Position numbers and translations under genes: made by a program
Shown here: in pieces, positions 1 through 64,000 of the stretch
Numbering within the stretch: the first letter of the stretch is position 1
Layout of the letters: each line of letters opens with the position of its first letter
Origin: Escherichia coli
GTDB lineage: Bacteria; Pseudomonadota; Gammaproteobacteria; Enterobacterales; Enterobacteriaceae
Length of the DNA stretch: 64,000 nt
Reading direction: 5' to 3' (one strand)
Assembly: GCF_003334765.1 (NCBI RefSeq)
Contig: NZ_QOWT01000003.1
Notes under the pieces: generated by a model
Told to the model about the DNA's origin: nothing
The model's database searches: none
What the model saw: the letters and a program-made list of their open reading frames with translations, nothing else

Positions 1-364
1 TTAATGCTTCAATGGTGTTGTAGGTGGTATAAACCGCGCCTGCTTCTGAAGGTTTAATGTGGAAGCTGACTGATACTGTCATTTGTGCCGGTTGCTGGTC
101 GCGGCTGTAGGCCTGTAATCCCTGATAGACCACAGCCTGATTACGCGTGGAAATTTTCTCCACGCTTTCCATAAACGGGATCTTAAAACCCAGACCCGGC
201 TCGGCAACTTTTACGATTTTTCCGTAGCGCAGCAAAATGCCGCGTTCACCTTCATTAACGGTGTAATACGAGAGAAATGGCAGCACAACCACGGCAAGCA
301 CGCCAATGGCGATAGCAAGAGATTTTTGTGGGCGAAATGAGGTTAATGAAACAGGTGCTTTCAT
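1..364 (-). CDS. SPFH/band-7 (HflC/HflK-like) membrane protein, N-terminal part only; gene continues beyond the left edge of the window
   Basis: Open minus-strand frame from ATG (complement of 362..364) to the window edge, not in the supplied ORF track because it has no stop in the window. Translation begins MKAPVSLTSFRPQKSLAIAIGVLAVVVLPFLSYYTVNEGERGILLRYGKIVKV..., i.e. one N-terminal hydrophobic helix followed by the EGERG-type SPFH motif. AGGAAG Shine-Dalgarno sits about 7 nt upstream of the ATG. Confidence 0.6.
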   Translation of the reverse strand, partial: MKAPVSLTSFRPQKSLAIAIGVLAVVVLPFLSYYTVNEGERGILLRYGKIVKVAEPGLGFKIPFMESVEKISTRNQAVVYQGLQAYSRDQQPAQMTVSVSFHIKPSEAGAVYTTYNTIEAL

Positions 365-580
365 ATGAATCTTCCTTGAGTAAAGTGGGGAATATGTCAC
401 ATGAGGTAAGGAGAAAATAGCCGACAGGTGAGAATTCAGAATCTATAAAGGGGTATAGCGAAAAAACGTTGCATTAAAAAAGTATGTTTTCGGATATTCA
501 ATAAATAAATGGCGATATGCATCACAAATACAATAACAAACAAAATGTTGATTTTGTGATAAACATAACAAATACAAAGT

Positions 581-609
581 TGACTTTAAAAATATCAATT
601 TCATATTGT
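581..609 (+). promoter_or_regulatory. Candidate sigma70 promoter upstream of cmtB (TTGACT, ~18 nt spacer, TATTGT)
   Basis: Hexamer match read by eye in the AT-rich spacer; no experimental support. Confidence 0.25.
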
Positions 610-740
610 TGTTATTTAAGGTTTTATTATTTTGGTTTATGGGGTTTTTCTTCTCGCGTACCCAATTGCTTTCATTAAACCGCACGAGTATTTTATTTTT
701 ACCGCCGGACGGTACCCTAAAAATAAAATAAGGATAATTT

Positions 741-1184
741 ATGCGGCTTAGTGATTATTTTCCAGAATCATCAATCTCAGTTATACATTCAGCAAAAGAT
801 TGGCAGGAAGCTATCGATTTCTCGATGGCATCATTGCTGGATAAAAACTATATCAGCGAGAATTACATTCAGGCAATTAAAGATTCCACCATTAACAATG
901 GCCCTTATTATATTCTCGCGCCAGGTGTGGCAATGCCTCATGCGCGACCGGAATGTGGGGCGCTTAAAACCGGGATGTCTTTGACGTTACTTAAACAAGG
1001 CGTTTATTTTCCGGGGAATGACGAACCGATTAAATTACTCATCGGGCTTTCTGCTGCCGATGCCGATTCGCACATTGGCGCTATTCAGGCGTTAAGTGAA
1101 TTACTGTGCGAAGAAGAAATACTCGAACAACTCTTAACAGCATCATCAGAAAAACAATTAGCGGACATTATCAGCTGCGGATAA
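741..1184 (+). CDS. cmtB: PTS mannitol-type enzyme IIA component (cryptic)
   Basis: 147 aa ORF with the EIIA(Mtl)-type active-site region (...GVAMPHARPE...); immediately followed by an EIICB gene; RBS AAGGATA upstream. Confidence 0.9.
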   Translation: MRLSDYFPESSISVIHSAKDWQEAIDFSMASLLDKNYISENYIQAIKDSTINNGPYYILAPGVAMPHARPECGALKTGMSLTLLKQGVYFPGNDEPIKLLIGLSAADADSHIGAIQALSELLCEEEILEQLLTASSEKQLADIISCG

Positions 1185-1211
1185 TGACTCTCTCCTCTAC
1201 AGGATAATATT

Positions 1212-2600
1212 ATGGAAAACAAGTCTGCTCGTGCAAAGGTCCAGGCTTTTGGGGGCTTTTTGACGGCAATGGTCATCCCCAATATCGGTGCTTTTATTGC
1301 CTGGGGTTTTATTACTGCATTATTTATTCCTACTGGTTGGCTGCCGAATGAACATTTCGCCAAAATTGTCGGCCCGATGATTACCTATTTATTGCCCGTG
1401 ATGATTGGTTCTACCGGTGGTCATCTGGTCGGCGGTAAACGCGGCGCGGTCATGGGCGGAATTGGTACGATTGGTGTGATCGTCGGCGCAGAGATCCCGA
1501 TGTTCCTTGGCTCAATGATTATGGGGCCGCTCGGTGGGCTGGTCATAAAATATGTCGATAAGGCACTGGAAAAACGCATACCTGCTGGTTTTGAGATGGT
1601 TATCAATAACTTCTCATTAGGTATCGCGGGGATGCTCCTTTGTCTGCTGGGTTTTGAAGTGATCGGCCCGGCGGTGTTAATTGCCAATACTTTCGTCAAA
1701 GAGTGTATTGAGGCGCTGGTACATGCGGGTTATCTGCCTCTGCTGTCAGTCATCAATGAACCGGCGAAAGTGCTTTTCCTTAATAATGCGATCGATCAGG
1801 GCGTCTATTATCCGCTGGGAATGCAACAGGCTTCGGTTAACGGTAAATCCATCTTCTTTATGGTGGCCTCTAACCCAGGTCCGGGCCTGGGGCTGCTGCT
1901 GGCGTTTACCTTGTTTGGTAAAGGGATGAGTAAACGTTCTGCGCCCGGGGCGATGATTATTCACTTCCTCGGTGGGATCCACGAACTGTATTTCCCATAT
2001 GTGCTGATGAAGCCGCTGACTATTATTGCCATGATTGCGGGCGGTATGTCTGGCACCTGGATGTTTAACTTACTGGACGGTGGTCTGGTGGCTGGCCCAA
2101 GTCCGGGGTCTATCTTTGCTTACCTGGCGCTGACGCCGAAAGGTTCGTTCCTGGCGACAATTGCCGGTGTTACGGTAGGTACCCTGGTGTCCTTTGCTAT
2201 CACTTCGCTGATACTGAAGATGGAAAAAACGGTGGAAACGGAGAGCGAAGATGAGTTTGCTCAGTCAGCCAATGCGGTTAAGGCGATGAAACAAGAGGGT
2301 GCATTCTCGTTAAGCCGGGTTAAGCGTATCGCCTTTGTTTGCGATGCGGGGATGGGCTCCAGCGCGATGGGCGCAACCACCTTCCGTAAACGTCTGGAAA
2401 AAGCGGGGCTGGCAATTGAAGTAAAACATTACGCGATAGAAAACGTGCCTGCGGATGCGGATATCGTCGTTACTCATGCCAGTCTGGAAGGGCGCGTGAA
2501 ACGTGTGACGGATAAATCACTGATATTGATTAATAACTATATTGGCGATCCAAAACTCGACACTTTATTTAATCAATTAACCGCAGAACATAAACACTGA
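1212..2600 (+). CDS. cmtA: PTS mannitol-type enzyme IICB component (cryptic)
   Basis: 462 aa, polytopic hydrophobic N-terminal IIC domain plus C-terminal IIB-like domain (...FVCDAGMGSSAMGA...). Confidence 0.9.
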   Translation: MENKSARAKVQAFGGFLTAMVIPNIGAFIAWGFITALFIPTGWLPNEHFAKIVGPMITYLLPVMIGSTGGHLVGGKRGAVMGGIGTIGVIVGAEIPMFLGSMIMGPLGGLVIKYVDKALEKRIPAGFEMVINNFSLGIAGMLLCLLGFEVIGPAVLIANTFVKECIEALVHAGYLPLLSVINEPAKVLFLNNAIDQGVYYPLGMQQASVNGKSIFFMVASNPGPGLGLLLAFTLFGKGMSKRSAPGAMIIHFLGGIHELYFPYVLMKPLTIIAMIAGGMSGTWMFNLLDGGLVAGPSPGSIFAYLALTPKGSFLATIAGVTVGTLVSFAITSLILKMEKTVETESEDEFAQSANAVKAMKQEGAFSLSRVKRIAFVCDAGMGSSAMGATTFRKRLEKAGLAIEVKHYAIENVPADADIVVTHASLEGRVKRVTDKSLILINNYIGDPKLDTLFNQLTAEHKH

Positions 2601-2614
2601 TTACAGAGGTAAAA

Positions 2615-3892
2615 ATGAAAACCAAAGTTGCTGCTATTTATGGCAAGCGGGATGTCCGTCTGCGCGAATTTGAATTGCCCGAAATTACCGATAATGAACT
2701 GTTAGTGAGTGTAATTTCTGACAGCGTCTGTTTATCGACCTGGAAAGCGGCGTTACTCGGTAGTGAACATAAACGCGTACCCGACGATTTAGAAAATCAT
2801 CCGGTCATTACCGGGCATGAATGTGCCGGGGTTATTGTTGAAGTGGGTAAAAATCTCACCGACAAATATAAAAAAGGCCAGCGTTTTGTATTGCAACCGG
2901 CGATGGGGTTACCAAGCGGATATTCAGCGGGCTACAGCTACGAATATTTTGGCGGTAACGCCACCTATATGATTATTCCTGAAATAGCCATTAACCTGGG
3001 CTGCGTATTACCGTATCACGGCTCTTATTTTGCTGCGGCGTCGCTGGCAGAGCCTATGTGCTGCATTATTGGCGCTTATCATGCCAATTATCACACCACG
3101 CAATATGTTTATGAGCATCGCATGGGCGTTAAACCTGGCGGCAATATTGCGCTGCTGGCATGTGCTGGCCCGATGGGCATTGGCGCTATCGATTATGCCA
3201 TTAACGGCGGCATACAACCGTCGCGGGTGGTGGTGGTCGATATCGACGACAAACGCCTGGCCCAGGTACAGAAGCTGCTGCCGGTGGAGCTGGCGGCCAG
3301 TAAAGGCATTGAGCTGGTGTATGTGAATACCAAAGGGATGAGCGATCCGGTACAGAAGCTGCGGGCGCTGACAGGAGATGTCGGGTTCGATGACATTTTT
3401 GTTTATGCGGCGGTGCCTGCTGTCGTTGAGATGGCTGACGAATTACTGGCGGAAGATGGCTGCCTGAACTTCTTTGCCGGGCCGACGGATAAAAACTTCA
3501 AAGTGCCGTTTAATTTCTACAACGTCCATTACAACAGCACGCACGTCGTCGGTACATCCGGCGGTTCAACGGACGACATGAAAGAGGCGATTACCCTTAG
3601 CGCCACGGGACAGTTACAGCCGTCGTTTATGGTGACCCATATTGGTGGCCTGGATGCGGTGCCAGAAACCGTGCTCAATCTGCCGGATATCCCAGGCGGT
3701 AAAAAACTCATTTATAACGGCGTGACCATGCCGCTCACTGCCATTGCCGATTTTGCCGAAAAAGGCAAAACCGATCCGCTGTTTAAAGAGCTGGCGCGGC
3801 TGGTTGAGGAAACGCACGGCATCTGGAATGAGCAGGCCGAGAAATATCTGCTGGCGCAATTTGGCGTTGATATCGGGGAGGCCGCACAATGA
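2615..3892 (+). CDS. yggP: Zn-dependent medium-chain dehydrogenase/reductase (polyol dehydrogenase-like)
   Basis: 425 aa ORF with MDR/alcohol dehydrogenase motifs (GHECAG..., Rossmann GxGxxG region); 4-bp stop/start overlap with next gene. Confidence 0.85.
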   Translation: MKTKVAAIYGKRDVRLREFELPEITDNELLVSVISDSVCLSTWKAALLGSEHKRVPDDLENHPVITGHECAGVIVEVGKNLTDKYKKGQRFVLQPAMGLPSGYSAGYSYEYFGGNATYMIIPEIAINLGCVLPYHGSYFAAASLAEPMCCIIGAYHANYHTTQYVYEHRMGVKPGGNIALLACAGPMGIGAIDYAINGGIQPSRVVVVDIDDKRLAQVQKLLPVELAASKGIELVYVNTKGMSDPVQKLRALTGDVGFDDIFVYAAVPAVVEMADELLAEDGCLNFFAGPTDKNFKVPFNFYNVHYNSTHVVGTSGGSTDDMKEAITLSATGQLQPSFMVTHIGGLDAVPETVLNLPDIPGGKKLIYNGVTMPLTAIADFAEKGKTDPLFKELARLVEETHGIWNEQAEKYLLAQFGVDIGEAAQ

Positions 3893-4854
3893 TGTCCCTG
3901 GCGTGGCCATTATTTCGCGTTACGGAACAGGCAGCGTTGGCTGCCTGGCCGCAAACCGGATGTGGCGACAAAAATAAAATTGATGGCCTGGCGGTCACCG
4001 CGATGCGCCAGGCATTAAACGATGTCGCTTTTCGTGGGCGAGTGGTTATCGGCGAGGGAGAGATTGACCATGCGCCGATGCTGTGGATTGGCGAAGAGGT
4101 GGGCAAAGGCGATGGGCCAGAAGTCGATATCGCGGTTGACCCGATTGAAGGCACGCGGATGGTGGCGATGGGGCAGAGCAATGCGCTGGCGGTGATGGCC
4201 TTCGCCCCACGAGGCAGCCTGCTACACGCGCCCGATATGTATATGAAAAAGCTGGTTGTTAATCGACTGGCGGCGGGCGCGATTGATCTGTCTTTGCCTC
4301 TGGCGGACAACTTGCGTAACGTGGCGCGGGCGTTAGGTAAACCGCTGGACAAGCTGCGCATGGTTACGCTTGATAAACCGCGCCTGAGTGCCGCAATTGA
4401 GGAAGCAACACAGCTGGGCGTGAAGGTTTTTGCCCTGCCGGATGGCGATGTCGCCGCCAGCGTGCTGACCTGCTGGCAGGATAATCCTTACGACGTGATG
4501 TACACCATTGGCGGTGCGCCGGAGGGCGTGATTTCTGCCTGTGCCGTTAAAGCATTAGGCGGGGATATGCAGGCCGAGCTGATTGACTTTTGTCAGGCTA
4601 AAGGGGATTACACGGAAAATCGGCAGATTGCAGAGCAGGAGCGCAAGCGTTGCAAGGCAATGGGCGTTGACGTTAACCGTGTGTATTCGGTCGATGAACT
4701 GGTGAGGGGGAACGATATCCTCTTTAGCGCTACGGGCGTGACGGGCGGCGAGCTGGTGAACGGTATCCAACAGACGGCGAATGGGGTGCGGACGCAGACA
4801 TTACTGATCGGCGGCGCGGACCAAACGTGTAATATAATAGACTCCCTGCATTGA
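3889..4854 (+). CDS. yggF: Class II (GlpX-type) fructose-1,6-bisphosphatase paralog
   Basis: 321 aa ORF, GlpX-family sequence; start ATG overlaps yggP stop (ATGA). Confidence 0.85.
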   Translation: MMSLAWPLFRVTEQAALAAWPQTGCGDKNKIDGLAVTAMRQALNDVAFRGRVVIGEGEIDHAPMLWIGEEVGKGDGPEVDIAVDPIEGTRMVAMGQSNALAVMAFAPRGSLLHAPDMYMKKLVVNRLAAGAIDLSLPLADNLRNVARALGKPLDKLRMVTLDKPRLSAAIEEATQLGVKVFALPDGDVAASVLTCWQDNPYDVMYTIGGAPEGVISACAVKALGGDMQAELIDFCQAKGDYTENRQIAEQERKRCKAMGVDVNRVYSVDELVRGNDILFSATGVTGGELVNGIQQTANGVRTQTLLIGGADQTCNIIDSLH

Positions 4855-4875
4855 TGGTGATCTATCGGAAGACCA

Positions 4876-5385
4876 ATGGCGACGCTGACAGAAGATGATG
4901 TGCTTGAGCAACTGGAGGCACAGGACAATTTATTTTCATTTATGAAAACTGCGCATACCATTTTGCTCCAGGGGATACGCCAGTTTCTGCCGTCGCTGTT
5001 TGTCGATAACGATGAAGAGATCGTCGAATATGCAGTGAAGCCGTTACTCGCCCAAAGCGGCCCGCTTGACGATATTGATGTTGCACTGCGTTTGATTTAT
5101 GCGTTGGGGAAAATGGATAAATGGTTGTACGCCGATATCACGCATTTTTCCCAGTTCTGGCATTACCTGAACGAACAGGATGAAACGCCCGGATTTGCCG
5201 ATGACATGACCTGGGATTTTATCAGCAACGTCAATAGCATAACCTGCAATGCGACGCTCTATGACGCATTGAAAGCGATGAAGTTCGCCGATTTCGCCGT
5301 CTGGTCAGAGGCGCGTTTTAGCGGAATGGTCAAAACGGCGCTGACGCTGGCAGTAACGACCACCTTAAAGGAATTAACGCCGTGA
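4876..5385 (+). CDS. yggD: MtlR-like domain protein (YggD; annotated in E. coli as putative fumarase E)
   Basis: 169 aa ORF; position and sequence match YggD of the E. coli ygg cluster. Confidence 0.8.
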   Translation: MATLTEDDVLEQLEAQDNLFSFMKTAHTILLQGIRQFLPSLFVDNDEEIVEYAVKPLLAQSGPLDDIDVALRLIYALGKMDKWLYADITHFSQFWHYLNEQDETPGFADDMTWDFISNVNSITCNATLYDALKAMKFADFAVWSEARFSGMVKTALTLAVTTTLKELTP

Positions 5386-6095
5386 AAATTGAATTAACGG
5401 TGAATGGGCTGAAGATACAGGCACAGTACCAGAACGAAGAGATTGAAAATGTACATAAACCGTTGCTGCACATGCTGGCGGCCTTACAGACGGTAAATCC
5501 GCAGCGGCGTACGGTGGTTTTTCTTTGCGCTCCGCCGGGGACGGGTAAATCAACCCTAACCACCTTCTGGGAATATCTCGCGCAACAAGACCCGGAACTG
5601 CCCGCTATTCAGACGCTCCCGATGGATGGTTTTCACCATTACAATAGCTGGCTGGATGCGCATCAATTGCGCCCCTTCAAAGGCGCACCAGAGACATTTG
5701 ACGTTGCGAAACTGACGGAAAATCTGCGCCAGGTCGTGGAAGGGGATTGTACGTGGCCGCAGTACGATCGACAAAAGCATGATCCTGTTGAAGATGCGTT
5801 GCACGTTACCGCACCACTCGTCATCGTCGAAGGAAACTGGTTGTTACTGGATGATGAAAAGTGGCTGGAGTTGGCATCTTTCTGCGATTTTTCTATTTTT
5901 ATTCATGCACCTGCTCAAATTCTGCGGGAGCGCTTGATTAGTCGTAAAATTGCGGGAGGATTAACGCGGCAAGTAGCCGAAGCATTTTATGCCCGCACCG
6001 ATGGCCCCAATGTCGAGCGTGTGCTGATGAATAGCCGTCAGGCCAATCTGATAGTAGAGATGACTGAAGAAGGCCGGTATCACTTCACAAGCTGA
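5382..6095 (+). CDS. yggC: P-loop nucleoside/pantothenate-kinase-like protein
   Basis: 237 aa ORF with Walker A (APPGTGKST); 4-bp overlap with yggD. Confidence 0.8.
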   Translation: MKIELTVNGLKIQAQYQNEEIENVHKPLLHMLAALQTVNPQRRTVVFLCAPPGTGKSTLTTFWEYLAQQDPELPAIQTLPMDGFHHYNSWLDAHQLRPFKGAPETFDVAKLTENLRQVVEGDCTWPQYDRQKHDPVEDALHVTAPLVIVEGNWLLLDDEKWLELASFCDFSIFIHAPAQILRERLISRKIAGGLTRQVAEAFYARTDGPNVERVLMNSRQANLIVEMTEEGRYHFTS

Positions 6096-6379
6096 CAATT
6101 TATTCCAGTTATTGTAGGGTTATTATTACGCCAGCCTGGAATAAAGCTTCCCACAAAAGGGGATAAAAGTGTGATGTGAGTCAGATAAATGTCTTCTTCG
6201 GCTGGACAAACATTCCTTTTATTCCACGTTTCGCTTATCCTAGCTGAAGCGTTTCAGTCGATTAAATGTTCGACAATTAACCAATCAGTCGCAGTTTGCG
6301 ACAGGTAAGGTTTCCCCGGACGATTTGCTGGATTACTCTGTCTGGCAAATTTGCTCAGGGAAAACCTTGCAGGAGATCT

Positions 6380-7399
6380 ATGACCGTACGCGTAGCGATA
6401 AATGGCTTCGGTCGCATCGGGCGTAATGTGGTTCGTGCTTTGTATGAATCCGGACGTCGGGCGGAAATTACCGTGGTGGCAATCAACGAACTGGCGGATG
6501 CTGCGGGCATGGCGCATTTGTTGAAATATGACACCAGCCATGGCCGTTTTGCATGGGAAGTACGACAGGAACGCGATCAACTTTTTGTTGGTGATGACGC
6601 CATCCGCGTATTGCATGAACGTTCACTGCAATCGCTCCCCTGGCGTGAACTTGGCGTTGATGTAGTCCTCGACTGCACCGGCGTATATGGCTCCCGCGAA
6701 CATGGCGAAGCGCATATTGCCGCCGGGGCTAAAAAAGTGCTCTTTTCACATCCTGGCAGTAACGATCTCGATGCGACCGTTGTTTACGGCGTCAATCAGG
6801 ATCAACTTCGTGCGGAACACCGCATCGTTTCTAACGCTTCCTGTACCACGAATTGCATAATTCCCGTCATCAAATTGTTAGATGATGCGTACGGTATTGA
6901 GTCCGGCACTGTGACCACAATTCACTCCGCCATGCACGATCAACAGGTTATTGATGCATACCATCCTGACCTGCGTCGCACCCGGGCAGCCAGCCAGTCG
7001 ATCATTCCGGTCGATACTAAACTGGCCGCCGGTATCACACGATTTTTTCCGCAATTTAACGATCGCTTTGAAGCGATTGCGGTACGTGTGCCAACCATAA
7101 ATGTGACGGCAATCGATTTAAGCGTGACGGTGAAGAAACCTGTAAAAGCCAATGAAGTCAACCTGTTGCTGCAAAAAGCAGCACAAGGTGCATTTCATGG
7201 TATAGTTGACTATACGGAATTGCCGTTGGTCTCTGTAGATTTTAACCACGATCCGCATAGTGCCATTGTCGATGGTACTCAAACCCGGGTCAGTGGCGCA
7301 CACCTGATCAAAACGTTGGTCTGGTGCGATAACGAATGGGGCTTTGCTAACCGAATGCTCGACACGACGTTAGCTATGGCTACTGTTGCTTTCAGGTAA
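6380..7399 (+). CDS. epd: D-erythrose-4-phosphate dehydrogenase
   Basis: [20 protein letters not shown]... GAPDH-family N-terminus. The track ORF starts upstream at 6296, but the conserved start is the ATG at 6380. Confidence 0.9.
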
Positions 7400-7448
7400 G
7401 ACGCAAGCAGCGTCTGCAAAACTTTTAGAATCAACGAGAGGATTCACC

Positions 7449-8612
7449 ATGTCTGTAATTAAGATGACCGATCTGGATCTTGCTGGGAAACGTGTATTTA
7501 TCCGTGCGGATCTGAACGTACCAGTAAAAGACGGGAAAGTAACCAGCGATGCGCGTATCCGTGCTTCTCTGCCGACCATCGAACTGGCCCTGAAACAAGG
7601 CGCAAAAGTGATGGTAACTTCCCACCTGGGTCGTCCTACCGAAGGCGAGTACAACGAAGAATTCTCTCTGCTGCCGGTTGTTAACTACCTGAAAGACAAA
7701 CTGTCTAACCCGGTTCGTCTGGTTAAAGATTACCTCGACGGCGTTGACGTTGCTGAAGGTGAACTGGTTGTTCTGGAAAACGTTCGCTTCAACAAAGGCG
7801 AGAAGAAAGACGACGAAACCCTGTCCAAAAAATACGCTGCACTGTGTGACGTGTTCGTAATGGACGCATTCGGTACTGCTCACCGCGCGCAGGCTTCTAC
7901 TCACGGTATCGGTAAATTCGCTGACGTTGCGTGCGCAGGCCCGCTGCTGGCAGCTGAACTGGACGCGCTGGGTAAAGCACTGAAAGAACCTGCTCGCCCG
8001 ATGGTGGCTATCGTTGGTGGTTCTAAAGTATCTACCAAACTGACCGTTCTGGATTCCCTGTCTAAAATCGCTGACCAGCTGATTGTTGGCGGTGGTATCG
8101 CTAACACCTTTATCGCGGCACAAGGCCACGATGTGGGTAAATCCCTGTACGAAGCTGACCTGGTTGACGAAGCAAAACGTCTGCTGACCACCTGCAACAT
8201 CCCGGTTCCGTCTGATGTTCGTGTAGCAACTGAGTTCTCTGAAACTGCACCGGCTACCCTGAAATCTGTTAACGATGTGAAAGCTGACGAGCAGATCCTG
8301 GATATCGGTGATGCTTCCGCTCAGGAACTGGCTGAAATCCTGAAGAATGCGAAAACCATTCTGTGGAACGGTCCGGTTGGCGTGTTCGAATTCCCGAACT
8401 TCCGCAAAGGTACTGAAATCGTGGCTAACGCTATCGCAGACAGCGAAGCGTTCTCCATCGCTGGCGGCGGCGACACTCTGGCAGCAATCGACCTGTTCGG
8501 CATTGCTGACAAAATCTCCTACATCTCCACTGGCGGCGGCGCATTCCTCGAATTCGTGGAAGGTAAAGTACTGCCTGCAGTAGCGATGCTCGAAGAGCGC
8601 GCTAAGAAGTAA
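7449..8612 (+). CDS. pgk: Phosphoglycerate kinase
   Basis: [26 protein letters not shown]... canonical Pgk; highly biased codon usage typical of a glycolytic gene. Confidence 0.95.
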
Positions 8613-8620
8613 AAAATCAC

Positions 8621-8647
8621 AGGGCAGGGAAACCTGCCCTTGTTTCA
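8621..8647 (+). terminator. Intrinsic terminator after pgk
   Basis: 8-bp perfect stem AGGGCAGG/CCTGCCCT with GAAA loop, followed by a T-rich run. Confidence 0.6.
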
Positions 8648-8714
8648 GCGCGCTTTTAAAGCACGCACTTTTTCATACTCTAAATAATTCGAGTTGCAGG
8701 AAGGCGACAAGAGA

Positions 8715-8800
8715 GTGAATCCCCAGGAGCTTACATAAGTAAGTGACTGGGGTGAGCGAACGCAGACGCAGCACATGCAACTTGAAGTATGACGAGTATA
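8715..8800. repeat. ERIC/IRU intergenic repeat (partial copy)
   Basis: Contains GTGAATCCCCAGGAGCTTACAT immediately followed by AAGTAAGTGACTGGGGTGAGCG, which I recognise as the two core ERIC segments; no right-hand inverted terminus seen. Confidence 0.8.
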
Positions 8801-8826
8801 AGGCCCGACGATACAGGACAAGAGAC

Positions 8827-9906
8827 ATGTCTAAGATTTTTGATTTCGTAAAACCTGGCGTAATCACTGGTGATGACGTACAGAAAGTTTTCCAGGTAGC
8901 AAAAGAAAACAACTTCGCACTGCCAGCAGTAAACTGCGTCGGTACTGACTCCATCAACGCCGTGCTGGAAACCGCTGCTAAAGTTAAAGCGCCGGTTATC
9001 GTTCAGTTCTCCAACGGTGGTGCTTCCTTTATCGCTGGTAAAGGCGTGAAATCTGACGTTCCGCAGGGTGCTGCTATCCTGGGCGCGATCTCTGGTGCGC
9101 ATCACGTTCATCAGATGGCTGAACATTATGGTGTTCCGGTTATCCTGCATACCGACCACTGCGCGAAGAAACTGCTGCCGTGGATCGACGGTCTGCTGGA
9201 CGCGGGTGAGAAACACTTCGCTGCTACCGGTAAGCCGCTGTTCTCTTCTCACATGATCGACCTGTCTGAAGAATCTCTGCAAGAGAACATCGAAATCTGC
9301 TCTAAATACCTGGAGCGCATGTCCAAAATCGGCATGACTCTGGAAATCGAACTGGGTTGCACCGGTGGTGAAGAAGACGGCGTGGACAACAGCCACATGG
9401 ACGCTTCTGCACTGTACACCCAGCCGGAAGACGTTGATTACGCATACACCGAGCTGAGCAAAATCAGCCCGCGTTTCACCATCGCAGCGTCCTTCGGTAA
9501 CGTACACGGTGTTTACAAGCCGGGTAACGTGGTTCTGACTCCGACCATCCTGCGTGATTCTCAGGAATATGTTTCTAAGAAACACAACCTGCCGCACAAC
9601 AGCCTGAACTTCGTATTCCACGGTGGTTCCGGTTCTACTGCTCAGGAAATCAAAGACTCCGTAAGCTACGGCGTAGTAAAAATGAACATCGATACCGATA
9701 CCCAATGGGCAACCTGGGAAGGCGTTCTGAACTACTACAAAGCGAACGAAGCTTATCTGCAGGGTCAGCTGGGTAACCCGAAAGGCGAAGATCAGCCGAA
9801 CAAGAAATACTACGATCCGCGCGTATGGCTGCGTGCCGGTCAGACTTCGATGATCGCTCGTCTGGAGAAAGCATTCCAGGAACTGAACGCGATCGACGTT
9901 CTGTAA
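8827..9906 (+). CDS. fbaA: Fructose-bisphosphate aldolase class II
   Basis: MSKIFDFVKPGVITGDDVQKVF... canonical FbaA, 359 aa; the track ORF begins upstream, conserved start at 8827. Confidence 0.95.
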   Translation: MSKIFDFVKPGVITGDDVQKVFQVAKENNFALPAVNCVGTDSINAVLETAAKVKAPVIVQFSNGGASFIAGKGVKSDVPQGAAILGAISGAHHVHQMAEHYGVPVILHTDHCAKKLLPWIDGLLDAGEKHFAATGKPLFSSHMIDLSEESLQENIEICSKYLERMSKIGMTLEIELGCTGGEEDGVDNSHMDASALYTQPEDVDYAYTELSKISPRFTIAASFGNVHGVYKPGNVVLTPTILRDSQEYVSKKHNLPHNSLNFVFHGGSGSTAQEIKDSVSYGVVKMNIDTDTQWATWEGVLNYYKANEAYLQGQLGNPKGEDQPNKKYYDPRVWLRAGQTSMIARLEKAFQELNAIDVL

Positions 9907-9932
9907 GATATTCCTTTCTGCTTATCTCAAGG

Positions 9933-9960
9933 CCCGCTCTGCGGGTCTTTTTTTCGCCAA
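9933..9960 (+). terminator. Intrinsic terminator after fbaA (copy 1 of a duplicated terminator-like motif)
   Basis: CCCGC-TCT-GCGGG hairpin followed by TCTTTTTTT. Confidence 0.6.
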
Positions 9961-9970
9961 AAGCAAAATT

Positions 9971-10070
9971 GCCTGATGCGCTACGCTTATCAGGCCTACA
10001 CGTATCCTGCAATATATTGAATTTGCAGGTTTTTGTAGGCCGGATAAGGCGTTCACGCCGCATCCGGCAT
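9971..10070. repeat. REP/BIME element (two palindromic units in opposite orientation)
   Basis: GCCTGATGCGCTACGCTTATCAGGCCTAC and GTAGGCCGGATAAGGCGTTCACGCCGCATCCGGCA are canonical REP units. Confidence 0.85.
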
Positions 10071-10099
10071 GACAAAGCGCACATTGATATCTGTCTGAG

Positions 10100-10128
10100 C
10101 CCCGCTCTGCGGGGATTTTTTCGCCAAA
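10100..10128 (+). terminator. Second copy of the terminator-like hairpin plus T-tract, downstream of the BIME
   Basis: CCCCGC-TCT-GCGGGG followed by ATTTTTT, and the following TCGCCAAAAGCAA is shared with copy 1. Confidence 0.5.
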
Positions 10129-10263
10129 AGCAAGGTGATTCAGATGAGAAATCTGTGATCTATTTGGCAAAATTATGCTTTATTGTTTACCCTTGTCAGA
10201 CTGCCCGTCATAAGGCGGCGGAGTGTATTTCTCCATTTTGAGTCAGTTGAAAAGGAATATTGA

Positions 10264-11124
<861 letters not shown>

Positions 11125-11133
11125 TCAACGCTG

Positions 11134-11170
11134 AGGCCAGATAATACTCTCTGGCCTCTCTCTTATTAGT
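11134..11170 (+). terminator. Intrinsic terminator after mscS
   Basis: GAGGCCAG...CTGGCCTC stem followed by a T-rich tract. Confidence 0.55.
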
Positions 11171-11262
11171 TTTTCTGATTGCCAATTAATATTATCAATT
11201 TCCGCTAATAACAATCCCGCGATATAGTCTCTGCATCAGATACTTAATTCGGAATATCCAAC

Positions 11263-11898
11263 GTGTTTTCTTATTACTTTCAAGGTCTTGCACTTGGGGC
11301 GGCTATGATCCTACCGCTCGGTCCACAAAATGCTTTTGTGATGAATCAGGGCATACGTCGTCAGTACCACATTATGATTGCCTTACTTTGTGCTATCAGC
11401 GATTTGGTCCTGATTTGCGCCGGGATTTTTGGTGGCAGCGCGTTATTGATGCAGTCGCCGTGGTTGCTGGCGCTGGTCACCTGGGGCGGCGTAGCCTTCT
11501 TGCTGTGGTATGGTTTTGGCGCTTTTAAAACAGCAATGAGCAGTAATATTGAGTTAGCCAGCGCCGAAGTCATGAAGCAAGGCAGATGGAAAATTATCGC
11601 CACCATGTTGGCAGTGACCTGGCTGAATCCGCATGTTTACCTGGATACTTTTGTTGTACTGGGCAGCCTTGGCGGGCAACTTGATGTGGAACCAAAACGC
11701 TGGTTTGCACTCGGGACAATTAGCGCCTCTTTCCTGTGGTTCTTTGGTCTGGCTATTCTCGCAGCCTGGCTGGCACCGCGCCTGCGCACGGCAAAATCAC
11801 AGCGCATTATCAATCTGGTAGTGGGATGTGTCATGTGGTTTATAGCCTTGCAGCTGGCGAGAGACGGTATTGCTCATGCACAAGCCTTGTTCAGTTAG
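11263..11898 (+). CDS. argO: LysE-family arginine exporter
   Basis: 211 aa hydrophobic LysE/RhtB-type protein beginning at GTG; located next to mscS as in E. coli. Confidence 0.85.
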
Positions 11899-11990
11899 GC
11901 GCTATCTGATGGAAAAATAAAACAGAGGCGCTAAGCTTGCCTCCAGAGGTCCTGAATTTTGGGCAAGTCAATTAACACGGAGAGACTAAC

Positions 11991-12731
11991 GTGAAGTTCA
12001 AAGTTATCGCCCTGGCGGCATTAATGGGTATTAGCGGGATGGCAGCGCAGGCTAACGAATTGCCGGATGGACCGCATATTGTCACCTCCGGTACGGCAAG
12101 CGTGGATGCGGTGCCAGACATTGCCACTCTTGCGATTGAAGTTAACGTGGCCGCGAAGGATGCCGCTACTGCCAAGAAACAGGCAGATGAGCGCGTCGCA
12201 CAATACATTTCCTTCCTTGAACTCAATCAGATCGCGAAAAAAGATATCAGCTCAGCGAACTTACGCACCCAGCCAGATTATGATTATCAGGATGGTAAAA
12301 GTATCCTGAAAGGCTACCGCGCTGTGAGAACGGTGGAAGTCACGCTCCGTCAGTTAGACAAACTGAATTCCTTGCTGGATGGCGCGCTGAAGGCGGGTCT
12401 TAACGAAATTCGTTCTGTGTCGCTGGGCGTGGCGCAGCCGGATGCCTATAAAGACAAAGCGCGTAAGGCAGCGATTGATAACGCGATTCATCAGGCGCAG
12501 GAACTGGCGAACGGCTTTCATCGTAAACTGGGGCCGGTATATAGCGTGCGCTACCATGTTTCCAACTATCAGCCCAGCCCAATGGTGCGGATGATGAAAG
12601 CCGATGCCGCGCCGGTGTCCGCCCAGGAAACTTACGAGCAGGCCGCTATTCAGTTTGATGATCAGGTCGATGTGGTCTTCCAGTTAGAACCTGTGGATCA
12701 ACAACCCGCTAAAACACCTGCAGCACAATAA
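11991..12731 (+). CDS. yggE: SIMPL/DUF541 family periplasmic protein
   Basis: 246 aa with signal peptide (MKFKVIALAALMGISGMAAQA); GTG start. Confidence 0.85.
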   Translation: MKFKVIALAALMGISGMAAQANELPDGPHIVTSGTASVDAVPDIATLAIEVNVAAKDAATAKKQADERVAQYISFLELNQIAKKDISSANLRTQPDYDYQDGKSILKGYRAVRTVEVTLRQLDKLNSLLDGALKAGLNEIRSVSLGVAQPDAYKDKARKAAIDNAIHQAQELANGFHRKLGPVYSVRYHVSNYQPSPMVRMMKADAAPVSAQETYEQAAIQFDDQVDVVFQLEPVDQQPAKTPAAQ

Positions 12732-12897
12732 TACTTGTAGCCCGACGTATTCGTCGGGCTAATGCCTTTACCCGATATTGCCTCCTTTTTCTGTAATTTT
12801 CTGTAAAACCATGACGTAATCACCTATCTTTGCTCGCGGTTTCATCAAGGATAGGCTGACTGAAACGGTTAAGCGGACAAGGATGCGGGGGAGGGGG

Positions 12898-13794
12898 ATG
12901 GACATTTTTATTTCGAAAAAGATGCGCAATTTCATTTTATTAGCGCAAACCAATAATATTGCCCGGGCGGCAGAAAAAATCCATATGACGGCTTCGCCAT
13001 TTGGTAAAAGCATTGCCGCGCTGGAAGAACAAATTGGCTATACGCTATTTACCCGCAAAGATAATAATATCAGCCTCAATAAAGCCGGACAGGAACTGTA
13101 TCAAAAACTGTTCCCGGTTTATCAACGGCTTTCTGCGATTGATAATGAAATCCATAACTCAGGACGTCGTTCACGAGAAATTGTGATTGGCATAGATAAT
13201 ACTTATCCGACAATTATTTTCGATCAGTTGATTAGTCTCGGAGATAAGTATGAAGGCGTGACCGCCCAGCCAGTTGAGTTCAGCGAAAACGGCGTTATCG
13301 ATAATCTTTTTGACCGCCAGTTAGATTTTATTATCTCCCCACAGCATGTATCTGCACGAGTTCAGGAACTGGAAAACCTGACTATCAGTGAACTACCACC
13401 GCTGCGATTAGGCTTTCTCGTTTCTCGCCGTTATGAAGAGCGTCAAGAGCAAGAGCTGCTTCAGGAGCTGCCCTGGCTACAAATGCGCTTTCAGAACCGG
13501 GCCAACTTCGAAGCAATGATTGATGCGAATATGCGACCTTGTGGGATCAATCCAACCATTATTTATCGTCCCTACAGTTTTATGGCCAAAATCAGCGCCG
13601 TGGAGCGCGGACATTTTCTGACGGTGATCCCGCATTTTGCCTGGCGACTGGTGAATCCGGCAACGCTGAAATATTTTGATGCACCGCACAGGCCGATGTA
13701 TATGCAGGAATATCTTTATTCAATCAGAAATCATCGTTATACCGCCACGATGCTTCAGCATATTGCTGAAGATCGTGACGGGACGAGTCATTAA
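12898..13794 (+). CDS. ygfI: LysR-family transcriptional regulator
   Basis: N-terminal HTH of LysR type (...ARAAEKIHMTASPFGKSIAALEEQIGY...); start taken at MDIFISKK. Its stop overlaps the convergent scpC stop. Confidence 0.8.
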   Translation: MDIFISKKMRNFILLAQTNNIARAAEKIHMTASPFGKSIAALEEQIGYTLFTRKDNNISLNKAGQELYQKLFPVYQRLSAIDNEIHNSGRRSREIVIGIDNTYPTIIFDQLISLGDKYEGVTAQPVEFSENGVIDNLFDRQLDFIISPQHVSARVQELENLTISELPPLRLGFLVSRRYEERQEQELLQELPWLQMRFQNRANFEAMIDANMRPCGINPTIIYRPYSFMAKISAVERGHFLTVIPHFAWRLVNPATLKYFDAPHRPMYMQEYLYSIRNHRYTATMLQHIAEDRDGTSH

Positions 13795-15269
13795 CCCAGC
13801 ATCGAGCCGGTTGCAATTAAATTACGGTGTAAGTCGAAGACGTGGCTAAGATCGTGGTGAATATGTCCGCCAGGCGCATTTTCCAGATAGCGATGCAGAT
13901 AATCCCGATACATAGGATGTGCACAATTATCAATGATAGTGCGGGCGCGTTGAAGCGGGGAAAGACCGCGCAGATCGGCGATCCCTTGTTCGGTGATGAT
14001 CACTTTGACGCTGTGTTCGCTGTGATCAACATGGCTGCACATTGGCACGACGGTTGAGATCTTGCCTTCTTTAGCAATCGACGGGGCCATAAAGATCGAC
14101 AGATACGCGTTGCGTTCAAAATCACCGCTGCCGCCGATGCCGTTCATCAGATCGACCCCGGCTACGTGTGTTGAGTTGGCATGCCCGTAAATATCAAACT
14201 CCAGGCCGACGTTCAGAGCGATGACGCCCAGACGACGGATGATTTCCGGGTTATTGGAAATCTCCTGCGGACGCAACACAATGCGGCTGGCAAAGTAATC
14301 CATATTGTCGTAAATCTTGCGCAGGGAATCGGCCGAGATTGTCAGGCTGGAGGCGCTGGCCCCGCTGATTTTGCCGGTTTCCAGTAAATGCACCACCGAT
14401 TCCTGTAGCACTTCCGAATACATCATAAACGGAGGAATTACCGGGTTTTCCCCCAGACGCGCCATTACCGCATTATTGATATTGCCCACGCCACTTTGCA
14501 GCGGCAGAAATTCCGGCGGAATACGCCCATGCGCCATTTCCTGCAATAAGAACGTGACCACGTTATCGGCAATCTGCTGGCACATGGGATTTTGCTTATC
14601 CAGCATATTACCGGCGTCGGGCAAGTTGGTTTCCACGACGGCGACAATCTTTTTCGGATCGATTTGCACATAGCGGGTACCGACGCGATCCATTGCATGG
14701 AAGATCGACACGCTATTGCGCCGCGGTGGCGCGCCAGGAATCACAATATCCGCCAGTTCTGCAACGCGCGGATCGTGATAGTGATTGAGTTCAATGATCA
14801 CTTTCTTCGCCCGCAGCAGCCAGGTCGGCGCATTACCGATCCCGCTGGTTAACCAGACTCGACCATCCGGTGCCAGTGCCGATGCTTCAATGACGGCAAC
14901 ATCAATGTCGCCGAAGAAACCGTAATTGACCATTTGCGCCACTTCGCTCAAATGCAGGTCAACGAAACTCACCGCGCCCTGATTGATCTTTTTACGTAAA
15001 CCGGACGATGTTTGATATGGCGCACGCCAGGAAACAGCATCGGCGTCAGAAAGTACATCGTCAGCGGCGGCGCTGATTGACGCACCCGTCAGAAGGCGAA
15101 TTTGATACGGCTTTTTGGCCTCATGCTGTTCGTTAGCTCTGCGGGCAATCGCGGTGGGTAGGGCTTTCGGCGAACCCGCCGGGGTAAAGCCGCTAAATGC
15201 CACCATGTCGTTATGCTGGATAATTTCTGCCGCTTCATTGGCGGTCATCCTTGTCCACTGAGTTTCCAT
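13791..15269 (-). CDS. scpC: Propionyl-CoA:succinate CoA transferase
   Basis: 492 aa acetyl-CoA hydrolase/transferase family; last gene of the scpA-argK-scpB-scpC operon. Confidence 0.9.
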   Translation of the reverse strand: METQWTRMTANEAAEIIQHNDMVAFSGFTPAGSPKALPTAIARRANEQHEAKKPYQIRLLTGASISAAADDVLSDADAVSWRAPYQTSSGLRKKINQGAVSFVDLHLSEVAQMVNYGFFGDIDVAVIEASALAPDGRVWLTSGIGNAPTWLLRAKKVIIELNHYHDPRVAELADIVIPGAPPRRNSVSIFHAMDRVGTRYVQIDPKKIVAVVETNLPDAGNMLDKQNPMCQQIADNVVTFLLQEMAHGRIPPEFLPLQSGVGNINNAVMARLGENPVIPPFMMYSEVLQESVVHLLETGKISGASASSLTISADSLRKIYDNMDYFASRIVLRPQEISNNPEIIRRLGVIALNVGLEFDIYGHANSTHVAGVDLMNGIGGSGDFERNAYLSIFMAPSIAKEGKISTVVPMCSHVDHSEHSVKVIITEQGIADLRGLSPLQRARTIIDNCAHPMYRDYLHRYLENAPGGHIHHDLSHVFDLHRNLIATGSMLG

Positions 15270-15292
15270 TTTTACTCCTTCGTTCGCAGGGA

Positions 15293-16078
15293 TTAATGAC
15301 CAACGAAATTAGGTTTACGTTTTTCGAGGAAAGCGTTCATCCCTTCCTGGTAATCTTCGCTGTCATACACCGCGCGGCGCATCCCCTGAATACGTTCAAA
15401 TTCATCGGAGTTCATGGTGTGTGCTTCGCCCAGTACACGCAGCTCTTCTTTGATAACGGCAATGGCTAACGGCGCTTTCTCAGAGATGTGGTGCGCCATT
15501 TGTAAGGTGAAATCTTCCAGTTCTTCCACTTCCACAACATGGTTGAGGATGCCGACAGCCAGCGCGCGCTGGGCGGTGATTGGCGAAGCGGTAAAAATCA
15601 GCTCTTTGACAATGTGGAAGCCCGCGTCGCGGGTCAGGTTGTGAATGCCGACCAGGTTATACGGGACGCCGAGGTTTACAGGCGTCATTGAGAAGGTTGA
15701 GGTACTGGCGGCGATGATCAGATCGGAACTCATGATCATTTCAAATGCGCCACCCCAAACACTACCTTCCACCATCGAAATGATCGGTTTCGGGAATTTT
15801 TGGATCATGCGGGTGATTTGACGCAATGGATCATCATAGGAGAGCGGATCGCGACCGCCAGACGGCAGTTCGTGAATATCGTGACCTGCGGAGAAGACTT
15901 TGGATCCACTCGGTGCGCGCAAAATGATACAGCGAATTTCCGGCCGGTTGAGATCGCTTAACGCCTGCATAAGATCATCAATAAAGACTTTACTTAAGGC
16001 ATTAAGTTTTCGGCCATAGTTAAACTCAATGACCGCCACTTTGTTGATAGTGACAACGTTAACATACTGATAAGACAT
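15293..16078 (-). CDS. scpB: Methylmalonyl-CoA decarboxylase (crotonase fold)
   Basis: MSYQYVNVVTINKVAVIEFNYGRKLNAL... enoyl-CoA hydratase superfamily, 261 aa. Confidence 0.9.
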   Translation of the reverse strand: MSYQYVNVVTINKVAVIEFNYGRKLNALSKVFIDDLMQALSDLNRPEIRCIILRAPSGSKVFSAGHDIHELPSGGRDPLSYDDPLRQITRMIQKFPKPIISMVEGSVWGGAFEMIMSSDLIIAASTSTFSMTPVNLGVPYNLVGIHNLTRDAGFHIVKELIFTASPITAQRALAVGILNHVVEVEELEDFTLQMAHHISEKAPLAIAVIKEELRVLGEAHTMNSDEFERIQGMRRAVYDSEDYQEGMNAFLEKRKPNFVGH

Positions 16079-16088
16079 AAAAATTCCT

Positions 16089-17084
16089 TTAATCAAAATA
16101 TTGCGTCTGGATAAATTCACTGAGCTGCCGCAGGCCGGTGCGCGGTGAGAGCGTATTGTTTTTGACCGCTAAAAGCGTCTGGCGGTAATAGCGATCGAAA
16201 TCTTCATTCGCGAACAGGTGATTCAGTACTTCTTCTTCGGTCTGCTTACGCAGCCATTCCACCGATTGTTGTTGCCGCACTTGTTGTAAACGACCACTGG
16301 CAGTTAGCGCGGTTTTGAAGTCGATGATGGCGTGCCAGATCTCATCGATTCCACGTTTTTCCAGTGCGCTACAAGTCAGAACCCGTGGCTGCCATTCGTC
16401 GTATTTACGTCGCAGAATATGCAGGGCACTCTCGTACATATGCCGGGCAATGGCGACATTGGTATGGTTATCGCCATCGTCTTTGTTGATAACGATCAGA
16501 TCAGCCACTTCCATCAGCCCTTTTTTAATGCCCTGCAGATCATCGCCGCCACCGGCAATTTGCAACGAGATAAAACAGTCCACCATGCGGGCGACTTCTG
16601 TTTCCGACTGCCCGACGCCAACCGTTTCGACAATCACTACGTCATAACCCGCTGCTTCGCATAACAGCATTAATTCCCGCGCTCGCTGACTGGCACCGCC
16701 CAGATGACCGGAGGATGGTACCGGGCGAATAAACGCCGCTTCGGCACGCGCCAGGTCATTCATGCGGGTTTTATCCCCGAGAATGCTACCGCCAGTGACC
16801 GGGCTGCTGGGATCGACCGCAATAACCGCGACCTTTAATCCCTCTCGAATCAACAACATGCCAAAGGCCTCAAGAAAGGTACTTTTCCCCGCGCCGGGGG
16901 TGCCGGTAACGCCCAGTCGCAGGGTGTTACCGCAGTACGGCATAATGGCATCAAGCAGCTGCGTACTTAGTGCCTGATGACGCGGGTGACGGCTTTCCAC
17001 CAGCGTCATGGCCTGGGCGAGTGTGGCACGCTCACCCTGACGTAAGCGGCGAATACTTTCTGCCAGCGTGGCTTCATTAATCAT
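16089..17084 (-). CDS. argK: MeaB/ArgK-type G-protein chaperone of methylmalonyl-CoA mutase
   Basis: 331 aa with P-loop GTPGAGKST; 8-bp overlap with scpA. Confidence 0.9.
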
Positions 17085-19221
17085 GATGCTGGCTTATCAG
17101 ATTCAGTACGTCGCGCACACTGTCGAGCATAGGTGTACCTGGACCATAAATCGCCGCCACGCCGCGCTCTTGCAGGAAGGCGTAATCCTGCGGCGGAATG
17201 ACGCCACCCGCGACCACGCAGATATCTTCGCGTCCCCATTTTTTCAGCGCTTCGACCAGTTCCGGGATCAGCGTTTTATGACCGGCAGCCAGTGAGGATG
17301 CGCCCACTACGTGAACGTCGTTTTCTACGGCTAGGCGGGCGATCTCTTCAGGTGTAGAGAACATCGGGCTTAAATCTACGTCGAAACCGAGATCGGAATA
17401 GGCGCTGGCGATCACTTTCGCGCCGCGATCGTGTCCATCCTGGCCCATCTTAGCGATCAGAATGCGCGGGCGACGACCATTGTCGGCAAGGAACTGCTCC
17501 GTTTGCGCAACAATGGCATCGAACTCGGAGGCCGATTTCTCAGACTGATGATAGCTTTGCGCAATCACGCCGGTAACACACTGGCTTGGCACCAGATAAC
17601 GGTCGAAAGCGACTTCCAGCGCATCGGAAATTTCACCCAGGGTGGCGCGAACGCGAGCGGCATTAACAGCGGCAGCCAGCAGGTTTTCGTTATGCTGTGC
17701 GGCGTGAGTCAGGGCGTTCAACGCGGCGGTTACGGCGGCATCATCACGGGTGGCGCGAATGCGTTCCAGCGAAGCAATTTGCTCGTTACGCACCATCACG
17801 TTGTCGATCTCAAGTACATCGGTTTCGTCTTCGTGATCCAGTTTGTACTTGTTGACACCAACGATGACACGCTTGCCCTGGTCGATCAGCGACTGTTCGC
17901 GCGCTGAGGCCTCTTCGATCATTCGTTTTGGCAGACCTGCTTCGATCGCTTTCGCCATGCCACCGGCTTCGTCGATCTGTTGGATAATAGCTCTGGCTTG
18001 TTTGACGATTTGATCGGTCAGCGACTCAATGTAATAGGATCCGGCCAGTGGATCGACGGTGCGGCAGAGTTCTGATTCTTCCTGGATGATGATCTGGGTG
18101 TTGCGGGCAATGCGTGCTGAGAAATCGGTAGGCAAACCAAGCGCTTCGTCAAAGGCGTTGGTATGCAGTGACTGAGTACCGCCCAGCGTCGCAGCCAGCG
18201 CTTCAATGGTGGTGCGGATAACGTTGTTATACGGATCCTGTTCAGTCAGGCTCCAGCCTGAGGTCTGGCAGTGGGTACGCAGCGCCAGTGATTTCGGGTC
18301 CTGTGCGCCAAATCCACTGACCGCTTCGCTCCATAAATAACGTGCCGCACGCAACATGGCGACGTTCATAAACAGATCCATGCCGATGCCGAAGAAGAAC
18401 GACAGGCGAGGAGCGAAGTCATCAATTTTCAGTCCGGCAGAGATTGCTGCTTTGATGTACTCAATCCCATCAGCGAGCGTAAATGCTACCTGCTGCACGC
18501 AGTTGGCACCCGCTTCACCCATGTGGTAACCGCTGATACTGATGGTATTAAATCGCGGCATGTTGCCGGAACACCAGGCGATGATGTCGGCGATAATGCG
18601 CATTGACGGTTTTGGTGGGTAAATATAGGTGTTGCGGCAGAGGTACTCTTTGAGAATATCGTTTTGAATGGTGCCGGTCAGTTTATCAGGTGTAACACCT
18701 TGCTCTTCTGCGGCGACGATATAAAACGCCAGTACTGGTAGCACTGCGCCATTCATGGTCATCGAAACCGACATTTTATCCAGCGGGATCTGGTCGAACA
18801 GGACTTTCATATCTTCCACGGTGTCGATAGCGACGCCCGCTTTGCCGACGTCGCCCGCCACGCGCGGGTTATCGGAGTCGTAGCCACGGTGGGTGGCAAG
18901 GTCAAACGCAACGGAAAGACCTTTTTGCCCGGCGGCCAGGTTACGGCGATAAAAAGCGTTGGACTCTTTTGCTGTTGAAAAACCAGCATACTGACGGATG
19001 GTCCACGGTTGGGCGGTATACATAGTGGCACGCGGGCCACGAACGTAGGGCGGCAAACCAGGAAGGGTACCTGTCACCTCCAGATTATCGAGATCGGCTT
19101 CGGTATACAGCGGCTTGATGGCGATCCCTTCCGCGGTTTGATGAACCAGCGAGTCGACAGTTTTCTCCCGACGGCTCAATTCCTTGTTGGCAAGCTGTTG
19201 CCACTCCTGCACGTTAGACAT
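17077..19221 (-). CDS. scpA: Methylmalonyl-CoA mutase (B12-dependent)
   Basis: 714 aa starting [14 protein letters not shown]...; mutase TIM-barrel plus C-terminal B12-binding domain. The track ORF extends 7 codons upstream. Confidence 0.9.
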
Positions 19222-19424
19222 TATTTGCTCCGTAAAACGCAATCAAAATGAGGGTATTTGCGCCTACGGTGAGCTTTTTACGTGGGTTTGTCGCCAGCAA
19301 AAAAAATGCATTCAGACGTCGTTTTTTGCCGCCTGAGATTTGTCTATTTTGTGATGTGATTCAAGGAATACAAAAAGAAGTGAGGACAACGCCTGATATG
19401 TGCTATCAGGCATTATTTGATGGA

Positions 19425-20318
19425 TTAATCCTGACGAAGGACTTTGTGACCATAATCGAGTAACGCATCAGTGACTTTACGCATCATGCGGCTTTCAGGA
19501 GCAAAGCGGTGCCAGTAGAGCATCCGTCGTTGAAATAGCCCAGGCGTTAAGTCAATCAGTTCACCGCTGGCCAGCTCTTTCTCGATTTGCAGGTGCGGGA
19601 TCATACAGCAGGTGGTGCCCTGGCGAGCAAGTTGTACGAACGCTTCTGAAGAATTAACGATATGGCAGGGCACGCTGCCTGGAGGCAGATCGAAGTTTTG
19701 CTGCAAAAAGGCCTGGTGCATATCGTCAAGATGGTCAAACGCGACCACTGGCGCTTTCAGTAATGCCGAACGCGTTACGCCGTTAGGGAAATATTTTTCG
19801 GCAAAGGGTTTTGAGCTGACGAACAGATAGTCGAGCGCACCAAGTTTATCGACAAGACAACTCGGCAGCGCCTGATGTTGAATACTCACCGCGCCGACCA
19901 CTTCGCCGCGGCGCAGACGTTCCTGAGTGCGGGTTTCATCTTCTACCTGCAAGTTGAGGCGGATAGGCGAATCAGCCAACACAGGAGCCAGTGCAGGAAG
20001 CAACCACGTCGCCAGACTGTCGGCGTTGACCGCCAGTGAAAGCAGCAGCGGAGTCGAACCGGTTTGTTCATCGCCCAGCCACTCTTCTTCCAGCAACTCC
20101 ACCTGGCGCAGCAGTGCCAGCAGTTTTTGCCCTTGTTCCGTCGGGCGCGGCGGTACGGTACGCACCAACAGCGGCTGCCCGAACATATTTTCCAGTTGCT
20201 TAATGCGCTGTGAGACGGCTGATTGTGTAATGCACAGCTTTTGTGCCGCGCGCTCAAATCCTCGTTCACGTATCACCGCATCCAGTGCCTGTAATGTTCT
20301 GTAGTCCGGGCGTTTCAT
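19425..20318 (-). CDS. argP: LysR-family regulator ArgP (IciA)
   Basis: 297 aa starting [43 protein letters not shown]...; the track ORF has an upstream extension. Confidence 0.9.
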
Positions 20319-20459
20319 TGCTGTTGTCTGCTCCTGGTAAATGCTTTTTCCTGCACTATGACACAATTTTGTGTCAGGTTGCATATACCGAAGCCGTCGG
20401 CGGGTAACATTTGTATCCGTGGTTAAAAGCGCAGCTTAAAAGATCAGGGATTTGCGCTA

Positions 20460-20690
20460 ATGCATTTCGCTCAGCGAGTTCGCGCCCTGGTTGTGTTGAA
20501 TGGCGTGGCGTTATTGCCTCAATTTGCCTGTAAACAGGGGCTTGCGAACGGTGAACTGGTGCGCCTGTTTGCACCGTGGAGCGGCATACCCAGACCGTTG
20601 TATGCTTTATTTGCGGGGCGAAAGGGGATGCCTGCCATTGCGCGATATTTTATGGATGAGTTAACCACGCGGCTTGCCAACGGGGTCTGA
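20460..20690 (+). pseudogene. yqfE: Remnant of a LysR-family regulator (C-terminal fragment only)
   Basis: 76-aa ORF resembling only the extreme C-terminus of a LysR effector domain, with no HTH; corresponds to the known yqfE fragment between argP and rpiA. Confidence 0.55.
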
Positions 20691-20745
20691 ATCGCTTTTT
20701 TTGTATATAATGCGTGTGAAATTTCATACCACAGGCGAAACGATC

Positions 20746-21405
20746 ATGACGCAGGATGAATTGAAAAAAGCAGTAGGATGGGCGGCACTTCAGTATGTTC
20801 AGCCCGGCACCATTGTTGGTGTAGGTACAGGTTCCACCGCCGCACACTTTATTGACGCGCTCGGTACAATGAAAGGCCAGATTGAAGGGGCCGTTTCCAG
20901 TTCAGATGCTTCCACTGAAAAACTGAAAAGCCTCGGCATTCACGTTTTTGATCTCAACGAAGTCGACAGCCTTGGCATCTACGTTGATGGCGCAGATGAA
21001 ATCAACGGCCACATGCAAATGATCAAAGGCGGCGGCGCGGCGCTGACCCGTGAAAAAATCATTGCTTCGGTTGCAGAAAAATTTATCTGTATTGCAGACG
21101 CTTCCAAGCAGGTTGATATTCTGGGTAAATTCCCGCTGCCAGTAGAAGTTATCCCGATGGCACGTAGTGCAGTGGCGCGTCAGCTGGTGAAACTGGGCGG
21201 TCGTCCGGAATACCGTCAGGGCGTGGTGACCGATAATGGCAACGTGATCCTCGACGTCCACGGCATGGAAATCCTTGACCCGATAGCGATGGAAAACGCC
21301 ATAAATGCGATTCCTGGCGTGGTGACTGTTGGCTTGTTTGCTAACCGTGGCGCGGACGTTGCGCTGATTGGCACACCTGACGGTGTCAAAACCATTGTGA
21401 AATGA
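20746..21405 (+). CDS. rpiA: Ribose-5-phosphate isomerase A
   Basis: [31 protein letters not shown]..., 219 aa. Confidence 0.95.
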
Positions 21406-21660
21406 TCTGACGGGGGAACCTCCCCCGTTAAAAAAATTCTCTTCATTAAATTTGGTGACATGTGTCACGCTTTTACCAGGCAATTGTCGATTGCTCTAAA
21501 TAAATCCTCTAAACCAGCATATTCATCCAAGAATTACCTTTGCGTGATATTTCCTCAACATCGCGACGCAAACGTTCATATTGCCGCAATATTATTTTTT
21601 GATATGTTGAAAGGCGGATGCAAATCCGCACACAACATTTCAAAAGACAGGATTGGGTAA

Positions 21661-44896: not shown

Positions 44897-46414
44897 ATGT
44901 CTGAACAACACGCACAGGGCGCTGACGCGGTAGTCGATCTTAACAATGAACTGAAAACGCGTCGTGAGAAGCTGGCGAACCTGCGCGAGCAGGGGATTGC
45001 CTTCCCGAACGATTTCCGTCGCGATCATACCTCTGACCAATTGCACGCAGAATTCGACGGCAAAGAGAACGAAGAACTGGAAGCGCTGAACATCGAAGTC
45101 GCCGTTGCTGGCCGCATGATGACCCGTCGTATTATGGGTAAAGCGTCTTTCGTTACCCTGCAGGACGTTGGCGGTCGCATTCAGCTGTACGTTGCCCGTG
45201 ACGATCTCCCGGAAGGCGTTTATAACGAGCAGTTCAAAAAATGGGACCTCGGCGACATCCTCGGCGCGAAAGGTAAGCTGTTCAAAACCAAAACCGGCGA
45301 ACTGTCTATCCACTGCACCGAGTTGCGTCTGCTGACCAAAGCACTGCGTCCGCTGCCGGATAAATTCCACGGCTTGCAGGATCAGGAAGCGCGCTATCGT
45401 CAGCGTTATCTCGATCTCATCTCCAACGATGAATCCCGCAACACCTTTAAAGTGCGCTCGCAGATCCTCTCTGGTATTCGCCAGTTCATGGTGAACCGCG
45501 GCTTTATGGAAGTTGAAACGCCGATGATGCAGGTGATCCCTGGCGGTGCCGCTGCGCGTCCGTTTATCACCCACCATAACGCGCTGGATCTCGACATGTA
45601 CCTGCGTATCGCGCCGGAACTGTACCTCAAGCGTCTGGTGGTTGGTGGCTTCGAGCGTGTATTCGAAATCAACCGTAACTTCCGTAACGAAGGTATTTCC
45701 GTACGTCATAACCCAGAGTTCACCATGATGGAACTCTACATGGCTTACGCAGATTACAAAGATCTGATCGAGCTGACCGAATCGCTGTTCCGTACTCTGG
45801 CACAGGATATTCTCGGTAAGACGGAAGTGACCTACGGCGACGTGACGCTGGACTTCGGTAAACCGTTCGAAAAACTGACCATGCGTGAAGCGATCAAGAA
45901 ATATCGCCCGGAAACCGACATGGCGGATCTGGACAACTTCGACTCTGCGAAAGCAATTGCTGAATCTATCGGCATCCACGTTGAGAAGAGCTGGGGTCTG
46001 GGCCGTATCGTTACCGAGATCTTCGAAGAAGTGGCAGAAGCACATCTGATTCAGCCGACCTTCATTACTGAATATCCGGCAGAAGTTTCTCCGCTGGCGC
46101 GTCGTAACGACGTTAACCCGGAAATCACAGACCGCTTTGAGTTCTTCATTGGTGGTCGTGAAATCGGTAACGGCTTTAGCGAGCTGAATGACGCGGAAGA
46201 TCAGGCGCAACGCTTCCTGGATCAGGTTGCCGCGAAAGACGCAGGTGACGACGAAGCGATGTTCTACGATGAAGATTACGTCACCGCACTGGAACATGGC
46301 TTACCGCCGACAGCAGGTCTGGGAATTGGTATCGACCGTATGGTAATGCTGTTCACCAACAGCCATACCATCCGCGACGTTATTCTGTTCCCGGCGATGC
46401 GTCCGGTAAAATAA
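44897..46414 (+). CDS. lysS: Lysyl-tRNA synthetase (constitutive)
   Basis: 505 aa class II aa[35 protein letters not shown]... Confidence 0.95.
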
Positions 46415-46457
46415 GCATTACGTTATGCTCACAACCTCGGCAAATGTCGGGGTTTTT

Positions 46458-47006
46458 TTATTTAAGCTGGGTAAATGCAGATAATCGTTTTCTGGCTTCG
46501 CGATTTGTCGCCTGCATCACCATCCACGGACTGAACGCCCACGGCGTGGCATCAATACCGTGTAATACATCTGCTAAATCACACCATTGATAATCCATCA
46601 CTTCATCATCATTGATCTGTAACGCACTAGTGGTGCGTGCGGCAAATACCGGACACACTTCATTTTCCACAATGCCACTCGGATCGGTGGCGCGGTAGCG
46701 AAAGTCAGGATAGATAGATTCAGGAGGCGTAATTTCCACGCCAAGCTCATAACGGCAACGGCGGATCACTGCGTCTTCGTTGCTTTCTCCCAGTTGTGGG
46801 TGCCCACAAACCGAGTTAGTCCACACGCCAGGCCATGCTTTTTTGCTCAGTGCGCGGCGGGTAACTAATAATTGTCCTTTGGCATTAAACAGCCAACTGG
46901 AGAACGCGAGATGTAAGCGGGTGTCTGCCGTGTGTGCGGCATACTTTTCCAGCGTACCCGTGGGAACTCCCTGTGCATTCAATAAAATGACGTGTTCCGT
47001 TTGCAT
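46458..47006 (-). CDS. idi: Isopentenyl-diphosphate delta-isomerase (type I, Nudix)
   Basis: 182 aa, [25 protein letters not shown]... Confidence 0.9.
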
Positions 47007-47255
47007 AATTTCTCACATGTAATTCTGATCACTCATCATTATAGATAATTGAAGAGTGAAATGATTAACCAAGTGAGCGTTTATCGACAACCGCCCGTTT
47101 TGAGCGGATGCCGACAGGTAAAAACCATTTAAAAAAGTAGCATCATATATTTGAAGCGACTTTCAATGGCCATTGCAACACAGTCAGAAATGACAGGAAT
47201 AGAGAGAGTAAAAAGCAACAACAGACTGAATATAGCGCGCATTAAAAAATTCATA

Positions 47256-48704
47256 TTATTCTCCATGCTCATTTTTCTTCAGCTTGCGCATCAGAAGCCA
47301 CATACGTACTGTCCTGACTTTTAAATCTTTATCAGAGACGGATTCCTTCACCAGGTCAGCATGATGCTGATAGCCATTAAAGAAGACGTTCAGCACAACG
47401 GCGCTAAGGGTTGCGAGCATAATGCCGCTATGTAGCAGCGGTTGCAGTACGGCCGGTAACTTAGAAAAGAAATCGTGAGAGAGCGTCGGAGTCATGCCAA
47501 CGCCGAGACTGATCGCCACAATATAGAGGTTGTAACGGTTGGTGGTGTAGTTACAGCGCGACAGAATTCGAATCCCTGTCGCCAGTACCATGCCGAACAT
47601 CACTAGACCAGCGCCGCCCAGCACAAATTGCGGAATGGAGGCTACCAGCACCGCCATTTTTGGCACCATGCCAAACAGGATTAATATAATTCCCGAAGAA
47701 ATACACACCCAGCGGCTATGAACGCGCGTCACGCTAACCAGGCCAACGTTTTGAGAAAATGACGTGTGGGGGAAGCTGTTAAACGTGCCGCCTATCATTG
47801 TCCCTACGCCATCGACACGCAGCCCGCGAATAATATCGTGCGAAGAGAGTTTACGACCGACTATTTCACCCAGTGCCAGGAACATCCCCATCGACTCGAT
47901 AAACACGATGATTAACACGGCAGTCATGGTCAGAATGGAAACGGGATCGAAAATCGGCATACCAAACGACATCGGCGTAACAATCGCAAACCATGAAGCA
48001 TCATGTAGCCCGGATAAATTGACTTCATTCATCATCCACGAAAGTAAAAAGCCAAATACAATCCCCAGTAATACGGCGACGTTGGACATAAATCCTTTCG
48101 CATAGCGAGTAATGAGCAAGATAAAAATTAAGACGGCAAAGGAGATACCTAAATAAACGGGATTACCATATTGCGGATTCCCTTTACCTCCGGCGGCCCA
48201 GTCAATACCCACCTGAATGATGCTAAGCCCGATAGAAGTAATAACCACACCGGTAACCAGTGGCGGGAATAAAGGCATCAAGCGACCGATAAGTGGCGCT
48301 AATAATGTGGTGATAAAACCCGCGGCGATAGTGGCACCAAATATCCCCAGCAGGCCGATATCCGGGTTCATCCCAATGGCTATCATTGGTGTTACAGCAG
48401 CAAAGGTCACCGACATAATCACCGGCAGGCGGATCCCCATAAAGCGGCCGATACCGATACATTGCAATAATGTGACGATCCCGCAGCAAAAGAGATCCGA
48501 GCTAATGAGCATCGCAATAGCTTCTTTTGAGAGGCCCAGTCGGTCACCAATCATAAGAGGAACAGCGACTGCACCTGCGTACATGACAAGGACGTGTTGC
48601 AGACCGAGTATGATCAGCTTTCCTGGTGATAATATGCGGTCAACCTCATCAGTTGGGCGGTCTTGCCCAGAAGATGAGGGAAGTTGGGAATCTATGGCGC
48701 TCAT
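47256..48704 (-). CDS. uacT: NCS2-family nucleobase (uric acid/xanthine-type) permease
   Basis: 482 aa starting MSAIDSQLPSSSGQDRP...; NAT/NCS2 transporter. The track ORF has a 43-codon upstream extension. Confidence 0.85.
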   Translation of the reverse strand: MSAIDSQLPSSSGQDRPTDEVDRILSPGKLIILGLQHVLVMYAGAVAVPLMIGDRLGLSKEAIAMLISSDLFCCGIVTLLQCIGIGRFMGIRLPVIMSVTFAAVTPMIAIGMNPDIGLLGIFGATIAAGFITTLLAPLIGRLMPLFPPLVTGVVITSIGLSIIQVGIDWAAGGKGNPQYGNPVYLGISFAVLIFILLITRYAKGFMSNVAVLLGIVFGFLLSWMMNEVNLSGLHDASWFAIVTPMSFGMPIFDPVSILTMTAVLIIVFIESMGMFLALGEIVGRKLSSHDIIRGLRVDGVGTMIGGTFNSFPHTSFSQNVGLVSVTRVHSRWVCISSGIILILFGMVPKMAVLVASIPQFVLGGAGLVMFGMVLATGIRILSRCNYTTNRYNLYIVAISLGVGMTPTLSHDFFSKLPAVLQPLLHSGIMLATLSAVVLNVFFNGYQHHADLVKESVSDKDLKVRTVRMWLLMRKLKKNEHGE

Positions 48705-49139
48705 CAGTGTTTCTCCTTTCGCCCGCCAGAGTAAAAAGCAACCGTTTACGTTAATGAAACTGTCTAAACACATGCTCGTGGAGTGCCAGTTTTTGCGAGG
48801 AAGGGGAGTTAGAGACAGGAATTGCGGAGGCAATCACATAATCGTGGTTAAACCACGAAAATGAGAAGAGAACCTGACAATGGAATTATCTGTAATTTTC
48901 TCATATTGATATTTCATTAATCATTCTGGCATGTCGCACTCTCGCATTTAATCGTTTTTATCTGGATAGCGCTCTTTTGATCGGCAATGTTGAAATAATG
49001 AAAGCGGCATAGATTGAGGGGCAATAATTTGAACTCAGTCGCAAAATTATAATTAAAACGGTCATGCTACCTAATATATGCCCGTTTATTGCATCGCGAA
49101 ATTTGAGAAGACATAACTCATTAAATGAAAGGGATGCAA

Positions 49140-51059
49140 ATGAATAAGTTTATTGCTGCTGAAGCTGCGGAATGTATAGGCTGTCATGCTTGTGAAATTG
49201 CCTGTGCGGTGGCACACAATCAAGAAAACTGGCCGCTGAGTCACAGTGACTTTCGACCGCGTATCCACGTTGTAGGGAAAGGCCAGGCTGCGAATCTGGT
49301 GGCCTGCCATCACTGCAACAATGCCCCTTGCGTTACGGCTTGTCCGGTTAATGCTCTGACTTTCCAGTCCGATAGCGTACAACTGGACGAGCAAAAATGT
49401 ATTGGTTGTAAAAGATGCGCAATCGCTTGCCCCTTTGGCGTCGTTGAGATGGTCGATACGATTGCGCAGAAATGCGACCTTTGTAACCAGCGCAGTTCCG
49501 GCACGCAAGCCTGTATTGAAGTTTGCCCAACACAGGCGTTACGACTGATGGACGATAAAGGGTTGCAGCAGATAAAGGTGGCCCGCCAGCGCAAAACGGC
49601 AGCAGGAAAAGCGTCATCAGACGCTCAGCCATCTCGCAGTGCAGCGTTGCTCCCCGTTAACTCGCGTAAAGGCGCAGATAAAATTTCAGCGAGTGAACGG
49701 AAAACCCACTTTGGCGAAATATATTGCGGGCTGGATCCACAACAAGCGACTTATGAGAGTGACCGCTGTGTTTATTGTGCCGAAAAAGCTAACTGCAACT
49801 GGCATTGCCCGCTGCATAACGCTATTCCGGATTACATCCGTCTGGTACAGGAAGGAAAGATTATTGAAGCGGCAGAACTTTGCCACCAGACCAGTTCCTT
49901 ACCAGAAATTTGCGGCAGGGTATGTCCACAGGACCGTCTTTGTGAAGGCGCATGTACTTTGAAAGATCACTCGGGCGCAGTCTCTATCGGTAATCTGGAA
50001 CGCTACATCACCGATACCGCGCTGGCGATGGGCTGGCGTCCCGATGTCAGCAAAGTTGTTCCCCGTAGCGAAAAAGTGGCGGTGATTGGCGCTGGGCCTG
50101 CAGGGTTAGGGTGTGCTGATATTCTGGCGCGCGCAGGAGTTCAGGTCGATGTCTTTGATCGCCATCCAGAAATTGGCGGTATGCTGACTTTTGGCATTCC
50201 TCCTTTCAAACTCGATAAAACGGTATTAAGCCAGCGGCGAGAGATATTCACCGCAATGGGAATCGACTTTCATCTTAACTGTGAAATTGGCCGCGATATT
50301 ACCTTTAGCGATTTAACTTCTGAATATGATGCAGTTTTCATCGGCGTGGGGACTTACGGGATGATGCGAGCAGATCTGCCGCATGAAGATGCGCCCGGTG
50401 TCATTCAGGCTCTACCGTTCCTGACTGCCCATACCCGCCAGCTCATGGGATTGCCGGAGTCTGAAGAGTATCCGCTGACGGACGTGGAAGGTAAGCGAGT
50501 CGTGGTATTGGGCGGTGGCGATACGACAATGGATTGTTTGCGGACTTCCATCCGCCTCAATGCCGCCAGCGTGACCTGCGCGTATCGTCGTGATGAAGTC
50601 AGTATGCCGGGCTCGCGCAAAGAGGTGGTTAATGCGCGCGAGGAAGGTGTCGAGTTTCAGTTCAATGTTCAACCGCAATATATCGCTTGTGACGAAGATG
50701 GGCGTTTAACTGCGGTGGGCCTGATTCGTACCGCCATGGGTGAGCCGGGGCCGGATGGTCGCCGTCGTCCTCGTCCGGTAGCGGGTTCAGAGTTTGAATT
50801 GCCCGCCGATGTTCTGATTATGGCCTTTGGTTTCCAGGCGCATGCCATGCCGTGGTTGCAGGGCAGCGGAATTAAACTCGATAAATGGGGCCTGATTCAA
50901 ACCGGTGACGTCGGGTATTTACCTACCCAGACGCATCTGAAAAAAGTCTTTGCTGGTGGTGATGCAGTTCATGGCGCGGATCTGGTTGTCACTGCAATGG
51001 CCGCAGGAAGGCAGGCGGCGCGCGATATGTTAACTCTGTTTGATACGAAGGCATCGTGA
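49140..51059 (+). CDS. ygfT: Fused ferredoxin-like 4Fe-4S / FAD-NAD(P)-binding oxidoreductase (GltD/DPD-like)
   Basis: 639 aa; N-terminal Cys clusters ([23 protein letters not shown]) followed by pyridine nucleotide-disulfide oxidoreductase domain ([14 protein letters not shown]). Confidence 0.85.
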
Positions 51060-51547
51060 TGAAATCGTTAATTATCGTTAATCCGGCTGACTGTATTGGC
51101 TGCCGTACTTGTGAAGTAGCCTGTGTGGTCGCTCACCCTTCAGAACAGGAGTTGAATGCCGATGTCTTTTTACCCCGGCTGAAGGTACAGCGACTGGACA
51201 GCATCAGTGCGCCGGTGATGTGCCATCAGTGTGAAAACGCCCCTTGTGTTGGCGCTTGCCCCGTGGGGGCGCTGACGATGGGCGAGCAGGTGGTGCAGAC
51301 CAATTCTGCCCGTTGTATTGGCTGTCAGAGTTGCGTCAGTGCGTGCCCGTTTGGAATGATCACCATTCAGTCGTTGCCGGGGGATACCCGACAACAAATT
51401 GTGAAATGCGATCTCTGTGAACAGCGGGAAGAGGGGCCAGCCTGCGTTGAATCTTGCCCAACACAGGCGCTGCAGTTGCTTACTGAAAGAGAACTCAGGC
51501 GAGTCCGCCAGCAGCGTATTGTTGCCAGCGGTGAGAATCCTCTCTGA
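51059..51547 (+). CDS. ygfS: 4Fe-4S ferredoxin-type electron transfer protein
   Basis: 162 aa with four CxxCxxCxxxCP motifs; start overlaps ygfT stop. Confidence 0.85.
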
Positions 51548-51553
51548 AAGAAA

Positions 51554-51578
51554 TCTCCGCGCTGAAAGGCGCGGAGAA
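51554..51578. terminator. Hairpin between convergent ygfS and ghxQ
   Basis: TCTCCGCGC-TGAAAG-GCGCGGAGA perfect stem. Confidence 0.5.
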
Positions 51579-51582
51579 TCTA

Positions 51583-52950
51583 TTAGATTGCCCAACCACC
51601 CGCGTAAAATGCGACCAGTGCGGCAGTAATGATCACCGTACCAATATTCAGCTTTTGCCATTCGCGTGCAAAGACGCGGCCTACGACCAGTGTCACAAAG
51701 CCCAGCATAATACCGGTAACGATATTACAAGTCAGAACGATGAACACGGCACACACCAGGCCAGCCATAGCGTCAATAAAATCATTGAAATCCAGCTTCG
51801 AGACGTTACTTAACATCAGCAAACCTACGTACATCAGAGCGGGTGCAGTGGCGTAACCAGGGATCAAAAATGACAGCGGTGATAAAAACAGAATTAACAG
51901 GAATAACGCCCCCACTACGGTTGCGGTTAAACCTGTTTTACCCCCGGCGGCGGTTCCTGCCGCTGATTCGATATAAACCGCTGCGGGCGCTGCGCCCACC
52001 AGGCCGGAGAATATTGAACTTACTGAGTCACTGGTCAGGGCTTTGCCGCCGTTGATGATCTGGTTGTCTTTATCCAACAAATTCGCCTGACCGGCGACGG
52101 CACGGATGGTGCCAGTAGCGTCGAACACTGCGGTCATCACCAATGCCAGTACACTCGGAAGTACAGTTGGCTGGAGTGCACCCATAATATCGAGGCTGAA
52201 AATCAGAGACTTACCATCTTCGCCAGTCAGGCTTGGCATCGCCACCAGACCGTGGTATTTCACCGCTGGGTCAAAGATTAAGCCGATGATCGAAATTGCA
52301 ATAATCACCAACAAGATCCCGCCGGGTACGCGACACTTCTCCAGGCCGAAGATGACCGCCAGCCCCAGCAAGCTCATCATCACCGGGAAGGAGGTAAACG
52401 CACCGAGCGCCACTGGCAAGCCTTCAATCGGGTTTTTGATAACCATACCCACACCGTTAGCAGCAATCAGCAGCAGAAACAGCCCGATACCGATACCTGT
52501 ACCGTGAGCGATACCCATCGGCAAATTACGTAAGATCCAGGTACGCACACCGGTTACGGAAATGGCGGTGAAGATGACGCCCATCAGAAATACCGCGCCC
52601 AGTGCGACAGGAACGCTAATTTGTTGCCCGAGTACCAGACTGAATGCGGTAAACGCCGTCAAGGAAATCGCGCAACCAATCGCCATTGGCAAATTAGCCC
52701 ATAATCCCATCAGCAACGAGCCGAAGCCCGCGACCAGACAGGTGGCAACAAACACAGCTGCGGGAGGAAAACCTGCTTTGCCCAGCATTCCCGGAACGAC
52801 GATAACGGAATAAACCATGGCCAGAAAGGTCGTTAAGCCAGCCAGTACTTCCTGACGAACGGTACTGCCACGAGCGGTAATTTTAAAATAATTATCCAGC
52901 GCGCCCTGTGGCTTTGGTGCGTCCGGTGTTTGTAGGATGTCTCCAGACAT
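51583..52950 (-). CDS. ghxQ: AzgA-family guanine/hypoxanthine permease
   Basis: 455 aa polytopic transporter (former ygfQ). Confidence 0.85.
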
Positions 52951-52985
52951 AATGATGTCCTCACGAGGATGTTAAAGTTTTATTA

Positions 52986-54305
52986 TTAGTTGCGTTCGTA
53001 CACCAGACGACCATCAACGTAGGTGCGGTAGATCGAACGGTCATCGCCCAACGTCATCATCACGAACAATTTGTCGACTAAAGAAACAGAGTTGTCATAG
53101 CGCAGCTGCTGTAGCGGAGTGGCGGTGGGTTCCATCACCACGAAATCAGCCTCTTTGCCAGGTAAAAAGTTGCCAATCAAATCGTCAAGGCCCAGAGATT
53201 TCGCTCCGCCGAGCGTGGCCAGGTAAAACGCTTCATATGCCGAGAGGCGATAGCCTTGTAATTGCAATACTTTGTAGGCTTCGTTCAGCGTTTGCAGCAT
53301 GTTGAAAGTGGTTCCGGCACCGATATCCGTTCCCATGCCCACTTTAACTTTCTTCTGCCATGCTTTTTTCAAGTTGAATAAGCCGCTGCCGAGGTAAAGG
53401 TTGGAGGTCGGACAGAAAGCAATGCTGGATTTGGTTTCGCTGAGACGATCCCACTCTTTTTCTTCGAGATGGACGCAGTGAGCAAAGACACAGTTTTTAC
53501 CGGTCAGGCCGTACTGATGGTAAACATCCAGATAACCATCATGGTCAGGATAAAGCGATTTCACCCAGGCAATTTCATCTTTGTTTTCACAGAGATGGGT
53601 ATGTACCCACGTATCCGGATATTCTTCTTTCAGGCGTTGCGCCATCGCCATCTGTTCAGGAGATGAGGTCGGGGCGAAGCGTGGCGTAATCGCATATAGC
53701 AGACGACCATTTTTGTGCCAGCGTTCGATCAGTTCTTTGCTTTGGTGATAGCTGCTTTCGGCAGTGTCGAGCAGATAATCCGGTGCGTTGCGGTCCATCA
53801 TCACCTTACCGGCAATCATACGCATATTGATATGACTGGCGGCTTCAAACAGCACATCAACAGATTGCGGATGAACAGTGCCAAACACCAGCGCCGTGGT
53901 GGTTCCGTTACGTAAAAGCTGCTTGATGAAGAACGCCGACATTTCGCGGGCGTACTCTAAATCCTCATAACGACGTTCAGTAGGGAAGGTGTGTTTATTC
54001 AACCACTCCAGCAATTGCTCACCATAGGCCCCCACCATTTCACTTTGCGGATAATGGATATGTGTATCGACAAAGCCCGGTACTATCAGTTTGCCGCGAT
54101 AGTCGCGCACGCGAATGGTGTCAGGAATTTGATGCTTTCCGTTTTCCCATTCGCCAAACCATTCCACTTTTCCCTGTTTAATGAGTAATAAACCATCCTC
54201 AATAAACCGCAGCGCAGAGGCAATCTCTTCCGGGTTATCGATCGTACGGGTGACATCAATAAAACTGCCTCGTACCGCTTTTAACGTGTGTTCTCCTGAC
54301 ATCAT
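52986..54305 (-). CDS. guaD: Guanine deaminase
   Basis: 439 aa starting MMSGEHTLKAVRGSFIDV...; amidohydrolase metal-binding HxH (PGFVDTHIHYPQ). Confidence 0.9.
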   Translation of the reverse strand: MMSGEHTLKAVRGSFIDVTRTIDNPEEIASALRFIEDGLLLIKQGKVEWFGEWENGKHQIPDTIRVRDYRGKLIVPGFVDTHIHYPQSEMVGAYGEQLLEWLNKHTFPTERRYEDLEYAREMSAFFIKQLLRNGTTTALVFGTVHPQSVDVLFEAASHINMRMIAGKVMMDRNAPDYLLDTAESSYHQSKELIERWHKNGRLLYAITPRFAPTSSPEQMAMAQRLKEEYPDTWVHTHLCENKDEIAWVKSLYPDHDGYLDVYHQYGLTGKNCVFAHCVHLEEKEWDRLSETKSSIAFCPTSNLYLGSGLFNLKKAWQKKVKVGMGTDIGAGTTFNMLQTLNEAYKVLQLQGYRLSAYEAFYLATLGGAKSLGLDDLIGNFLPGKEADFVVMEPTATPLQQLRYDNSVSLVDKLFVMMTLGDDRSIYRTYVDGRLVYERN

Positions 54306-54319
54306 TGACTCCTTTACTG

Positions 54320-55720
54320 TTAATCCATCTCTTCCGCTGAGGTAATACCAGGCAGAACGTTTTCCTGTCGGTAGCCACCAGGGAGGATAATATTTAATAA
54401 AATCGCAGTTAACCCGCCAGCACAAATAGGGTTTTCAACTAATACATAAATAGAGGCTGGCAATATTTTAAAAATTTCGGGATCGTAGGAGACGCCAAGC
54501 CCTAAACCTAAAGAAGTGGCGACAATAAGTGTTTCACGGCGCTTTAAACCGTTGGTGATGATGATGCGAATCCCTGCGATGGCAATCATGGAAAACATCA
54601 ACGTCATTGCGCCTCCCAGAACTGCCGAGGGAATGGTCGTGAAGAAGCCGCCAATCATCGGAAATAAGCCGAGGATAACCAGCATTACCGCGATGGTTCG
54701 CCCGACATAACGTGAAGCGACGCCAGTCATCTGAATAACCCCATTATTTTGCGCAAACGTGGTTAATGGTAATGAACCGACAGCGGAGGCGATAACAGAA
54801 ACCAGACCATCTGCCAGCACGCCGCCTTTCAGCCGGGACTGATACTCTTCCCCCTGAATGGGGCGGCGGGAAACCATTGCCGTGGCGGTGATATCGCCGA
54901 CTGCTTCCAGCACGCTAAGCAGATAAATCGTGCCAACCACCAGGAACTGATGGAAGCTAAAACTAAAGCCGTATTTGAACGGATGCGGGATGGTGATTAA
55001 CGGCAAATTGCGCATACTGCTGAAATCCACCATGCCCAGGCATAACGATGCGATATAGCCGACACATAGCCCAATGGCGATCCCTCCCATGCGTAGCAAC
55101 GGACTGCGACAGCAGTTAAAGCCGATCACCACAATTAAAACCAATAAACCAACGCCGAGATGTTCGTAATTGCCGAACGTACCGCTGCTTTTGGCTGCAA
55201 ATCCTCCACCAAAATCGATAATGCCGACTTTAATCAGGCTTAAGCCGATCATCAGTACCACAATACCGCTGACGGTAGGCGTAATAACCCGACGTAAATA
55301 GGGCAAGATAAATGAAGATCCGACAACCAGAAATGCGCCAACGAAGGAGACGCCGAGAAGCGACGACATGATTAACTCTTCGTGAAAACCGTCGCTTTTC
55401 ATGCTGCTGCCCAGCGCAATCATGACCGTAACAAATGAAAAATTGACTGACTGAATTGAGAGTAGGCCAGAACCGACGATGCCGTAGCGGTTTACTTGTA
55501 ACCAGGTACCAATACCAGAGGCGATCATCGCCATAGAAACAAGATAGGCAGTTGTTTCAGCGGAAAGCTGTAAGGCCGCACCCACGATTAACGCGGGGGT
55601 TACCATCGGAACGAAAATTGCCAACAGATGGGTAATGGCACCAACGAGAGCCTGATGAAAGGGAGGGCGATCCTCCAGTTCAAATATAAGGTCAGAACCT
55701 GCATGGTTTATATCAGACAT
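54320..55720 (-). CDS. xanQ: NCS2-family xanthine permease
   Basis: 466 aa starting MSDINHAGSDLIFELEDRPPFHQ... Confidence 0.9.
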   Translation of the reverse strand: MSDINHAGSDLIFELEDRPPFHQALVGAITHLLAIFVPMVTPALIVGAALQLSAETTAYLVSMAMIASGIGTWLQVNRYGIVGSGLLSIQSVNFSFVTVMIALGSSMKSDGFHEELIMSSLLGVSFVGAFLVVGSSFILPYLRRVITPTVSGIVVLMIGLSLIKVGIIDFGGGFAAKSSGTFGNYEHLGVGLLVLIVVIGFNCCRSPLLRMGGIAIGLCVGYIASLCLGMVDFSSMRNLPLITIPHPFKYGFSFSFHQFLVVGTIYLLSVLEAVGDITATAMVSRRPIQGEEYQSRLKGGVLADGLVSVIASAVGSLPLTTFAQNNGVIQMTGVASRYVGRTIAVMLVILGLFPMIGGFFTTIPSAVLGGAMTLMFSMIAIAGIRIIITNGLKRRETLIVATSLGLGLGVSYDPEIFKILPASIYVLVENPICAGGLTAILLNIILPGGYRQENVLPGITSAEEMD

Positions 55721-55884
55721 CCCTTCACTCCTTTTAAAGTAAATTTGATCATCTGAATTAGTAAAATAAATTCCCACGAATTTGGGGCGCAGGACGCCTT
55801 GAGAACGGCTTATCTCATTTTCGCAGTCACTATTTAGTCATCGTTCAAACAGAGAAACAGGCCGCCGAAGCGGCCATTTATTAT

Positions 55885-64000: not shown

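Follow-up and report, generated by a model that had tools for sequence, protein, structure and literature searches.

The cmtBA-yggPFDC locus

Positions 741 to 6,095 of the window, which is the 64-kb stretch of Escherichia coli DNA that was analysed, hold six intact, closely packed genes on the + strand. The open reading frame (ORF) list and the annotation that RefSeq gives for an identical E. coli genome place them at exactly the same coordinates.

741-1184, + strand: cmtB, PTS EIIA component, 147 aa (NF007358 equivalog, 323 bits; cut-off 192)
1212-2600, + strand: cmtA, PTS EIICB of the mannitol family, 462 aa (TIGR00851, 480 bits, cut-off 468; NF011663, 594 bits, cut-off 589)
2615-3892, + strand: yggP, MDR zinc dehydrogenase and SorE homologue, 425 aa (Pfam ADH_N and ADH_zinc_N)
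3889-4854, + strand: yggF, class II fructose-1,6-bisphosphatase and GlpX paralogue, 321 aa (TIGR00330 equivalog, 584 bits; cut-off 259)
4876-5385, + strand: yggD (annotated fumE), MtlR family, 169 aa (PF05068, E = 1.8e-52)
5382-6095, + strand: yggC, P-loop kinase of the PRK / uridine kinase / PanK superfamily, 237 aa (NF006742, 504 bits; cut-off 402)

The initial annotation had described a IIA gene and a IICB gene followed by genes for a dehydrogenase, a class II FBPase paralogue, an MtlR-family protein and a kinase, and ORFs, annotation and domain matches agree with that description. From cmtB to yggC the intergenic gaps are 27, 14, -4, 21 and -4 bp, and the two 4-bp overlaps that had been noticed are an ATGA shared by the yggP stop and the yggF start (3889-3892) and a GTGA shared by yggD and yggC (5382-5385). 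Separate transcription units had been named as an objection to a linked set, and a scan of the sequence predicts no intrinsic terminator between the six genes. The operon has long been known and annotated; the pathway and regulatory logic described below are additions of this analysis, and whatever goes past annotation we infer.

Conservation and integrity

The cassette belongs to the core genome of E. coli, given that the first 8 kb of the window, which comprises the operon and its flanks, is at least 80% present in 5384 of 5426 complete genomes (>99%). The cassette called an island is real, but the word is loose for a core locus, and it is among genera other than Escherichia that the chromosomal site varies. 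In E. coli the genes are flanked by tktA on one side and epd-pgk-fbaA on the other. These surroundings are not kept elsewhere: in Hafnia the six genes, in unchanged order, lie between menF and menD, Citrobacter and Salmonella have different genes downstream, and Vibrio is different again. The transporter, YggP and YggC stay together in Vibrionaceae and Clostridia, and orthologues of the cassette genes are found in three phyla, which bears out the earlier view of a functionally linked set.

Ka/Ks relative to E. albertii is 0.02-0.19 across all six genes, and relative to Salmonella and Citrobacter it is 0.04-0.10 where Ks can be estimated; the housekeeping neighbour epd, used for comparison, gives 0.04. 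Because all six genes are under purifying selection, they are not remnants. The six ORFs are intact both in the strain of the window and in K-12, and the differences between the two are mostly synonymous, such that cmtA has 32 nucleotide differences and 1 amino-acid difference. Together with the orthologues in three phyla, this marks the six as genuine genes rather than chance ORFs.

The transporter

CmtB and CmtA are an intact mannitol-family EIIA/EIICB pair, as the suggestion of a polyol-type PTS had implied. His67 of CmtB, the phosphorylated histidine, aligns with His554 of MtlA and is the same in all 63 relatives compared. CmtA shares 52.7% identity with the IICB portion of MtlA, its Cys377 and the entire IIB loop CDAGMGSSAMG match MtlA 384-394 identically, and His257 and Glu258 of its GIHE motif are invariant. 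The cmt system coexists with mtlADR, with the two adjacent in Rahnella, and CmtA and MtlA fall in separate orthogroups. It had been asked whether cmtA is a nonfunctional remnant; the retained catalytic residues, a Ka/Ks of 0.02-0.06 and the raised tobramycin MIC of a K-12 cmtA deletion all speak against this.

The dehydrogenase and the kinase

The closest characterised relative of YggP is SorE, the L-sorbose-1-phosphate reductase, with which it is colinear over the full length at 46% identity (SorE as encoded in the canonical sorCDFBAME operon of Klebsiella). In YggP the zinc ligands of the catalytic site (C39, H68, E69 and E146), the GPMGxG motif at 185-190 and D209 are all invariant; Asp209 suggests the use of NAD rather than NADPH. 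D-fructose-1-P and L-sorbose-1-P are C5 epimers, and therefore an enzyme with the same facial selectivity would interconvert D-fructose-1-P and D-mannitol-1-P. YggP is predicted to be an alditol-1-phosphate 2-dehydrogenase that generates a ketose-1-phosphate, unlike the known mannitol enzyme MtlD, which yields fructose-6-phosphate. Genetic evidence from E. coli supports a ketose-1-phosphate reductase role for SorE (PMC12817954).

The surroundings of YggP were surveyed in 79 non-redundant loci from three phyla, where linkage was taken as the same strand and a distance of at most four genes. YggC is linked to YggP in 58 of these loci, from Enterobacterales, Vibrionaceae, Clostridia, Alkalibacterium and Lachnospiraceae, and across the 79 loci YggC and FruK are mutually exclusive beside YggP. 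Seven Clostridial loci without YggC have a 1-phosphofructokinase (TIGR03828, 324-340 bits; cut-off 292) directly upstream of the YggP homologue, in operons ordered mtlA-like IICB, PRD regulator, IIA, fruK and yggP, without mtlD. In four Lachnospiraceae loci the order is DeoR regulator, YggC, YggP and class II FBP aldolase (TIGR01859, 394 bits; cut-off 343). YggC is predicted to be a ketose-1-phosphate kinase. The Pfam family PRK (phosphoribulokinase / uridine kinase) matches its homologue in Aliivibrio and, weakly, that in Lacrimispora, and the SEED group independently predicted a 'sugar/polyol kinase' (PMC3223725).

The YggP proteins linked to YggC share an invariant loop, GLPSGYSAGYSYE, which SorE and the FruK-linked homologues lack; the substrates of the two YggP groups may therefore differ, and the evidence from FruK may not transfer. 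E. coli also has FruK, which is induced by fructose-1-phosphate, so a dedicated second kinase would mean that the intermediate may not be fructose-1-phosphate.

The proposed bisphosphate step

In the same survey the enzyme that would handle the bisphosphate swaps by lineage. GlpX-type YggF is present in 21 loci and a PHP phosphatase in 14 Vibrionaceae loci, a PPi-PFK is found at the YggP locus in a few Clostridia, and another lineage has a class II aldolase. YggF is accessory, because 18 of the loci with YggC beside YggP do without a phosphatase. Published work shows that YggF is active as an FBPase (Brown et al. 2009, as cited in PMC8719807), and a yggF deletion grows less well than its parent in glycerol fermentation (PMC8719807).

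The cmtB promoter region and YggD

Five features were located upstream of cmtB.

511-526, no strand assigned: distal CRP-like site GGCGATATGCATCACA, 8 of 10 matches to TGTGA-N6-TCACA
555-570, no strand assigned: proximal CRP-like site TGTGATAAACATAACA, 9 of 10 matches, its centre 44 bp from that of the distal site
580-609, + strand: promoter-like P1 from a consensus scan, with -35 TTGACT at 580-585 and -10 CATATT at 602-607 or TATTGT at 604-609
666-694, + strand: candidate promoter-like P2, with -35 TTGCTT at 666-671, a 17-bp spacer and -10 TATTTT at 689-694
700-714, + strand: conserved palindrome TACCGCCGGACGGTA in the leader, directly upstream of the ribosome-binding site AGGA (731-734)

The distal CRP-like site aligns with a perfect TGTGATTTTTATCACA in Salmonella. 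When the whole 64-kb window was scanned for pairs with centres 43-46 bp apart and at least 16 summed matches, the pair at 511 and 555 was the only one to qualify, and none of 5000 shuffles reached its score; as a control, the scan recovered the published mtl spacings of 43, 44, 73 and 44 bp. In 25 of 27 Enterobacterales sequences the two sites lie 44-45 bp apart, although the letters between them diverge, and in the scanned regions upstream of cmtB no such pair is evident in Hafnia or most Vibrionaceae. Published work shows that CRP binds the cmtB promoter and that the activity of this promoter depends on CRP (PMC3105977; PMC12412646). In a multi-genus alignment the TTGAC block of P1 is conserved across genera, and so are the P2 blocks; P2 scores under the threshold of the consensus scan and falls within 78 bp (663-740) common to all E. 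coli strains. The palindrome matches no Rfam family.

The mismatch between the MtlR domain of YggD and its name had already been pointed out, and it holds: PF05068 (MtlR) is the sole Pfam match of a protein that RefSeq names 'fumarase E'. PDB entry 3c8g is a near-identical, full-length match to YggD, and the MtlR structures 6kcr and 3brj are relatives. Overall identity to MtlR is 28%, and YggD has no DNA-binding domain. MtlR alone does not bind DNA. It requires R167 and L178 to dock on pairs of CRP sites 43-46 bp apart, and it is sequestered by the dephosphorylated IIB domain (PMC13421365). The aligned residues of YggD, R147 and L158, are the same in all 43 family members compared, which could have structural reasons. 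YggD occurs only in Proteobacteria, and PRD-type or DeoR regulators take its place at the equivalent Firmicutes loci; such an exchange is the pattern expected for a regulator and supports a regulatory role. Since the docking residues are kept and the CRP pair has the geometry that MtlR requires, YggD is most likely, judged from these sequence comparisons, a CRP-docking repressor of cmtBA-yggPFDC rather than a fumarase.

Proposed pathway and alternatives

Held with confidence a little short of even, the favoured interpretation is a conserved catabolic operon that degrades a PTS sugar alcohol via a ketose-1-phosphate and a bisphosphate under its own CRP-docking regulator, YggD. CmtBA would import a manno-type alditol and release alditol-1-phosphate, and YggP would oxidise the carbon adjoining the phosphate to give the ketose-1-phosphate. 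YggC would then phosphorylate the opposite end to give a ketose-1,ω-bisphosphate, which for a hexitol would be fructose-1,6-bisphosphate. A class II aldolase would pass the bisphosphate into glycolysis, and YggF would strip the 1-phosphate to supply ketose-ω-phosphate (fructose-6-phosphate) for biosynthesis. Other than the FBPase activity of YggF, the catalytic steps are predictions. YggD, like its paralogue MtlR, would repress by docking on two cAMP-CRP dimers 44 bp apart upstream of cmtB, and during transport the dephosphorylated IIB domain of CmtA would sequester YggD, so releasing it from the promoter.

The substrate had been described as undefined, and a literature search likewise found no paper that defines one. 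D-mannitol would suit the chemistry, yet for E. coli it is disfavoured. A PcmtA-gfp screen of 198 carbon sources yielded only general activators, of which nucleosides, and not a polyol, were the best; mannitol was included, and no induction by mannitol is described in the text (PMC12412646).

Several other pathways were weighed. It is unlikely that the operon is instead a safety valve or salvage system, in which CmtBA imports a polyol and YggP oxidises its phosphate ester without a bisphosphate intermediate, with YggC a kinase for free intracellular polyol or sugar and YggF or the PHP protein a general phosphatase for sugar-phosphate stress. The SEED prediction agrees with this, as do FrcK, a relative linked to an ABC fructose transporter that affects fructose uptake and is not the fructokinase, and the phosphatase, which is dispensable in 18 loci and drawn from unrelated families. 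Salvage leaves unexplained why a bona fide 1-phosphofructokinase replaces YggC beside YggP in seven loci and why an FBP aldolase or PPi-PFK joins the cluster, and no glycoside hydrolase that would free sugar inside the cell occurs in the surveyed loci. A seven-carbon manno-type alditol such as volemitol is a decidedly unlikely substrate. Volemitol-1-P would be converted to sedoheptulose-1-P by YggP, to sedoheptulose-1,7-bisphosphate by YggC and to sedoheptulose-7-P by YggF acting as an SBPase, or aldolase would split the bisphosphate into DHAP and erythrose-4-P. By standard carbohydrate chemistry, SorE-type reduction of sedoheptulose-1-P would give D-glycero-D-manno-heptitol. Class II FBPases, PPi-PFK and class II aldolases accept the sedoheptulose bisphosphate/phosphate pair, and these are exactly the accessory enzymes of the clusters. 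A heptitol would also account for a kinase besides FruK and would explain why the standard Biolog compounds include no polyol that induces, and the E. coli operon sits between tktA and epd-pgk-fbaA. That neighbourhood is, however, not conserved, the scheme is a deduction only, heptitols are scarce as nutrients, and the YggF assays cited in PMC8719807 are on FBP only. The reverse direction, in which CmtBA makes a ketose-1-phosphate that YggP reduces to a hexitol phosphate for oxidation by enzymes encoded elsewhere, as for sorbose, is quite improbable. SorE acts reductively, and some databases call YggP homologues 'L-sorbose 1-phosphate reductase'. Yet the transporter is of the mannitol (polyol) family whereas sor operons use the mannose/sorbose family, a counterpart of SorD as second dehydrogenase is missing from the cassette, the links to kinase, phosphatase and aldolase are left unexplained, and the invariant Asp209 suggests NAD, not NADPH.

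It is very unlikely that YggD is a genuine fumarase (FumE) without a regulatory role and that the operon is under CRP alone. The fumarase activity comes from a high-throughput in-vitro metabolomics screen (Sévin 2017, as reported by a citing source) and was taken up by EcoCyc and RefSeq, and ChIP-exo found no association of YggD with DNA. Glucose medium and a C-terminal tag beside the docking residues weaken that negative, and MtlR too does not bind DNA unaided. In addition, YggD matches no fumarase family, in Proteobacteria it always lies inside the PTS cassette, and conservation extends to both docking residues and the 44-bp pair of CRP sites. Decay of the operon as a nonfunctional duplicate of the mannitol system is extremely improbable. 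The historical label 'cryptic' suggests it, as does the want of a known growth phenotype or substrate; the data on selection and expression already contradict it. The ORFs are unbroken, the catalytic residues are in place, the cassette is kept across phyla as well as in E. coli, the promoter is active and CRP-dependent, and deletions of cmtA and yggF alter tobramycin resistance and glycerol fermentation, respectively.

MtlR may also repress the cmtB promoter, since what it recognises in the CRP sites is their spacing alone; this, if true, could be the reason for the 'cryptic' appearance of the operon under laboratory conditions.

The cmt operon and its integrity

The cmt locus is real and has been annotated before, and the six-gene set and the coordinates reported in the initial annotation match the ORF list and the RefSeq annotation exactly.

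Genes of the cmt operon, from the ORF list and the RefSeq annotation
741-1184, plus strand, cmtB, predicted EIIA
1212-2600, plus strand, cmtA, predicted EIICB
2615-3892, plus strand, yggP, predicted MDR dehydrogenase
3889-4854, plus strand, yggF, class II fructose-1,6-bisphosphatase (FBPase)
4876-5385, plus strand, yggD ('fumE'), MtlR-family protein
5382-6095, plus strand, yggC, predicted P-loop kinase

The domain assignments in this list are those made initially, and both of the 4-bp overlaps described there were found, with intergenic gaps from cmtB to yggC of 27, 14, -4, 21 and -4 bp. The gene layout is the same in K-12, and several complete E. coli genomes match the first 8 kb of the window at 100% identity. 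The operon has been labelled 'cryptic' since 1993, and is to our knowledge among the few core E. coli sugar-transport operons without a known substrate or pathway. For cmtA, cmtB, yggP and yggC, searches of the literature for a phenotype or a substrate gave incidental mentions only, in agreement with the earlier statement that the substrate is undefined. The literature searched holds no description of a mechanism for the operon, and no specific inducer was found in other papers (transcriptomes) that mention yggP, cmtA or yggF. Both the observation and the interpretation of the initial annotation, a cryptic PTS set of the polyol type, are correct.

Of 5426 complete E. coli genomes, 5384 contain at least 80% of the window's first 8 kb, a segment that covers the operon with its flanks. 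Ka/Ks against E. albertii is 0.02-0.19 for all six genes, and against Salmonella and Citrobacter it is 0.04-0.10 where Ks is estimable; the housekeeping neighbour epd gives 0.04. The cmtA genes of the window strain and K-12 have 32 nucleotide differences and one amino-acid difference. The tobramycin MIC of two K-12 backgrounds increases on deletion of cmtA (PMC12412646), and deletion of yggF results in growth below that of the parent in glycerol fermentation (PMC8719807). The cmtB promoter binds CRP and gives CRP-dependent reporter activity (PMC3105977; PMC12412646). Given the genome prevalence, low Ka/Ks, retained catalytic residues, deletion phenotypes and CRP-dependent promoter, the cmt operon is not a remnant. 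The possibility, raised initially, that cmtA is a non-functional remnant is contradicted by its intact catalytic residues, its low Ka/Ks and its published deletion phenotype. The other possibility raised, that of separate transcription units, finds no footing in the terminator predictions: no intrinsic terminator is predicted between the genes, nor one with a U-tract after yggC.

Nucleotide divergence from K-12 across 741-9906 is 1.6-3.4% from cmtB to yggD and 0.1-0.8% from yggC to fbaA, and Ks against E. albertii is 0.79 for yggC and 0.10 for the adjoining yggD. This step in divergence and the contrast in Ks suggest recombination breakpoints near the yggD/yggC junction. The 284-bp yggC-epd spacer (6096-6379) is identical to that of K-12. 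The spacer folds more stably than shuffled sequence (z = -4.95), with no canonical U-tract terminator.

Transporter and enzymes

CmtB and CmtA are, as judged from their sequences, the EIIA and EIICB of a PTS of the mannitol (Mtl) family. CmtA scores 480 bits against the mannitol-IIC profile TIGR00851 (cut-off 468.4) and 593.7 bits against NF011663 (cut-off 589). Its Cys377 lies within CDAGMGSSAMG, identical to residues 384-394 of MtlA, the GIHE motif with His257 and Glu258 is kept, and His67 of CmtB aligns to His554 of MtlA. The Cys377 loop, His257/Glu258 and CmtB His67 are invariant among relatives.

YggP is a predicted MDR zinc dehydrogenase, with the Pfam domains ADH_N and ADH_zinc_N. Residues C39, H68, E69, E146, GPMGIG at 185-190 and D209 are invariant, and the invariant Asp209 suggests NAD as the cofactor. 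The zinc ligands and the nucleotide-binding motif align with those of SorE from the canonical Klebsiella sor operon, which encodes a regulator, an SDR, mannose-family PTS subunits and SorE; YggP and SorE are colinear, 46% identical over their full length, and have catalytic residues in common. Orthology fails, given that the identity is only 46% and that YggP is found with a mannitol-family PTS, without SorD or SorC. YggP is therefore a paralogous subfamily and not SorE. The sor operon differs from cmt in its mannose-family PTS, its SDR glucitol-6-P dehydrogenase SorD and its SorC regulator, and in having no kinase or phosphatase; unlike sor, the direction proposed for cmt is oxidative.

SorE, a reductase, converts L-sorbose-1-phosphate to D-glucitol-6-phosphate, and its loss stops sorbose use by E. 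coli (PMC12817954). Homology to SorE, together with linkage to 1-phosphofructokinase, suggests that YggP would act at the carbon beside the phosphate ester, so that both enzymes are expected to work adjacent to a C1 phosphate. L-sorbose-1-P and D-fructose-1-P differ solely at C5, and therefore the same facial selectivity fits the pair of D-fructose-1-P and D-mannitol-1-P. From standard stereochemistry, SorE-type selectivity would interconvert these two and, by our own extension of the derivation, sedoheptulose-1-P and volemitol-1-P.

YggF is a class II FBPase of the GlpX type, scoring 584 bits against the GlpX equivalog TIGR00330 (cut-off 259), and for its FBPase activity PMC8719807 cites Brown et al. 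(2009). YggC is a predicted P-loop kinase of the superfamily of PRK, uridine kinase and PanK. It scores 504 bits against NF006742 (cut-off 402), its translation has the Walker A motif APPGTGKST, and its PDB neighbours are 3c8u and pantothenate kinases. The Pfam PRK family matches the YggC homologue of Aliivibrio and, weakly, that of Lacrimispora. Profile searches gave no PfkB-family match for YggC.

Gene context across lineages

YggP homologues were collected and their gene context was viewed in four genomes, after which one genome per GTDB species was scanned. The ORFs of each locus were clustered and labelled, to give 79 non-redundant loci from three phyla.

Gene content at loci with YggP homologues
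Enterobacterales: IIA, IICB, YggP, YggF, YggD, YggC
Rahnella and Budvicia: the Enterobacterales order without YggF
Vibrionaceae: IIA, IICB, YggP, YggD, YggC, with a PHP-family (YcdX-like) phosphatase instead of YggF
Clostridia and Alkalibacterium: PRD-type regulator, IIA, YggC, IICB, YggP, sometimes with a PPi-dependent phosphofructokinase
Lachnospiraceae: DeoR regulator, YggC, YggP, class II FBP aldolase
Seven other Clostridial loci: mtlA-like IICB, PRD regulator, IIA, 1-phosphofructokinase, YggP homologue, sometimes followed by HPr and EI

The Hafnia cassette is flanked by menF and menD, and what lies downstream varies by genus; the cassette is therefore a unit in its own right, not tied to the tktA and epd that adjoin it in E. 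coli. The partners expected to act on a bisphosphate also vary among loci, and can be a GlpX-type FBPase, a PHP phosphatase, a PPi-dependent phosphofructokinase or a class II aldolase. YggC is found beside YggP in 58 of the 79 loci and FruK in 7, and the two are never found together. From this mutual exclusion beside YggP, YggC is proposed to be FruK-like in function; the proposal does not extend to family. YggD is confined to Proteobacteria, and Firmicutes loci have PRD or DeoR regulators instead, as is the case for MtlR.

The seven Clostridial loci with FruK share the order of mtlA-like IICB, PRD regulator and IIA with the Gram-positive mtlARFD operon, whose MtlR is of the PRD type. Unlike mtlARFD, they carry fruK and a yggP homologue at the place of mtlD, which is absent from these loci, such that they look like standard mannitol operons with mtlD swapped for the two genes. 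Their 1-phosphofructokinases all pass the TIGR03828 cut-off of 292, with 324-340 bits.

In two Rahnella loci (L026, L027) the cassette, without yggF, is directly upstream of a complete mtlA-mtlD-mtlR, placing both systems side by side. At eight Clostridial loci (L064, L066, L071, L077-L079, L081, L061), YggP homologues with 55-58% identity lie beside an E1/E2/E3 oxo-acid (acetoin-type) dehydrogenase complex. These loci also have an SDR, a 430-aa PHP-like protein and a DeoR regulator, with no PTS and no kinase. They probably represent a different, uncharacterised pathway, and were not used here.

Proposed pathway

A route through a ketose-1-phosphate is suggested because YggP would act next to the phosphate and has a kinase partner (YggC or a bona fide 1-phosphofructokinase), and because enzymes acting on a 1,6-bisphosphate variably accompany the pair. 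In this route, the PTS would convert an alditol to alditol-1-P, YggP would convert this to ketose-1-P, and YggC would generate ketose-1,ω-bisphosphate. The bisphosphate would then either be split by an aldolase or lose its C1 phosphate to YggF. Experiment has established one of these activities, that of YggF as an FBPase, and the other steps are deduced from homology and gene context. The seven Clostridial fruK-yggP operons are the strongest single argument for the pathway.

The proposed conversion of a ketose-1-phosphate to FBP by an operon-encoded kinase resembles that of fruBKA, and co-expression of a class II FBPase with a pathway that enters at or below FBP resembles glpFKX. Unlike the case of fruBKA, YggC has no sequence kinship to the PfkB-family FruK, which replaces it in a subset of Clostridia only. 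If correct, the pathway would be a new entry of sugar alcohols into glycolysis, from alditol-1-P via ketose-1-P to a bisphosphate, and would assign functions to the widespread, uncharacterised YggP and YggC families of gut Clostridia, marine vibrios and enterobacteria. The combination of a variant polyol pathway with a second CRP-docking repressor is offered as a tentative explanation, somewhat short of an even chance of being right as a whole.

Regulation by CRP and proposed role of YggD

MtlR, as described in 2026, has no DNA-binding domain and represses by docking on two cAMP-CRP dimers (PMC13421365). For docking, the centres of the CRP sites must be 43-46 bp from each other, 44-45 bp being optimal, and residues R167 and L178 of MtlR are essential; the dephosphorylated IIB domain of MtlA holds MtlR at the membrane (PMC13421365). 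The same paper claims the mtl operator to be the only CRP-regulated operator with the needed spacing, and makes no mention of YggD or cmt (PMC13421365).

The conflict noticed in the initial annotation, that yggD has an MtlR-like domain and the name of a fumarase, is genuine. PF05068 covers residues 5-167 of YggD (E = 1.8e-52) and is its sole domain match, with no DNA-binding domain, whereas the name in RefSeq and EcoCyc is fumarase E. In the PDB, 3c8g is near-identical over the full length, and the MtlR structures 6kcr and 3brj are relatives. Overall identity to MtlR is only 28%, and R147 and L158 of YggD, which align to MtlR R167 and L178, are invariant in 43 of 43 family members. The fumarase name originates from a high-throughput in-vitro metabolomics screen, in which, by the account of PMC8464067, Sévin et al. 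(2017) reported fumarate hydratase activity of YggD. Sequence searches of Pfam, NCBIfam and the PDB gave no fumarase-family match for YggD, only the MtlR family. The name 'fumarase E' is probably misleading, and a regulator is likelier.

A scan for TGTGA-N6-TCACA, which as a positive control reproduced the published mtl spacings of 43, 44, 73 and 44 bp, identified two CRP-like sites, 511-526 and 555-570, whose centres are separated by 44 bp. No other pair in the 64-kb window combines a spacing of 43-46 bp with 16 or more summed matches, and when the intergenic region was shuffled 5000 times the score of this pair was never reached (28 of 5000 shuffles reached a laxer threshold). An alignment of 19 sequences upstream of cmtB has two CRP-like boxes that are conserved and, after them, conserved blocks that resemble promoter elements; the candidate promoter elements at 580-609 and 666-694 are both conserved. 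The CRP spacing is 44-45 bp in 25 of 27 Enterobacterales sequences.

Spacing of the CRP pair upstream of cmtB
44 bp: the window strain, K-12, another E. coli, E. albertii, Salmonella, Citrobacter loci, Superficieibacter
44 bp: Raoultella, Enterobacter, Phytobacter, Buttiauxella, Providencia, Entomohabitans
45 bp: Limnobaculum, Rahnella, Budvicia

In Vibrionaceae the pair was found at 3 of 14 loci only, with weak sites (A. fischeri, Photobacterium, A. sifiae), and the scan did not find it in Hafnia; therefore, the regulatory claim is restricted to most Enterobacterales. Within that range, YggD is most likely a CRP-docking repressor of its own operon, given the retention of R147/L158 and of the 44-bp CRP pair, the swap of regulators in Firmicutes and the unfavourable conditions of the one direct assay. 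ChIP-exo for YggD was negative; it was run in glucose medium, where cAMP-CRP is low, on a protein whose C-terminal 8×myc tag sits some 10-20 residues away from the docking residues. Taken separately, this regulatory part of the explanation is somewhat more likely than not. MtlR reads spacing alone and may therefore also act at the cmtB promoter. If repression by YggD is confirmed, cmt would be a second natural target of the CRP-docking mechanism described for MtlR, and the database name 'fumarase E' would be corrected. A means of derepressing the operon would be of some practical use, because cmtA influences aminoglycoside uptake.

A Cra box was searched for in the cmt promoter, on the premise that the signal might be fructose-1-phosphate, and none was found; the sole perfect Cra box, CTGAAGCGTTTCAG, is at 6244-6257 in the yggC-epd spacer. 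A σ54 ChIP-seq site has been reported inside yggP, in sense orientation and 744 bp upstream of yggF, and is present at 3135-3151 as CTGGCGGCAATATTGCG, with one mismatch. This site could be an internal promoter for yggF-yggD-yggC.

A palindrome, TACCGCCGGACGGTA, is at 700-714 in the cmtB leader, and related, partly palindromic sequence is found there in other aligned Enterobacterales. Rfam has no match at E ≤ 1 between 300 and 6500, so no known RNA element accounts for the conserved leader. Positions 1-364 (minus strand) hold the 5' part of a prohibitin-family gene that is missing in K-12. This gene and the distal promoter allele are found in 1826 of 5426 complete E. coli genomes; by megablast the remainder share 663-740 only, and K-12 still has an equivalent 44-bp CRP pair. 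Since the distal promoter differs among E. coli genomes and 663-740 alone is common, the cmt regulatory region exists as strongly diverged alleles within E. coli.

Substrate

One of the closest known systems is the E. coli mannitol operon mtlADR, which encodes MtlA (EIICBA), MtlD (mannitol-1-phosphate 5-dehydrogenase) and MtlR. The transporters are of the same family, with CmtA 52.7% identical to the IICB of MtlA and an identical IIB active-site loop; the regulators share PF05068 and both CRP-docking residues, and both promoters are CRP-activated and have CRP sites 44 bp apart. Unlike mtlADR, cmt encodes IIA as a separate protein before IICB, and in place of MtlD it has a SorE-like MDR dehydrogenase, a P-loop kinase and a class II FBPase. 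CmtA-type transporters of all phyla have 56-99% identity to CmtA and 48-55% to MtlA, and therefore form a separate orthogroup. Residue 196 of CmtA (window about 1797-1799) is Gln in CmtA types, where MtlA has His195 (53 Gln, 11 His); His195 of MtlA is reportedly important, as seen by mutagenesis. Residues 98-114 of YggP (window about 2906-2956) form a loop, GLPSGYSAGYSYEYFGG, that is invariant in YggC-linked YggP and absent from FruK-linked YggP homologues and SorE. The Gln signature and this loop may be marks of a different substrate.

A promoter fusion, PcmtA-gfp, has been screened with 198 Biolog compounds, of which nucleosides were the best activators, with uridine foremost; the same nucleosides also activated 13 other sugar-transporter promoters (PMC12412646). 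The text on that screen reports no polyol inducer, with mannitol among the compounds (PMC12412646).

D-mannitol as a firm substrate in E. coli would follow from a transfer of the FruK-linked evidence, and was rejected. The distinct invariant loop of YggC-linked YggP argues against this conclusion, as do the separate orthogroup of CmtA and its Gln for His195. No induction by mannitol is reported, the literature searched yielded no assay of D-mannitol transport or phosphorylation by this PTS, and the cassette coexists with mtlADR in the same genomes. E. coli has a FruK of its own that fructose-1-P would induce, which would leave a second kinase unexplained. Therefore, a substrate outside the standard arrays is plausible. 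A heptitol is a candidate that would explain the special kinase as well as the phosphatase. Any specific substrate is put forward with less confidence than the combined explanation of a variant polyol pathway and a CRP-docking repressor. The fullest joint reading is unlikely: that YggP is a new alditol-1-phosphate 2-dehydrogenase with a ketose-1-P product, that YggC is a new class of P-loop ketose-1-phosphate kinase, that the substrate is a rare manno-type alditol absent from standard arrays (e.g. volemitol, via sedoheptulose-1,7-bisphosphate into the pentose-phosphate pathway), and that YggD and MtlR are a two-member CRP-docking family with cross-talk at two promoters.

The mRNA of yggF is 30.8-fold up in E. 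coli fed on Chlamydomonas, as compared to LB (PMC10972114). YggC shares its P-loop superfamily with uridine kinase, and uridine is the top activator of PcmtA-gfp; given that uridine activated 13 other transporter promoters too, this is probably a coincidence.

Follow-up and report, generated by a model that had tools for sequence, protein, structure and literature searches.

A full-length ERIC element in the pgk-fbaA intergenic region of Escherichia coli

The spacer between pgk and fbaA in a central glycolytic operon of Escherichia coli holds a repeated element of the ERIC (IRU) family, and the locus raises two questions: whether this copy is complete or has lost one of its ends, and whether it has any consequence for the message in which it lies. 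The original prediction, made from a stretch of DNA of 64,000 nucleotides (64 kb, hereafter the window), had placed the element at 8715-8800, judged it truncated for want of a right-hand terminal inverted repeat (GGGGATTCAC), and proposed that it may contribute to processing or stability of the epd-pgk-fbaA transcript. The region of the window around the element is that of E. coli: a 321-nt query matches E. coli chromosomes with 100% identity, and in these records pgk and fbaA are annotated under the match, the gene order of K-12 being epd-pgk-fbaA-mscS. The location was correctly given, as the element lies between the pgk stop, ending at 8612, and the fbaA start at 8827. This spacer measures 214 nt in the window, the length also given for the pgk-fbaA intergenic region by Olvera et al. 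(2009; PMC2759082).

We searched the window with a 44-mer made of the reverse complement of ERIC1R followed by ERIC2, the sequences used being those of the standard primers, as confirmed in the literature. It has a single exact match, at 8715-8758 on the plus strand, and no match in any of 100 shuffles of the window, even with three mismatches allowed. Both core segments are present and perfectly conserved (44/44), as had been predicted. An inverted-repeat search of the spacer returned a central pair (8721-8734 with 8739-8752) and, outside it, two arms of 24 nt (8675-8698 with 8776-8799). Both termini of ERIC are found in the window, the left one reading TATACTCTAAATAATTCGAGTTGCAG... and the right one ...TGCAACTTGAAGTATGACGAGTATA.

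The same extent is obtained by comparison with copies elsewhere. In a blastn search with 8665-8810 against a plasmid collection, which also contains many mislabelled chromosome pieces, ERIC copies from unrelated loci cover 8675-8801 of the window, the matches running from query positions 8-11 to 136-139 and typically from 11 to 137. Eight independent copies were taken with their flanks from other loci and species: from E. coli, those at yafP-pepD, yhbW-ubiV and yehI and one from a locus of a Shiga-toxin-producing strain; from other genomes, those at Salmonella virK-pipB2 and Klebsiella aerogenes ybjO-potI, one upstream of ushA in K. pneumoniae, and one on a Kosakonia plasmid. Their joint alignment with the window copy has sharp similarity edges at 8674/8675 and 8800/8801, with unrelated flanks; the aligned elements start with (T/C)ATACTCTAAATAATTCGAG and end with GACGAGTATA(A). 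Far from lacking significant similarity to an ERIC consensus, an outcome that the original prediction had named as one that would count against it, the window copy is identical to the consensus of the other eight at 125 of 128 positions (39/41 in the left arm, 44/44 in the core, 42/43 in the right arm). An nhmmer profile of the nine copies aligns its positions 2-127 to 8675-8800 (E = 1e-43) and reveals no second ERIC in the 64 kb of the window. Among 21 copies, we saw none in which the ERIC consensus reaches beyond 8674-8801. The pgk-fbaA ERIC is full length, with both termini present and paired with one another (Table 1).

These results also explain how a complete element came to look truncated. 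It is true that GGGGATTCAC does not occur to the right of the core, its sole occurrence in the window being the minus-strand reading of 8715-8724, that is, the left edge of the core. No ERIC copy carries GGGGATTCAC on the right: the 21 aligned copies all have CTGGGGTGAGCG, or a sequence close to it, in the right half and in no case CTGGGGATTCAC, and GTGAATCCCCAG...CTGGGGTGAGCG is the imperfect central inverted repeat of ERIC and no terminus. The truncation was claimed because this central repeat was taken for the terminal one, a mistaken view of ERIC anatomy, and it is contradicted by a full-length alignment including both termini. The interval first proposed covers only the right two thirds of the 127-bp element, because the 40-nt left arm was omitted. 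The main value of the present analysis is a correct annotation in place of one derived from a mistaken idea of the ERIC ends.

Table 1. Features of the pgk-fbaA spacer, other Rfam matches in the window, and diverged ERIC copies at the same site in other genomes
Feature	Position	Strand	Basis or remark
pgk stop codon, TAA	8610-8612	+	sequence reading
Terminator-like hairpin after pgk stop, GGGCAGGGAAACCTGCCC then TTGTTTC	8621..8640	+	inverted repeat, 8/8 bases complementary; outside ERIC
Second small hairpin, GCGCGC-TTTTAAA-GCACGC	8648..8666	+	minimum-energy fold of spacer; on pgk hairpin side of ERIC, outside ERIC
Full-length ERIC (IRU), 127 bp	8674..8800	+	CA 8674-8675, body 8676-8798, TA 8799-8800
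Left terminal inverted repeat arm	8675..8698	+	24 nt, 79% complementary to 8776-8799; paired in minimum-energy fold
ERIC core (ERIC1R and ERIC2 primer sites)	8715..8758	+	exact 44-mer; contains central imperfect inverted repeat 8721-8734 / 8739-8752
Right terminal inverted repeat arm, true right end	8776..8799	+	inverted-repeat search, fold and covariation; similarity stops at ...GACGAGTATA
fbaA ribosome-binding region	8815..8829	+	AGGA 8815-8818, ATG 8827-8829; kept in ERIC-less species
ES036/CssrF, just downstream of fbaA	9992-10034	-	Rfam, above gathering score
SIB antitoxin RNA	23106-23256	-	Rfam, above gathering score
6S RNA (ssrS)	23905-24088	-	Rfam, above gathering score
naRNA4/CssrE, REP-derived	37599-37676	-	Rfam, above gathering score; sole REP-derived match in window
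Diverged same-site, same-orientation ERIC, Lelliottia amnigena	L106 324-451		spacer alignment
Diverged same-site, same-orientation ERIC, Citrobacter sp. FP75	L011 1348-1475		spacer alignment
Diverged same-site, same-orientation ERIC, soil metagenome-assembled genome CTSoil_132	L021 1347-1474		spacer alignment

ERIC, IRU and RU-1 are names of elements of the Enterobacteriaceae that are said to have been described by Sharples and Lloyd in 1990 and by Hulton, Higgins and Sharp in 1991. The pgk-fbaA copy resembles them in its length of 127 bp, its 44-bp core, its two terminal arms, its single long stem-loop, its intergenic position within a transcribed region and its presence in multiple copies. 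Reviews list 127 bp, terminal inverted repeats and flanking TA among the traits of the family (PMC2229807; PMC3184786). Every testable defining feature of ERIC/IRU is found here save the last, since the flanks are CA on the left (8674-8675) and TA on the right (8799-8800) instead of a perfect TA/TA pair, and nothing else of substance sets this copy apart. The median number of ERIC places found by megablast in an E. coli genome is 6, and blastn gives 11-18 places in the E. coli chromosomes within the plasmid collection; 19-21 copies are given for K-12, each described as a single long stem-loop (PMC2267715). The element between pgk and fbaA is an already known element of a known family, and an ordinary copy of it.

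Two other families invite comparison. REP/BIME sequences, such as those of malE-malF, are repetitive palindromic intergenic elements of operons able to shield upstream mRNA from 3' exonucleases. The present element shares with them the nature of a repeated palindromic hairpin between the genes of an operon, but they form a separate family, with G+C-rich units of ~35-40 nt and no sequence similarity to ERIC. At gathering thresholds, Rfam reports nothing in the pgk-fbaA spacer. Below them, model positions 1-129 of the Vibrio RNA AS5 (V_AS5, RF02818) align end to end with 8673-8792 and have the same hairpin architecture. The match scores 38.9 bits (E = 2.4e-7 to 4e-7), and because the gathering score is 96 we do not regard ERIC as a member of V_AS5. 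Relatives of ERIC are known in Vibrio cholerae (PMC2267715), and it is most likely these that the resemblance reflects; repeats related to ERIC are probably the templates from which the Vibrio RNAs are transcribed. Other permissive Rfam matches, to BSnc120, SNORD19B and mir-7147 (E 0.047 to 9), were dismissed as chance.

As an RNA of 128 nt, the plus strand of the element folds into one long stem-loop of -48.9 kcal/mol, compared with -24.9 +/- 3.0 kcal/mol for shuffled sequences (z -7.9), the first helix pairing 8675-8680 with 8794-8799. The minus-strand RNA takes the same fold more weakly (-38.8 kcal/mol, z -4.6), because several of the pairs are G.U on the plus strand. Structure prediction for the pgk-fbaA intergenic transcript, proposed along with the original claim as a way of checking it, gives the same picture, the ERIC forming one long self-contained hairpin and remaining a self-contained domain in a 311-nt model of the junction RNA.

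The pairing is also upheld across copies. We aligned 21 distinct ERICs, drawn from the nine copies above, ten copies from viral contigs, and those of Hafnia, Citrobacter sp. FP75 and a metagenome-assembled genome. A scan of viral contigs with a 19-mer of the left arm had given 15 loci: two (L095 and L101) are cut by contig ends, a third (L093) was rejected as a chance match in G+C-rich DNA, and the others are full-length ERICs. Across the 21 copies, standard pairs occupy 93.4% of cells and 14 of 37 pairs have changed on both sides, whereas sliding the 3' partners by 1-3 columns lowers the pairing to 31-38%. In helices 1 and 2 standard pairs make up 94-98% of cells, with compensatory changes present, and the terminal helix itself covaries, one of its pairs being UA in 12 copies and CG in 7.

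How the element came to be in this spacer may be read from relatives that are without it. We took 80 loci encoding FbaA from genomes chosen to represent their species and determined the length of the pgk-fbaA spacer in each. ERIC-less spacers are 87-97 nt long (Kluyvera 87, Citrobacter werkmanii 88, Enterobacter cloacae 92, K. pneumoniae 97), or 101 nt in Salmonella Senftenberg, as against 214 nt in E. coli. These relatives share with E. coli both small hairpins and the AAGGCCGAAGATACAGGAC...ATG stretch, and are missing exactly the ERIC. Apart from a remnant in E. albertii, the ERIC is the only large difference from ERIC-less spacers of 87-101 nt. The insertion is a clean one at a CA/TA dinucleotide; 62 nt separate it from the pgk stop and 26 nt from the start of fbaA. 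The dinucleotide at the empty site is CA in Salmonella, K. pneumoniae, C. werkmanii and Kluyvera and TA in E. cloacae, and the CA/TA flanks would fit a duplicated dinucleotide with one substitution.

The two small hairpins deserve mention in their own right. That at 8621-8640 is kept in all aligned Enterobacteriaceae spacers, with or without ERIC; a consensus scan reports a terminator there on the minus strand only, the run of T on the plus strand being weak. The stem at 8648-8666 varies in sequence between genera and retains its palindrome in spacer alignments, which suggests that, independently of ERIC, the spacer conserves an RNA feature or a terminator at this point.

Within E. coli the insertion is essentially fixed. 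At least 5415 of 5426 complete genomes carry at least 80% of the 321-nt query, 40% of which is ERIC, and a synthetic query of 314 nt representing the empty junction is split, in all of the 12 best matches listed, into two pieces spanning 440-441 nt, that is, 314 plus ~127. The insertion is also older than the split of E. coli and E. albertii, since E. albertii NBRC 107761 carries it (L081 1421-1473, homologous to 8675-8799 of the window). There, an internal deletion of 72 bp has removed the whole core and kept both termini, leaving a spacer of 142 nt and a stub hairpin of 16 bp (-13.2 kcal/mol, z -3.8). If a truncated copy is to be sought at this locus, it is that of E. albertii and not that of E. 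coli. ERIC-PCR primers would not bind the E. albertii copy.

Turning to the message, no transcript was found by 5'RACE to start within the 214 nt of the spacer, and the operon is described as polycistronic, with fbaA relying on promoters further upstream (PMC2759082). A consensus scan likewise gave no sigma-70-like promoter site in 8400-9000. With neither a start site nor a promoter-like site found in the spacer, the ERIC should be transcribed within the read-through mRNA of pgk and fbaA. The resulting stem-loop would sit between the terminator-like hairpin of pgk and the ribosome-binding site of fbaA, and is predicted to leave the accessibility of the latter unaltered, the mean unpaired probability of the ribosome-binding region being 0.48 with the ERIC and 0.49 when it is deleted in silico. 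In this position the hairpin could stop 3'-to-5' exonucleases and thereby protect the pgk segment. Alternatively, an endonucleolytic cut in the AU-rich (U-rich) single-stranded stretch at ~8667-8675 would leave the ERIC as a protective 5' stem-loop for fbaA. A full-text literature search found no RNase E data for the pgk-fbaA spacer.

The nearest experimental precedent concerns Yersinia, where ERICs have an orientation-dependent effect on the stability of the flanking mRNA (De Gregorio et al., 2005, as summarised in PMC2229807, PMC3184786 and PMC10969869). Members of the destabilising class touch or overlap the stop codon of the preceding gene, so that ribosomes uncover an RNase E site located in the right-hand repeat (PMC2229807; PMC3184786; PMC10969869). 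The E. coli element likewise lies between two operon genes, is transcribed along with them and folds into a hairpin in the RNA, and the role proposed for it is the same orientation-dependent modulation of mRNA stability. It differs from the destabilising class in lying 62 nt past the pgk stop, behind two small hairpins, so that ribosomes should not reach it and the unmasking mechanism is unlikely at pgk-fbaA. Its AU-rich arm (UCUAAAUAAUUCG) is on the 5' side, which would correspond to the non-destabilising orientation of Yersinia.

We put at about three in four the probability that the spacer contains a complete, near-consensus ERIC which acts as an autonomous stem-loop of the mRNA and alters the stability of one mRNA segment modestly at most. 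The part in transcript processing or stability suggested by the original prediction is plausible and is the standard hypothesis for ERICs; the conservation of the hairpin together with a strand asymmetry of its G.U pairs, described below, lends it indirect support. The operon does not require the ERIC for its expression, because close relatives manage without one, and any function would be dispensable, given that E. albertii has lost the core and that Salmonella, Klebsiella and others have an empty site.

The evidence on constraint comes from diverged copies in other genomes, since the E. coli copy is so near the consensus that it is uninformative on the matter. Escherichia, Lelliottia, a Citrobacter species and a soil enterobacterial genome all have an ERIC at this site, which is empty in genera between them. 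The three diverged copies are 65-77% identical to that of E. coli and still fold into its hairpin, with energies between -50 and -57.5 kcal/mol; of 39 pairs, 7 are compensatory. At consensus Watson-Crick pairs, the two same-site copies that were counted have 10 G.U against 1 A.C, and the remaining 19 aligned rows, most of them copies from other loci, have 10 against 8; the sample is small, with ~11 changes in two lineages. An excess of G.U on the mRNA strand is what constraint at the RNA level would produce, and is not expected of a strand-symmetric DNA palindrome.

The shared site in Escherichia and Lelliottia may reflect either a single old insertion that was afterwards lost, precisely, more than once, or separate insertions at the same target. 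Lelliottia-type copies are about equally distant (70-80%) from all ERICs, and the E. coli copy is 93-98% identical to the other near-consensus (E. coli-type) copies aligned. It is mildly interesting that this exact site has been occupied recurrently or for a long time across genera, with substitutions that preserve structure and are biased by strand. On these comparisons of sequence we would entertain, with considerable reserve, the idea that the pgk-fbaA hairpin is a selected RNA element and not a passive repeat. Were this so, ERIC capture would amount to a recurrent or long-maintained tuning of pgk versus fbaA output from one operon.

The opposite reading, in which a complete ERIC sits in a tolerant spacer without effect on expression, its hairpin being kept by template switching or gene conversion and not by selection, has to be weighed against the same observations. 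Palindromes can persist without selection through template-switch correction of quasi-palindromes during replication. Such a neutral origin would accommodate close relatives that have the same small hairpins and ribosome-binding site and no ERIC, the loss of the core in E. albertii, the unchanged predicted accessibility of the ribosome-binding site, and the 98% identity of the copy to other E. coli ERICs, which is expected after recent insertion or gene conversion. It sits less easily with the presence, in at least three other lineages, of a like-oriented element at this site whose hairpin energy is intact despite 23-35% divergence, and with the ratio of G.U to A.C of 10:1 on the mRNA strand as compared with 10:8 in the other rows, which strand-symmetric repair of a palindrome does not predict. 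On balance we consider a wholly neutral passenger improbable, and retain as the main reading an autonomous stem-loop of at most modest effect.

The locus offers a natural set of variants for testing whether an ERIC has an effect on differential expression in a central glycolytic operon: the full element in E. coli, the core-deleted stub in E. albertii, diverged yet folded copies in Lelliottia and a Citrobacter species, and empty sites in Salmonella and Klebsiella.

It is very improbable that the ERIC supplies a promoter for fbaA or encodes a small RNA or peptide of its own. Such a role would draw on the sub-threshold match of the whole element to V_AS5, a family of Vibrio antisense RNAs, on the mention in reviews of open reading frames within ERICs (PMC2229807), and on an open reading frame that begins inside the element in frame with fbaA. 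The lack of both a sigma-70-like site in 8400-9000 and a 5'RACE start in the spacer (PMC2759082) speaks against it, as does the distance of the V_AS5 match (38.9 bits) from its gathering score. The reading frame, listed mechanically at 8743-9906 on the plus strand with a GTG at 8743, was rejected as giving the fbaA start: since ATG 8827 and its AGGA are conserved in species without ERIC, the GTG is an artefact of the listing.

Least probable of all, and refuted by the full-length alignment, is the view that the ERIC is partial, its right-hand terminal inverted repeat having been lost: the absence of GGGGATTCAC to the right of the core and the existence of truncated ERICs, among them those of Salmonella plasmids and the internally deleted E. 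albertii copy at the same locus, can be cited for it, but no ERIC has that sequence at its right end (where the 21-copy consensus has CTGGGGTGAGCG), similarity continues to both edges with arms that match the consensus, and the two termini pair with one another.

Two observations on ERICs elsewhere may be added. Right-truncated ERICs, comprising the left arm and the core and matching 8672-8759 of the window only, are present on many large plasmids of Salmonella enterica. In Hafnia paralvei (L025 2782-2907), the pgk-fbaA spacer is without ERIC, and one ERIC lies downstream of fbaA in the opposite orientation.

What the first reader, a model, noticed from the sequence alone, without database searches (positions are those of the whole stretch)
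9933..10133. Duplicated terminator-like segment flanking a REP/BIME insertion downstream of fbaA
An almost identical ~34-bp segment (GC hairpin CCCGCTCTGCGGG + T-tract + TCGCCAAAAGCAA) occurs on both sides of a two-unit REP element, at about 9933..9966 and 10100..10133. This looks like a target duplication or recombination scar made when the BIME entered the fbaA terminator, and it yields two tandem intrinsic terminators ahead of mscS.
Basis: seen in the sequence. Interest (0 to 1): 0.4.

Follow-up and report, generated by a model that had tools for sequence, protein, structure and literature searches.

The report
Terminator duplicated by BIME-1 repeat insertion
A small mobile repeat (a BIME-1, made of two REP palindromes) inserted into the transcription terminator after the E. 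coli fbaA gene and left a copy of that terminator on each side; the same hairpin-sized duplication flanks many other BIME-1 copies, which gives a concrete clue to how these repeats spread.

Summary
Positions 9930-9966 and 10098-10133 are direct repeats of 37 and 36 nt, differing by 3 substitutions and 1 T, and they flank a complete BIME-1 (z1 REP, 35-nt linker, y REP, right external motif).

- Citrobacter and Pseudescherichia have one terminator and no REP at this spacer.
- About 30% of 5,426 complete E. coli genomes carry an allele exactly 167 bp shorter, with one copy. About 69% carry the filled allele.
- Rare alleles carry two BIMEs and three repeat copies.

The main result goes beyond the finding. 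Among 42 distinct BIME-1 sites, 9 have a locus-specific direct repeat of a GC hairpin abutting the constant element ends, against 0.5% of mismatched-site controls. Four further filled/empty pairs (pitA-uspB, artJ-rlmC, metE-ysgA, yajD-tsx) show one hairpin when empty and two when filled.

The duplication length follows the hairpin (about 18-27 bp, 36 bp here). This fits neither fixed-length transposon duplications nor the duplication-free IS200/IS605 mechanism. The BIME-1 presence/absence polymorphism is known, but I found no description of this footprint in the papers I could read. The biochemical mechanism is inferred, not shown.

The parts
8827..9906 (+). fbaA coding sequence (class II fructose-bisphosphate aldolase), last gene of the epd-pgk-fbaA cluster. 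Its terminator was the insertion target.
   Evidence: The ORF ends at 9906. RefSeq annotation of identical K-12 DNA gives fbaA. epd-pgk-fbaA-mscS-argO gene order is shown.
9930..9966 (+). Repeat copy A1, a complete intrinsic-terminator-like unit: stem-loop 9929-9949, T7 run 9948-9954, 12-nt tail CGCCAAAAGCAA 9955-9966. It is identical to the single copy in empty alleles.
   Evidence: RNA fold is -14.1 kcal/mol with a 9-bp stem. It matches the short allele exactly.
9967..9970 (+). AATT, all that remains of the canonical BIME-1 left external motif (GAGACTGATGACAAACGCAAAAyT). The junction lies in a microhomology: target CAAAAGCAA against element CAAACGCAA.
   Evidence: Comparison with 42-45 other BIME-1 copies.
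9971..9999 (-). z1-type REP (29 nt, GTAGGCCTGATAAGCGTAGCGCATCAGGC on the minus strand).
   Evidence: Exact match. Nomenclature from PMC8266576.
10000..10034 (.). L linker of BIME-1 between the two facing GTAG heads. It carries an IHF-consensus-like site (minus strand AATTCAATATATTG, 10010-10023). Rfam family ES036/CssrF matches 9992-10034 on the minus strand.
   Evidence: Rfam score is 47.3 bits against a gathering score of 37.6. The linker is conserved across BIME-1 copies. The IHF consensus WATCAANNNNTTR is from my own knowledge.
10035..10069 (+). y-type REP (35 nt, GTAGGCCGGATAAGGCGTTCACGCCGCATCCGGCA).
   Evidence: Exact match. Nomenclature from PMC8266576.
10070..10097 (+). Right external motif of BIME-1 (TGACAAAGCGCACATTGATATCTGTCTG; family consensus ATAAACAAAGCGCACTTTGTCAACAATCTGA). 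It is part of the element, not of the target.
   Evidence: Present at the same position in most other BIME-1 copies.
10098..10133 (+). Repeat copy A2, a second terminator-like unit: stem-loop 10100-10114, T6 run 10116-10121, tail CGCCAAAAGCAA 10122-10133. Its stem carries a compensatory G.T to C-G change relative to A1.
   Evidence: RNA fold is -11.6 kcal/mol with a 6-bp stem. This copy is degenerate in E. whittamii.
10134..11124 (+). mscS upstream region (10134-10263, identical in filled and empty alleles) and mscS coding sequence (10264-11124).

Best explanation
The repeat is the target-site duplication left by one BIME-1 element (z1 REP, IHF-type linker, y REP, external motifs) inserting into the intrinsic terminator downstream of fbaA.

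Shown:
- The ancestral spacer has one hairpin plus T-tract.
- The filled allele has the hairpin, T-tract and 12 more nt on both sides of the element.
- The same layout is the usual footprint of BIME-1 insertion elsewhere: a locus-specific terminator hairpin in two direct copies, abutting constant element ends that are imperfect terminal inverted repeats.
- The duplication length follows the hairpin (about 18-27 bp, 36 bp here) rather than being fixed.

Inferred: the target is recognised and cut as a structure. Each strand is nicked at a foot of the extruded hairpin or cruciform, the element is joined in, and gap repair copies the whole stem-loop. The enzyme could be the REP-associated Y1 transposase TnpA_REP/RAYT or a host enzyme.

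Also inferred: the left junction at fbaA is atypical. Either the nick fell 19 nt downstream of the hairpin foot, or a canonical hairpin-only duplication was later extended by gene conversion anchored on the hairpin and on the CAAA(A/C)GCAA microhomology. Either route restores a T-tract to the upstream copy.

After insertion the 36-bp repeats recombine unequally and produce alleles with 0, 1 or 2 BIMEs.

Predicted consequence, not tested: fbaA transcripts stop at A1, before the BIME, and A2 acts as a back-up terminator or insulator ahead of mscS.

The confidence of 0.8 applies to the shown part (target duplication made by BIME-1 insertion, and a general footprint). The specific cleavage mechanism deserves about 0.3.
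For: Repeat and anatomy:
- The repeat, the REPs and both terminator-like units are in the sequence as described.

Empty allele and polarity:
- The empty allele is exactly 167 bp shorter, with a single A1-type copy followed by the right flank of A2. It is found in CFT073, A31 and others. About 1,627 genomes carry it and 3,720 of 5,426 carry the filled allele.
- Citrobacter spp. and Pseudescherichia have one orthologous hairpin plus T-tract and no REP.
- E. whittamii and Escherichia sp. E1V33 share the same atypical left junction, which indicates a single old insertion.

Ongoing recombination:
- Two-BIME, three-repeat alleles occur in E1V33 and in E. coli SW070917.
- Both the filled and the empty state occur with all three alleles of a SNP 7 nt from the repeat, and with both alleles of the left marker.

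Generality:
- 45 BIME-1 sites were collected from public contigs.
- In 9 of 42 distinct sites, the windows abutting the element ends align with score >=20, against 0.5% of 1,722 mismatched-site pairs.
- The left copy ends 23-26 nt before z1 and the right copy starts 29-32 nt after y.
- Filled/empty pairs at pitA-uspB and artJ-rlmC and at metE-ysgA and yajD-tsx show one hairpin when empty and two when filled.
- At artJ-rlmC each copy has its own substitutions relative to the empty allele, so that empty site is ancestral.
- The element termini are inverted repeats with 12 of 14 positions matching.

Context from papers:
- The dissemination mechanism of REP/BIME is stated to be unknown (PMC8266576).
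- TnpA_REP cuts only single-stranded DNA at C|T near REP hairpins (PMC3333891). Both conserved element termini (GAGAC|TGA and AATC|TGA) and the C|TTTT foot of the fbaA and metE terminators contain that dinucleotide. This is a lead from the sequences, not a test.
Against: - No experiment links TnpA_REP or any other enzyme to these junctions.
- Simple C|T cleavage and joining chemistry does not by itself reproduce the observed left junction, in which the hairpin is followed by GAGAC.
- Only about a quarter to a third of BIME-1 sites show a clear duplication. Others have a hairpin on one side or none. One documented case of decay (yajD-tsx in E. coli B) supports loss of a copy but does not prove it for all sites.
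- At fbaA-mscS the empty E. coli allele cannot be told from a precise deletion between the repeats. The filled allele is shared with other Escherichia species, so some or all E. coli empty alleles may be secondary.
- E. albertii, E. fergusonii and Salmonella were not obtained.
- Termination at A1 or A2 was not measured.
- The 1990s papers on BIME polymorphism could not be read, so prior description cannot be excluded.
Confidence: 0.8

Rival explanations
1. The duplication arose by replication template switching or microhomology-mediated repair at a stalled hairpin, not by staggered enzymatic cleavage. A nascent strand leaves the terminator hairpin, copies a BIME-1 elsewhere or from an excised single-stranded copy, then returns upstream of the hairpin and copies it a second time.
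For: The left junction at fbaA lies in a 9-nt near-identity between target (CAAAAGCAA) and element (CAAACGCAA). REPs and terminators are strong single-strand hairpins (polymerase stalling sites at a BIME are reported in PMC3333891). Variable duplication length is natural for such a process.
Against: In the canonical sites the element ends are constant to within a few nucleotides and abut the hairpin feet exactly. No microhomology between the element termini and the different target hairpins is visible. A template-switch process would be expected to give more ragged ends.
Confidence: 0.2
2. The original insertion at fbaA duplicated only the hairpin (about 18 bp), as at other loci. The present 36-bp repeat is secondary: gene conversion from the downstream copy replaced the first 20 nt of the element's left external motif with the 19-nt T-tract plus tail. 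This is a two-step sub-variant of the main explanation.
For: The missing element sequence (GAGACTGATGACAAACGCAA, 20 nt) and the extra duplicated sequence (TTTTTTTCGCCAAAAGCAA, 19 nt) are almost the same length and end in the same near-identical 9-mer. The right junction is canonical. Copies at this locus demonstrably exchange sequence: E1V33's third copy is A1-like, and there are 0, 1 and 2-BIME alleles. The result restores a T-tract to the upstream hairpin, which is a plausible selective advantage.
Against: No lineage retaining the predicted intermediate (hairpin directly followed by GAGACTGATGAC) was found. E. coli, E. whittamii and E1V33 all have the 36-bp form.
Confidence: 0.35
3. The polymorphism in E. 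coli reflects deletion, not insertion. The filled allele is ancestral for E. coli, and every short allele is a secondary precise deletion by recombination between A1 and A2.
For: The filled allele with the same junctions is present in E. whittamii and E1V33. A1 and A2 differ by about 8%, comparable with between-species divergence of mscS. Two-BIME alleles prove unequal exchange between the repeats. Both states occur on all nearby SNP backgrounds.
Against: This concerns only polarity within E. coli and leaves the origin of the repeat unexplained, since more distant relatives have one copy and no BIME. No chimeric short allele (A1 5' half joined to A2 3' half) exists among 5,426 genomes, although the 13-nt identical hairpin core should host a fraction of crossovers. 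Recombination between Escherichia species at this spacer is evident in strain E69, whose fbaA is coli-like while its mscS is 11% divergent, so the filled allele could have moved between species.
Confidence: 0.4
4. The two copies are similar by chance, or because terminators resemble each other, and have no common origin.
For: None beyond the general resemblance of GC hairpins followed by T runs.
Against: About 33 of 36 positions are identical, including a 12-nt non-hairpin tail. The alignment score is 52 against a 99th percentile of 22 for mismatched sites. The empty allele differs by exactly the repeat period.
Confidence: 0.01

Closest known systems
BIME-1 (also called RIP or RIB elements) of E. 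coli: one y and one z1 REP around an IHF-binding L linker. Their presence/absence polymorphism among isolates is known (Bachellier et al. 1997, as summarised in PMC1187871; structure in PMC3333891).
   Same: Same components, order, orientation and size. The element is a single copy at the 3' end of a transcription unit and is present or absent among E. coli strains.
   Different: The papers I could read describe presence/absence ('excision of a whole BIME-1') but not a flanking duplication of the host terminator hairpin. At fbaA-mscS the duplication is the longest seen here (36 bp) and the left external motif is truncated.
REPIN/RAYT (TnpA_REP) system, related to IS200/IS605 single-strand transposition
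   Same: BIME-1 is a REP doublet that folds as one long hairpin in single-stranded DNA. Its dispersal is attributed to the single-copy Y1 transposase. Both conserved termini contain the C|T dinucleotide the enzyme needs in vitro.
   Different: [quoted passage not shown] Here there is a long, structure-sized target duplication. No published model for BIME spread that I could read predicts it.
MITEs and classical DDE insertion sequences with target-site duplications
   Same: A short non-coding element with terminal inverted repeats (12 of 14 positions) flanked by direct repeats of target DNA.
   Different: Classical duplications have a fixed, short length (2-14 bp, from my own knowledge). An IS3-family insertion in this same spacer has a 3-bp duplication. 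The BIME-1 duplication varies from about 18 to 36 bp and coincides with a whole stem-loop.
REP dimers 'inserted within small palindromes' in Thermomicrobium roseum and Halothiobacillus neapolitanus (Di Nocera et al. 2013, PMC3733652)
   Same: REP doublets associated with a palindromic target.
   Different: Those are described as elements lying between the two halves of one palindrome. Here a complete hairpin is present on each side in direct orientation, as shown by asymmetric loops, G.T positions and the T-tract tail.
Bacterial class C group II introns, which insert just downstream of intrinsic terminator stem-loops (my own knowledge, not checked here)
   Same: Terminator hairpins serve as a structural landmark for a mobile element, which places insertions at harmless 3' ends of genes.
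   Different: A different kind of element and chemistry (ribozyme and reverse transcriptase), and no duplication of the hairpin.

Membership tests
BIME-1 (RIP/RIB) repeat family | One y REP and one z1 REP in inverted, head-to-head (GTAG facing GTAG) orientation | tested here: met
   z1 is at 9971-9999 on the minus strand and y at 10035-10069 on the plus strand, both exact matches to the type sequences (definitions).
BIME-1 (RIP/RIB) repeat family | Long conserved L linker carrying an IHF site, in a single (not tandem) copy | tested here: met
   The 35-nt linker is conserved with 40+ other copies and contains AATTCAATATATTG on the minus strand. There is one unit in this window. IHF binding itself was not tested.
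BIME-1 (RIP/RIB) repeat family | Conserved external motifs outside both REPs | tested here: inconclusive
   The right motif is present (10070-10097). The left motif is reduced to AATT plus a microhomology.
Intrinsic (Rho-independent) terminator | GC-rich stem-loop immediately followed by a T/U tract | tested here: met
   Both A1 and A2 pass the pattern scan. A1 folds at -14.1 kcal/mol with U7 and A2 at -11.6 kcal/mol with U6.
Intrinsic (Rho-independent) terminator | Transcripts actually end there | not testable with these tools
   No 3'-end mapping data were examined.
Target-site duplication of a transposable element | An empty site with one copy of the repeat exists, and the filled site equals the empty site plus the element plus a second copy | tested here: met
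   fbaA-mscS, pitA-uspB and artJ-rlmC, metE-ysgA and yajD-tsx.
Target-site duplication of a transposable element | Duplication length fixed and characteristic of the element | tested here: not met
   Lengths are about 18, 20, 22-26, 26-27 and 36 bp at five loci and follow the hairpin size.
IS200/IS605-type single-strand transposition (proposed for REP/BIME) | No duplication of target DNA on insertion | tested here: not met
   Duplications are present at 9 of 42 sites under strict geometry. The family property is quoted.
IS200/IS605-type single-strand transposition (proposed for REP/BIME) | Cleavage and joining by the Y1 transposase at its recognition sites | not testable with these tools
   Only a sequence lead: C|T is present in both element termini and at the 3' foot of two target hairpins (fbaA-mscS, metE-ysgA). 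In vitro specificity is from PMC3333891.
Rfam RF02751 ES036 (CssrF) sRNA | Score above the family's gathering threshold | tested here: met
   47.3 bits against 37.6 at 9992-10034 on the minus strand. The match is to the BIME-1 linker, so it probably reflects the repeat family rather than a distinct gene. Expression was not tested.

The most novel reading that the evidence does not exclude
BIME-1 elements, the REP doublets of E. coli, spread by a structure-directed insertion that has not been characterised. The target is an intrinsic-terminator hairpin, cut at its two feet (as an extruded hairpin or cruciform, or in single-stranded DNA), so that the whole stem-loop is duplicated on both sides of an element with defined, inverted-repeat termini. 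This would explain why BIME-1 sit at the 3' ends of transcription units, why insertions are tolerated (a terminator is regenerated), and why no fixed-length duplication was expected or looked for. It would give a testable footprint for the 40-year-old question of how REPs disseminate.
Probability: 0.4. Interest if true: 0.8.

Novelty: new variant of a known kind. Interest (0 to 1): 0.6.

Why it matters
REP/BIME sequences are the most abundant repeats in E. coli. How they disseminate is still described as poorly understood (PMC8266576). The candidate enzyme belongs to a family that leaves no target duplication.

A reproducible footprint was found here: a duplicated terminator hairpin, constant inverted-repeat ends, and a duplication length set by the structure. 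It defines what the insertion reaction must do and suggests direct experiments using terminator hairpins as targets.

The footprint also explains the known 3'-end location of BIME-1. It shows how an insertion into a terminator can preserve, or here double, termination. It also shows that the resulting repeats keep generating copy-number alleles (0, 1 or 2 BIMEs) in natural populations.

For genome annotation, it warns that 'tandem terminators' next to REPs are insertion scars.

Tried and rejected
- **Outgroup search, partly failed.** It did not return E. albertii, E. fergusonii or Salmonella. Only four Escherichia and about ten orthologous outgroup spacers were usable.
- **Protein search, uninformative.** The search for homologous proteins with MscS listed only E. 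coli sequences at 98-100% identity.
- **FbaA look-up.** The look-up of encoding contigs with FbaA gave only long and short spacer alleles with E. coli-level fbaA divergence, no new species. It was still useful for haplotypes.
- **Test for deletion, negative.** I searched for a chimeric short allele (A1 5' half joined to A2 3' half), which would prove deletion from a filled allele. None exists among 5,426 genomes.
- **Generalising within the window, not possible.** The window holds only one other BIME (37596-37758, a different type), so public contigs were used instead.
- **First flank-divergence count, discarded.** It was corrupted by an indel in the pgk-fbaA spacer and was redone on coding sequence only.
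- **Other Rfam hits.** naRNA4, AS-pc01, MIR2587 and GcvB are all below their gathering scores and lie on REP sequence, so I treat them as noise.
- **Promoter scan.** One promoter-like match on the minus strand, no more than expected by chance.
- **Literature not held.** Bachellier 1997 (PMC1207841), Gilson 1991 (PMC333889) and Boccard & Prentki 1993 (PMC413762) could not be read.
- **Literature read.** Searches and readings of PMC2817692, PMC3184786, PMC3333891, PMC8266576, PMC3733652, PMC3337134, PMC1187871, PMC12306157 and three bioRxiv preprints found no description of the hairpin duplication.
- **Simple cleavage model, rejected.** A model in which TnpA_REP C|T cleavage and joining alone makes both junctions does not reproduce the observed left junction.

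Full report
**What is there**

The window between fbaA (ends at 9906) and mscS (starts at 10264) contains two direct repeats. A1 is at 9930-9966 and A2 at 10098-10133. They are 37 and 36 nt long and differ by three substitutions and one T. Their last 18 nt are identical. Each repeat is a GC stem-loop, a T run and the 12-mer CGCCAAAAGCAA.

Both copies match the intrinsic-terminator pattern. As RNA, A1 folds at -14.1 kcal/mol (9-bp stem, U7) and A2 at -11.6 kcal/mol (6-bp stem, U6). One of the substitutions in A2 is a compensatory G.T to C-G change in the stem.

Between the repeats lie:
- a z1 REP (9971-9999, minus strand)
- a 35-nt linker with an IHF-consensus-like site
- a y REP (10035-10069)
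- 28 further nucleotides (10070-10097)

Comparison with other copies shows that these last 28 nt are the right external motif of the element. This is a BIME-1, using the nomenclature of PMC8266576 and PMC3333891. Rfam's ES036/CssrF family matches the linker above threshold, which I read as a match to the repeat family. As single-stranded DNA the two REPs pair into one long hairpin (z = -5.7).

**Is it more than chance?**

Yes. The two flanks align with a score of 52. Left and right flanks taken from different BIME-1 sites reach 22 at the 99th percentile.

**Insertion or not**

- 3,720 genomes carry the filled spacer.
- About 1,627 carry a spacer exactly 167 bp shorter.
- The short allele has one A1-type copy, followed directly by the sequence that follows A2 in the filled allele. 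CFT073 is an example.

The orthologous spacers of six Citrobacter species, Pseudescherichia vulneris and a related isolate have one hairpin plus T run at the same distance from mscS, and no REP. The nucleotides after the T run (GCC ... AGGTGA) are recognisably conserved with Pseudescherichia. The 12-nt tail is therefore native DNA, not element DNA. The one-terminator, no-BIME state is ancestral, and the two-copy state arose together with the BIME. I found no genome with two copies and no BIME.

**History at this locus**

E. whittamii has the filled allele with the same unusual left junction, but its second hairpin has decayed. Escherichia sp. E1V33 has three repeat copies and two BIMEs. E. coli SW070917 also has two identical BIME units. 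So the insertion is old, or has moved between species by homologous recombination, and the repeats undergo unequal exchange.

Strain E69 has a coli-like fbaA (11 differences) next to an mscS that differs at 96 of 860 sites. This points to a between-species recombination junction at or near the spacer.

Within E. coli, both the filled and the empty state occur with all three alleles (T, A, G) of a SNP 7 nt to the right of the repeat. Both states also occur with both alleles of a marker just after the fbaA stop codon. The state has therefore changed several times, or recombination break-points cluster in the repeats.

I searched for a chimeric short allele that would prove deletion by a crossover inside the hairpin core. 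None exists. Whether E. coli's short alleles are ancestral empty sites, precise deletions or both remains open.

**The broader result**

I collected BIME-1 copies from viral and metagenome contigs, using a pattern that spans both REP heads. This gave 45 sites, 42 of them distinct. Most copies share constant ends:
- left end: GAGACTGATGACAAACGCAAAAyT, before z1
- right end: ATAAACAAAGCGCACTTTGTCAACAATCTGA, after y

The outermost 14 nt of the two ends are inverted repeats of each other, with 12 of 14 positions matching.

Many copies have a locus-specific GC hairpin abutting both ends, in direct orientation. Asymmetric loops and G.T positions show the orientation.
- Using only the windows that abut the ends, 9 of 42 sites score >=20, against 0.5% of 1,722 mismatched-site pairs.
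- With wider windows, 11 of 45 sites exceed the 99th percentile.
- The left copy ends 23-26 nt before z1 and the right copy starts 29-32 nt after y.
- 27 of 45 sites have a GC hairpin abutting at least one end. Control windows further out have 9 (left) and 2 (right).

**Filled against empty at other loci**

| Locus | Filled allele | Size difference | Empty site | Filled site |
|---|---|---|---|---|
| pitA-uspB | 1,940 of 5,426 E. coli genomes | 173 bp | AGCGGGCCAGTAAACTGACCCGCTCG + TTTT | that hairpin, the element, the hairpin again (4 nt lost from the loop), TTTT |
| artJ-rlmC | 3,192 of 5,426 E. coli genomes | 170 bp | one 18-bp hairpin AAGCCGCAnnnGCGGCTT | hairpin on both sides |
| metE-ysgA | a non-coli Escherichia-like contig; no filled allele found in E. 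coli (no genome covers >=80% of the filled query) | about 171 bp | one hairpin | about 20-bp hairpin duplicated |
| yajD-tsx | a non-coli contig and some E. coli | about 180 bp | one hairpin (strain PEC1013) | about 26-bp hairpin duplicated |

At artJ-rlmC each copy has substitutions of its own relative to the empty allele. That empty site therefore cannot be a recombinant of the two copies and is ancestral. At yajD-tsx, the common E. coli allele has lost the left hairpin copy and the left motif by a 41-bp deletion. This shows how sites with a hairpin on only one side arise.

Duplication of the host terminator hairpin is thus the normal footprint of BIME-1 insertion, and its length follows the hairpin.

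**How fbaA-mscS differs**

The right junction is canonical: the element's ...TCTGA abuts the 5' foot of the hairpin. On the left, the first 20 nt of the external motif are missing. In their place, the upstream copy carries the 19-nt T run plus tail. The junction falls in a 9-nt near-identity between target (CAAAAGCAA) and element (CAAACGCAA).

There are two possible routes. In the first, the insertion used a nick 19 nt downstream of the usual position and lost the end of the element. In the second, a canonical hairpin-only duplication was later extended by gene conversion, anchored on the hairpin and on that 9-mer. The near-equal lengths favour the second route. No lineage with the intermediate was found, so I leave it at about one in three. 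Either way, this locus has two complete terminators. At the canonical sites only the copy on the native T-tract side keeps the T tract.

**Mechanism (inferred)**

A duplication that equals a stem-loop, beside constant element ends, implies cuts on the two strands at opposite feet of the palindrome, followed by repair synthesis across it. A fixed-stagger DDE transposase does not do this. An IS3-family insertion found in this same spacer has a 3-bp duplication. IS200/IS605-type single-strand insertion leaves no duplication.

TnpA_REP is the obvious candidate. In vitro it acts only on single-stranded DNA and cuts at C|T near REP hairpins. Both conserved element termini contain C|TGA, and the fbaA and metE terminators have C|T at the 3' foot of the stem. 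However, simple cleavage and joining at those positions does not reproduce the left junction, so this is a lead only. A template-switch or microhomology route is the main rival. The sharply defined ends argue against it.

**Function (predicted)**

A1 is identical to the single terminator of empty alleles and is conserved in every filled allele examined. A2 varies between species and is degenerate in E. whittamii. This fits A1 being the working fbaA terminator and A2 a partly redundant back-up ahead of mscS. The region downstream of A2, including the mscS upstream sequence, is identical in filled and empty alleles.

**What is known and what is not**

BIME-1 structure, its IHF site, its position at 3' ends of transcription units and its presence/absence among isolates are all established. 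The dissemination mechanism is stated to be unresolved. None of the papers I could read mentions a flanking duplication of the terminator hairpin. The original 1990s descriptions were not available, so I cannot exclude that flanking repeats were noted there.

**Verdict**

The locus itself is an ordinary kind of polymorphism with an unusually long duplication. It led to a general, statistically solid footprint of BIME-1 insertion that bears on an open mechanistic question. Interest is 0.6. I classify it as a new variant of a known kind.

Noticed in passing
Loci L102, L108/L125, L109, L115, L118, L119, L136, L138, L148, L153, L160, L169 (BIME-1 sites from metagenome contigs): A locus-specific terminator-like hairpin is present in direct duplicate on both sides of BIME-1, abutting constant element ends. 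This is a general pattern and not confined to fbaA-mscS.
   Followed up: yes
L090 (E. coli EC21GDE043), spacer positions about 3500-4810 of the locus: An IS3-family element sits in the fbaA-mscS spacer of a short-allele strain, about 40 nt downstream of the terminator tail, with a 3-bp target duplication (ATT). It makes a useful contrast with the 36-bp duplication around the BIME.
   Followed up: partly
L006 (strain E69, labelled E. coli): Its fbaA differs from the window at 11 of 1080 sites, but its mscS differs at 96 of 860. This suggests a between-species recombination junction at or near the spacer.
   Followed up: partly
L088 (E. coli S1-SRB-02-B) and L221: An extra gene for a TRAP-transporter (DctP-type) substrate-binding protein lies between mscS and argO, and mscS is called as 291 instead of 286 residues. 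In these strains the A1 tail has diverged to TTTTTTTTGCTAAAAGAAA.
   Followed up: no
window 9992-10034, minus strand: Rfam family ES036 (CssrF sRNA) matches above its gathering score. The match is to the BIME-1 linker, so the family may largely describe this repeat rather than a unique gene.
   Followed up: partly
window 37596-37758: This is the only other REP cluster in the window. It is a different arrangement (z2/y-type units with short linkers). It was not examined for flanking repeats.
   Followed up: no
L009-L014, L016, L017, L041 and others (Citrobacter, Trabulsiella, Pseudocitrobacter): These genomes carry a second mscS-like gene (about 90% protein identity to E. coli MscS) downstream of a LysR-type regulator gene instead of fbaA. 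It appears to be a paralogous or relocated copy.
   Followed up: no
L092 (viral-contig collection): This BIME-1 lacks the external motifs and lies between two BoxC-like hairpins (CCCTCTCC...GGAGAGGG). It is unclear whether this is a target duplication or two units of another repeat family.
   Followed up: no
L097: This BIME-1 is followed by a second y REP with its own right external motif, which is a partial tandem duplication of the right half of the element.
   Followed up: no
L220 (E. coli B derivative), yajD-tsx spacer: The common E. coli allele keeps the BIME-1 and the right hairpin copy but has lost the left hairpin copy and most of the left external motif, about 41 bp in all. This shows that one copy of the duplication can decay.
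   Followed up: partly

Follow-up and report, generated by a model that had tools for sequence, protein, structure and literature searches.

The minus-strand region at 13791-19221 is almost certainly the chromosomal scpA-argK-scpB-scpC operon (sbm-ygfDGH, 'sleeping beauty mutase'), intact and with the same four protein products as in Escherichia coli K-12. The operon is already known, and annotating it here adds nothing new. The modest added value lies at the population level, where the intact state is normal and conserved by selection and one large lineage has lost the genes.

Layout and identity of the locus

The open reading frame list and direct reading of the sequence place the four scp genes and argP all on the minus strand of the window, by which we mean the whole 64-kb stretch of DNA that was analysed. 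The scpC stop codon and the scpA start codon form the exact ends of the span 13791-19221. The features of the locus are as follows.

17077-19221, minus strand: scpA (sbm), 714 aa from ATG; predicted adenosylcobalamin-dependent methylmalonyl-CoA mutase, homodimer type as in human
16089-17084, minus strand: argK (ygfD, meaB), 331 aa; predicted G3E-family P-loop GTPase and mutase chaperone
15293-16078, minus strand: scpB (ygfG), 261 aa from ATG; predicted biotin-independent methylmalonyl-CoA decarboxylase, crotonase fold
13791-15269, minus strand: scpC (ygfH), 492 aa; predicted propionyl-CoA:succinate CoA-transferase
19222-19424, minus strand: argP-scpA spacer, 203 nt, sequence read directly
19425-20318, minus strand: argP (iciA), 297 aa; LysR-type regulator, the upstream neighbour, outside the operon
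12898-13794, plus strand: srsR (ygfI); LysR-type regulator convergent with scpC

The scpA stop codon and the argK start codon overlap by 8 nt (ATGATTAA; ...CAT GAT TAA over ATG ATT AAT), which suggests that the two genes may be translationally coupled. The gap between argK and scpB is 10 nt, with AGGA ahead of the scpB ATG, and that between scpB and scpC is 23 nt, with GGAG ahead of the scpC ATG; all three junctions were read directly. The gene order scpA, argK, scpB, scpC, the shared orientation, the short or overlapping junctions and the chromosomal place between argP and srsR are those of the known operon, and nothing in the sequence speaks against that identification. The open reading frame list also offered a TTG start for scpA at 19242 and a GTG start for scpB at 16120. 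Both were rejected because the ATG in each case has a Shine-Dalgarno sequence and gives the RefSeq form, which for scpB is the 261-aa protein that was crystallised.

Each gene product matched its NCBIfam model over the full length and above the curated cut-off, the models being equivalogs for scpA, argK and scpB and the YgfH subfamily for scpC. With E-values of 0 to 1e-146, the gene identification is far beyond chance. No internal stop codon occurs in scpA, argK, scpB, scpC or argP. The four products of the operon have the full lengths of the reference proteins, and no decay lesion (frameshift, nonsense codon, truncation or insertion) was found in the four scp genes of this copy. An Rfam scan of the whole window found no RNA inside 13791-19221 and four known RNAs elsewhere.

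The initial annotation had named the four genes in this order, described them as intact with an 8-bp argK/scpA overlap, and placed argP next to them on the same strand, without naming it as the minus strand. The NCBIfam matches and the annotation of identical DNA bear out the identities and the order, the lengths and absence of stops bear out intactness, and argP does adjoin the operon, 203 nt upstream of scpA. The comparison with orthologs that it had proposed as a check revealed no inactivating lesion, all four products having the same RefSeq protein accessions as in K-12 MG1655. The MG1655 operon (b2917-b2920) shares gene order, junctions and flanks (argP upstream, srsR converging downstream) with the window, and only one nucleotide differs inside the operon, at a third codon position and synonymously; across 11.8 kb the window and the MG1655 record differ by 12 substitutions, and in function nothing differs. 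The DNA is 100% identical to that of annotated E. coli chromosomes, among them strain M217, whose RefSeq annotation has the same coordinates and no pseudogene flags. The window stems from a strain other than MG1655: its bases 1-662 form an accessory segment that is absent at that place from M217 and from many K-12-type records.

ScpA matches the equivalog NF006944 over residues 5-713 with 1252 bits against a cut-off of 876, and human MMUT (PDB 8GJU/2XIJ, E 2e-278) aligns with it from one end to the other. The mutase carries the B12 His-ligand motif DGHDRG, of the DxHxxG type, at 595-600, as a full-length enzyme should, and is the RefSeq protein WP_000073223.1 of K-12 MG1655. ArgK matches the MeaB equivalog NF006958 (494 bits, cut-off 329) and PDB 2P67 (residues 1-331, 730 bits); MeaB (2QM7) and human MMAA (2WWW) are homologues. 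Its P-loop GTPGAGKS at 61-68 and NKDD (NKxD type) at 200 are those of a MeaB-type G3E GTPase. The name 'ArgK' is a historical misnomer, the product being, as judged from these homologies, the MeaB G-protein chaperone of the mutase. The initial annotation spoke of four genes for the conversion of succinate to propionate; all four are present, but only three of the products are pathway enzymes.

ScpB is the protein of PDB 1EF8 (100% identity across 261 residues), a crotonase-fold decarboxylase. It matches the equivalog NF008506 (487 bits, cut-off 257) and has H66, G110 and Y140. ScpC falls in the YgfH subfamily of CoA-transferases (TIGR03458, 753 bits, cut-off 659), has PDB 2NVV and AarC (4EU3) as homologues along its whole length, and carries the motifs SEVLQ (285) and GIGGSGDF (377). 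Among the four E. coli proteins, ScpB and ArgK have known structures themselves, and ScpA and ScpC have close homologues of known structure.

Conservation, loss and expression signals

A full-length scp locus is kept in 79% of complete E. coli genomes (4279 of 5426). The intact copy had been singled out as worth noting; being the majority state, its intactness is not noteworthy. A further 1114 of the 5426 genomes (20.5%) have one old deletion in common, with a single junction that is also found in CFT073. The CFT073-type allele shares with the window the flanks (argP, spacer and srsR) and the first 927 nt of scpA, but lacks the stretch corresponding to window positions 13945-18202 (4.3 kb), the ends being joined at a 15-nt microhomology, and two further small deletions lie inside its scpA remnant. 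In the lineage to which CFT073 belongs, the operon disappeared in a single event, this 4.3-kb deletion; a literature search gave no report tying operon loss to phylogroup. Sporadic lesions occur in other genomes: IS1 in scpB (H26), a nonsense codon at position 243 of scpA in an O104:H4 genome, and partial deletions of the locus in H20, H25 and H55.

In comparisons with alleles 97.8-98.2% identical, dN/dS is 0.03-0.06 for scpA, argK and scpC and 0 for scpB. The operon is maintained by strong purifying selection in most E. coli and is not decaying, and 'cryptic', the word used in the initial annotation, should not be taken to mean otherwise.

Downstream of argP, a hairpin directly follows the stop codon (about 19416-19386; -17.5 kcal/mol, z -4.2). 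No U tract adjoins it, and as an intrinsic terminator of argP it would therefore be weak at best. Beyond it lie about 150 nt of highly conserved spacer and then the scpA ribosome-binding site (GGAG). The spacer is 99% identical among seven alleles; between the same alleles, dS in the flanking genes is about 0.09. A promoter scan of the minus strand upstream of scpA found no sigma-70-like or consensus site. No clean terminator was found after scpC, whose stop codon overlaps that of srsR in the palindrome TTAA (13791-13794). Both neighbouring regulators are well identified, ArgP by NF002964 (418 bits, cut-off 197) and SrsR by the equivalog NF047842 (635 bits, cut-off 425). SrsR was considered as a regulator of the operon and set aside, as two published studies of SrsR make no mention of the scp genes.

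This arrangement could be read as a single transcriptional or regulatory unit of argP and the scp genes, working through transcription that runs on from argP or through control by ArgP, in which case the adjacency would be functional. The genes lie on the same strand only 203 nt apart, the spacer is highly conserved, scpA has no recognisable sigma-70 consensus promoter of its own, and the hairpin between them would be a weak terminator at best. It is, however, a stable hairpin located exactly where an argP terminator would sit, and PMC3850637, PMC5512728 and PMC5391575 handle the four genes as a unit without naming ArgP as their regulator. Furthermore, the ArgP protein is identical in every allele examined, including those of genomes without scp genes, where the spacer too is kept unchanged; that both persist after scp loss indicates that argP is independent of the operon, and we consider a joint unit very unlikely. 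Less probable still is that the operon is a functionless relic, evolving neutrally and intact only for want of time to gather lesions. Poor expression in laboratory strains (PMC3850637), the missing promoter match, the loss in a fifth of complete genomes and the scattered lesions would all fit a relic. Neutral evolution is nonetheless hard to reconcile with dN/dS of 0-0.06 over dS up to about 0.1, as low as in ordinary housekeeping genes, with one and the same ScpB protein in four out of five compared alleles, with an upstream spacer conserved beyond synonymous sites, and with full-length retention in most genomes, and we regard this explanation as very improbable.

We tentatively suggest that the operon, though silent in the laboratory, may be used regularly in nature, under purifying selection of housekeeping strength and with a conserved spacer in about 79% of E. 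coli, and that the CFT073-type lineage (1114 genomes) may descend from a single ancient deletion whose remnant is decaying. This proposal is plausible, though it falls somewhat short of being probable. If true, it would imply a lineage-specific difference in gut metabolism, namely in the corrinoid-dependent handling of succinate, methylmalonyl-CoA or propionate, of which a literature search found no description. The contrast between genes that are selected yet 'silent' and their single-event loss in the CFT073 lineage could help to find the role of the pathway in the gut.

Predicted pathway and natural role

The four products, whose K-12 counterparts are identical, would act as a cycle, as judged from their sequence identity to characterised proteins and, for the rest, from the literature. 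ScpA, with adenosylcobalamin or another adenosylcobamide, would convert succinyl-CoA to methylmalonyl-CoA, with ArgK/MeaB as its GTPase chaperone. ScpB would decarboxylate methylmalonyl-CoA to propionyl-CoA, and ScpC would transfer CoA to succinate, so that propionate is set free and succinyl-CoA is formed again. The predicted net reaction is succinate to propionate and CO2. E. coli has only the salvage branch of corrinoid metabolism and no de novo corrinoid synthesis, so the cycle depends on external B12 or cobinamide. No cob or cbi genes are annotated in the 64-kb window, and E. coli makes cobamide only if given cobinamide (PMC6759758).

The function given in the initial annotation, B12-dependent conversion of succinate to propionate, agrees with the literature, which describes a cobalamin-dependent pathway that stays silent in laboratory culture (PMC3850637, PMC5391575, PMC5512728). 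The operon is hardly expressed in the laboratory. The initial annotation, which called the pathway 'conditionally cryptic', put this down to B12 dependence, whereas published work names a promoter that is weak or inactive as the cause (PMC3850637). The operon is a standard E. coli tool for producing propionate, 1-propanol and 3-hydroxyvalerate polymers, and is widely used in metabolic engineering.

Whether the pathway is complete, including whether ScpB can use the (R)-form directly, is disputed. The biochemical description of the operon goes back to Haller et al. (2000), a study cited in both PMC3850637 and PMC5512728; by the account in PMC5512728, they coupled ScpA and ScpB in vitro to convert succinyl-CoA to propionyl-CoA. 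PMC5512728 itself reports that glucose gave no propionate unless a foreign methylmalonyl-CoA epimerase was added, and calls the native pathway incomplete because it has no such enzyme to connect ScpB with the (R)-product that ScpA forms. No epimerase gene is present in the operon or among the genes that RefSeq annotates over the collinear 64 kb, and in this the gene content departs from a self-sufficient methylmalonyl-CoA pathway to propionate such as that of propionibacteria. A literature search on ScpB stereospecificity gave nothing beyond PMC5512728.

A further reading is that the genes are functional and serve in nature something other than succinate to propionate: the methylmalonyl-CoA or propionyl-CoA arising from amino-acid or odd-chain catabolism, or the passage of propionate or methylmalonyl-CoA towards succinyl-CoA. 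Consistent with it are the epimerase requirement on glucose, the finding that the operon raised amino-acid degradation to propionate and permitted isoleucine use (PMC5512728), the reversibility of the mutase and CoA-transferase reactions on general enzymology, and the remark in PMC6759758 that what the E. coli mutase does physiologically 'remains unclear'. The in vitro coupling attributed to Haller et al. (2000) in PMC5512728 nevertheless ran from succinyl-CoA to propionyl-CoA, and several engineering studies in which the operon was activated report propionate or 1-propanol (including PMC3850637 and PMC5391575), measurements that PMC5512728 questions. By general enzymology, moreover, the decarboxylase step is effectively irreversible, which sets the direction. 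We think a different natural role unlikely, though it deserves to be taken seriously, and prefer the conversion of succinate to propionate as the predicted function.

Comparison with other mutase systems

The pairing of ScpA and ArgK, an adenosylcobalamin-dependent mutase with a G3E GTPase, is the same as that of human MMUT-MMAA and of Methylobacterium MCM-MeaB. There the two proteins act in the catabolism of propionate or odd-chain compounds, leading to succinyl-CoA, and the system includes an epimerase; the E. coli pair is tied instead to a decarboxylase and a CoA-transferase, with no epimerase annotated in the window. The Wood-Werkman pathway of Propionibacterium shares with the E. coli operon the B12-dependent step from succinyl-CoA to methylmalonyl-CoA, ScpA matching P. 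shermanii MutB (1REQ) with E 5e-270, and CoA is recycled in both by a propionyl-CoA:succinate CoA-transferase. In the propionibacteria the mutase is the heterodimer MutAB, and an epimerase and a biotin transcarboxylase take part (PMC5512728 and general knowledge); the E. coli mutase ScpA is of the homodimer type, and its decarboxylase partner ScpB has the crotonase fold and is independent of biotin.

Layout and integrity of the scp operon

The window is E. coli chromosome: several complete genomes carry its stretch 13500-20600 with 100% identity, and all of the 5426 complete E. coli genomes compared have a match to it (5426/5426). On the minus strand, a list of open reading frames places four consecutive frames within 13791-19242 and a fifth directly upstream. 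Gene coordinates were transferred to the window from the RefSeq annotation of the identical stretch in E. coli strain M217.

Genes at the locus (RefSeq annotation of M217)
12898-13794, plus strand: srsR (ygfI), LysR-type regulator
13791-15269, minus strand: scpC
15293-16078, minus strand: scpB
16089-17084, minus strand: meaB (argK)
17077-19221, minus strand: scpA
19425-20318, minus strand: argP

The initial annotation, whose span is bounded by the scpC stop and the scpA start, had the genes and extent exact and left the minus strand unstated. The four intact, packed genes that it described, with an 8-bp argK/scpA overlap, are borne out by the reading frames and junctions, as is argP directly upstream on the same strand. 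Read directly from the sequence, the scpA stop and argK start overlap by 8 nt (common bases ATGATTAA), a 10-nt gap containing AGGA separates argK from scpB, one of 23 nt containing GGAG separates scpB from scpC, and 203 nt lie between argP and scpA, both on the minus strand. The overlapping stop and start suggest that mutase and chaperone may be translationally coupled. At the other end, the palindrome TTAA (13791-13794) supplies overlapping stop codons to the convergent scpC and srsR; there is no terminator at this junction, so transcription of each gene must continue antisense into the other.

Inactivating mutations, which the initial annotation had taken to count against intactness, were looked for in the four genes and none was found, and internal stops are absent from all five genes, whose products are of 714 (ScpA), 331 (ArgK), 261 (ScpB), 492 (ScpC) and 297 (ArgP) amino acids. 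The RefSeq accessions of the four Scp proteins are the same in M217 and in the record of the K-12 reference MG1655, from which the window differs at 12 positions across 11.8 kb, just one of them in the operon (17332, a third codon position). All four proteins match NCBIfam models over full model length and above the curated cut-off: ScpA NF006944 (1252 bits, cut-off 876), ArgK the MeaB model NF006958 (494, cut-off 329), ScpB NF008506 (487, cut-off 257) and ScpC the YgfH subfamily model TIGR03458 (753, cut-off 659). The sequence of ScpB is that of 1EF8, the crystallised E. coli decarboxylase (100% identity), a match to 2P67 covers ArgK residues 1-331, and end-to-end alignments were obtained for ScpA with human MMUT and P. 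shermanii MutB and for ScpC with 2NVV and AarC. The motifs DGHDRG (ScpA), GTPGAGKS and NKDD (ArgK), and SEVLQ and GIGGSGDF (ScpC) are present, as are H66, G110 and Y140 of ScpB. From family membership and structural homologues, the argK product is assigned as a MeaB/MMAA-type G-protein chaperone of the mutase, not an arginine kinase.

Constraint and loss among E. coli genomes

With presence defined as 80% coverage or more of the argK-scpB segment (15293-17084), the segment was present in 4279 of 5426 complete genomes (78.9%), partial in 32 and absent from 1115 (20.5%). An intact copy, which had been thought worth noting, is thus not unusual. Essentially one allele makes up the absent class. 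Strain OV24 lacks window positions 13945-18202, and a 15-nt microhomology joins the ends; this 4.3-kb deletion, which starts in the middle of scpA and stops just short of the scpC end, accounts for the absence in both deletion alleles compared (L002 and L009, the latter being CFT073). A 301-nt probe spanning the junction found a whole match in 1114 genomes, about a fifth of the 5426, among them CFT073, whose remnants (scpA 927 nt, scpC 153 nt) are those of the OV24-type allele. Judged from these junctions, a single old deletion seems to have been passed down in a large lineage, that of CFT073, which we take to be phylogroup B2. The remnant shows further decay: scpA has two small extra deletions, and srsR of OV24 is broken by an internal stop.

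Lesions outside the shared deletion are sporadic and independent. In the O104:H4 strain RM8376, scpA has a nonsense codon at position 243 and is flagged as a pseudogene, with argK, scpB and scpC intact, an independent and recent inactivation; IS1 interrupts scpB in one further genome (H26), and three others (H20, H25, H55) have partial deletions of the locus.

Substitutions against alleles 97.8-98.2% identical to the window
scpA: 38-45 synonymous, 4-5 non-synonymous, dN/dS 0.03-0.04
argK: dN/dS 0.04-0.06
scpB: 7-12 synonymous, 0 non-synonymous, dN/dS 0
scpC: dN/dS 0.03-0.06

Across seven alleles, 99% of the argP-scpA spacer is conserved, and the window and strain TCM3e1 differ there at 2 of 203 positions, with dS in the flanking genes at ~0.09. 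The ~150 nt 5' of scpA (19222-19370, minus strand) are nearly invariant among alleles with coding dS of ~0.09, and no sigma-70-like site occurs on the minus strand of the spacer, which together suggest that this segment may hold an unrecognised regulatory element. A stable hairpin (-17.5 kcal/mol, z -4.2) directly follows the argP stop, with no U tract next to it.

Judged by these ratios, the 'cryptic' operon is not decaying, and the low dN/dS with the conserved spacer argues, in a sample of five alleles, that operon and control region may be used in nature. That the operon is a neutral relic is contradicted by the same dN/dS values and is scarcely credible. It is also very unlikely that argP and scp form a functional unit, since argP and the spacer persist unchanged in genomes from which the operon has gone. 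That the operon works in a different physiological direction or on a different substrate is a possibility that we consider doubtful; it concerns the biology, not the annotation. What is mildly new is confined to the pattern among populations, in which most lineages are under strong constraint and that of CFT073 has a single ancient loss; no description of this was found in the literature searched.

Other features of the window

Between argP and rpiA, a 77-aa ORF annotated 'LysR substrate-binding domain' (20460-20690, plus strand) looks like a gene remnant. E. coli strain 1428 has ~3 kb more at this position, with a ferredoxin reductase family gene, a DUF1471 gene, an FMN-dependent azoreductase and a full-length LysR regulator, and given this longer allele the window allele seems to be a deletion derivative. 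In the M217 annotation, collinear here with the window, gcvP and bglA flank the gene ygfF (SDR oxidoreductase; 34169-34912, plus strand); CFT073 has no such annotation at this position, so the two lineages differ in the presence of this gene too. Positions 1-662 have no match in M217 or K-12-type genomes, where tkt stands instead; they are part of an accessory segment that lies upstream of cmtB, carries the annotation 'prohibitin family protein' and is found in 1822 of 5426 genomes, and thus the window is not K-12 itself. Four RNAs that are expected in this chromosomal region of E. coli were matched.

Rfam matches above gathering score
9992-10034, minus strand: ES036
23106-23256, minus strand: SibC antitoxin RNA, opposite the ibsC toxin gene
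23905-24088, minus strand: 6S RNA (ssrS)
37599-37676, minus strand: naRNA4

Pathway and relation to known systems

The locus is the already known 'sleeping beauty mutase' operon, and to our knowledge E. coli has no de novo B12 pathway. Published accounts describe a cycle that depends on cobalamin: ScpA turns succinyl-CoA into methylmalonyl-CoA, ScpB decarboxylates this to propionyl-CoA, and ScpC moves CoA onto succinate and releases propionate; it has been called silent or cryptic, possibly through a weak or inactive promoter (PMC3850637, PMC5391575, PMC5512728). E. coli produces cobamide solely when cobinamide is supplied, and this native cobamide is the one that its mutase binds best (PMC6759758), in agreement with the earlier description of the pathway as conditionally cryptic. 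The four genes said to complete the route from succinate to propionate are present; their sufficiency is disputed in PMC5512728, which argues that the mutase forms (R)-methylmalonyl-CoA, whereas the (S)-form is the reported substrate of decarboxylases of this kind. On the other side of the dispute, that paper itself grants that an in vitro coupling of ScpA and ScpB was achieved by Haller et al. The RefSeq annotation of the collinear 64 kb includes no epimerase gene. With these caveats, the initial observation is confirmed and its interpretation supported.

At sequence level the locus shows all the features that define the K-12 sbm/scp operon, and it is a copy, not a variant. Its first step works as in the MMUT-MMAA and MCM-MeaB pairs. 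In outline it resembles the propionibacterial methylmalonyl-CoA pathway; the differences are that its mutase is of the homodimer type, its decarboxylase is biotin-independent and has a crotonase fold, and an epimerase is lacking.

Follow-up and report, generated by a model that had tools for sequence, protein, structure and literature searches.

What is the 76-codon open reading frame (ORF) that lies between argP and rpiA in Escherichia coli: a small gene in its own right, or what is left of a larger one? We examined this question in a window of E. coli DNA, by which we mean the whole stretch of 64,000 nucleotides analyzed here (contig NZ_QOWT01000003.1). The locus is the scpA-argP-yqfE-rpiA-serA segment of K-12-type E. 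coli. yqfE appears in the ORF list as a frame running from ATG to TGA; it starts 141 bp from the start codon of the divergent argP (20318, minus strand) and ends 55 bp before the ATG of rpiA (20746). The argP-rpiA region (about 427-428 bp) is 100% identical in several complete E. coli genomes, and some match to it was found in all 5,426 of the 5,426 complete genomes searched. Compared with yqfE of K-12 (b2915), the sequence is the same (100% over 428 bp to K-12-like genomes) and so are the neighbors, argP and rpiA; we saw no difference.

Annotations of this ORF disagree. RefSeq/PGAP calls it a coding sequence, WP_000545308.1, a "LysR substrate-binding domain-containing protein", and elsewhere names it "hypothetical protein" or "type 2 periplasmic-binding domain-containing protein", so that thousands of E. 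coli genomes list it as protein-coding under three product names. The name yqfE is backed by a JGI source ("uncharacterized protein yqfE") and by published gene lists, and the K-12 annotation presumably lists b2915 as a LysR-family pseudogene fragment. That yqfE is a pseudogene remnant is already known. Our additions are the parent gene, the coordinates of the junction, the chimeric start of the ORF, population frequencies, an independent second loss and the continuing erosion of the remnant.

A Pfam search of the yqfE product returned a single match, to LysR_substrate (PF03466), covering model positions 151-208 of 209 and residues 15-72 of the protein (i-E 7e-7). This bears out the first-pass annotation, which had described the ORF as resembling only the extreme C-terminus of a LysR-type regulator. 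NCBIfam gave weak matches, far under the cut-offs, to the last 60 or so positions of LysR-type equivalogs (AaeR, PRK14997, YafC). In a search of the 76-residue sequence against 5.8 billion proteins, the only matches were short Escherichia/Shigella fragments of 43-110 aa and one 54-aa "partial" record labeled Enterobacter cloacae complex (P0022), the sole match from outside Escherichia/Shigella in this word-indexed search. An exhaustive phmmer search with yqfE found no close full-length relative; the best hit (P0069) was 54% identical. The parent was traced through an odd 92-aa variant (P0019) with additional upstream LysR-like sequence. On its contig, argP and the fragment are separated by about 2.7 kb more, and this additional DNA has Flavodoxin_2 and LysR_substrate matches. 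On the contig of one assembly (L002, GCA_046507405.1), scpA, argP, serA and the genes of this additional DNA are all split into several short ORFs; such fragments, P0019 included, are typical of long-read indel errors, not of real pseudogenes.

The additional DNA is a four-gene island of 3 kb. At least 80% of it is present at the locus in 233 of the 5,426 complete E. coli genomes, and the first 704 bp of its LysR gene, which are absent from K-12, are present there in 248 (about 4.6%). Strains 2014C-3075 and TUM20902 have intact copies of all four genes, with products of 441, 86, 209 and 298 aa (Table 1). The island is thus a presence/absence polymorphism of E. coli, a redox/stress module kept in about 4.6% of strains. 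The regulator has an HTH_1 domain and a complete LysR_substrate domain, and the azoreductase-like operon diverges from it at a distance of 100 bp. Its last 63 residues are identical to yqfE residues 14-76 (WP_022646093.1, WP_000568123.1 and WP_024189814.1 are intact E. coli versions); both frames end at the same stop codon with rpiA downstream, and both score best against PRK14997, YafC and AaeR. In contrast to the intact protein of 298 aa, with its HTH_1 domain and divergent operon, the window keeps only 21% of the regulator. The intact parent belongs to an unnamed LysR subfamily, because its scores against these three families lie far under the curated cut-offs (170 versus 380 bits).

With the parent in hand, we asked what of a LysR regulator yqfE retains. 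No HTH_1 (PF00126) match was found on yqfE with Pfam, and the two-lobed LysR_substrate domain (about 209 positions) is incomplete, with only positions 151-208 present, equivalent to parent residues 236-298. The divergent target and the shared promoter are absent as well: deletion has taken the promoter region, and of the target only 26 codons remain. Because it lacks a helix-turn-helix and has only about a quarter of the effector-binding domain, yqfE cannot act as a LysR regulator. The divergent arrangement in intact islands suggests that the lost LysR protein regulated the adjoining operon. An engineered strain, DGF-298, is without yqfE, argP and neighboring genes (PMC10652928).

Since argP and yqfE are adjacent and both of the LysR family, the first-pass annotation had proposed an ancient duplication as one origin of the fragment, and a partial copy of the neighboring argP would be a simple account of it. 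The intact parent, now identified, speaks against this account: its identity to ArgP is no more than 28%, over 36 residues, and ArgP family models rank 19th or lower for it in NCBIfam. In tblastn searches, ArgP matches the region with an E-value of 0.018 over 19 residues, versus 2e-44 for the true parent. On the low identity and these E-values we rejected a local duplication of argP, to which we assign almost no probability. The other origin that had been offered, a decay event, held up, with an intact LysR gene at the exact position in 248 of the 5,426 E. coli genomes and in related species.

Outside E. coli, an island occupies this site in three other Escherichia: Escherichia whittamii, Escherichia sp. 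E1V33 and Escherichia sp. MOD1-EC7003. A Pseudocitrobacter metagenome-assembled genome (MAG) has a smaller version between argP and rpiA, with a LysR protein 72% identical; an azoreductase match was not found in that MAG island. Citrobacter portucalensis has a two-gene form, argP-azoreductase-LysR-rpiA (L017 4274-5897), with a LysR protein 67% identical, and in Salmonella enterica all four genes of the module (reductase, DUF1471, azoreductase and divergent LysR; LysR 70% identical) lie together at a different chromosomal position. Relatives with the intact gene at the same position, which had been suggested as a check, were thus found both within E. coli (2014C-3075, TUM20902) and beyond it. 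Because the island occupies the same site in other Escherichia, in the Pseudocitrobacter MAG and in C. portucalensis, the gene is ancestral between argP and rpiA. By this comparison, the module is a conserved Enterobacteriaceae unit that was at argP-rpiA before E. coli diversified, and the K-12 state derives from it by deletion. The Salmonella module (L015/L016 2594-5915) adjoins a DUF554 gene and a gene of the ornithine/lysine-decarboxylase family.

Several copies of the island are themselves damaged. The reductase gene is split by frameshift in strains A16 and Res13 (L003 1713-3037, L004) and internally deleted in E. whittamii, E1V33 and MOD1-EC7003 (L008 4383-4933, L009 3931-4941, L011 4642-5130). 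In MOD1-EC7003 the LysR gene is broken as well, and only half of the DUF1471 gene is left. Across Escherichia, the module is thus being lost piece by piece.

We aligned the window with island-bearing alleles, and the resulting anatomy of the scar is given in Table 1. Reading from the argP side, window positions 20200-20374 correspond to L003 1524-1698 at 99%, comprising the 5' end of argP and 56 bp upstream of it. Positions 20440-20497 correspond to L003 3406-3463, inside the azoreductase gene, and the match extends over 20420-20497 against another allele; DNA identity of this remnant is 82-96% depending on the allele (88-96% to L003, L008 and L009), with Escherichia sp. E1V33 the closest. Positions 20498-20800 correspond to L003 4810-5112 at 99%, that is, LysR codons 236-298, the 55-bp spacer and rpiA (all by BLAST). 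The distance from argP to rpiA is 427 bp here versus 3,416 bp in island strains, a net loss of 2,989 bp made up of a deletion of about 1.35 kb, from azoreductase codon 181 or so to LysR codon 235, and one of about 1.65 kb that removed the reductase and DUF1471 genes.

Table 1. Features of the argP-rpiA interval in the window and of the intact four-gene island of other E. coli strains
Feature	Position	Strand	Evidence or remark
argP (iciA), intact LysR-type regulator, left border of the scar	19425..20318	-	ORF call; RefSeq "DNA-binding transcriptional regulator ArgP" at the identical locus
argP-proximal upstream DNA, common to deleted and undeleted alleles	20319..20374		99% identical to L003 1643-1698; 0 segregating sites in 9 K-12-type strains
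About 45 bp at the left junction	20375..20418		highest diversity of the region, pi 0.052 (9 strains)
Azoreductase-like 3' remnant, codons 182-207 of 209	20419..20497	-	tblastn 81% identity, E 8e-13, at 20496..20419
yqfE, chimeric 76-codon ORF across the deletion junction 20497|20498	20460..20690	+	ORF call, BLAST, tblastn
LysR 3' remnant, codons 236-298 and stop	20498..20690	+	99% DNA identity to L003 4810-5002; tblastn E 2e-44
45-bp segment within the LysR remnant, missing in about 30% of genomes	20520..20564		search of 5,426 genomes
rpiA-proximal upstream DNA with TATAAT at 20706..20711	20691..20745	+	identical in deleted and undeleted alleles; 1 segregating site in 9 strains
rpiA, right border of the scar	20746..21405	+	ORF call and RefSeq annotation
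Ferredoxin/ferric-reductase family protein, 441 aa	island, after argP (-)	-	2014C-3075, TUM20902
DUF1471 protein, 86 aa	island, second gene	-	nearest BhsA/YhcN (NCBIfam)
FMN-dependent NADH-azoreductase-like protein, 209 aa	island, third gene	-	nearest FMN-dependent NADH-azoreductase models, under cut-off (NCBIfam)
LysR-family regulator, 298 aa, divergent from the azoreductase	island, before rpiA (+)	+	stop codon common with yqfE

A tblastn search of full-length LysR proteins against 20319-20745 had been proposed as a way to reveal additional degraded LysR frames. We ran tblastn with the four island proteins, and it recovered LysR residues 236-298 on the plus strand and, on the other strand, azoreductase residues 182-207. 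In no frame of 20319-20745 did it find anything for the helix-turn-helix, LysR residues 1-228, the DUF1471 protein or the reductase. The search thus yielded an azoreductase tail in place of further LysR frames.

This second remnant changes how the ORF itself is read. From its ATG (20460) through codon 13, yqfE reads as the reverse complement of the azoreductase-like gene's 3' end, in agreement with a Pfam match that begins at residue 15. yqfE is a chimera made at the junction 20497|20498, because its ATG and first 13 codons sit in the wrong-strand azoreductase remnant. The earlier description of the ORF as a LysR fragment consequently stands for its last 63 codons (20498..20690) and fails for its first 13, which are not LysR-derived. 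No convincing microhomology was found at the K-12 junction.

Taking these findings together, we propose the following sequence of events. The E. coli ancestor carried the four-gene module between argP and rpiA, with a LysR-type regulator on the plus strand. The operon divergent from it had genes for three products: an FMN NADH-azoreductase-like protein, a periplasmic protein of the DUF1471 (BhsA/YhcN-like) type and a membrane flavoprotein resembling ferric/ferredoxin reductases. In the ancestry of most E. coli, K-12 included, deletions totaling about 3 kb removed most of the module: one of about 1.35 kb extended from azoreductase codon 181 or so, across the promoter region between the two genes, as far as LysR codon 235; a second, of about 1.65 kb, took the reductase and DUF1471 genes. 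The outcome is a fusion in which the 63 final LysR codons follow antisense DNA of the final 26 or so azoreductase codons. This antisense stretch happens to provide an in-frame ATG and thus a 76-codon ORF. Erosion of the remnant continues in natural populations.

We consider it very probable (about 0.93) that yqfE is the non-functional deletion scar of a lost LysR regulator. Intact orthologous genes exist, the junction can be placed at 20497|20498, the missing domains can be named and further erosion is seen. As in other pseudogenes, the native start, the promoter and essential domains have been lost, and an intact orthologue lies at the same chromosomal position in close relatives. That the product has no function follows less directly, and we infer it from this combination.

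About 45 bp at the left junction are harder to place. By eye, 20375-20419 is suggestive of the 3' end of the reductase gene; we left the segment unassigned, as local alignment of the segment against the island gave scores no better than those of shuffled sequences. The stretch (20375..20418) may be a ferric/ferredoxin-reductase 3' end that has diverged too far, or filler DNA.

We next considered how the scar varies among strains. The 45-bp segment at 20520-20564 is present in 3,807 of the 5,426 genomes, 248 of them island-bearing, which leaves about 3,560 with a K-12-like remnant. It is missing from the other 1,619 (about 30%), so that at least 15 of the 63 LysR codons are gone; F5505-C1 and PSS-15 are examples. 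The yqfE ATG has become ATT in F5505-C1 and in E. coli E09, and the latter has two further deletions. Strain WB61 (L012 2394-2825) carries an independent, single island deletion of 2,976 bp with other end points, in which about 45 bp of the reductase 3' end are joined to LysR codons 210 or so to 298; at this junction, where the assembly has an N, the two BLAST segments have about 8 bp in common. Because the WB61 deletion is independent and has different end points, the island was lost more than once.

Single-nucleotide changes give a less uniform picture. In nine K-12-type strains, the LysR tail has 2, 2 and 10 segregating sites at codon positions 1, 2 and 3, a third-position bias that on its face looks like purifying selection. 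Four strains encode the identical 76-aa product, WP_000545308.1: in three of them the 428-bp region has 97.4-97.9% identity to the query, and in the fourth 100%. In the alignment, 8 of the 14 variable LysR-tail sites have variants that also occur in intact island alleles, which fits recombination importing variants filtered earlier, in the intact gene. Changes private to the remnant comprise 4 synonymous versus 3 non-synonymous sites (Pro to Leu via two changes; Tyr to His), numbers that are compatible with neutrality in this small sample of nine strains. We rate constraint on the remnant as absent by indels; its SNPs are biased to third positions, which variants shared with intact alleles explain only in part (9 strains). 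Third-position diversity (pi) in the same strains is 0.058 for the LysR remnant (20498-20690), versus 0.025 for argP and 0.009 for rpiA. Because many remnant variants are common to intact island alleles, this high diversity suggests old alleles that have been kept or exchanged by recombination.

The third-position excess bears on whether the ORF encodes a conserved, independent small protein, for example a LysR C-terminal peptide that disturbs the oligomerization of other LysR proteins. About two thirds of E. coli genomes keep the frame open, an AGGGA stretch lies 9 nt upstream of its ATG, and PGAP still annotates it as a coding sequence. Yet the frame takes its ATG and first 13 codons from the antisense strand of another gene, by way of the deletion junction; about 30% of genomes have lost at least 15 codons; the start codon is mutated in some strains; and most of the third-position variants are common with intact alleles. 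The protein clusters, moreover, hold many truncated lengths, from 43 to 110 aa, and there are no size-matched homologues beyond Escherichia/Shigella save the 54-aa "partial" P0022 with its Enterobacter cloacae complex label. On this evidence a functional small protein is very improbable. Hardly more credible is the broader idea that the chimeric ORF or scar DNA was co-opted in K-12-type strains, whether as a small protein or as regulatory DNA or RNA upstream of rpiA or argP. We favor the deletion scar, for which a pseudogene flag is warranted.

A different role could be sought in the DNA itself: the coding function may be dead and the remnant retained as cis-regulatory sequence, either for rpiA (as upstream promoter elements) or for argP. 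The first-pass annotation had placed the event inside the argP promoter region. What was lost is instead about 3 kb with four genes between argP and rpiA, and the deletions did not touch the proximal promoter DNA, because 56 bp beside argP and 55 bp beside rpiA do not differ between deleted and undeleted alleles. All independent deletions spare the 95 bp or so nearest rpiA and the 56 bp nearest argP, and both stretches are nearly invariant. Such a pattern is expected without any regulatory role, as selection would in any case eliminate deletions that extended into rpiA or argP. The TATAAT at 20706..20711, 35 bp before the rpiA ATG, is by its sequence a putative -10 element of rpiA, and an accompanying -35 or UP element would have to overlap the stop codon of LysR. 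However, in E. coli E09 (L006 about 3810-3937) and MOD1-EC7003 (L011 about 6950-7075) the TATAAT is interrupted by a repeat of about 125 bp (insertion point at window 20709/20710) that moves the whole LysR tail away from rpiA, which argues against an essential upstream role of the tail. Most of the remnant (20375-20650) is, in addition, variable or deleted in many strains. A scan of 20100-20900 found no consensus sigma-70 promoter, intrinsic terminator or Rfam family, and the folded RNA of the LysR 3' end showed no terminator. We regard a cis-regulatory function of the remnant as unlikely, although it is the least improbable of the alternatives weighed here, and retain the reading of yqfE as a non-functional scar. 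Beyond annotation hygiene its importance is small; the locus is ordinary genome decay and an example of a deletion junction that creates a plausible-looking ORF.

Some further observations concern the sequences that border the scar. The repeat inserted in E09 and MOD1-EC7003 regenerates a TATAAT beside rpiA and contains CGCTCACCCCAGTCACTTACTT and GTAAGCTCCTGGGGATTCAC, which we take to be ERIC (IRU) repeat primer sites. The rpiA gene was reportedly described by Hove-Jensen and Maigaard in 1993. On the argP side, window positions 20352-20383 hold an inverted repeat, TGCACTATGACACAA / TTGTGTCAGGTTGCA, at a distance of 34-66 bp upstream from the start codon of argP. In K-12-type alleles the repeat has a perfect 8-2-8 palindrome at its core, TGACACAA-TT-TTGTGTCA, but in island alleles the core is imperfect (TTGCGTTG); the repeat could be an operator. 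An older report of a PhoB-dependent iciA (argP) promoter might have given the spacer a function; we set this aside, as ChIP-seq and RNA-seq show no PhoB binding or regulation at argP (PMC10294691). For the yqfE-argP spacer (20319-20459), Table 2 of another study gives an InvenireSRNA prediction of CsrA binding with a probability of 0.64 (PMC8144298). Finally, in the search of complete E. coli genomes, one match to the region fell on a record classed as a plasmid, possibly an F-prime-like element or else a replicon that was assigned wrongly.

Follow-up and report, generated by a model that had tools for sequence, protein, structure and literature searches.

The 435-bp gap at positions 48705–49139 of the window, which is the whole 64-kb stretch of Escherichia coli DNA that was analysed, separates two divergently transcribed genes of purine catabolism. 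On the minus strand lies uacT (ygfU, encoding the urate/H+ symporter; 47256–48704), whose start codon is read as CAT on the plus strand at 48702–48704, and on the plus strand lies ygfT (49140–51059), with its ATG at 49140. Gene identities and the divergent orientation were taken from the RefSeq annotation. The initial annotation had described this interval, with the same coordinates, as an AT-rich, non-coding divergent gap, and this description holds: its G+C content is 0.391 compared with 0.515 for the whole window. A value of about 39% is normal for intergenic DNA of E. coli. The stretch was matched in 5331 of 5426 complete E. coli genomes and covered to at least 80% in 5187; the flanking genes in the matching genomes are annotated as ‘urate/proton symporter UacT’ and ‘formate-dependent uric acid utilization protein YgfT’, and no annotated feature lies inside the gap in these genomes. 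The gap sequence is identical in a K-12-derived strain, and the orientation of the window is opposite to the K-12 numbering.

An in-frame ATG is located 15 nt 5' of the annotated ygfT start (49125–49139; MKGMQ-MNKF...) in Escherichia and Citrobacter sp. R56 and is missing in Kluyvera, Serratia oryzae and C. freundii; the conserved start is the annotated one, preceded by the Shine-Dalgarno sequence AAGGGA. In E. coli 23CRST036, an IS1 element replaces positions 46577–49129, comprising part of idi, yqfG/yqfH, uacT and nearly all of the gap, so that only 10 bp before the ygfT ATG are retained. In approximately 144 of the 5331 genomes with a match, coverage of the query is below 80%, which indicates that disruption of this region recurs in the species.

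The length of the gap had been taken as a sign either of multiple regulator sites or of an unannotated small RNA or open reading frame. The first part of this expectation is borne out by footprinting and motif scans, which revealed two sigma-54-type promoters, two CRP-like sites, a dyad and a PurR box, while the second part is not supported, as detailed below. The length itself is typical of the locus and no anomaly, given that the sister sigma-54 control regions of the cluster measure 414 bp (actS-xdhA), 478 bp (ygeV-ygeW) and 321 bp (mocA-ygfK), and it is accounted for by enhancer-to-promoter distances.

For the cross-genus comparison, one genome per species was scanned with UacT for a divergent ygfT-uacT pair. 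Such a pair was also identified in a second Escherichia lineage, E. albertii (partial), Citrobacter sp. R56, C. freundii, Kluyvera and Serratia oryzae. When the gaps were aligned, 73 of the 435 columns proved invariant across five genera. Forty-one of these fall into 83 bp made up of both promoters, both CRP-like sites and the dyad, and the remaining 325 bp hold 30. Six conserved islands were distinguished across the five genera, namely the PurR operator, the uacT promoter, the two CRP-like sites, the dyad and the ygfT promoter. The centre of the gap at about 48930–49025 is least conserved and carries indels.

The sigma-54 promoter of ygfT, TATGCCCGTTTATTGCA at 49077–49093 on the plus strand, is already on record. 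A genome-wide sigma-54 ChIP-seq study lists the same 17-mer as site OS32, 36 bp from ygfT, where its peak score is low (3) and its motif score (4.5) is the weakest, so that sigma-54 occupancy is weakly documented here. Peak centre and motif coordinate are 3 bp apart; the latter corresponds to the motif end plus 11 bp, as checked via the ygfK entry. The -12 element TTGCA is canonical (GC at 49091-49092), and the -24 element is weak, with TG instead of GG, resulting in a PWM score of 2.6 in our scan. Across genera, the form nGCC-N8-TTGCAT[C]GC is kept (island 49077–49097). Transcription is predicted to start at about 49104, leaving a leader of 36 nt.

On the opposite side, no described uacT promoter was found in the literature searched. 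We newly predict a sigma-54 promoter, CTGGCACTCCACGAGCA (TGGCAC-N5-GAGCA), on the minus strand at 48773–48789, from a PWM match and from conservation. Its GG (48787-48786) and GC (48775-48774) are placed with the 10-bp offset that the sigma-54 consensus TGGCAC-N5-TTGCW requires, and uacT transcription would start at about 48762, giving a leader of 58 nt. The two predicted starts are then about 342 bp apart, with the promoters facing outward. The -12 element GAGCA is without the usual TT, and the PWM score of 7.2 is near the level expected by chance once per gap; the support for this promoter therefore comes from conservation. The sequence TGGCA[CT]-N5-nnGCATG is invariant in Escherichia, the two Citrobacter, Kluyvera and S. 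oryzae, with a 5-bp spacer that differs between them, and a combination of invariant GG and GC blocks with a variable spacer is the signature of a -24/-12 promoter. GG and GC are kept in six genera, including Pluralibacter, which has a different gene order. There, uacT lies away from ygfT and is preceded by TGGCAC-N5-AAGCA, by a TGTGA half-site at 54.5 bp and, upstream, by a dyad-like element, which is good evidence that the promoter of uacT forms an independent unit.

Each promoter is accompanied by a CRP-like site. Site 1, TGCGGAGGCAATCACA at 48823–48838, agrees with the CRP core TGTGA-N6-TCACA at 8 of 10 positions and is centred at 48830.5, i.e., at -68.5 of the uacT promoter; the form TGnGn-N6-TCACA is present in all orthologues. 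Site 2, TTTGAACTCAGTCGCA at 49028–49043, likewise matches 8/10 and is centred at 49035.5, again -68.5, relative to ygfT. It represents a hybrid of the CRP/FNR family, in E. coli with an FNR-type left half and TCGCA as right half, and follows TTTGA-N6-TC[GA]CA in all genera, reaching 9/10 in C. freundii and S. oryzae. The distance from the centre of a CRP-like site to the -12 G of its own promoter is 55.5 bp here and 54.5-55.5 bp in every genus, and this spacing is fixed despite the lack of conservation of the intervening sequence. Similar sites were identified at the other promoters of the cluster: TTTTAACGTCATCACA at 54.5 bp from the -12 G of xdhA, TTCGAGCCGCCTCACA at 54.5 bp and a perfect 10/10 match, TGTGAGTTCATTCACA, at 84.5 bp upstream of ygfK, and the 9/10 match TGTGATCAACCCCACA at 64.5 bp, one helical turn further out, upstream of ygeW. 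All of them are located on one helical face. Given that only about 0.2 matches of at least 8/10 are expected per 435 bp in this window, a site in the same position at four promoters is far beyond chance. We infer that cAMP-CRP would bind the -68.5 sites to bend the DNA or to co-activate, and its presence at both promoters would render both genes glucose-sensitive. Urate degradation was reported to be glucose-repressed, and a Crp site has been recognised in the ygeV-ygeW gap. As a separate observation, the gap of E. coli strain 200112 is interrupted by an IS1, whose 9-bp target duplication, TGCGGAGGC, lies at 48823–48831 inside CRP-like site 1; this insertion puts about 0.77 kb between the uacT promoter and the dyad.

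Between the two CRP-like sites lies the dyad TCTCAT-A-TTGATA (48899–48911), a candidate upstream activating sequence for YgeV, which is centred at 48905 and thus at -143 of uacT and -199 of ygfT. The uacT-ygfT, actS-xdhA and ygeV-ygeW gaps share the identical 12-mer CTCATATTGATA, and ygfK is preceded by the version TATCAT-A-ATGATA. A search for the pattern NNTCATAWTGANA gave a single occurrence in the 64-kb window and, within the 40-kb locus of the cluster, occurrences exclusively in the four sigma-54 control regions (approximately 90 kb overall), a count that is partly circular since the pattern was derived from these same sites. Independent support for the dyad is that other genera conserve it and that Pluralibacter gergoviae has it as well. 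In S. oryzae (TCTCATAATGAGA) and in Kluyvera (TCTCACAATGAGA) its palindrome is perfect, and in P. gergoviae it is found in the regions upstream of ygeV-ygeW, ygfK and uacT, with a distance to the -12 G of ygeW of 224 bp in comparison to 221 bp in E. coli. The distances of 118-221 bp between dyad and -12 G at xdhA, ygeW, ygfK, ygfT and uacT, together with this recurrence, are as expected of an enhancer. Across genera, the dyad lies at a nearly fixed distance of 127-138 bp from the -12 G of uacT, whereas its distance to that of ygfT varies from 119 to 220 bp without clear helical phasing, which suggests that it may serve mainly uacT. A weaker second dyad-like element, AATCATTCTGGCA, is present at 48919–48931, 20 bp from the main dyad; the block AATCATTCTGG is kept in Escherichia, Citrobacter R56 and S. 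oryzae, AATCATTATGGGA (11/13) is present in Citrobacter R56, and secondary sites 20-21 bp from the main dyad also occur at xdhA and ygfK.

No sigma-54 activator other than YgeV is encoded in the cluster, and the Pluralibacter orthologue of YgeV possesses Sigma54_activat and HTH_8 domains. The occurrence of the dyad at the sigma-54 promoters of the cluster, together with its recurrence in Pluralibacter, makes it a likely enhancer and a likely binding site for YgeV; in the literature searched, neither a YgeV binding site nor binding data were found. The iModulon assigned to YgeV comprises ygfT, uacT, xdhABC, ygeWXY-hyuA and ygfK-ssnA-ygfM-xdhD. Expression of ygfT is cited by others as being lower in a ygeV mutant, and urate strongly induces this gene.

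Some further symmetric elements were rejected. The palindrome TCGTGGTT-A-AACCACGA at 48842–48858, our first enhancer candidate, is perfect but specific to this E. coli lineage, being absent from the second Escherichia lineage, E. albertii and the other genera, and is probably not functional. For the inverted pair AAAATGAGAA/TTCTCATATT, conservation of the left arm is confined to E. coli. Within yqeC, about 165 bp upstream of yqeB, there is a perfect dyad, TCTCACATTGAGA (L002 20477–20489, outside the window); it was not retained as a further sigma-54 control site, as no convincing -24/-12 motif is present downstream.

It is conceivable that the elements at -68, the dyad, or both serve other proteins than CRP and YgeV, for example IHF or another bending protein at -68, or an unrelated activator or repressor resembling ArcA, Fur or Nac at the AT-rich dyad. 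The CRP-like sites match at only 8/10 positions, site 2 being a half-site hybrid, and an ArcA-consensus-like sequence, ATTAATGAAATATCA (11/15; 48907–48921, minus strand), of which about 0.07 are expected per gap, extends over the right arm of the dyad. The ygfK dyad TATCATAATGATA, moreover, shows a loose resemblance to Fur-box hexamers. However, no match to the IHF consensus was found in the gap, including both -68 sites, and conservation extends to both half-sites of each CRP-like element, as expected if a dimer binds. The 9/10 and 10/10 CRP sites of ygeW and ygfK share the helical face, and the record of glucose repression and of a Crp site in ygeV-ygeW points in the same direction. The dyad, in turn, tracks the sigma-54 promoters of this cluster across genera, with YgeV as the sole sigma-54 activator encoded there. 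We therefore consider binding by other proteins unlikely, while it deserves to be kept in mind.

A second alternative concerns the direction of uacT. Only ygfT might be sigma-54 dependent, with uacT being transcribed from a sigma-70 promoter and the TGGCA...GCATG sequence representing the site of another regulator or a part of the leader. This is in line with the published sigma-54 ChIP-seq data, which contain a single site in the gap, on the ygfT side, and no peak at the uacT-side motif (weak evidence against the predicted promoter), and with the non-canonical -12 element and a raw PWM score within chance expectation. Against it, exactly the GG and GC at the correct 10-bp offset are conserved around a variable spacer in six genera, one of them with a different gene order, and no sigma-70-like promoter was detected in our scan of the gap. 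In addition, the YgeV iModulon shows uacT co-varying with the sigma-54 operons, and the spacing of its CRP-like site is that at accepted sigma-54 promoters. A purely sigma-70-driven uacT thus appears to be rather improbable, and we infer that uacT starts at the predicted sigma-54 promoter.

A hidden gene for a small RNA or a small protein is hardly credible: the gap is longer than a minimal promoter pair needs and contains several open reading frames of 20-35 codons, but an Rfam scan of the gap with a permissive E-value yielded chance-level matches to eukaryotic snoRNAs and leaders only, a scan for terminators and sigma-70-like promoters found none, the predicted RNA folds no better than shuffled sequence (z of -0.66 and -0.55 on the two strands), none of the 20-35-aa frames is kept outside close Escherichia relatives, with starts lost or stops gained in E. 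albertii, Citrobacter, Kluyvera and S. oryzae, and the centre of the gap is its least conserved part. These three alternatives overlap with one another.

Among the regulators proposed for the gap in the initial annotation, sigma-54, PurR and CRP returned matches or CRP-like matches, whereas the consensus sequences of FNR (TTGAT-N4-ATCAA) and NtrC (TGCACC-N5-GGTGCA) were not matched in the gap at thresholds of at least 8/10 and at least 9/12, respectively. A scan of the gap with the NarL consensus gave nothing above background. An entry ygfU/ygfT in a PhoB ChIP-chip data set was dismissed as a site of the gap, because its PhoB-box-like motif ATTGCAATAATGTGACGA is located at 48461–48478, 234.5 bp inside the uacT coding region.

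The PurR operator-like box, ACGTAAACGGTTGCTT, is positioned on the minus strand at 48736–48751 in the uacT leader, at about +12 to +27 of the predicted start. With a PWM built from 27 ChIP-defined sites (training scores 12.1-25.1), it scored 19.1, the best value among the 128,000 positions of the 64-kb window on both strands, and it differs by one mismatch from the 16-bp consensus palindrome ACGNAAACGTTTGCNT. The second-best match in the window is the known gcvT operator AAGAGAACGATTGCGT at 29298–29313 with a score of 18.4, which serves as an internal positive control, yet is part of the training set. The second Escherichia lineage and Citrobacter sp. R56 carry the identical box, and in E. albertii it reads AGGTAAACGGTTGCTT. 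C. freundii, Kluyvera and S. oryzae lack it, so that three of the five genera are without it. In a PurR ChIP-chip study, a ‘ygfT-ygfS’ region was maximally enriched, with a log2 ratio of 2.08 in the presence of adenine, and was assigned by the authors to a motif within the ygfT coding region. This intragenic motif, GGGCAAGCGATTGCGC at 49417–49432, has a PWM score of 14.2 and thus ranks below the box. The enriched region corresponds to about 48861–49897 of the window, and the box lies about 110-130 bp beyond its edge. The motif coordinates of the ChIP-chip study seem to be offset by 19 bp from the numbering used for the sigma-54 ChIP-seq sites, for both the ygfT and the ygfK sites.

A published PurR site, AGTTAAACGATTGCGT, is located upstream of ygfK in the mocA-ygfK gap (L002 21823–21838, just outside the window). 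The same gap also carries the perfect CRP consensus TGTGAGTTCATTCACA and tandem dyads. PurR may therefore act on several operons of the cluster.

We hypothesize here that enhancer-dependent sigma-54 control of the urate branch of the purine-catabolism cluster is exerted from this gap in both directions, a reading that we regard as probable. According to this model, YgeV would assemble at the central pair of dyads, and DNA looping would bring it to either closed complex, about 143 bp away in the case of uacT and about 199 bp in the case of ygfT, so that one enhancer would serve both directions. A protein of the CRP family at -68.5 of each promoter could provide the bend or contact that IHF supplies elsewhere and tie expression to cAMP. 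PurR, bound to hypoxanthine or guanine, would block the import of urate when salvageable purines are plentiful, exerting a veto on the transporter only. A more far-reaching version extends this arrangement to the whole cluster: all five sigma-54 promoters would have a CRP-family dimer at -68 or whole turns further out, where IHF is usually found, and a YgeV enhancer of the form T(C/A)TCAT-A-(A/T)TGA(G/T)A, with one enhancer firing uacT as well as ygfT and PurR vetoing the transporter only. This generalisation is possible, and we put it forward tentatively. If true, it would describe a compact device with three inputs, namely urate or a related signal, cAMP and purine sufficiency, and would provide the first binding motif for YgeV.

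Divergent sigma-54 regions with a shared or central enhancer are familiar from hyc/hyp and zra. The gaps hycA-hypA (controlled by FhlA), zraP-zraS (ZraR) and ygeV-ygeW likewise separate outward-facing units, with activator sites 100-250 bp upstream and gap lengths of 300-480 bp. The promoters of hycA/hypA, zraP/zraS, ygeW and ygfT are all included in the sigma-54 ChIP-seq table. In contrast to hyc/hyp and zra, the uacT-ygfT region has ChIP support at one promoter only, the -24 element of ygfT is unusually weak, and the activator gene ygeV is not adjacent but about 25 kb off the gap. Furthermore, an IHF-like site is missing, and a CRP-like site occupies the usual ‘bending’ position.

The prpR-prpBCDE region of Salmonella and E. 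coli depends on sigma-54, PrpR and cAMP-CRP, which leads to glucose repression. The urate genes resemble it in combining a specialised catabolic sigma-54 promoter with glucose repression, the role of CRP at the urate genes being predicted. In the urate cluster, all five promoters have a CRP-like site at -68 or displaced outward by one or three turns; to our knowledge, such a fixed position of CRP has not been described for prp. In Clostridiales, a predicted sigma-54 regulon of DioR comprises dpaL, ygeW-ygfK-ssnA-ygeY, yqeB and the purine permease gene pbuX. It is similar in that an enhancer-binding protein is predicted to control the same pathway together with a transporter under sigma-54. It belongs to another phylum, and the DioR motif is described as distinct from others. 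With regard to the PurR box, operators downstream of the start are present in purB and in the autoregulated purR, where the bound repressor would block initiation or early elongation. The uacT box is similarly a 16-bp ACGnAAACGnTTGCnT palindrome placed after the start site. In contrast to these cases, the target promoter of uacT would be sigma-54 dependent, and the gene encodes a catabolic urate importer and not a biosynthetic function.

The gap is thus ordinary in type, a densely packed two-way control region with several previously unannotated sites, and its description is a useful and unsurprising annotation of a standard enhancer-dependent control region. New as annotation are the predicted sigma-54 promoter of uacT, the dyad shared by the operons of the cluster as a putative YgeV enhancer motif, the fixed position of the CRP-like sites and the predicted PurR box. 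Gut bacteria that remove urate are candidates for the treatment of gout and hyperuricaemia, which makes the anaerobic urate pathway of E. coli medically interesting, and the regulation of this pathway has barely been described. The fixed CRP-like sites would explain its repression by glucose. The map of sites presented here makes the regulation of the pathway testable and shows strain engineers which sites to remove and which to keep.
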